The notes: generated by a model not told the origin, from the letters alone. A DNA stretch of 32,000 bases from Acinetobacter wanghuae (GCF_009557235.1 NZ_CP045650.1:450001-482000); one strand, 5' to 3'. Positions 1 through 32,000 are shown, counted from the first letter of the stretch. Made by a program: numbers and translations.

Positions 1-1572
1 AGATTTACCGCTGCCTTTGACTTGTAGCTCAACCAATGCCAAGGCTTTGGCATGTGCACCTGAACTGATGCTGCGTTCTTCATAGTTCAAGACATCAATT
101 GGCAATTGTAATGCATCTAAAATGGCTGAAATTGGACCATTGCCTTCACCATGTAGACGTTGCGTTTCTCCATTGACTTCAATATCAAGCTCAACCACTT
201 GCTTGCCATTTTCATCGGAAAGTTTATAGTTTTTGCTCGAGTAATGGGCATCTTTGATGTCCACATAGGTCTCTTTAAACAATTTCCAAATTTCAGTGGC
301 AGAAATTTCAGTACCTTGTTCATCGGTACGTTTTTGCACAATTTGTGAGAATTCAATTTGCAAACGACGTGGTAAAACGACGTTATAATTCGATTCTAAC
401 AAGTAGGCGATACCACCTTTACCTGACTGAGAATTGACACGAATGACCGCATCATAGTCACGCCCTAAATCTTTCGGGTCGATTGGTAAATATGGCATAT
501 CCCACATGTCTTGATCTTTTTGGAACTCAAAACCTTTTTTAATTGCATCTTGGTGTGAGCCTGAGAATGCCGTAAACACCAAATCACCTGCATATGGATG
601 ACGTGGATGAACAGGTAAGCCTGTGCATTCTTCAACGGTCGCAATAATCTCATTAATGTTTGAGAAATCTAAGTTTGGTGCAACACCTTGGGTATACATG
701 TTTAAGGCAATTGCAGCAACGTCGACATTACCTGTACGTTCACCGTTACCAAAGACACAGCCTTCGACGCGGTCCGCGCCTGCCATAATGGCAAGCTCAG
801 AGGCTGCAATACCGCAACCACGGTCATTATGACAATGTACTGAAATCAAGACACCATCGCGACGTGCGATATTACGGTGCATCCATTCGATCTGATCGGC
901 ATAAACATGTGGACCTGAAACTTCAACCGTTGCTGGCAAGTTCAAAATCACTTTATTGGTTGGGCTTGCTTCCCAAATTTCAGTCACCGCATCGCAGACA
1001 TCTTTTGCGACTTCTAACTCAGTTGCGGTAAAGCATTCTGGAGAATATTGGAAAATGAATTCTGTTTCAGGCTGCTTCGCTGCGTATTCTTTAACTTTAG
1101 TCGCTGCATTAATGGCGAGTTGTTTTGCACCTTCAATGTCTACATTCAATACTTTTTCGCGGAAGGTGGGCGAGTTCGAATTATAGATATGCACAATGGC
1201 ACGTTTTGCGCCTTGTAAAGATTCAAAGGTACGTTGAATTAAATGGTCACGTGCTTGCACCAAAACTTCAATATACACGTCATCTGGAATATGTTTTTCT
1301 TCGATCAATTTACGCGTAAAGTCGAAGTCAATTTGTGATGCTGATGGGAAACCAATTTCAATATGTTTGAAACCAATTTTCACCAACATTTGGAACATTT
1401 TAAATTTTTGCTCCATGTTCATTGGCTCGAAGATCGCTTGGTTACCGTCACGTAGGTCGGTACTCATCCAGATAGGCGCTTTATTAATTTCATTATTCGG
1501 CCATTGACGGTCTGGTAAGTCCACACGTTGATACATGCGACGGTATTTTTTACTTGGATCAGCCAACATCAT
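1..1572 (-). CDS. leuA: 2-isopropylmalate synthase, long (about 560 aa) form; the 3' end lies beyond the left edge of the window
   Basis: Absent from the ORF track because no stop codon lies in the window. Reading the minus strand from ATGATG (1572-1567) gives [85 protein letters not shown]...[37 protein letters not shown]...[16 protein letters not shown]. It stays open for 524 codons down to base 1. The sequence is colinear with the Pseudomonas/actinobacterial LeuA form as I remember it. AAGGAG lies 7 nt upstream (1580-1585). Confidence 0.9.
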
Positions 1573-1959
1573 GAGAGAGCTCCTTGTGTAACCAGACTGA
1601 CCGTGGTCTTGGATGAAGCGGTCACTGGGCTACAAATAGATTTTGTCTATAATCGTTTTCATATAGCGCATTATTGATATTAGATCATCTAAAATATTTT
1701 GAAATATTGGGACTTTAGATATACCAGTTACACTATATGCTTAACCTATAACCTAAAGTTTAATCCAGATAAACCGAAAAGTTTTTGCTTTTTCTATGGA
1801 TTTTAGTCGTATGTTAATAAAGATTTTCTTATAAAGTGAACATCACGATAAAAATTTTCATAAAATTTATATTTGTGAAATGAAGTTCCCTTTGAATTTT
1901 AATAAACACTTATTTTTTTCAATACCTATCATTTTATTTTAGTACTAAATGGCTTTGAA

Positions 1960-1998
1960 ATGCCTGAATTCATCTTAAATAACCATAAATTCAGGCAT
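1960..1998 (-). terminator. Inverted repeat just downstream of the piuC-like gene; weak candidate terminator
   Basis: ATGCCTGAATT (1960-1970) pairs with AATTCAGGCAT (1988-1998): an 11-bp stem with a 17-nt loop. On the minus strand only a short, interrupted T-run follows. Confidence 0.35.
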
Positions 1999-2006
1999 GA
2001 TTGCTC

Positions 2007-2690
2007 TTAAATTTCAGCCCACTTTCGCATGAGGTTGTGATAAAGATTGGTCAGTTTGACGACTTCTGCATGCTGATCGCCTAATTGCATACGTAAGTTT
2101 TGAATAGTTTGATCCAAATTAAACAGCATATGACGTTCGGCATCATCACGCACCATACTTTGTACCCAAAAGAATGAAGCCGTACGACAACCTGAGGTAA
2201 TGGGTGTCACTTCATGCAAACTGGTGGATGGATACAAAATCATATCACCCGCAGGCAATTTGACTTCGTGATAGCCATAGGTATCTTCAACAACGAGTTC
2301 ACCGCCTTCATATTCGTCAGGTTCACTCAAAAAAACAGTGCAGGATAAATCGGTTCTTAAACGTTCGTTAGTGCCACGAATGCGGCGAATTGAATTATCG
2401 ACATGAAAACCAAAGGCTTCATTATTTTCGTAACGATTAAACAAAGGTGGAATGATATCGAGGGGAATGGCAGCAGATAAAAATAAAGGGTGCTGACCGA
2501 GTGATTCTAAAATAATGGTACTTAAATGATGAGTGAGGGGATGATCTTCAGGCAGTTGTTGGTTCTGTTTAACTGTTGCTGAAAGTGTGCCCGCAGTCAC
2601 CTTGCCATTGACCCATTCAACTTCATCCATCTTTTGACGAAAATAGTGTACTTGTTCTTTGCTTAAGACATTTGGAATGTGATGAATCAC
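2007..2690 (-). CDS. piuC: Fe(II)/2-oxoglutarate-dependent oxygenase, PKHD-type hydroxylase (PiuC/YbiX family)
   Basis: 227-aa ORF. It has a 2-His-1-carboxylate pattern (FGFHVDN ... STSLHEV) and a size typical of E. coli YbiX and P. aeruginosa PiuC. It sits directly downstream of a Fiu-like TonB receptor, the same arrangement as fiu-ybiX. Confidence 0.85.
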
Positions 2691-2736
2691 AGCAATACCT
2701 ATTGAGTGTAGTTTGTTTCTATATTTTAAGCTTATA

Positions 2737-2766
2737 TAAAAATAGCCCCTAGATAGAGGCTATTTT
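2737..2766 (-). terminator. Hairpin between the receptor gene and piuC; possible terminator or attenuator
   Basis: AATAGCC (2741-2747) pairs with GGCTATT (2758-2764). The hairpin is flanked by an A-run on the plus strand (a T-run on the minus strand) and by TTTT on the other side. Confidence 0.5.
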
Positions 2767-2809
2767 AGTTTAAATGCCATCATTGAAATATGACATTTAA
2801 CTTTTAAAC

Positions 2810-5098
2810 TTAGTATTTAAAGTTTACAGATAATACTGCATTGCGACCTTCAGCTTCCGTTGCATAGTGAGATGAGTAAGCTTTAGTGAAGTAACGCTCG
2901 TCCGATAAGTTATTTACATTCAGTTGTAAATCAACATTTTTGTTTACTTTGTAACGTGCCATTGCATCGTAGCGTACATAACCTGAAACATATTTAGTAT
3001 TGGCAAGGTCACCATAGACTTTGTCAGTCGCAATAGCACCGGCACCTAATGTTAAAGCTGGTGTGAATGCATAAGTCGTCCAAAGTGTTGCACTTTGTTT
3101 TGGTACATTTGGCATTTGATTGCCATTGTATGGACTATCTTCATTTGTACATACAGTTGGTCGACCACTACATTTTTTACCATTATCAACAGCTTCACTG
3201 TCTAAATAAGTATATCCGGCAGCAATTCCCCATTTTTCTGTGAGATTACCATTTAAACCAAGCTCGAAGCCATCGACTTTACTTTCACCTACATTGGCAT
3301 AGGTGTTTGTGGTTAATTGTACACGGGCATTTTGTTTTTCAGTACGGAATACAGCAGCGGTCAGACTTAAGCTATCTTGGAGTAAATCCCATTTTGTACC
3401 AATTTCAAATGTACGACTTTCTTCAGGATCAAGATTACTATAGTTTTCCGCAACGCCTTCAGAACCATCACCTGCATCTACACCGACTGGGTTGGCAGAG
3501 GTCGCAAAGCTGGTATAAATCGCACTACTTTCTGTCGGCTTAAAAGTTAAACCTGCTTGATAAGAGAAGAAGTCAGTATCTGAGCTAATTTTCGTACCGG
3601 CAGCAATCATGCTGCTACCTGAACCTGAGTTTTTGTTATAAACCTGTTCTGTATCAAACTTATCCCAACGAGTGCCAAGATCTAACAACCACTGAGGATT
3701 AATCTCAATATTATCTAAGAAATATACAGAGGTATTTTCAGTTGTGGTGGTCGTAATAGCACGATTTGCTGAAATAGAACCTAACCAAGGATCATTCGAA
3801 CTCGGATTATAGGCATCAGTACACCAGAAATTAGAAGCTGAACCAACAAGACCAGAACAACCATTATTAGCATTTAAATTGGGTGTGCCGTTAGGAAGTG
3901 TAGTTGTAGTTACACCTAAGTCAGTGAGGTTATAGCTGCCTTTATCAGACTCTTGACGTGAGTATTCAACGCCCGTATTGAAACTGTGATTCAACGCACC
4001 TGTATTAAATTTACCTGACAAAGAAAGTTGATCTGTGAAGACTTCAGTATCGGTAATGCGTGTATTGGCACGTCTTGCAATACTGCCATTTTCAATATTT
4101 CCTTTGGAGTCATCAGGTTGAGTCCAAATATAATCATTTTTAGATTTAGAATATTGAGCAACATTGCTTAAAGTTAAATCGTCGCTTAAATCATGCTCTA
4201 ATTTGATTGTGCCAATTTGATTTTCTTGTTTTTGGAAATCACGCTCTTTCCAACCGTAGTAGATACCTTGTTTTACATCTAAAGGTTTACCTTCAGCTTT
4301 TGTACCATTCCAGTAAGGAACGCCTGAATCAGGAATATCATCAGATTTTAAGTAGTAATAACCTAAAGTCGCGCGCGTCGGAGTGTCTAAACCGAAAGTA
4401 ATACTTGGTGCAATACCCGCACGTTTATATTCAGCACCATCTTTTTGTCCAGCTTTTTCATTGGTGTGGCCCATGACTGCAACACGTGCTGCAATACCAT
4501 TTCCAAAGTCTTTATTGGCATCCAAAGTGACACGTGCATAAGCATCTGTACCACCCGCAACAGAACCTTCTAAAGCATCGCCTGCTTTAGCGACTTTAGA
4601 CACCATATTGATGCTACCGCCAGTAGTACCCGCACCACCCATCGCAGATGCAGAACCTTTGGTGACTTCAACTTGTTCAATGGCAAACATTTCACGGTTT
4701 TGTGAAGTTGCGCTACGAACGCCGTCTACATACATTGAGCTTTCAGAGTTATAACCACGAATAAATGGACGGTCACCATTTGGATTACCGCCTTCACCCG
4801 CACCTAAAGTAATCCCAGGTACAGTACGTAAAGCATCAGCTAATGTTGTAACTTGCGTATCTTCAATGAGTTGTTTTGAAATAACCGACACTGATTTTGG
4901 TGTATCAAGCAGGGGAGCAACAAATTTTTTATTGGCAGATTGATCTACTTTAAGACTTTGTTGTTCAGCTGCAACATCTAAATGAATGGTATCTAGTTTC
5001 ACAACATTTTCTTCAGCCATAGCATTTGCAGCCATGATTGAGAGGGAAGACGCGATTGCCGATGAAACGATCTTTTTACGTGTTTTAATGAAGGTCAT
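2810..5098 (-). CDS. fiu: TonB-dependent catecholate siderophore receptor (Fiu/PiuA family)
   Basis: 762-aa ORF with a signal peptide (MTFIKTRKKIVSSAIASSLSIMAANAMA) and a TonB-box-like DTIHLDV. It has a plug domain (PGITLGAGEGGNPNGDRPFIRGY) and a long beta-barrel ending in an aromatic residue (...SVNFKY). Its size and its downstream YbiX/PiuC partner match Fiu/PiuA. Confidence 0.9.
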   Translation of the reverse strand: MTFIKTRKKIVSSAIASSLSIMAANAMAEENVVKLDTIHLDVAAEQQSLKVDQSANKKFVAPLLDTPKSVSVISKQLIEDTQVTTLADALRTVPGITLGAGEGGNPNGDRPFIRGYNSESSMYVDGVRSATSQNREMFAIEQVEVTKGSASAMGGAGTTGGSINMVSKVAKAGDALEGSVAGGTDAYARVTLDANKDFGNGIAARVAVMGHTNEKAGQKDGAEYKRAGIAPSITFGLDTPTRATLGYYYLKSDDIPDSGVPYWNGTKAEGKPLDVKQGIYYGWKERDFQKQENQIGTIKLEHDLSDDLTLSNVAQYSKSKNDYIWTQPDDSKGNIENGSIARRANTRITDTEVFTDQLSLSGKFNTGALNHSFNTGVEYSRQESDKGSYNLTDLGVTTTTLPNGTPNLNANNGCSGLVGSASNFWCTDAYNPSSNDPWLGSISANRAITTTTTENTSVYFLDNIEINPQWLLDLGTRWDKFDTEQVYNKNSGSGSSMIAAGTKISSDTDFFSYQAGLTFKPTESSAIYTSFATSANPVGVDAGDGSEGVAENYSNLDPEESRTFEIGTKWDLLQDSLSLTAAVFRTEKQNARVQLTTNTYANVGESKVDGFELGLNGNLTEKWGIAAGYTYLDSEAVDNGKKCSGRPTVCTNEDSPYNGNQMPNVPKQSATLWTTYAFTPALTLGAGAIATDKVYGDLANTKYVSGYVRYDAMARYKVNKNVDLQLNVNNLSDERYFTKAYSSHYATEAEGRNAVLSVNFKY

Positions 5099-5132
5099 AA
5101 AAAACCTAGAAAGAAGGGTGACAAAATAGTAT

Positions 5133-5188
5133 GAGAATAATAATGATTCCTATTTAAATATTCTTGTTGATATGATTGGTTTTGTGAA
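5133..5188 (-). promoter_or_regulatory. Candidate sigma70 promoter plus Fur box for the receptor gene
   Basis: On the minus strand, TTCACA (5188-5183), a 17-nt spacer and AAGAAT (5165-5160). Immediately downstream, GAGAATAATAATGATTCCT (5133-5151 on the plus strand) matches the Fur consensus GATAATGATAATCATTATC at 13 of 19 positions by my hand alignment. It lies 35-55 bp upstream of the start codon. Confidence 0.45.
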
Positions 5189-5650
5189 TGAACTTTAAAT
5201 TTGTAAGTGTATGACTAGATATTGGAGTGGCTTATTTTGAATTATCATTCTGTTTTTTATTTATATTTTTAAAAAAATTAAATAGTGTGATTTTTATTGG
5301 GAATAGCGATGCCAGTCTTTGGCTTAAGGTTTCATGAATCGAAGGCTCAGTTTTAAAGCATTTTCTTCCACATTTATAAGCAAAACTGAAGTGAGGTCTT
5401 GAAAGATAGGGTGCTTATGTCTTTTGGAGTTATCCGTTCTAAATAAGAAAGAGATTACGCATCAAATATAACCCTATAAAAATGATTTGAAGACAAAGAT
5501 CAAAAAGAAGTTGGGAAATGAAAAGTTGTACTTCATCCTTTCAAAAACTCAAACCCACGTAAATAAAACAATGAAATGTTGTGCAAGGTGTACAGAAACA
5601 CACTTTTTAGCAGTAATTCCCATTTAAAAACACGATGTGGCGTGTATTTT

Positions 5651-5679
5651 TTGTATATCCTGAAATGTTGTCATATAAT
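5651..5679 (+). promoter_or_regulatory. Candidate sigma70 promoter of tig
   Basis: TTGTAT (5651-5656), a 17-bp spacer and a perfect TATAAT (5674-5679), about 50 bp upstream of the tig ATG. Confidence 0.45.
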
Positions 5680-5726
5680 GTGGCAAATTTTATAAACCTG
5701 TTATTACCTAATATATTGAGGAAGCC

Positions 5727-7058
5727 ATGCAAGTAACTTCTGAAGCAGTTTCTGGCGTAGTCCGTCGTCTAACTGTATCTGTACCAACGAGCCGTATTAA
5801 CGAACAGTTTGAAGCTCGTTTGAAGCGCACTGCTAAAACTGTGAAAATCAACGGCTTCCGCGCAGGTAAAGTACCTGTAAACGTTGTTCGTCGTGAATAC
5901 GGTGCGGGTATTTACCAAGAAGTTGTGAACGATACTATTCGTGACACAGTGTTCGAAGCAATCCAACAAGAAAAAATCAATGCTGTTGGTATGCCAAACA
6001 TCGAAAAAACTGAAATGAAAGAAGACGCTTTAGTTTTCGAAGCGACTGTTGAAGTTTACCCAGAAGTTGACGTTAAGTTCGAAGGTTTAGAAGTTGAACG
6101 TAATGCTGCTGACGTAAACGACAAAGACGTTGAGAAGATGATTGAAAATCTTCAAAAACAACGTGCTGGTTGGACTGAAACTAAAGGCATGGCGAAAAAA
6201 GACATGCAAGTGACTTTCGACTTCGAAGGTACTGTTGATGGCGAGAAATTTGAAGGCGGCGCTGCTGAAGACTTCAAACTTGTACTCGGTTCTGGTCGTA
6301 TGATCCCTGGCTTCGAAGACGGCATCGTTGGTATGAAGAAAGGCGAAGAGAAAGTAATCGATGTTACTTTCCCTGAAGACTACCAAGCTGAAAACCTTGC
6401 TGGTAAAGCTGCTCAATTTAAAATTACTGTGAAACTTGTTGAAAAACAAAAACTTCCAGAAATTGATGCTGAATTCCTTAAAATCTTCGGTGTAACTGAA
6501 GAAGAAGGCGTTGAAAAACTTAAAGCTGACGTTCGTAAAAATATGGAACGTGAAGTGAAAAACGGTCTTCGTAACCAAGTAAAAGGTGCAACTTTTGATG
6601 CGCTTGTTGCTGCAAACGAAGTTGAACTTCCTGAAGCAATGCTTGCTCAAGAAATTGACCGTCAACGTCAACAAATGATCCAACAGTTCACTCAACAGTT
6701 TGGTGCGCAAGGCGCGAAAGCATTCGATTCAAGCATGCTTCCTGATGACTTGTTCAAAGAACAAGCAGAAAAATCAGTGAAACTTGGCGTACTTGTAAGC
6801 CGTATTCTTGCTGAAGCGAAAATTGAAGTTGATGCTGCACGTGTAGAAGCGTACATCGAAGACATGGCTTCTTCTTACGAAGATCCAAACGAAGTGATCG
6901 AATACTTCAAAAACGATGAAAAACAACGTCAACAAATTGAAGCTGTTGTACTTGAAGACCAAGTTGTAGATTACATCTTAGCTGCTGCTAAAGTAACTGA
7001 AACTAAAGTAAGCTATGAAGACTTATTGAAAACGCAACAAGCGCGTCAACAAGGCTAA
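5727..7058 (+). CDS. tig: Trigger factor (ribosome-associated chaperone / PPIase)
   Basis: 443-aa ORF with a GAGGAA SD and an FKBP-like core ([20 protein letters not shown]). Codon bias is strong, as expected for a highly expressed gene. It is followed by clpP-clpX, as in most gammaproteobacteria. Confidence 0.97.
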
Positions 7059-7073
7059 GCTTCACAGCTCATG

Positions 7074-7102
7074 AAAAAAGGCGCGCTAAGCGCCTTTTTT
7101 TT
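7074..7102 (+). terminator. Rho-independent terminator of tig
   Basis: AAAAAAGGCGCGCTAAGCGCCTTTTTTTT: a GC-rich stem GGCGC/GCGCC followed by T8. Confidence 0.85.
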
Positions 7103-7178
7103 CTCTATAAGATTCTAATCCATTGCAGATTTTCACAAATCTTATGCAAAAAAAAGCATGGAAAGGCAGGCGAATATT

Positions 7179-7206
7179 TTGCAATTTAAGCAATTATCCC
7201 TCATAT
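7179..7206 (+). promoter_or_regulatory. Possible sigma32 (heat shock)-type promoter of clpP
   Basis: TTGCAA (7179-7184), 13 nt, then CCCTCATAT (7198-7206). This resembles the sigma32 consensus CTTGAAA-N13/14-CCCCATNT. It is a pattern match by eye only. Confidence 0.3.
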
Positions 7207-7252
7207 TGTGATTATGGGTTAAGTCACAAAAAATTTAGGAATAAATAAACGT

Positions 7253-7858
7253 ATGTATGTTCCAACAATTGAAAACGCTTTAGTTCCAATGGTGGTTGAA
7301 CAATCATCTCGTGGTGAACGTTCTTTTGATATTTACTCACGTCTTTTACGTGAACGTGTCATTTTTATGACGGGTGAAGTTGAAGACAACATGGCGAACT
7401 TAATTGTCGCGCAAATGTTGTTCTTAGAAGCTGAAAATCCAGATAAAGATATTCACCTTTATATTAACTCACCCGGTGGTTCTGTAACTGCAGGTATGGC
7501 CATTTACGATACCATGCAATTTATTAAACCTGATGTTGTGACGTATTGTATGGGTCAAGCAGCATCAATGGGTGCATTTTTGCTCAATGCGGGCGCTAAA
7601 GGCAAACGCTATTGTTTGGAAAATGCCCGTGTCATGATTCACCAACCGCTTGGTGGTTTCCGTGGTCAGGCATCTGACATTGAAATTCATGCACGTGAAA
7701 TTTTATTTATTAAAGAACGTTTAAATCGTTTGATGGCTGAACATAGTGGTCAAGATTACGAACGTCTTGCACGCGATACAGATCGTGATAACTTCATGAC
7801 TGCTCAGCAAGCAAAAGAATACGGTCTAGTGGACGAAGTTTTATCTAAACGTCCATAA
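7253..7858 (+). CDS. clpP: ATP-dependent Clp protease proteolytic subunit
   Basis: 201-aa ORF containing [23 protein letters not shown], a catalytic Ser context ([11 protein letters not shown]) and a His context (MIHQP). Confidence 0.97.
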
Positions 7859-7886
7859 GTTTTAAGATTGTAATATTGGAGTGACT

Positions 7887-9197
7887 ATGTCCGAACATCC
7901 TCAAGGACAAAAGCATTGTTCATTCTGTGGTAAAACACAGTCTGAAGTTGGCAAGCTGATTGCTGGCGAAGACGCATACATTTGTAATGAATGTGTCGAT
8001 GTATGCTTAGATTTGGTTCAAACCAGTCAACAAGTTGAAACCAATGACTGGGCGAATCGTCCTTTGCCGAAACCGCATGAAATTCGTGCGGCGTTGGATC
8101 AATATGTCATTGGTCAAGATGTCGCGAAGAAGACCTTATCGGTTGCAGTTTATAACCATTACAAGCGCTTAAAAGTGCAAACCAATGGTAAAAAAGCCGA
8201 AGATGGCATCGAGATTTCTAAAAGTAATATCATGCTTGTGGGTCCGACAGGTTCAGGTAAAACTTTACTTGCGCAAACTCTTGCACGTCTTTTAGATGTG
8301 CCATTTGCGATGGCAGATGCAACGACCTTAACTGAAGCAGGTTATGTCGGTGAAGACGTTGAAAACATTGTACAAAAGCTACTACAAAAAGCCGATTACG
8401 ATGTTGAAAAAGCGCAAAAAGGGATTATCTATATCGATGAAATCGACAAGATCACCCGTAAGTCTGAAAACCCATCGATTACACGTGATGTGTCAGGTGA
8501 AGGCGTTCAGCAAGCGCTGTTAAAAATGATCGAAGGTACGGTTGCATCTATTCCACCGCAAGGTGGTCGTAAGCACCCGCAGCAAGAATTCATTCAAATT
8601 GATACTTCAAATATCCTGTTTATTTGTGGTGGTGCATTCTCAGGTCTTGAGAAAATTGTGCAACAACGTCAGGAAAAAGGTGGCATCGGCTTTACCGCAG
8701 AAGTGCGTAAAAAAGATGAAACCAAAAAGCTGTCTGACTTGTTCCGTCAAGTTGAAGCAACAGACCTTGTGAAATTTGGTTTAATTCCAGAATTCATTGG
8801 TCGTTTGCCGGTGATTGCAACCTTAGATGAACTTGATGAAGATGCATTGATGCAGATTCTGACTGAACCGAAAAATGCGCTTACACGTCAGTATCAACAT
8901 TTGTTTGATATGGAAGATGTGGATTTGGTGTTTGAAAAGTCTGCTTTACGTGCAGTCGCTCAAAAAGCAGTTGAACGCAATACCGGTGCACGTGGTCTAC
9001 GTTCAATTCTTGAAAACTCTTTACTTGAAACGATGTACGACCTTCCAAGTCGTTCGGATGTTGGTACAGTCGTGGTCAATGAAGCTGTGATCAAGGGTGA
9101 AGCAACACCTACATTTTTATCTGAACGTCAGGTGAAAGCTGAAAAAGAAGCTGTATCAAAAGTCGATTTAAAAGTGGTGAATAGCAAGTCTGCTTAA
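7887..9197 (+). CDS. clpX: ATP-dependent Clp protease ATP-binding subunit ClpX
   Basis: Zinc ribbon (CSFCGK...CNEC), Walker A (GPTGSGKT) and Walker B (IIYIDEIDK). I place the start at ATG 7887, with TGGAG 5 nt upstream. The ORF track starts at GTG 7881. Confidence 0.96.
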
Positions 9198-9211
9198 TCG
9201 CTATTCGTCTG

Positions 9212-9249
9212 AAACGTGCGGAAATGAACTGTTTCCGCACGTTTTTTTA
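9212..9249 (+). terminator. Rho-independent terminator of clpX
   Basis: AAACGTGCGGAAA (9212-9224) pairs with TTTCCGCACGTTT (9232-9244): a 13-bp stem followed by a T-run. Confidence 0.88.
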
Positions 9250-9365
9250 TTTCCAAAAATAAGTGTCAGTGTTAATCTCATCATTATGGCGTGGATGCCT
9301 AGACGTAAAAATATAAAATCGAAAACTAAGTGCATACAAGAATAAAGACGCAGTGAGGGAAAGAC

Positions 9366-10082
9366 ATGCGTGTAGTCGCAATGGTACTCATCAGTAGTTT
9401 GGCTTTGCTAGGCTGTCATGGTAAAAAGACCGTGATTCAACAACCTGAATTAGCCAGTACATTAAAGGCAATTGATCTAGACAAAAAACCGGGCTTTGCT
9501 GAGCAACATAAAATTGGTATGTTCACTATTGGCAGCTGGGTGAATCAAAAGCAAGGTCAACGCTTCCAAGTGGTCAAACCTCAGCATGATCAAGCTGCAA
9601 TCGTCTATTTATATCGCCCAGATTCAAAATGGAATCGCCAAGAAATTGTGGCAGCAAGCATTTTTATTAATCAGCATCGTATTCCAAGTTTATTGAATAA
9701 TCATCATTATTGGATTGAAGTTCCTGCGGGAAGCTATCGTTTAAGTACCAGTCGACCACTTGGCGCACAGCATTTCCAAAAACCAAAATATGTTGATTTT
9801 AGTGTGCAAGCGGGTGAGTCGTATTTTATTAAATATGATGAAGAAAATATTGGTACACGTCATACCACCTCAGGTCCTTGGCAGATCATGCCAAAAGAGG
9901 TGGGCGTAAATGAAATTGCCTTTACGGAACAGAAATCAGATAGCTATAATTTTGTCGCAGAAGATCAAAATACTGGCAAAATTCGTAAGAAAGCACAGAA
10001 ATTGCATGAGCCTGATTATGATCCAAAACAAGACGTACAATTGACCACACCATTTAAATTGTGGGATCCGCGTACGTGGTAA
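9366..10082 (+). CDS. Lipoprotein of unknown function (DUF2846-like)
   Basis: 238-aa ORF with a GAGGGA SD and a signal peptide with lipobox LLGC (MRVVAMVLISSLALLGC). The segment AAIVYLYRP...IFINQHRIPSLLNNHHYWIEVPAGSYRL...VQAGESYFIKY resembles the DUF2846 pattern as I remember it. No HMM was run. Confidence 0.65.
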   Translation: MRVVAMVLISSLALLGCHGKKTVIQQPELASTLKAIDLDKKPGFAEQHKIGMFTIGSWVNQKQGQRFQVVKPQHDQAAIVYLYRPDSKWNRQEIVAASIFINQHRIPSLLNNHHYWIEVPAGSYRLSTSRPLGAQHFQKPKYVDFSVQAGESYFIKYDEENIGTRHTTSGPWQIMPKEVGVNEIAFTEQKSDSYNFVAEDQNTGKIRKKAQKLHEPDYDPKQDVQLTTPFKLWDPRTW

Positions 10083-10104
10083 TTTTAGATTTTTAAAGAG
10101 CTAA

Positions 10105-10135
10105 TAAAAAAGCACCCATTTAGGGTGCTTTTTTA
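10105..10135. terminator. Bidirectional terminator between convergent genes
   Basis: AAAAAAGCACCCATTTAGGGTGCTTTTTT: stem AGCACCC/GGGTGCT flanked by an A-run and a T-run. Confidence 0.85.
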
Positions 10136-10153
10136 TTAAGCCAGATACAACAC

Positions 10154-11680
10154 TTATTGTGCAGCAGCGTCAACTACTGGAATTTTACCAATTTTCGCTT
10201 GCCAGATTTTTGGTGCAGTTGCGTGAATTGATGTACCGTTAACATCAACCGCAACCGATACAGGCATGTCTTTTACAACAAACTTGTAGATCGCTTCCAT
10301 ACCCAAGTCAGCAAATGCAACCACTTCAGCTTCACGGATTGCTTTTGATACTAAGTATGCAGCGCCACCAACAGCCATGAGGTAAGTCGCTTTATTGTCT
10401 TTGATGGCTTCAACAGCAGCAGGACCACGGTCTGCTTTACCAATCATACCGAACATGCCAGTCGCTTCAAGCACTTGACGCGTGAACTTGTCCATACGTG
10501 TTGCAGTCGTTGGACCTGCAGGACCGACAACTTCGTCACCCACTGGATCAACAGGACCAACGTAGTAGATGAACTTGCCTTTAAGATCGACAGGGAGTTC
10601 TTCGCCCTTATTCAACATATCGACCATACGTTTATGCGCAGCATCGCGACCGGTATAAATTGTACCGTTCAGAAGCAAAGTGTCACCTGGTTGCCAAGTG
10701 TTCATTTCTTCTTGAGTGATGTTATCGAGATCAACACGTTTAGATGATGATGAGTCCCAAGTCACTTCAGGGTAGTCAGATAAGCTTGGCGCAATGATAT
10801 TTGCAACGCCTGTACCATCTAATGTGAAGTGTGCGTGACGAGTCGCAGCACAGTTTGGAATCATACCAACTGGTTTGCCCGCAGCATGACATGGGTAATC
10901 TTTGATTTTGATATCAAGCACTGTGGTTAAACCACCAAGACCTTGTGCACCAATACCCAAAGCATTTACTTTTTCGAAGATTTCGATACGCAGTTCTTCA
11001 AGTTTGCTTTGTGGACCACGACGAAGCAATTCATCCATGTCCAATTCTTCCATCAATGCTTCTTTCGCAAGCATCATGGCTTTTTCAGCTGTACCACCAA
11101 TACCGATACCGAGCATACCAGGCGGACACCAGCCTGCACCCATTGTTGGTACAGTTTTTAATACCCAATCTACGATTGAATCAGATGGATTTAACATCGC
11201 AAGTTTAGATTTATTTTCTGAACCACCACCTTTTGCAGCAACTGTAATATCAACTTTGTTACCTGGAACAAGTTTGTGATAGATCACAGCAGGGGTGTTG
11301 TCTTTAGTGTTCTTACGACCAAATGCAGGATCAGCCAGTACAGATGCACGCAGAATATTTGAGTTTTCTAAGTAACCTTGACGCACACCTTCGTTAATCG
11401 CATCGTCTAAGCTCATCGTTAAATCGAATTTAACGTCCATGCCCACTTCAACGAATACGTTTACAATACCGGTATCTTGGCAAATTGGACGATGTCCTTC
11501 TGCACACATACGAGAGTTAATTAGAATTTGTGCGATCGCATCTTTTGCAGCTTTGTTTTCTTCACGATCGTAAGCACGGCTCATCGCTTGGATGAAATCC
11601 TGTGGGTGATAGTAAGAAATGAACTGAAGCGCATCTTTAACCGATGTGATCAAGTCATCTTGCTTGATAATAGTTGTCAT
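10154..11680 (-). CDS. fumA: Class I (Fe-S cluster) fumarate hydratase, single-chain form of about 500 aa
   Basis: 508-aa ORF starting MTTIIKQDDLITSVKDALQFISYYHPQDFIQAM. It contains ICQDTGIVNVF and GGGSENKS, and the C-terminal half resembles the fumarase/tartrate dehydratase beta domain. Confidence 0.92.
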   Translation of the reverse strand: MTTIIKQDDLITSVKDALQFISYYHPQDFIQAMSRAYDREENKAAKDAIAQILINSRMCAEGHRPICQDTGIVNVFVEVGMDVKFDLTMSLDDAINEGVRQGYLENSNILRASVLADPAFGRKNTKDNTPAVIYHKLVPGNKVDITVAAKGGGSENKSKLAMLNPSDSIVDWVLKTVPTMGAGWCPPGMLGIGIGGTAEKAMMLAKEALMEELDMDELLRRGPQSKLEELRIEIFEKVNALGIGAQGLGGLTTVLDIKIKDYPCHAAGKPVGMIPNCAATRHAHFTLDGTGVANIIAPSLSDYPEVTWDSSSSKRVDLDNITQEEMNTWQPGDTLLLNGTIYTGRDAAHKRMVDMLNKGEELPVDLKGKFIYYVGPVDPVGDEVVGPAGPTTATRMDKFTRQVLEATGMFGMIGKADRGPAAVEAIKDNKATYLMAVGGAAYLVSKAIREAEVVAFADLGMEAIYKFVVKDMPVSVAVDVNGTSIHATAPKIWQAKIGKIPVVDAAAQ

Positions 11681-11792
11681 ACAAAAATCTCTTGAGCGGG
11701 CTGATAGCTAGCGGGCTAAATTATAAGATAAAAAGCCAAAGTTGTGGGCGTTTATACGCCGATTTGGGTCTAAAGTTTAATGTGATGATTGC

Positions 11793-11866
11793 CTGTCATA
11801 TTGATGATGAAAATGGTCATATATGACAATGAAAGTGTCATATAAGTTGTCATATTTCATGTCATA
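11793..11866 (+). promoter_or_regulatory. Phased array of five same-strand (C/T)GTCATA half-sites, one forming a 12-bp perfect palindrome
   Basis: GTCATA starts at 11795, 11816, 11837, 11849 and 11861, giving spacings of 21, 21, 12 and 12 bp. GTCATATATGAC (11816-11827) is a perfect palindrome. The core matches the Pho box repeat further downstream. Confidence 0.45.
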
Positions 11867-11942
11867 AACGATCAAAAATACATAATATTGTTGTAAGTAT
11901 TTGAATTTTATTTATATAGTGAATATTACAAGGCTTTTCATA

Positions 11943-11976
11943 TTGTCATATAACTGTCATATAACTTTCGCATAAT
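11943..11976 (+). promoter_or_regulatory. Pho box (PhoB-type direct repeats) plus -10 element
   Basis: TTGTCATATAACTGTCAT (11943-11960) matches CTGTCATAWAWCTGTCAY at 17 of 18 positions. Two perfect 11-bp units (TGTCATATAAC) are followed by two degenerate ones. CATAAT (11971-11976) sits exactly 10 bp after the box, and there is no -35 hexamer. Confidence 0.6.
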
Positions 11977-12004
11977 GCACATATCGAAACTAGAGGATGT
12001 TTTT

Positions 12005-12091
12005 ATGATTACAATCGTTGCTTCTGTTGTTGGTTTTTCTATGTATATCGCAGCAACTTGGTTCTACGGTCAGCAAGAAGATCAAGCATAA
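12005..12091 (+). CDS. Candidate 28-aa small hydrophobic (single-helix) protein
   Basis: GAGGA (11993-11997), a 7-nt spacer and ATG at 12005. The peptide is MITIVASVVGFSMYIAATWFYGQQEDQA. It is bracketed by the Pho-box promoter and a terminator that overlaps the stop codon. It is too short for the ORF track, and I cannot assess conservation here. Confidence 0.45.
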   Translation: MITIVASVVGFSMYIAATWFYGQQEDQA

Positions 12092-12111
12092 GGCTTTATC
12101 TTCTTTTTTTT
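12077..12111 (+). terminator. Rho-independent terminator of the micro-gene
   Basis: GAAGATcAAGC (12077-12087) pairs with GCTTtATCTTC (12093-12103) around an ATAAG loop, followed by T8 (12104-12111). The hairpin contains the TAA stop codon (12089-12091). Confidence 0.6.
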
Positions 12112-12140
12112 GCTTTTAATTTTATAAAAATAATATTCTT

Positions 12141-12273
12141 CTCAAATCTCAAATCTCAAATCTCAAATCTCAAATCTCAAATCTCAAATCTCAAATCTCA
12201 AATCTCAAATCTCAAATCTCAAATCTCAAATCTCAAATCTCAAATCTCAAATCTCAAATCTCAAATCTCAAAT
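12141..12273. repeat. Perfect heptanucleotide microsatellite, (CTCAAAT) x 19
   Basis: Counted directly: 133 bp with no interruptions. It lies between the terminators of two convergent units. Confidence 0.98.
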
Positions 12274-12373
12274 TGATGATCAGCTTCATTTAATCCTTTC
12301 GCTTTTCAGCATTCCCAAAAATATTAATGTTTGCTGCCAAAACTTATTTCATAGATTCATTAAATATCAGACG

Positions 12374-12401
12374 TAAAAAAAGCACTTAAAAGTGCTTTTT
12401 T
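12374..12401. terminator. Terminator of the cold-shock gene; bidirectional in form
   Basis: AAAAAAAGCACTTAAAAGTGCTTTTTT: stem AGCACT/AGTGCT with an A-run and a T-run on either side. Confidence 0.8.
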
Positions 12402-12418
12402 GAGATGCTTATTGCTGC

Positions 12419-12634
12419 TTAGATTGCAACGATATTTACAGCATTCGGGCCTTTTTGACCTTGAGCAACGCTGAATTCAACTTGTTGACCTTCAAGAAGC
12501 GTCTTAAAGCCTGAACTTGCGATTTCGCTAAAATGAGCAAAAACATCTGGACCTGATTCTTGTTGAATGAAACCAAAACCTTTAGTTTCGTTGAACCACT
12601 TTACAGTACCTTTAACAACAGCTGAGTTAGACAT
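12419..12634 (-). CDS. Cold-shock protein, CspA family
   Basis: 71-aa ORF with RNP1 (KGFGFI) and RNP2 (VFAHF) motifs. An AGGA SD lies 5 nt upstream. Confidence 0.95.
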
Positions 12635-12803
12635 AATAAATCCTATTGATTTTTAATAATTTTTAGCCATTTTAATGACTGATTATAACTTGGAAAAATA
12701 ACAAAGAATGAAACTTAAAATCTGAAAAAAACGCAGGATTATGACTAAAACGACGATACTTAAAGAAGATTTACCGAAACAATACTTTTTTCTAGTTAAG
12801 TTC

Positions 12804-12831
12804 ACTATACAGCTATTTCATGAATAATCAA
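12804..12831 (-). promoter_or_regulatory. Candidate sigma70 promoter of csp, implying a leader of about 160 nt
   Basis: On the minus strand, TTGATT (12831-12826), a 16-nt spacer and TATAGT (12809-12804). An AT-rich UP-like tract lies upstream. This would give a long 5' UTR, as in E. coli cspA. Confidence 0.45.
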
Positions 12832-12882
12832 GTTTTTTGATATATATATTAAAATTATTTATTAAATACCTTTGTAAGGGAT

Positions 12883-12928
12883 AAAAAAAGAAGCTGTCAT
12901 CTAAAAAATGTTCAATGGCAGCTTCTTT
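12883..12928 (-). terminator. Terminator of the ackA-pta operon
   Basis: GAAGCTGTCAT pairs with ATGGCAGCTTC (one G-U pair). The 14-nt loop is long, and a T-run follows on the minus strand. Confidence 0.6.
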
Positions 12929-12935
12929 TTAGTAT

Positions 12936-15074
12936 TTAATCGCTTTGTTGTTCAGCTTGAATCGCGGTTAATGCAATGGTGAAGACAATATCATCGACCA
13001 ATGCACCACGAGACAAGTCATTCACGGGTTTATTTAAACCTTGTAACATCGGTCCAACACTGACGACATTGGCAGAGCGCTGTACCGCTTTATAGGTCGT
13101 ATTTCCGGTATTTAAATCAGGGAAAATAAAGACATTGGCACGACCAGCCACTTTTGAATCGGGTGCTTTTGAACGACCGACGCTTTCTACAGAGGCTGCA
13201 TCGTATTGTAATGGTCCATCAATGAGTAAATCAGGACGACGCTCTTTGGCAATACGGGTCGCTTCAGCCACTTTTTCAACATCAGCACCTGTGCCCGATG
13301 TACCTGTTGAATAAGAAATCATGGCAATACGTGGATCAATACCGAAGGCTTTGGCAGAGTCTGCAGACTGAATTGCAATTTCAGCCAGTTGTTCAGCATT
13401 AGGGTCTGGATTAATCGCGCAATCACCATAGACATAGACTTCATCGGGTAACAACATAAAGAATACCGATGATACCAATGAATAATCAGGTGCAGTTTTA
13501 ATGAGCTGGAATGCAGGACGAACGGTATTAGCGGTGGTATGTACGGCACCCGATACCAAGCCATCGACTTGATCCAATGCCAACATCATCGTGCCTAAAA
13601 CCACGCTATCTTGCAGTTGCTCACGCGCTTGCAACTCATTGATTTTGCCTTTACGTAGCTCGACCATTGAAGATACGTAAGTTTCACGAATTAAATCAGG
13701 ATCGATGATTTCTAGATCATTTGGAAGTTCAATGCCACGCGCTTTTGCAAGGTCAACCACCGCTTCAGGTTTAGCCAATAAAATACAATGCGCAATACCA
13801 CGCGATTGGCAGATAGCTGCCGCTTGAATGGTACGTGGTTCATCGCCTTCAGGCAGTACAATGCGTTTTTTAGCTGCAATCGATTTTTGTACCAACTCAT
13901 GACGGAAGGCAGAAGGGGATAAACGTGGTTGATAAGAGCCGTTTAATGTAGCTGTAAGCCAATCAGGATTGAGGTGACTTGATACAAAACGTGTCACTTG
14001 TTGCGCGCGTTCAGTATCATCGACTGGAATTTCATTGCTTAAATTGCTAAGTTTTTGTGCGGTTTCAAAGGTGTTTAATGTCGTGTGTAAAATCGGTAAG
14101 CCTTGCTTAATCGCACTTTGACAGAAGTTAAGTACACTGTTGTTCGGCTGGTGATTTTCAGTCAGCACCAAACCTGCAAGCGGAATACCATTACTGCTGG
14201 CTAAGCTACTTGCGAGTAAAACATCAATTCGATCTGACGCACTGATAATCAGTTCACCCGCAACAAATTTATGTAATTCGTGCTCAATATTGGCAGAAAT
14301 TAAACTGCTATGCTGAACACGGCGTTGACTCGCTTCGCCTTCATTAATCCAATGTGCTGAAATGTGTGCTGCCAAATCGCTCATGCGCGGTACGCTCAGT
14401 GTTTTACTAAACGGCACCAAACCAATAACAGGTAATTTTTCTGTACCAATATGTGCATGAATTTTTTGCAAGGCTTGAGTAAATTGCGCTGTTTCTGTGG
14501 TTAAGCGTAAATTCGGATCGAGTGTCACTGGAATTTGCGCAGATTCTTCAGATAAGCCTTTGGTACGCATAAACAATATGCCAGACAGACGAGTTGTATC
14601 CGCACCACCAAAATGACGAATTTGATTTTCAACTTTATCCGCACAGATTGCAGGTTGATTCAAATCTGCTTGGCTGACAATCACCACTTTTGCATCAAGG
14701 GCTTGTACAAGGCTTGCGTTTAAATCATCTACGAAACGATCATGCCCATTCGGCACTAAGCCTTCGACAATAATAAAATCATGATTTTTTGCGACTTCTC
14801 GATGTAAACGAACCGCTTCTTCTAACAGTTCATCTTGCTCGCCTAAACTCAGTTGTTGCATCACGGTACTATAGGCAATGGGTTCGACTGTTTGCTGATG
14901 TGACAAATGTCGATAGAGGGCAGTGGTTCGGTCTTCATCAGAAAATTGATCTTGTGAAAAAGGTTTCAAAAACCCGATATTCACGCCTTGGCATTCAAGG
15001 GCATAGATTAAACCTAAACATGCAGACGTTAAGCCAACGCCTTCACCAGTTGGAACCAATACTATTGTTTTCAT
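12936..15074 (-). CDS. pta: Phosphate acetyltransferase (long, three-domain form)
   Basis: 712-aa ORF starting MKTIVLVPTGEGVGLTS, with a C-terminal PTA catalytic domain (...YSTGTSG...FIFPDLNTGNTTYKAVQR). It lies immediately downstream of ackA. Confidence 0.95.
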   Translation of the reverse strand: MKTIVLVPTGEGVGLTSACLGLIYALECQGVNIGFLKPFSQDQFSDEDRTTALYRHLSHQQTVEPIAYSTVMQQLSLGEQDELLEEAVRLHREVAKNHDFIIVEGLVPNGHDRFVDDLNASLVQALDAKVVIVSQADLNQPAICADKVENQIRHFGGADTTRLSGILFMRTKGLSEESAQIPVTLDPNLRLTTETAQFTQALQKIHAHIGTEKLPVIGLVPFSKTLSVPRMSDLAAHISAHWINEGEASQRRVQHSSLISANIEHELHKFVAGELIISASDRIDVLLASSLASSNGIPLAGLVLTENHQPNNSVLNFCQSAIKQGLPILHTTLNTFETAQKLSNLSNEIPVDDTERAQQVTRFVSSHLNPDWLTATLNGSYQPRLSPSAFRHELVQKSIAAKKRIVLPEGDEPRTIQAAAICQSRGIAHCILLAKPEAVVDLAKARGIELPNDLEIIDPDLIRETYVSSMVELRKGKINELQAREQLQDSVVLGTMMLALDQVDGLVSGAVHTTANTVRPAFQLIKTAPDYSLVSSVFFMLLPDEVYVYGDCAINPDPNAEQLAEIAIQSADSAKAFGIDPRIAMISYSTGTSGTGADVEKVAEATRIAKERRPDLLIDGPLQYDAASVESVGRSKAPDSKVAGRANVFIFPDLNTGNTTYKAVQRSANVVSVGPMLQGLNKPVNDLSRGALVDDIVFTIALTAIQAEQQSD

Positions 15075-15127
15075 AAGGGATCAAGATCTTTAAAGTTTAA
15101 ATAAAGGTATAGCGACACTAAACTTGC

Positions 15128-16348
15128 TTACGCAAGTTCAGTTTTCAATTCAGACTTTTTTAGTAATTGCTGTCCCACATGAGCATCCACCACATGATGG
15201 ACTTCTTGTGCAATACGACCTTCTTCATCGGTTGGAACGACCCAGATTTGTGGACCTGTTCCTGCATCAATACGTCCTTCAGTGCCACGTTTTAAGGCAT
15301 TATTGGCATCTTTGTTTAAATTGAAACCGAAGTGTGGCAAGTAAGACATCGTTTTTTCACGAATATAAGCTGAGTTTTCACCAATACCACCTGTGAAGAA
15401 CAAACCATTTAATTCAGGCAGTCCGCAGCTTAATGCAGCCAAAGATTTTGCTAAACGGTAGCAGAAGACTTCAATCGCTAAAGTGGCATCTTCATTCCCT
15501 TTTTCAGAGGCATCGATCAAAGTACGCATATCATTAGATAAATCTGACAGCCCCAAGAGACCTGATTGGCTATTGAGCATTTTGTCAATTTTGTAAATAT
15601 CCCAACCGAGGTTTTTCGCAAGGAAGCTATGTAAGCTTGGGTCTACATCACCACTACGCGTACCCATGACTAAGCCTTCAAGCGGGGTTAAGCCCATAGA
15701 GGTATCGACGCTTTGACCATTCCAAATGGCACAGGTTGAGCTACCATTGCCCAAATGTGCAGTGAGCCAACCGCCCTGTTTAAAACTGCCTGCTAATGCA
15801 GAACCACGCTCAGAAACATAGGCATGACTGGTGCCATGGAAGCCATAACGACGTACCCCATGCTCAGTATATAAAAACTTTGGCACAGCGTAACGATAAG
15901 CATGCGCAGGCATGGTTTGATGGAAGGCAGTATCAAACACAGCCACTTGTGGTAGGTCAGGGAATAAACGTTGTGTCGCTTCAATGCCAATCAAATGGGC
16001 ATGGTTATGTAAAGGTGCTAAAGGAATTGCAGCACGAATATGTTCAATAATATCATCGTTAATGAGTTCAGCTTTGGTTAAGCTGCCGCCGTGAACTACA
16101 CGGTGACCAATCGCGTCAGGCTTATAATTCGCAAGGCGTTCTAAACCCACTTCAAGTGCTTTTTTATGATCGGCAAAGGGGATATGAATATCGACCGGTT
16201 CATTGCCAACGGTGACCCCTTTAATACGGGCATCTGCTGTCCCTAGGTTTTCAGCTAAACCATGAATACGGAAATCTTGTTGCTCTAAAAGTAGCGCAAA
16301 CTTGATTGAAGACGAACCACAATTAATTACCAATACTGATTTAGACAC
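15128..16348 (-). CDS. ackA: Acetate kinase
   Basis: 406-aa ORF containing [22 protein letters not shown] and FTGGIGENS. The start codon at 16348 is GTG. Confidence 0.95.
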
Positions 16349-16701
16349 GATTGAACACCCAATTTTTTAATTAAAATTCTCATCCATTAGTTGATCTTTT
16401 TTGCTGGCAAATGGCGAACATTTCAGATCAGTTGCATTGTTTTATCATTAGATTTTTCTAGACTCTAGATAGACTTTAGCAGATTAGACTTAAGCACTAT
16501 CGACCAACGTGACAATAATAACTAAAATTTATCAGCTGATCGTTTTCATTTATAAATAAAATGATGCTGAATATTTAAACGCATTGACCACTTAGAATAT
16601 TTATAACATGGATCTTTTTTATTCTCTATCCGATCCAAAGCTTGTTGTGAATACAATGACACATTGATACAGATCTCTAGATCTCTTTTATCTGCCGTGA
16701 T

Positions 16702-16731
16702 AAAAAAAGCCCTGAAAACAGGGCTTTTTTT
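16702..16731 (-). terminator. Terminator of proA; bidirectional in form
   Basis: AAAAAAAGCCCTGAAAACAGGGCTTTTTTT: stem AGCCCTG/CAGGGCT. Confidence 0.85.
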
Positions 16732-16740
16732 ATGAGTAAA

Positions 16741-18006
16741 TTATTGGCGAATTTGTCCGTCACCGAACACAATCCATTTTTGTGAGGTTAAACCTTCAAG
16801 TCCAACAGGACCACGCGCGTGAATTTTATCGGTAGAAATCCCAATTTCAGCACCTAAACCATACTCAAAACCATCGGCAAAACGCGTCGATGCGTTAATC
16901 ATTACTGAGCTTGAGTCGACCGCTGCCAAGAATTCACGGGCAAGGCTATAATTTCCAGTAATAATAGAATCCGTATGGTGTGAGCCATATTTATTAATAT
17001 GCTCAATGGCTTCTTCAATGCCTGAAACAATTTTTACTGCCAAGATTGGACCGAGATATTCTTCATACCAATCTTCTTCAGAGGCAGTGACGACACGGTC
17101 ACCTAAAATAGCACGCACCTGTGGACAGCCACGTAGTTCAACTTGTTTTTCTGCATACAGTTCAGCAACTAAAGGTAGGAATTCTGCTGCGACTTTTTCA
17201 TCGACAAGTAAGGTTTCCATCGCATTACACACACCATAACGATGCGTTTTTGCATTCAGCGCAATTGGTAATGCTTTTTGTAGATCGGCTTGCGCTTCCA
17301 CATAAACATGGCAGTTACCATCCAAATGTTTAATCACTGGCACGCGTGCATCGTTGCTAATACGTTCAATTAAGCTTTTGCCACCGCGTGGCACAATCAC
17401 GTCCACATATTCGGACATGGTAATCAATTGACCCACAGCAGCACGATCTGCGGTTTGAATCACTTGAACCGCTGCTTGTGGCAAACCTGCAACGCTTAAA
17501 CCGTGCTGTACCGCAATAGCGATGGCTTTATTCGATTCAATTGCTTCTGAACCACCGCGCAAAATAATGGCATTACCTGATTTTAGCGCAAGTGATGCAG
17601 CCTCAATGGTCACGTTCGGACGCGATTCATAAATCATGCCGACGACGCCTAAAGGCACGCGCATTTTACCGAGTTGAATACCTGACGGACGGAATGCCAT
17701 ATCGGTGATTTCACCAATCGGATCTTTCAGGCTAATGACATCTTTTAAGCCGTCTAACATTGCTGCAAAGCGTGCGGGAGTCAGTTCTAAGCGATCAAGC
17801 AAGGCACTGTCTAAATTGTTTTGATGTGCTCTTTGCATATCCACTTGGTTTGCAGCCAAAATATCAGCTTGGCTGTTTTGTAAAGCGGTGTAAATCGCTG
17901 ACAATGCATTATTTTTTATTTCGGTAGACGCGCGAGCCAACACACGAGATGCTTGACGTGCTTGTTGTCCGACCGTTTGCATATATTGTTGAATAGACTC
18001 TTGCAT
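16741..18006 (-). CDS. proA: Gamma-glutamyl phosphate reductase
   Basis: Aldehyde dehydrogenase-type fold with ...CNAMETLLV... I chose the first ATG (18006, [21 protein letters not shown], 421 aa). The ORF track extends the frame to a TTG at 18072. The start is uncertain because there is no strong SD. Confidence 0.88.
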
Positions 18007-18322
18007 GGCGGTTTGATCACTTAGAAATTTCACTTCGATATTAACAGTCTGTGACTCGACAATGAAGTGCAATACAGAAAAATCACAGAGAAGTCAGTCT
18101 TTGTAAACATTTTGAAATTGTTTTCTGCTTAAAAGTAGATAAGCGGTTGTATTATCGGTTGCTTGTCAAAACAACCTCTGTATAAAATGAAATAAGCGAC
18201 ATGAAGTCATACCAATAACGATTAGAGAGCAGGACGCATCATCGAGTGAATGAACCTTGATGTATGAAAACGCTAAAAAATTTCTTGCACAATAACAATA
18301 AGCAAGGATGGAGGAAAGGAAT

Positions 18323-19660
18323 ATGAATTCCATTATCCAAATGGATTACCCAACAAACGATCAAAAACAACATCACGGTTTTTTTGATCTATACGATAGA
18401 AACAGCTTCAAACAACCGCCACGCACCACATGGATTGACGGTTGGAAAGTTGAGTATATGGCGATTGCTCGACCAGATACCTTACATCTCACGCCGATGG
18501 TGATTATTGGTGGGGCATTCCAAAACTTTAATTCCTATAAATATTGTGTTGAACAACTCTTTGATGCAGGTCCTATTATTCTGATTGATATGCCATCCAT
18601 GGGCGCCAATCAACAATTGACCAATGCCGACACGGGTATTTCAGCAGGCACACTTGAGCTTGAAGATTTAGCCTCGATGCTTGGGCAATGGATTTCCCAA
18701 ATGCAACTCCCGAAAGTGTCTGTTTTGGGCATGTCCTTGGGTTCTGTGGTGGCATCTTGTTTAGCAGATGAGCGTCCTGAACTCATTGATCGTATGATTT
18801 TAATGGGTGTGATGCAAAAAACCCGTAAGAGTTGGCGCATGCTGCTCGAAGAATCTATCGCGTTAATGAAAGAAGGGCGCATGGATGAGTTTGGTCAAGC
18901 GGTTATTTTATATTTGGTCAATCATGCGCGTTTAAAAGAAACCCGCATGTCTCCGACAGCAAAACGTTTGTTCTTTAAGCAAATGGCTGAGTTTTCCATG
19001 ACGGAGAAAGACCGTTATGAAGTGAACTGTAAACGCTTACTGCGCTTAACCAATGTGCCGATTCCCCAATGTAAAGTCTTGGTTGCTTGTGGACAATACG
19101 ACAGTTTCACTTTGCCACATGAGAATGCAAATTTCGCATTGCAATGCCCTGACATGCAATACGTACAAATTGCCAATGCTGATCATGTTCCGCAACTACA
19201 ACGCCGTAAAGAAACCATGCATTTATTTGCAACCTTCTTGCGTGGTAAAGATCTGAACCAAGTTGAGGGTGTGATTCCATTTACTCGTGAAGAAATGCAA
19301 CAGATCGAACGCCGTGGTGAAGAACGTATTCAGGTGAAAGATGTTCAGCGTTTCTTAAGTCATCGACATTCTGCATTGCAACTTCAAGCCAATATTGTAG
19401 ATATCAACTTCTTTGGTGTGTTGCTTGACATGAATGAAGGTGATGCAGAGCGGGCAGCAGAATTTCCACGTGACCTCGCTTTACATTTAGAAGATGAGCA
19501 GGGCGAGTTTAAAATTGAATGTTTGATCTTTGAACATGACGATCAACAGGTTCGCGCGTTGTTTAAACATGGTAGTTTCGAAATAGCTGAACGCTTAGGT
19601 CATTATATTGAACAACAAAAAGCGTTGATCACCGCAGACGCTTTTGATGCTGTCATTTAA
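18323..19660 (+). CDS. Alpha/beta-hydrolase fused to a C-terminal PilZ-like (c-di-GMP-binding) domain
   Basis: The N-terminal two thirds carry a GxSxG elbow (GMSLGS), an Asp (QYDSF) and a His (NADHVPQ). The C-terminal 120 aa or so carry RRGEER (RxxxR) and, 24 residues later, DINFFG, which is close to the D/NxSxxG motif. I prefer the start at ATG 18323, with GGAGG 8 nt upstream. The ORF track starts at 18308. Confidence 0.7.
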   Translation: MNSIIQMDYPTNDQKQHHGFFDLYDRNSFKQPPRTTWIDGWKVEYMAIARPDTLHLTPMVIIGGAFQNFNSYKYCVEQLFDAGPIILIDMPSMGANQQLTNADTGISAGTLELEDLASMLGQWISQMQLPKVSVLGMSLGSVVASCLADERPELIDRMILMGVMQKTRKSWRMLLEESIALMKEGRMDEFGQAVILYLVNHARLKETRMSPTAKRLFFKQMAEFSMTEKDRYEVNCKRLLRLTNVPIPQCKVLVACGQYDSFTLPHENANFALQCPDMQYVQIANADHVPQLQRRKETMHLFATFLRGKDLNQVEGVIPFTREEMQQIERRGEERIQVKDVQRFLSHRHSALQLQANIVDINFFGVLLDMNEGDAERAAEFPRDLALHLEDEQGEFKIECLIFEHDDQQVRALFKHGSFEIAERLGHYIEQQKALITADAFDAVI

Positions 19661-19668
19661 TTGAGTAT

Positions 19669-19700
19669 AAAAAAACAGCGTCATTTGACGCTGTTTTTTT
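19669..19700. terminator. Bidirectional terminator shared by convergent genes
   Basis: AAAAAAACAGCGTCATTTGACGCTGTTTTTTTT. The stem overlaps the last codons of the minus-strand methyltransferase gene. Confidence 0.8.
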
Positions 19701-20547
19701 TCACTGCATGAATCATCCACACCAAATCACCCAAATGTTCTTCTATATCCGTAGAAGATGGATTTGAGTGGTCTTTATTAAAATATTGCTTCGGCTGATT
19801 GACTTGAACGCTGTCAAAGCCCGCATGTTGAAAAAAGTTGGTTAATTGTTGCGGTGATTGAAAATGGAAAGTAAAAGCACTGCGCGACATAAATTTCAAT
19901 AATTTACTACAGGTCCAAATAAAATTCGCAAGGCGATTTCTGACAGGCTCAGGATAGATATCACTTAAATAATGCACTTCAGCAAAGTTTTCACTGTACT
20001 GTGTTATGCCTTTTAATAGGGTGTGTAGCATATCTTGGTTGAAATAATTGATCAGACCTTCACTGATCACCACCAAAGGCTTATTCGGATTGAATACAGA
20101 AAAAACCTGTGCCAATTCCGCTGTAAAAATATCAGCTGTTAATACCTCAGGTGCAGAGGCATCAATCATTTTTAATGCGGCTGTTTTGGTTTTTGCCATA
20201 TCGGGCAGATCTAATTCACGATAATTGAGATCAGGATGTTTTTGTCTGAAATTCCAACTGCGCGGTGAGAGACCACTGGCAATCTCTAACACTTGAATAT
20301 CAGGGTGTTGCTGAATTAATGTAGATAAATGATCATCGATCATTTGATGGCGTTGTTTTAGGGTGGTGCGCATACTACCACCGACATTTTTCTCCGCCCA
20401 TGACTCTAGTGGATGCACCAGTTTTGCCAAAAACTTACCTTTCGAGGTAGCAAATACGGGATGTGAAATGCCCATTTTGTACCAAATATAACCGGTATAA
20501 TGTGCAGTAAAAGATATATGGCGATGCTCTGAAAGGGGTTGTGTCAT
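19681..20547 (-). CDS. Class I SAM-dependent methyltransferase (leucine carboxyl / TcmP-like O-methyltransferase family)
   Basis: 288-aa ORF with a motif I-like VLEIASGLSP and an acidic ELDLPD about 20 residues later. An AGGA SD lies 4 nt upstream. The family call is from memory; no HMM was run. Confidence 0.7.
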   Translation of the reverse strand: MTQPLSEHRHISFTAHYTGYIWYKMGISHPVFATSKGKFLAKLVHPLESWAEKNVGGSMRTTLKQRHQMIDDHLSTLIQQHPDIQVLEIASGLSPRSWNFRQKHPDLNYRELDLPDMAKTKTAALKMIDASAPEVLTADIFTAELAQVFSVFNPNKPLVVISEGLINYFNQDMLHTLLKGITQYSENFAEVHYLSDIYPEPVRNRLANFIWTCSKLLKFMSRSAFTFHFQSPQQLTNFFQHAGFDSVQVNQPKQYFNKDHSNPSSTDIEEHLGDLVWMIHAVKKNSVK

Positions 20548-20600
20548 GTCATCCTGACCTTATTTTTATTGTGTCGATTGTATAAAAATACATCTTAATC

Positions 20601-20631
20601 AAAAAGGAACACCTTGTCGTGTTCCTTTTTT
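20601..20631 (-). terminator. Terminator of nagZ
   Basis: AAAAAGGAACACCTTGTCGTGTTCCTTTTTT: stem GGAACAC/GTGTTCC. Confidence 0.8.
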
Positions 20632-20652
20632 AAATTCGGCTTATTTTAAGGA

Positions 20653-21675
20653 TCAATTCGTCTGATTTTTAAAGGCAGAAACTTCATCCACAATGTGACG
20701 CCACTCATCACCTAAGTCTAAAATCTCGTTGATTTGAATGTTTGGAATATTGCCGCGCATCCGTTCAAGACGCTGTTGATTCGGTAGTGGTAAATCTGCA
20801 ATACCTTCAAGTGCCACACATTGTGCAGCTCGGTCATTACAGACTAAGCCCATGTCGCAACCAGCTTTAAGCGCAGCTTGAATACGCGCATCTGCGCCAC
20901 CCGCGACACATGCGGCTTGCATGCTTAAGTCATCTGAGAATAAAACGCCGTCAAAGCCCAGTTCTTGACGAAGTATTTTTTGAATCCAAAATTCTGAGAA
21001 ACCTGCAGGGTTCGGATCGACTTGATCGTAAATGACATGCGCTGGCATGAGAGCATCAAGCTGTGGTTGAAGTTGTACAAAGCTTTGCATGTCTTTTTGA
21101 CGAATTTCATCTAAAGAGCGCGAATCAATAGCAGCTGCGACATGGGAATCGGCTTTAACCGAGCCGTGACCCGGGAAATGTTTCCCTGTTGAGGCCATAC
21201 CTGCGCGTTTCATCCCGCTTAAAAAGGCACTTGCGAGTGGAATAATGTCGTCCATATTTTTAGCAAAACTACGATCGCCAATTACATCGCTGACATCATT
21301 TAAGTCCAAAACAGGCGCAAAGCTAAAGTCGATGCCGACAGCAAGCACTTCAGTTGCCATCAGCCAACCGCATTTTTCAGCTAACTCAAGCGCACGCTTC
21401 GATTCAGTTGTATATAGTTCGCCAAAACGTCCCATCGCAGGGAGTAAGGTGAAACCTGTTTTTAAGCGTTGTACCCGTCCACCTTCTTGATCGACTGCGA
21501 TTAAAATATCAGGTCGAAGTTGGCGCATATGATCGGTTAAGGCACGTACTTGGGCAGGTGATTCAATATTTCGAGCAAATAAAATCACGCCACCGACTTG
21601 CGGAGCGGACAAGAGTTGAATATCTTCTTGAGTCAGTGTTGTGCCAGCGATGTCGAGCATCAATGCGCCAATCAT
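20653..21675 (-). CDS. nagZ: Beta-N-acetylhexosaminidase (peptidoglycan recycling)
   Basis: 340-aa ORF containing MLDIAGTTLTQEDIQLLSAPQVGGVILFARN, DQEGGRVQR and KHFPGHG. These are GH3 NagZ motifs. Confidence 0.93.
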   Translation of the reverse strand: MIGALMLDIAGTTLTQEDIQLLSAPQVGGVILFARNIESPAQVRALTDHMRQLRPDILIAVDQEGGRVQRLKTGFTLLPAMGRFGELYTTESKRALELAEKCGWLMATEVLAVGIDFSFAPVLDLNDVSDVIGDRSFAKNMDDIIPLASAFLSGMKRAGMASTGKHFPGHGSVKADSHVAAAIDSRSLDEIRQKDMQSFVQLQPQLDALMPAHVIYDQVDPNPAGFSEFWIQKILRQELGFDGVLFSDDLSMQAACVAGGADARIQAALKAGCDMGLVCNDRAAQCVALEGIADLPLPNQQRLERMRGNIPNIQINEILDLGDEWRHIVDEVSAFKNQTN

Positions 21676-21875
21676 ATGCGGAATCCGAGTTTAAATTTTT
21701 CAGCAAAAACAATACCTGAATTTCGCAATGATTTGCTACACTTTATTAGCACAGAATATGATAAAACTACACGATATAAACATATTAAGTTGTTTAAGAT
21801 ATTGAATCCTTTCAATTCTGATCGAAAAACAACACAGTTAAATTGGTTTAGAGACCAAGGACGTACGAATTATTT

Positions 21876-24065
21876 ATGAAACTTCAAACGATAGCTTGTG
21901 CAGTTGCGCTTGCAACTGGCGGATTGTTCTTTACCCATATCGTCAATGATGCCATCGCAGCAGAAAAAGCGGCTGTGGTCAGCACCACGATTCAGCCATC
22001 AAAAGAACAAGCCTTAGTTTCTCGTCAGTTGGCAACGTTGGTCGATCGTCAGCATTATTTAAATCAACGCTTAGATGCAGCGACTTCACAACGTATTTTC
22101 GATTTTTATATTGACAGTCTAGATCCTGAACATAGCCTATTTTTAGCGCCTGAGCTTGAAAGTTATAAAAAGCGCTTTGCTGCTAATTTTGGTGCGAATC
22201 TAAAAGCAGGTGATTTATCAGGGTCGTTTGAGATTCATGCGCAATATCGTGATCGCTTGAAACAGTTCTACAGCTATATGTTGGCTGAGTTGAAAAAACC
22301 GCAGAATTTGAATCAACCGAATGTCTATATTGATACGGATCGTGAAAAGGCAGCATTCTTTAAAACCAGTGAAGAACAGCGGTCACATTGGAATAAAATG
22401 TTGGTCTCTCAGCTGATTAATCTTACGATTAGTAAAGAAGAAGAAGCAGCGAAACAAAAAGCCTTGAAGGACAATCCTGAGCTTGCCAATGGTCAAGATT
22501 TGGCAGGGCCAGAAGATTTAACCCCAGCACAGACCTTAACCAAGCGTTATACCCGTCAATTGGAACGTTTAAGTCGAATTAAGAGCGATGATGTTTTAGA
22601 CAAAACATTAAATGCAATGATGCTGACCTATGATCCACATAGTAACTATTTCCCACCTGTTGATGCGATGGAGCTGAATCGTCAAACGACCTTACAGCTA
22701 GAAGGCATTGGTGTATCTATTCGTCCTGAACGTGGCAATGAAGATTACACCAAGATTGAAACCATTGTTGAAGGTGGGCCTGCGAGTAAAACAGGTCAAG
22801 TGAAATCAGGTGATCGCATTATTGGTGTGGCACAAGATGGCGACAAAATGGTCGACGTGATTGGTTGGCCAAGCAATGAAATTGTCGGCTTAATCCGTGG
22901 TAAGCGTGGCACTAAAGTGACTGTTCGTCTTTTAGGTGCGGGTGCTGCAATCGGCCAAGCACGCAACGTCACTATTACTCGTGATGTGATTCAAGAAGAA
23001 GACGCGGGTGTACGTACCCGTACCGTTGACATTGAACGTGATGGTCAAAAATATAAATATGGTGTGATTGAAATTCCATCGTTCTATTTAAACTATCGTG
23101 CGCGTCGTGCAGGTACGGATTATCGTTCAGTGTCTGAAGATACCAACAAAGCATTGAAAGATTTATCTGCGCAAAATGTCGCGGGGATTATTGTCGATTT
23201 ACGCAATAACCCAGGGGGTTCACTTGAAGAAGTCGCGCGTATGCTTGGGCAAGTGATTAAATCAGGACCTGTGGTACAAATTCGTGACGGCAATGGTAAT
23301 GTTAGTGTCTTTGAAGATGATGATGGTGGCGCGCAAACCTATGCGGGTCCATTGGCGGTCATGATTAACCTCGCTTCAGCATCAGCAAGTGAGATTTATT
23401 CGGCTGCAATTCAAGATTATGAACGCGGTATCGTGATTGGTAGCACTACAACGGGTAAAGGTACAGCCCAAGTGCAACTCGATTCATTGGCGTATGGTCA
23501 AGCCACTTTAACCCAACGTAAATTCTACCGTGTGACGGGTGGCAGTACCCAAAATAAAGGCGTGATTCCAGACATTAAACTTGTTGATATTTACAATGAA
23601 GAGTTTGGTGAGCGTAAAGCCAAGAATGCTTTGAAGTGGGATACCATTCCAACCGCACCGTTTAAACGTGAAGGTGAGATTCAAAAATACGTACCGGATT
23701 TGATTAAATCATCAACAATGCGTGTAACGCTTGATCCACAGTTTAAATATTTGGAACAGCGCAAAAGTTTAGTCAAAAAAGCTGATGAAAAGAAACGTGT
23801 GGTTTTAGACTTAAATCAACGTAAAGCTGAATTGCTTGAGATTGAGAAGAAAACCCTTGAAGCCGAAAATGCACGTCGTCAAGCGACAGGCTTGAAACCG
23901 TATTCAAATTGGGAAAGTTATCAAGCATCGATGGACGCATTGATTGAATCACGCGCGAAAATGAAAGTGAAAGATCGTCCCGCATTACCAGAGGAAGAAG
24001 TGTTTGTAAAAGAGGCAGCGAATGTGCTGTTGGATTATACAAATCTTCAAACTAAGTCAAAATAA
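21876..24065 (+). CDS. prc: Tail-specific (C-terminal processing) protease, S41 family
   Basis: 729-aa ORF with a signal peptide, a PDZ region, a catalytic Ser context (LASASASEIYSAAIQDY) and a Lys context (TTGKGTAQ). Confidence 0.93.
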   Translation: MKLQTIACAVALATGGLFFTHIVNDAIAAEKAAVVSTTIQPSKEQALVSRQLATLVDRQHYLNQRLDAATSQRIFDFYIDSLDPEHSLFLAPELESYKKRFAANFGANLKAGDLSGSFEIHAQYRDRLKQFYSYMLAELKKPQNLNQPNVYIDTDREKAAFFKTSEEQRSHWNKMLVSQLINLTISKEEEAAKQKALKDNPELANGQDLAGPEDLTPAQTLTKRYTRQLERLSRIKSDDVLDKTLNAMMLTYDPHSNYFPPVDAMELNRQTTLQLEGIGVSIRPERGNEDYTKIETIVEGGPASKTGQVKSGDRIIGVAQDGDKMVDVIGWPSNEIVGLIRGKRGTKVTVRLLGAGAAIGQARNVTITRDVIQEEDAGVRTRTVDIERDGQKYKYGVIEIPSFYLNYRARRAGTDYRSVSEDTNKALKDLSAQNVAGIIVDLRNNPGGSLEEVARMLGQVIKSGPVVQIRDGNGNVSVFEDDDGGAQTYAGPLAVMINLASASASEIYSAAIQDYERGIVIGSTTTGKGTAQVQLDSLAYGQATLTQRKFYRVTGGSTQNKGVIPDIKLVDIYNEEFGERKAKNALKWDTIPTAPFKREGEIQKYVPDLIKSSTMRVTLDPQFKYLEQRKSLVKKADEKKRVVLDLNQRKAELLEIEKKTLEAENARRQATGLKPYSNWESYQASMDALIESRAKMKVKDRPALPEEEVFVKEAANVLLDYTNLQTKSK

Positions 24066-24091
24066 TCATCTAATTAGTTTTACTTTTAAAA

Positions 24092-24121
24092 AATCAGTCT
24101 ACTTCGATAGGCTGATTTTTT
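24092..24121 (+). terminator. Rho-independent terminator of prc
   Basis: AATCAGTCT pairs with AGGCTGATT (one G-U pair), followed by a T-run. Confidence 0.75.
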
Positions 24122-24499
24122 ATTATTTGTTTTATAACCGTAAATAAATCTTTATTTGTTCTTAAGGAAAGTGTTACCCACGTAGTACATCACACTAAAC
24201 ATGTGATCTACATCGAAGAATTGCGCATAACTGACAATTATTATGATTTGCTAAAATTTCAAAGATTCATAATATATAACAAGAAGATTGTACTTTTACT
24301 GAATGGCTTATAAATAGATGCCATAAGCGTTCAAGATAACTTCCTTTGGGTGTTTCAAAACGATTAATGCATAAATTGAAAGGTTAAGTAACATTCAAAA
24401 TTTGAGAAAGTGGCGACCTAAAAAGGACATGCTGGATACAGCAATAAAGCAGGATCAGTGCGGTTGGAATGAAAGTCAAAACCTATACGGAACATATTT

Positions 24500-26557
24500 A
24501 TGATTCATATCCACTATGATGTCGGTTGGGTGATAGGTTCAATTGTTGTTGCTTTGGTCGCTTGCTTTTTTGCAGTTTCCATCGAGCAAATGTTGTTCCG
24601 AGGTAATCGCCCCAAGTATGAAAAACTCATCTTGGTCATGAGTGGTGCCGTTTTAGGGCTTGCCATTTGGTGTATGCATTTTGTGGGCATGACCGCAAGT
24701 CATATGCCGACTGAATACCGGTTTGATGTGGGCTTAACGTTTACTTCTTATATTATTGCTTTTATTGCATCGACATTTGCTATTTGGTTAACCACACGTT
24801 CGACTTTGCCTTTTGCACGCCTTGTTCTAGGTGCGGTTTTAATGGGGCTTGGCATTTCGGGCATGCATTACACCGGCATGATGGGACTCATCATGCAAGA
24901 TCATGTTGTTAGCTATGATCCCATTATTACCACATGTTCAATTCTGATCGCGATTAGCGGGGCAGGTCTGACCTTTTGGATGGCATTTAAAAATCGCAAT
25001 CTGATTAGGCATGCCCTGACGGTGAGAATGGTTGTGGCATTAATGCTGACGTTGACCATTGCTGGTATGCACTATACCGGTATGGCAGCCATGCAATTCC
25101 AAGCCCTTGATCTTACACATGGGGTTTCACATACGGCAGGGAGTGATTTACTCTTTGCCGTAATTTTTATTAGCTGTCTTATTTTAGTCGCGGCCTTTAG
25201 TGTGGCTGTGCTTGAGCAGCGCTTAGAGCATCGCAATCGGCAGTTATCTAAAGCCAATAAAGAACTCGCTAATCTTGCTGTACAAGATAATCTCACCAAG
25301 TTGCCAAATCGCTTATATCTTGCAGAATACGCCCATTTTTTATTCGCAGATCATCGTTATAATCAAAATGAAATCGCATTTTTATATATTGATTTAGACC
25401 GATTTAAAGCGGTCAATGATGTCTTCGGGCATCATGTGGGAGATCAGCTCCTGATTCAGCTTGCTAACCGTATCCATGGCTTACTGAATGATGATTCGAA
25501 GTTACTGCGTATTGGTGGAGATGAATTTTTAATGGTGCTTGAAAAGGCATCTATTGAAAAAGCATCAGAACAGGCAGAAAAGATCTTGGAGATGATCCAA
25601 GAGGGTTTTTTAATCGCAGGAAAATCGATTAATATTTCTGGCAGTATTGGTATTGCCATGTATCCAGAACATGGCAGTAATGTGCAAGATTTAATGATTA
25701 ATGCGGATGCCGCCATGCTGACCTCAAAGCATCAAGGGCGTAATACTTATTCAGTGTTTAACTTTACTGAAGATCAGCATGAGTCTAAAAGCCAAACCAA
25801 ACTCATTAATGATTTATATAAAGCCGTGGAAGAACAACAATTTGTATTGTTCTATCAGCCAAAATTCTTAACTAAAAGTTTACAAAATTGTGGTGTGGAA
25901 GCACTGATTCGCTGGCGTCATCCGCTGTTAGGTTTACTCACGCCCAATATGTTTATTCGCGGTGCTGAAAAAACCGGTCTGATTATTCAAATGGGTTATT
26001 GGGCACTTGAACAAGCGTGTAAACAGATTCAAATTTGGGAGCGAGAAGGCGATGGTCTGTTCCCAATTGCGGTCAATTTATCTGCAGTCCAGTTTGAACA
26101 TAAGCATCTATTTAAAATCCTTGAAGATTTATTCGAGAAATACAAAATTGATCCGCAGCATTTAATGATTGAAATTACTGAATCGACGGCCATGCATCAT
26201 ATCGATTCAAGTGTTAAAACGCTGCAACGTTTACGAAGTATGGGTATTCAATTGGCGATTGATGACTTTGGAACAGGTCATTCGAGCTTCTTGTATTTAA
26301 AGAATTTACCTGTTGATGAACTCAAAATTGATAAAGAATTTATTGATGATTTAACTGTGGGTTCTAAAGAAGAAATGATTTTAGAAAGTATCATTCATCT
26401 TGCGATTAAACTTGGTCTTAAAGTCACCGCTGAAGGCGTTGAAACGCAGTTACAAGCCGATATTCTTACCCGTTTAGGCTGTCAGCAATTACAAGGATTT
26501 TTACTTGCACGTCCAATGCCAGTCGAACAGTTAGCAGAAAAACAACTGGTTTCTTAA
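24500..26557 (+). CDS. MHYT-domain membrane sensor with GGDEF and EAL domains (MucR/NbdA-like architecture)
   Basis: 685-aa ORF with three MHYT-type motifs in transmembrane helices (MHFVGM, MHYTGM twice). The GGDEF motif is intact (RIGGDEFL). The EAL (VEALIRW), EITES, DDFGTG, KIDKEF and EGVET motifs are present. I see no RxxD I-site 5 residues before GGDEF. Confidence 0.9.
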   Translation: MIHIHYDVGWVIGSIVVALVACFFAVSIEQMLFRGNRPKYEKLILVMSGAVLGLAIWCMHFVGMTASHMPTEYRFDVGLTFTSYIIAFIASTFAIWLTTRSTLPFARLVLGAVLMGLGISGMHYTGMMGLIMQDHVVSYDPIITTCSILIAISGAGLTFWMAFKNRNLIRHALTVRMVVALMLTLTIAGMHYTGMAAMQFQALDLTHGVSHTAGSDLLFAVIFISCLILVAAFSVAVLEQRLEHRNRQLSKANKELANLAVQDNLTKLPNRLYLAEYAHFLFADHRYNQNEIAFLYIDLDRFKAVNDVFGHHVGDQLLIQLANRIHGLLNDDSKLLRIGGDEFLMVLEKASIEKASEQAEKILEMIQEGFLIAGKSINISGSIGIAMYPEHGSNVQDLMINADAAMLTSKHQGRNTYSVFNFTEDQHESKSQTKLINDLYKAVEEQQFVLFYQPKFLTKSLQNCGVEALIRWRHPLLGLLTPNMFIRGAEKTGLIIQMGYWALEQACKQIQIWEREGDGLFPIAVNLSAVQFEHKHLFKILEDLFEKYKIDPQHLMIEITESTAMHHIDSSVKTLQRLRSMGIQLAIDDFGTGHSSFLYLKNLPVDELKIDKEFIDDLTVGSKEEMILESIIHLAIKLGLKVTAEGVETQLQADILTRLGCQQLQGFLLARPMPVEQLAEKQLVS

Positions 26558-26570
26558 TTGAAGCACGATA

Positions 26571-26601
26571 AAAAAACACAGGATCATCCTGTGTTTTTTT
26601 A
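26571..26601 (+). terminator. Rho-independent terminator
   Basis: ACACAGGA tca TCCTGTGT: an 8-bp stem followed by T7. Confidence 0.85.
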
Positions 26602-26785
26602 TGCATAAATATGACCTAATCACTGCTTAAAACGAGTAATTTATACAGGATGAAGTGATCTTTCCCTCTAAAATCTGGCATACCGATCTCTACATAATCA
26701 AACGCATATTTCTGCTACAATATCGCCAATTTTTAATATTGATCAATTTGATCTTTAGCACTGCGTGTCGCAGTAGGTAATTTGC

Positions 26786-28378
26786 ATGAGTTTTAAAGAT
26801 GAGTTAGCGGCGCAGGTCGCTCAGCGACGTACATTCGCCATTATTTCCCACCCCGATGCTGGTAAAACCACAATGACAGAAAAACTGTTGTTATGGGGGC
26901 AAGCGATTCAGGTTGCCGGCATGGTAAAAAGCCGTAAATCCGATCGTGCAGCCACTTCGGATTGGATGGAAATGGAAAAAGAGCGTGGGATCTCGATTAC
27001 TACGTCGGTCATGCAGTTCCCGTTTAAAGATCACATGATCAACTTACTTGATACCCCGGGACATGAAGATTTCTCGGAAGATACTTATCGCACATTGACG
27101 GCTGTCGATTCGGCCTTAATGGTGATTGATGGTGCAAAAGGTGTCGAAGATCGAACCATTAAATTGATGGAAGTGTGTCGTATGCGCGATACACCGATTA
27201 TCTCTTTCGTGAACAAAATGGACCGCGAAATCCGTGATCCACTAGAACTGCTCAGTGAAATTGAAAGCGTTCTCAAAATTCAATGTGTGCCGATTACATG
27301 GCCACTCGGTACAGGTCGTGACTTTGCGGGTGTATATAACCTGATCGAAGAAAAGCTTTATGTTTATAAAGCAGGTTTTGGTTCAACCATTACTGATATT
27401 GAAATTCGTGACGGCTACGACTATCCAGATATTCGTGAAAAAGTTGGCGATTTAGCTTTTGCTGCCTTTGAAGAATCGCTGGAATTGGTACAAATGGCCA
27501 ATGAACCGATTGACCGTGAGCTTTTCCTTGCAGGTAAACAGACCCCAGTTTTATTTGGTACTGCACTCGGTAACTTTGGTGTCGATCATGTACTTGATAC
27601 TTTTGTTGAATATGCGCCAAAACCTAAAGCACATCCAACCGCAGATCGTAAAGTTGAAGCAACCGAAGAAGGCTTTACCGGGTTTGTCTTTAAAATCCAA
27701 GCCAATATGGATCCGAAACACCGTGACCGTATCGCCTTTATGCGGATTTGTTCAGGTAAATATGAACGTGGCTTAAAAATGAAACACGTACGTCTAGATA
27801 AAGATGTGCGTATTAGTGATGCCTTAACCTTCTTAGCAGGCGATCGTCAGCATTTAGAAGAAGCATGGCCGGGTGATATTATTGGTTTGCATAACCACGG
27901 TACCATTCAAATTGGTGATACCTTCACCTCAGGTGAAAAACTGAATTTCACGGGTATTCCGCACTTTGCGCCAGAAATGTTCCGCCGTGTACGTTTAAAA
28001 GATCCACTCAAATCGAAACAATTGCAAAAAGGCTTGAAAGAACTTTCTGAAGAAGGCGCAACGCAAGTATTTATGCCGCAGCACAACAACGATTTGATTG
28101 TTGGTGCGGTTGGTGTGCTTCAGTTTGAAGTGGTTGCATATCGCTTGAAAGAAGAATACAAAGTCGATTGCGTGTATGAGCCAGTGAGCATTAATACAGT
28201 TCGTTGGGTGTCATGTGATGATGAGAAAAAATTCAACGAATTTAAGAAAAAAGCGCATGACCAATTGTCTGTCGACGGTGGTGGTCATCTGACTTATCTT
28301 GCGCCAAGCCGTGTCAACTTACAGCTCATGCAAGAACGTTATCCTGATATAGTGTTCCGTAGTACACGTGAACACTAA
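26786..28378 (+). CDS. prfC: Peptide chain release factor 3 (translational GTPase)
   Basis: 530-aa ORF with GTPase motifs G1 ([12 protein letters not shown]), G3 (DTPGHEDF) and G4 (NKMD). Confidence 0.97.
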
Positions 28379-28401
28379 GTTCAAAATAAAATAAATATAA
28401 A

Positions 28402-28429
28402 ACAGCTTCTCAGGAGGCTGTTTTATTTT
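28402..28429 (+). terminator. Rho-independent terminator of prfC
   Basis: ACAGCTTC tcag GAGGCTGT (one G-U pair), then TTTTATTTT. Confidence 0.7.
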
Positions 28430-28445
28430 GTGCTACATTTAAACC

Positions 28446-29288
28446 ATGAATAAAACAGTGCAGTGGATTATGAAGCAGAATAGGGATGTTATTGTTGTTT
28501 CACTCTTGAGCTTGGCTTTAATGGCGTGTGATTCAAAAAAGCCTGAAGCTCCTGAAAAAGCAGATGTACAACCACCTGAAGTGGTGGTCGAAAAAGCGGA
28601 TGTGCTGCCCTATTTAAATATTCAGGAACAGCCTGCAAAAATAGCTTTGCCATTTTGTGAACGTAAAAACTGTATTGATATCGATATTCAAACCTTAAAC
28701 ACGGTCGATCCATGGATGAATACATGGATTGCTAAGCAGCAAGCGTTGGTCATTCAAGATCAAATTGGCTTAAAGCAAGACATGACTTTGCAGCAAGCGG
28801 TGAATGCATTTGTGAAAAAGTCGGATGCTTGGCAAGCAGAGCTTAAAATCAATAAAGCCTATACATTATCGTTATATACGCGCATTCCATACCAGCGCAA
28901 TGAATTTGTACTCATGCAAATTGGCGTGGATACCGAGCAAGAGGGCGTCAGTGTTAAAGACCGTTATTACTTTTATGTGGCTGATCGTCGTTCGCAAAAA
29001 AATCTGAAAATTTTGGACGTTGTAGATGCAAAACAACAAGTAAATATGGATAACATCGTTCAAGATGCCTACAAAAAATGGCTGAAAGACAACACAAAAG
29101 ATGTGCAGCAACAAGCGCCTCAAAAGCTCTATTGGGGACAAGCAGACTGGTTCTTTGATCAGCAGGGCATTGGCTTACATTACCGTGGTGATGCGATTGT
29201 CAAAGAGGCGAAACAATTAGACATCTACTTAAGCAAAGAACAAACACAACAGGTCTTGAAAGCAGATGTGTATCAGCATATGTTTTAA
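28446..29288 (+). CDS. Lipoprotein, divergent paralogue of the next gene
   Basis: 280-aa ORF with lipobox LMAC (VVSLLSLALMAC). It shares PxCxxKxCxxIxIxxL and the C-terminal ...EQ.Q.VLK pattern with the downstream ORF. An alternative start is ATG 28470. Confidence 0.7.
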   Translation: MNKTVQWIMKQNRDVIVVSLLSLALMACDSKKPEAPEKADVQPPEVVVEKADVLPYLNIQEQPAKIALPFCERKNCIDIDIQTLNTVDPWMNTWIAKQQALVIQDQIGLKQDMTLQQAVNAFVKKSDAWQAELKINKAYTLSLYTRIPYQRNEFVLMQIGVDTEQEGVSVKDRYYFYVADRRSQKNLKILDVVDAKQQVNMDNIVQDAYKKWLKDNTKDVQQQAPQKLYWGQADWFFDQQGIGLHYRGDAIVKEAKQLDIYLSKEQTQQVLKADVYQHMF

Positions 29289-29349
29289 TTTTTAAGATTC
29301 TGACTCACGCTGAGCGGAATCAAATGCAATAATGTCAAAAGGTTATTCA

Positions 29350-30297
29350 ATGCCAAAATATAAGAATGTGTTATGTCTATCTGTGTTGGCATCTGCGGTC
29401 ATGTTAAGTGCCTGTCAACCCAAAGAAGCTGAACCGAAAGATAAGCAAGTCACTGAAACTGCTCAAATTGCAGAGCAGCAGCTTAAACTGATTGGCGAAA
29501 ATGAAAAACTAAAACTGAATGTACCTGATTGCGATGGTAAAGATTGTCCAGAGATCAACATCGAACGTCTAAGCAGCAACCAAGCATTTATTGATACATT
29601 CATAGATCAAAAAATTCTAGAAGTGGTTAAAGGTGTACTTTCACCTGAAGCGATTGAACCTGCTCAAGTTAAGCTAGATGAGAACGATCAGCCTGCCTCT
29701 GAAGCAAGCCTTGCCAAGGTTGAAACGCCAAAACAAATCTTAGAAAAGCAAATGCTGCCGCATATGCAAGGGTTCTTAAACTTAGATAAAGAACTCAAAA
29801 CCTTAAATGCCAGTCATAGTATTAGTATGATGGTAAAGCCGAAGATCTTAAATTCGAGTGATCCATTGGCGACAGTTGTTTTGAATAGCAGTAGCTATTT
29901 AGGTGGTGCGCATGGTTCATCGGCTCAGACTTTTTACAATTTCGACTTAGATAAAAAGCAGCAGGTGAAGTTGGATGATCTTATCGTCGCCAAACAAAAA
30001 GCTAAGCTTGAACAGCAAGCGCATGAGGTCTTTAAAGTTTGGGTGACAGACTCTAAGTTAGCAACGAATGTTGCCGAATATGAACAAGCATGGCCTTTTA
30101 GCCTGACGGATAACTTCTATTTATCTAAACAAGGTTTGGTCTTGCAATATGCTGAATATGAGATTGGACCGTATGTGGTCGGATTACCCAAATTGGTCAT
30201 TCCGTATGAGCAATTACAAGGTGTATTAAAAGCACAATATTTGCCTCAAGCTGAACAAGCAGCTTCAGAGGCAAAACCAAGTACTCAAGCCCATTAA
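29350..30297 (+). CDS. Lipoprotein with DUF3298/DUF4163 (PdaC/RsiV-like) features
   Basis: Lipobox LSAC (MPKYKNVLCLSVLASAVMLSAC), plus SSYLGGAHG and YEIGPYVVG motifs typical of DUF3298 as I remember it. I prefer ATG 29350, with AAAAGG 7 nt upstream. The ORF track starts at 29332. Confidence 0.72.
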   Translation: MPKYKNVLCLSVLASAVMLSACQPKEAEPKDKQVTETAQIAEQQLKLIGENEKLKLNVPDCDGKDCPEINIERLSSNQAFIDTFIDQKILEVVKGVLSPEAIEPAQVKLDENDQPASEASLAKVETPKQILEKQMLPHMQGFLNLDKELKTLNASHSISMMVKPKILNSSDPLATVVLNSSSYLGGAHGSSAQTFYNFDLDKKQQVKLDDLIVAKQKAKLEQQAHEVFKVWVTDSKLATNVAEYEQAWPFSLTDNFYLSKQGLVLQYAEYEIGPYVVGLPKLVIPYEQLQGVLKAQYLPQAEQAASEAKPSTQAH

Positions 30298-31124
30298 TGC
30301 CTTTTAAACTATTTGATACCCATACCCATTTTGATGTTCCCGATTTTGATCATGATCGGGAACAGCTTGCCTATGCTGCAAAAGAAGCAGGGGTCGAGGG
30401 TTTAGTATTGATTGGTTTTTTACAGCATAGATTTAACGATTTAGTTAAAACGCATCATTTTTTGAATCAATTAACAGATGCTCCAAAAAGCTATTTAGCG
30501 CCGGGTTTACATCCATTTTATATTGAAGATCATCAGCCTGAACATTTGGCTCATTTAGAGCAACTGTTGCAAACGGAGCCTTGCATTGCGATTGGTGAAA
30601 TTGGTTTAGATACCTTTCTCAAACAGCATAAACAGCCTGAGATTTTACAAAAGCAAAAACAGTATTTTGCTGCGCAAATTGACCTTGCTAAACAGTTTGA
30701 TAAGCCGATTTTGCTGCATATTCGTAAATCGCATGCTGATGTTTTAAAAATGTTAAAAGACCAAAAGTTTCCACATGGCGGTATTGCACATGCTTTTGGG
30801 GGCGGAGTAGAGGAAGCCAAAGCTTTTATTAAACTTGGTTTTAAGATTGGCATTACCGGTCAAATCACCAATCCTAATGCACGTAAACTACATGAAGTAG
30901 TACAACGTGTAGGCAGAGAGCATTTGGTTTTAGAAACCGATTGTCCAGACATGACGCCACTATGCTGTCAGTCTTCGACAGCGCATCGCACGCGAAATAC
31001 ACCGGTCAATTTGCCTTATGTCTTGGATGGTTTGGCAAAAAGTTTATCCATAGATCAAGCACAATTGGCAGAGCAACTTTGGCATAACACATTACAAGCA
31101 TTAAAGCTTGATTCAGCAGATTAA
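30297..31124 (+). CDS. TatD-family metal-dependent hydrolase (YjjV-like)
   Basis: 275-aa ORF containing LFDTHTHFD, EIGLD and LETDCPD motifs. Its ATG overlaps the upstream TAA stop (TAATG). Confidence 0.88.
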   Translation: MPFKLFDTHTHFDVPDFDHDREQLAYAAKEAGVEGLVLIGFLQHRFNDLVKTHHFLNQLTDAPKSYLAPGLHPFYIEDHQPEHLAHLEQLLQTEPCIAIGEIGLDTFLKQHKQPEILQKQKQYFAAQIDLAKQFDKPILLHIRKSHADVLKMLKDQKFPHGGIAHAFGGGVEEAKAFIKLGFKIGITGQITNPNARKLHEVVQRVGREHLVLETDCPDMTPLCCQSSTAHRTRNTPVNLPYVLDGLAKSLSIDQAQLAEQLWHNTLQALKLDSAD

Positions 31125-31252
31125 ACTTTCCAATATTGATCTGTGAGCTGTTTTAGCAATTGATCGAACATGAAAAAAAAGATGCATTATGCAATTTCTA
31201 AAATGCGCTAGACTTGGCATCATGCATCTATATTATTTTGAGTGAGATTCAC

Positions 31253-32000
31253 ATGGCACAAGGACTTTTGGCGGGTAAACGCTTTTTGATCGCAGGTATT
31301 GCAAGTAAATTATCCATTGCTTTTGGTATTGCTCAAGCTTTACATCGCGAAGGTGCGGAACTCGCTTTTACCTATCCCAATGAGAAACTAAAAAAACGTG
31401 TCGATGATTTTGCTGCACAATTTGGTTCTGAATTGGTCTTTCCGTGTGATGTCGCTGTAGATGCTGAAATTGACCAAGCATTTGTTGAACTGGCAAAACA
31501 TTGGGATGGTTTAGATGGCGTGGTGCATTCGATTGGATTTGCACCAGCACATACACTTGATGGCGACTTTACTGATATTACCGACCGTGACGGCTTTAAA
31601 ATTGCCCATGACATTAGTGCATATAGCTTTATTGCGATGGCACGTGCGGCAAAACCGTTATTGGCTGCACGCCAAGGCTGTTTATTAACGCTAACTTATC
31701 AAGGTTCTGAGCGTGTAATGCCGAACTACAACGTGATGGGTATGGCAAAAGCATCATTAGAAGCAGGCGTGCGTTATTTGGCATCGAGCTTGGGTGCAGA
31801 AGGCATTCGTGTCAATGCGATCTCTGCGGGTCCAATTCGTACACTTGCGGCATCAGGTATTAAGTCATTCCGTAAGATGCTTGATCTAAATGAAAAAGTT
31901 GCGCCATTAAAACGTAATGTGACGATTGAAGATGTGGGTAATGCTGCATTATTCCTTTGCTCGCCATGGGCTTCAGGCATTACTGGTGAAATTCTATATG
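31253..32000 (+). CDS. fabI: Enoyl-ACP reductase (NADH), 3' end beyond the right edge
   Basis: Absent from the ORF track because it is truncated by the window. My translation from ATG 31253 is [41 protein letters not shown]...[20 protein letters not shown]...[13 protein letters not shown]. It stays open to the window end. Confidence 0.93.

Follow-up and report, generated by a model that had tools for sequence, protein, structure and literature searches.

A 28-codon open reading frame (ORF) lying between the fumarate hydratase gene fumA and a cold-shock protein gene of Acinetobacter wanghuae is probably a genuine small-protein gene, belonging to the phosphate-starvation (Pho) regulon of Acinetobacter and restricted to this lineage. 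The window analyzed here is a 32,000-nucleotide stretch of the A. wanghuae genome (NZ_CP045650.1:450001-482000), in which an initial annotation made from the DNA alone had described a Pho box promoter, ribosome-binding site (RBS), ORF and terminator as one self-contained unit. The entire unit sits in a 738-bp intergenic gap (Table 1). Further neighbors are tig, clpP, clpX and a DUF2846 gene in one direction and pta and ackA in the opposite one. The absence of any pst or pho gene from the window, remarked on at the outset, was borne out by Pfam annotation of 17 of its large ORFs; fumA, clpX and pta were identified through ORF translations together with called genes in related loci, and none of these is a pst or pho gene. 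Likewise, no pst or pho gene was found in any of the related loci that were fetched. Three functions had been offered for the unit, namely a phosphate-starvation-induced small membrane protein, a dual-function small RNA (sRNA), or a type I toxin-like peptide, and the sequence evidence laid out below favors the first.

Table 1 Features of the small-gene unit and its surroundings, in window coordinates
Feature	Position	Strand	Remarks
Class I fumarate hydratase gene fumA	10154-11680	-	
Extra PhoB-type half-sites	11794-11865	+	84-150 bp upstream of the proximal Pho box
Proximal Pho box	11943-11965	+	Two 11-bp direct repeats, TGTCATATAAC TGTCATATAAC; occupies the -35 region
-10 hexamer CATAAT	11971-11976	+	10 bp downstream of the Pho box
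Predicted monocistronic transcript, ~129 nt	11983-12111	+	Start predicted 7 nt past the -10; end is the T8 run
Shine-Dalgarno GAGGA	11993-11997	+	7 nt before the ATG
28-codon ORF	12005-12091	+	Encodes MITIVASVVGFSMYIAATWFYGQQEDQA; one predicted transmembrane helix plus acidic tail
Intrinsic terminator	12075-12111	+	Arms AAGAAGAT and ATCTTCTT around an inner stem, then T8
Hypervariable tandem repeat (TCTCAAA)x19	12140-12273	.	Directly after the terminator
Cold-shock protein gene (csp)	12419-12634	-	

The promoter carries a near-consensus Pho box. As first described, TTGTCATATAACTGTCAT at 11943-11960 matches the consensus CTGTCATAWAWCTGTCAY at 17 of 18 positions. This is the sole site in the window with at most one mismatch to CTGTCATAWAWCTGTCAY (0.01 expected from shuffles), and when up to three mismatches are allowed the window holds three matches as compared to 0.22 expected. 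The reported arrangement of two 11-bp-phased repeats followed by two degenerate units was recovered by Tandem Repeats Finder, which returned a period of 11 with 2.1 perfect copies, or 3.8 copies at 77%. The -10 hexamer lies exactly 10 bp past the second TGTCAT, as had been claimed, and it is indeed unaccompanied by a -35 element: 16-18 bp upstream of CATAAT, no hexamer matches TTGACA at more than two of six positions, and a sigma-70 scan found no full promoter. The Pho box thus replaces the -35 and ends ∼10 bp before the -10, which is the arrangement by which a PhoB-dependent promoter is recognized. Conservation of this layout is very strong. The strict pattern TGTCAT-N5-TGTCAT-N10-NATAAT is present in all 22 genome loci and in 26 of the 28 metagenome loci, the remaining two of which carry the one-base variant TGTAAT. 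The ATAAT core is invariant in 20 of 20 aligned sequences, and outside the Pho-box site the DNA toward fumA is poorly conserved in the alignment. When 378 kb of Acinetobacter DNA was scanned, an exact TGTCAY-N5-TGTCAY was found only before the micro-gene ORF.

Additional copies of the half-site accumulate further upstream. Seven of the 26 TGTCAT copies in the window lie within 167 bp here, five of them forming the extra cluster listed in Table 1, whose members are TGTCAT at 11794, 11836, 11848 and 11860, GGTCAT at 11815 and an inverted ATGACA at 11823-11828. Across the 22 loci, the extra sites average 3.1 per 260 bp as compared to a background of 0.21, an enrichment of ∼14-fold. They recur at -87, -108, -129, -140, -151, -161 and -172 relative to the box, and successive sites are mostly 21-22 bp apart, or about two 11-bp units. 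The array is missing upstream of fumA in species that do not carry the ORF, and its half-sites are read as putative auxiliary PhoB sites of the small-gene cassette. The array also stands ∼110-190 bp from the fumA start codon, and some effect on fumA expression is conceivable. A second Pho promoter, considered at 11848-11886, was rejected, as a distance of 15 bp to the -10 puts its box on the wrong helical face and other species do not conserve the site.

The TGTCAT repeats might instead bind a different OmpR-family regulator, or the promoter might not be controlled by phosphate, in which case the gene would be real but would belong to another regulon. A spacing of 12 instead of 11 bp between some of the upstream half-sites, and the inversion of some copies, would suit another regulator, but the proximal site combines the single mismatch to the PhoB consensus with 11-bp phasing, A/T spacers and the canonical 10 bp to a -10 without a -35, and we consider this reading unlikely. 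To our knowledge, no other response regulator recognizes TGTCAT direct repeats. The same layout is shared by yoaI of E. coli, which is a proven PhoB target. Within Acinetobacter itself, an E. coli-like Pho box has been reported at olsB, a gene supporting an aminolipid response to low phosphate that needs phoR (PMC11419095). Because a near-consensus site in canonical geometry is here joined to very strong conservation and to the literature precedents of olsB and yoaI, we infer that the small gene is under PhoB control.

The elements downstream of the promoter make up a compact predicted transcription unit. Among 22 species, the predicted transcripts are 125-132 nt long with leaders of 19-26 nt, and folding of the 22 loci yielded no conserved structure in these leaders that would mask the RBS or the AUG. 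The Shine-Dalgarno GAGGA, its 7-nt spacer and the ATG at 12005 are all where they had been placed; the Shine-Dalgarno is weaker in most other species, where TAGAGTGT or TAAG is found, and reads AGGA in A. johnsonii and ANC 3832. The stem-loop followed by T8 and containing the stop codon is also present, with the stop (12089-12091) in the loop and the T8 at 12104-12111, but its start is at 12075, ∼2 nt earlier than originally given. The terminator hairpin (12075-12105) has a folding energy of -13.5 kcal/mol (z = -2.6) and is part of the minimum-energy fold of 22 of 22 predicted transcripts, being weakest in ANC 4558. The hairpin escaped a simple terminator scan, whose rule most likely demands more G-C pairs than the A/U-rich stem offers.

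Placement of the stop codon in the terminator loop, with codons 24-26 forming the 5′ arm, raises the question of a leader peptide. A coupled ribosome would occlude this arm, and a ribosome stopping in the loop would block the hairpin, such that read-through into the repeat array and further downstream would depend on translation; leader-peptide gating has a precedent in the pyrBI attenuator. This explanation carries only the slimmest probability, as there is no conserved downstream gene to be gated. The next gene is not the same in all species and is usually convergent, being csp in the window and a YCII, AraC or DUF2171 gene elsewhere, and the strong selection on the amino acids of the helix is not expected of a simple leader. 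The repeat array itself varies widely. It occurs at the same place in 17 of the 22 genome loci, in 2-26 copies of a unit that is TCTTCAAA in most species and TCTCAAA or CCTTCAAA in others, and its copy number ranges from 3 to 26 among loci with an identical A. johnsonii-type peptide. Because five species without the repeat keep the gene, the repeat is not required for it.

Evidence for selection on the encoded protein comes from the substitution pattern of the ORF. The initial annotation had proposed checking relatives for a conserved reading frame and a bias toward synonymous changes, and both are seen. The frame is intact in all 57 related loci at 26-29 codons, with 28 codons in 49 loci, 26, 27 or 29 in the rest, and only whole codons gained or lost. 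Across 18 species, pN/pS is 0.19 in frame as compared to 1.1-1.6 in the other two sense frames, and variable sites at codon positions 1, 2 and 3 number 8, 3 and 18. When 29 distinct sequences are used, the in-frame value is 0.29, the lowest of the six frames, followed by an antisense frame at 0.49, with the other two sense frames at about 1 or more. At synonymous sites, the small ORF has diverged as much as the adjacent fumA in the same species pairs (0.385 and 0.392, respectively), which argues that there is no extra constraint at the RNA level beyond the terminator stem. Judged by these rates, the ORF is evolving as a protein under purifying selection. A longer 38-codon ORF, beginning at the ATG at 11975 and used in public gene calls, was rejected, since its ATG overlaps the -10 and lies upstream of the predicted transcription start. 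Six species carry in-frame stops in the 38-codon extension, so the 28-codon ORF is the real frame. The combination of a neighboring gene's synonymous rate with in-frame stops in an alternative start offers a template for validating micro-genes from sequence only.

The same data bear on whether the main role of the transcript is that of a PhoB-induced regulatory sRNA, with the ORF incidental or the RNA dual-function, which we regard as very improbable. A short (∼129 nt), independently terminated transcript with a strong terminator would suit such an RNA, as would the invariant nucleotides of codons 24-26. However, the terminator stem explains this invariance, and codons 25-26 (GAA GAT), which lie in its 5′ arm, never vary synonymously. 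Elsewhere in the ORF, synonymous sites diverge as in fumA while non-synonymous sites diverge 3-5 times more slowly, pointing to selection on the protein. No Rfam family matches the transcript: a search returned nothing at gathering thresholds, and four sub-threshold intergenic matches all fell outside it. Finally, no conserved single-stranded seed region was seen outside the coding sequence.

Conservation of the self-contained promoter, RBS, ORF and terminator extends across the 57 related loci, which include 22 Acinetobacter species or genome bins and 28 metagenome contigs. These were collected in several ways. A padded 45-aa translation, used as the query for a protein search with the peptide itself being only 28 aa, recovered three 38-aa relatives on contigs that share the tig-clpP-clpX-fumA neighborhood. 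A scan of one genome per species added 19 further Acinetobacter loci, a fumA-anchored search turned up copies in A. johnsonii and A. variabilis that are more diverged, and a metagenome scan contributed 28 loci, with fumA divergent upstream in all 26 that had enough flank. The unit is divergent from fumA at every locus with a readable flank, with 310-361 bp separating the start of the ORF from the fumA start codon in the 20 genome loci measured. Four species, A. baumannii (in which pta directly adjoins fumA), A. junii, A. marinus and A. nectaris, lack the unit beside fumA, and it therefore does not count among the core Pho functions.

Although clean and supported by comparison, the micro-gene has been almost wholly missed by annotation. 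An HMMER search of 1.84 billion representative proteins returned only seven relatives, all obvious members of the same family, and exact look-ups showed that the few public records with a name, from A. johnsonii and A. variabilis, are labeled 'hypothetical' or 'uncharacterized'. Public gene calls mostly begin at the wrong upstream ATG, giving 38 aa. Exact look-ups in a collection of 15 billion proteins found neither the 28-aa nor the 38-aa form of the window's own peptide. Searches of Pfam gave no match for the 28-aa peptide and one chance match for the 38-aa form (E = 0.16), and no matching family was found in NCBIfam. A full-text literature search on peptide fragments found no paper, and the literature on Acinetobacter small proteins and phosphate transcriptomes yielded nothing on the micro-gene locus.

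The encoded peptide has the properties of a small single-pass membrane protein. It had been described as one hydrophobic helix with a polar, acidic tail, and this agrees with its relatives: the 19-residue Kyte-Doolittle mean is 1.58-2.26, above the transmembrane threshold in all 20 variants, and the variants have zero or one basic residue and a net charge of 0 to -2. Among 36 distinct variants, F11, I15, A16, T18, W19, Y21, G22, Q23 and E25 are invariant, and in the N-terminal half of the helix one hydrophobic residue is exchanged for another. Y21, G22 and Q23 are conserved at the level of the protein, since they are encoded outside the terminator stem by codons that show synonymous changes; for E25 and D26, the overlapping stem confounds any such conclusion. 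The conserved positions do not cluster significantly on one face of the helix (P = 0.08), and a single conserved helix face acting as a specific packing interface was accordingly dropped from consideration.

A small and very hydrophobic single helix under a tightly stress-regulated promoter also recalls type I toxins, in particular TisB (29 aa), whose promoter is controlled by LexA. Such a peptide, induced by phosphate starvation, would depolarize the inner membrane and slow growth, with or without an RNA antitoxin. A possible source of antisense RNA does exist in the window, where the minus strand carries a promoter-like TTGAGA-18-TATTAT at 12159-12130, but it is not conserved across species: with a repeat unit of 8 bp, as most species have, the spacing becomes 13 or 21 bp, several species differ in sequence at the site, and promoter-like sites are no commoner than in shuffles (8 as compared to 7.3). 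The Acinetobacter unit further differs from type I toxins in its short leader, which has neither length nor conserved structure with which to hide the RBS, and in its acidic, not basic, tail. The gene occurs as a single copy in strict synteny and evolves under purifying selection, and Pfam, which includes models of several type I toxin families, gave no match for the peptide. Taken together, a toxin of the TisB type is quite improbable.

The preferred reading of the unit as a phosphate-starvation-induced small membrane protein gene suggests the following sequence of events. Under low phosphate, a head-to-tail dimer of phosphorylated PhoB would bind the two 11-bp repeats (11944-11965) in place of a -35 element and recruit sigma-70 RNA polymerase to the CATAAT -10, with the phased half-sites 84-150 bp upstream probably adding cooperative PhoB binding. 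Transcription would run from near 11983 to the hairpin and T8 at 12111, as predicted from promoter geometry and folding, producing a ∼129-nt monocistronic mRNA with a short unstructured leader. Its translation would give a peptide that hydrophobicity places in the inner membrane as a single pass, built from a helix (residues 2-21), an aromatic W-x-Y interface belt and the acidic tail G-Q-Q/K-E-D-Q-A. By analogy to the pairs YoaI and EnvZ, MgtS and MgtA or PitA, and MgrB and PhoQ, the peptide most likely uses its helix and acidic tail to bind a larger membrane protein, such as a transporter or a sensor kinase, and may adjust the activity or stability of that partner during phosphate starvation.

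A more specific proposal, drawn by analogy from MgrB/PhoQ and MgtS/PitA, is that the peptide serves as a PhoB-induced feedback modulator beside PhoR, PstCAB and PhoU or a Pit-type carrier, where it would tune phosphate sensing or transport, and that the array shared with the divergent fumA promoter would tie fumarase to phosphate status. We rate this proposal as rather unlikely; if true, a sensor kinase without a periplasmic sensing domain would receive an input embedded in the membrane. More generally, the Pho regulon of environmental Acinetobacter would gain a lineage-specific component in this gene. A. johnsonii, one of the species that carry it, is a classic polyphosphate accumulator. At 170 bp, the unit should also be easy to manipulate in studies of how these bacteria reshape their membrane functions under phosphate starvation.

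Several characterized small proteins provide points of comparison. One source (PMC12648545) describes small proteins that feed back on membrane kinases, among them MgrB, which acts on PhoQ, and DUF1127 proteins, which bind PhoR. The likeness is one of concept, in that a two-component system either induces the small protein or is its target; MgrB is 47 aa long with a periplasmic domain, DUF1127 proteins are arginine-rich rather than transmembrane, and neither shows homology to the Acinetobacter peptide, which has no Pfam match. MgtS (YneM) of E. coli, at 31 aa, is closer in form. It is induced by PhoQP, a nutrient-sensing two-component system, and acts by binding transporters, stabilizing MgtA and binding the PitA phosphate symporter (references in PMC12648545). 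The two peptides are of similar size, and in both the helix ends in aromatics followed by an acidic tip (…AAYFSHKWDD in MgtS, as compared to …AATWFYGQQEDQA in Acinetobacter). However, MgtS responds to PhoP and Mg2+, and an hhalign comparison gave a probability of 23% over 16 columns, which is not significant.

The strongest resemblance is to YoaI of E. coli, which has been shown experimentally to be activated by PhoB and to bind and stimulate EnvZ through a glutamate in its tail (PMC11429745). The yoaI promoter has a single Pho box ∼10 bp upstream of the -10 and no -35, and its product is a 34-aa transmembrane protein. Both units therefore combine this layout with a short leader and a very small ORF whose product has one transmembrane helix and a short tail, and both tails contain a conserved glutamate near the C-terminus. 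Unlike the Acinetobacter peptide, which starts directly with the helix and was found only in Acinetobacter, YoaI has an acidic N-terminal segment and occurs across Gammaproteobacteria, and BLASTP produced no alignment between the two at E ≤ 100. Homology to YoaI was rejected on this BLASTP result, as was homology to MgtS on that of hhalign, and YoaI is the closest functional analogue of the peptide rather than a homologue. The peptide represents a new Acinetobacter-restricted family within a known kind, the small membrane proteins induced by two-component systems, a class that is no longer surprising, rather than a new kind of system.

Judged from the fumA-region loci examined, the gene for the 28-codon predicted membrane peptide is lineage-restricted within the genus Acinetobacter, since every part of the cassette, from the site array and Pho box to the ORF, its terminator and the repeat, is absent beside fumA in A. 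baumannii (L026), where fumA is directly adjoined by pta, and likewise in A. junii (L029), A. marinus (L032) and A. nectaris (L033). The peptide encoded in the window had no entry in any protein collection searched. Most public calls of the small ORF (protein records P0001-P0003 and P0214) begin at an upstream ATG, giving a product of 38 amino acids. These calls are probably mis-started, as in-frame stops occur within the extension in six species.

Features surrounding the small gene and its putative PhoB site
Feature	Position	Strand	Remarks
TGTCAT half-site cluster	11794-11865		extra copies, one inverted; 84-150 bp upstream of the Pho box
38-aa version of the small ORF	11975-12091		public calls; upstream ATG start overlaps the -10 hexamer
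Promoter-like site, TTGAGA 18 bp from TATTAT	12159..12130	minus	10 of 12 match
Perfect tandem repeat, (TCTCAAA)x19	12140-12273		directly downstream of the small-gene terminator
Palindrome AAAAAAAGCACTTAAAAGTGCTTTTTT	12376-12402		just past the cold-shock gene, on its 3' side
pta and ackA (acetyl-phosphate metabolism)	12936-16348		~1 kb from the Pho-box gene

The extra half-sites upstream of the Pho box are enriched ∼14-fold, with neighbors mostly spaced 21-22 bp apart across species, and the cluster is missing where the small gene is missing. Because the start codon of the divergent fumA lies ∼110-190 bp from these half-sites, PhoB might also influence fumA.

On the other side of the small gene, a tandem repeat occupies the equivalent position in 17 of the 22 Acinetobacter genome loci carrying the gene, with 2-26 copies of a unit that reads TCTTCAAA, TCTCAAA or CCTTCAAA. 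Loci encoding an identical A. johnsonii-type peptide carry anywhere between 3 and 26 copies, and several assemblies break or are N-filled at the repeat. In most loci examined the repeat is flanked by convergent 3' ends, and it therefore has no obvious role as a promoter spacer. A repeat unit also contributes the -35-like TTGAGA of the minus-strand promoter-like site, which is the best such match of the region and is directed antisense into the small ORF; in those species whose repeat unit is 8 bp long, this site is not conserved. The palindrome beyond the repeat is bordered by runs of A and T and resembles a bidirectional terminator that would close off the intergenic region. The weak Rfam matches to STnc130 and STnc50 that overlap it (E ∼0.1) are probably due to chance.

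The closeness of pta and ackA to the Pho-box gene is probably coincidental, as other species have other genes inserted between the pair and the small gene. In E. coli, PhoB can be phosphorylated by acetyl phosphate.
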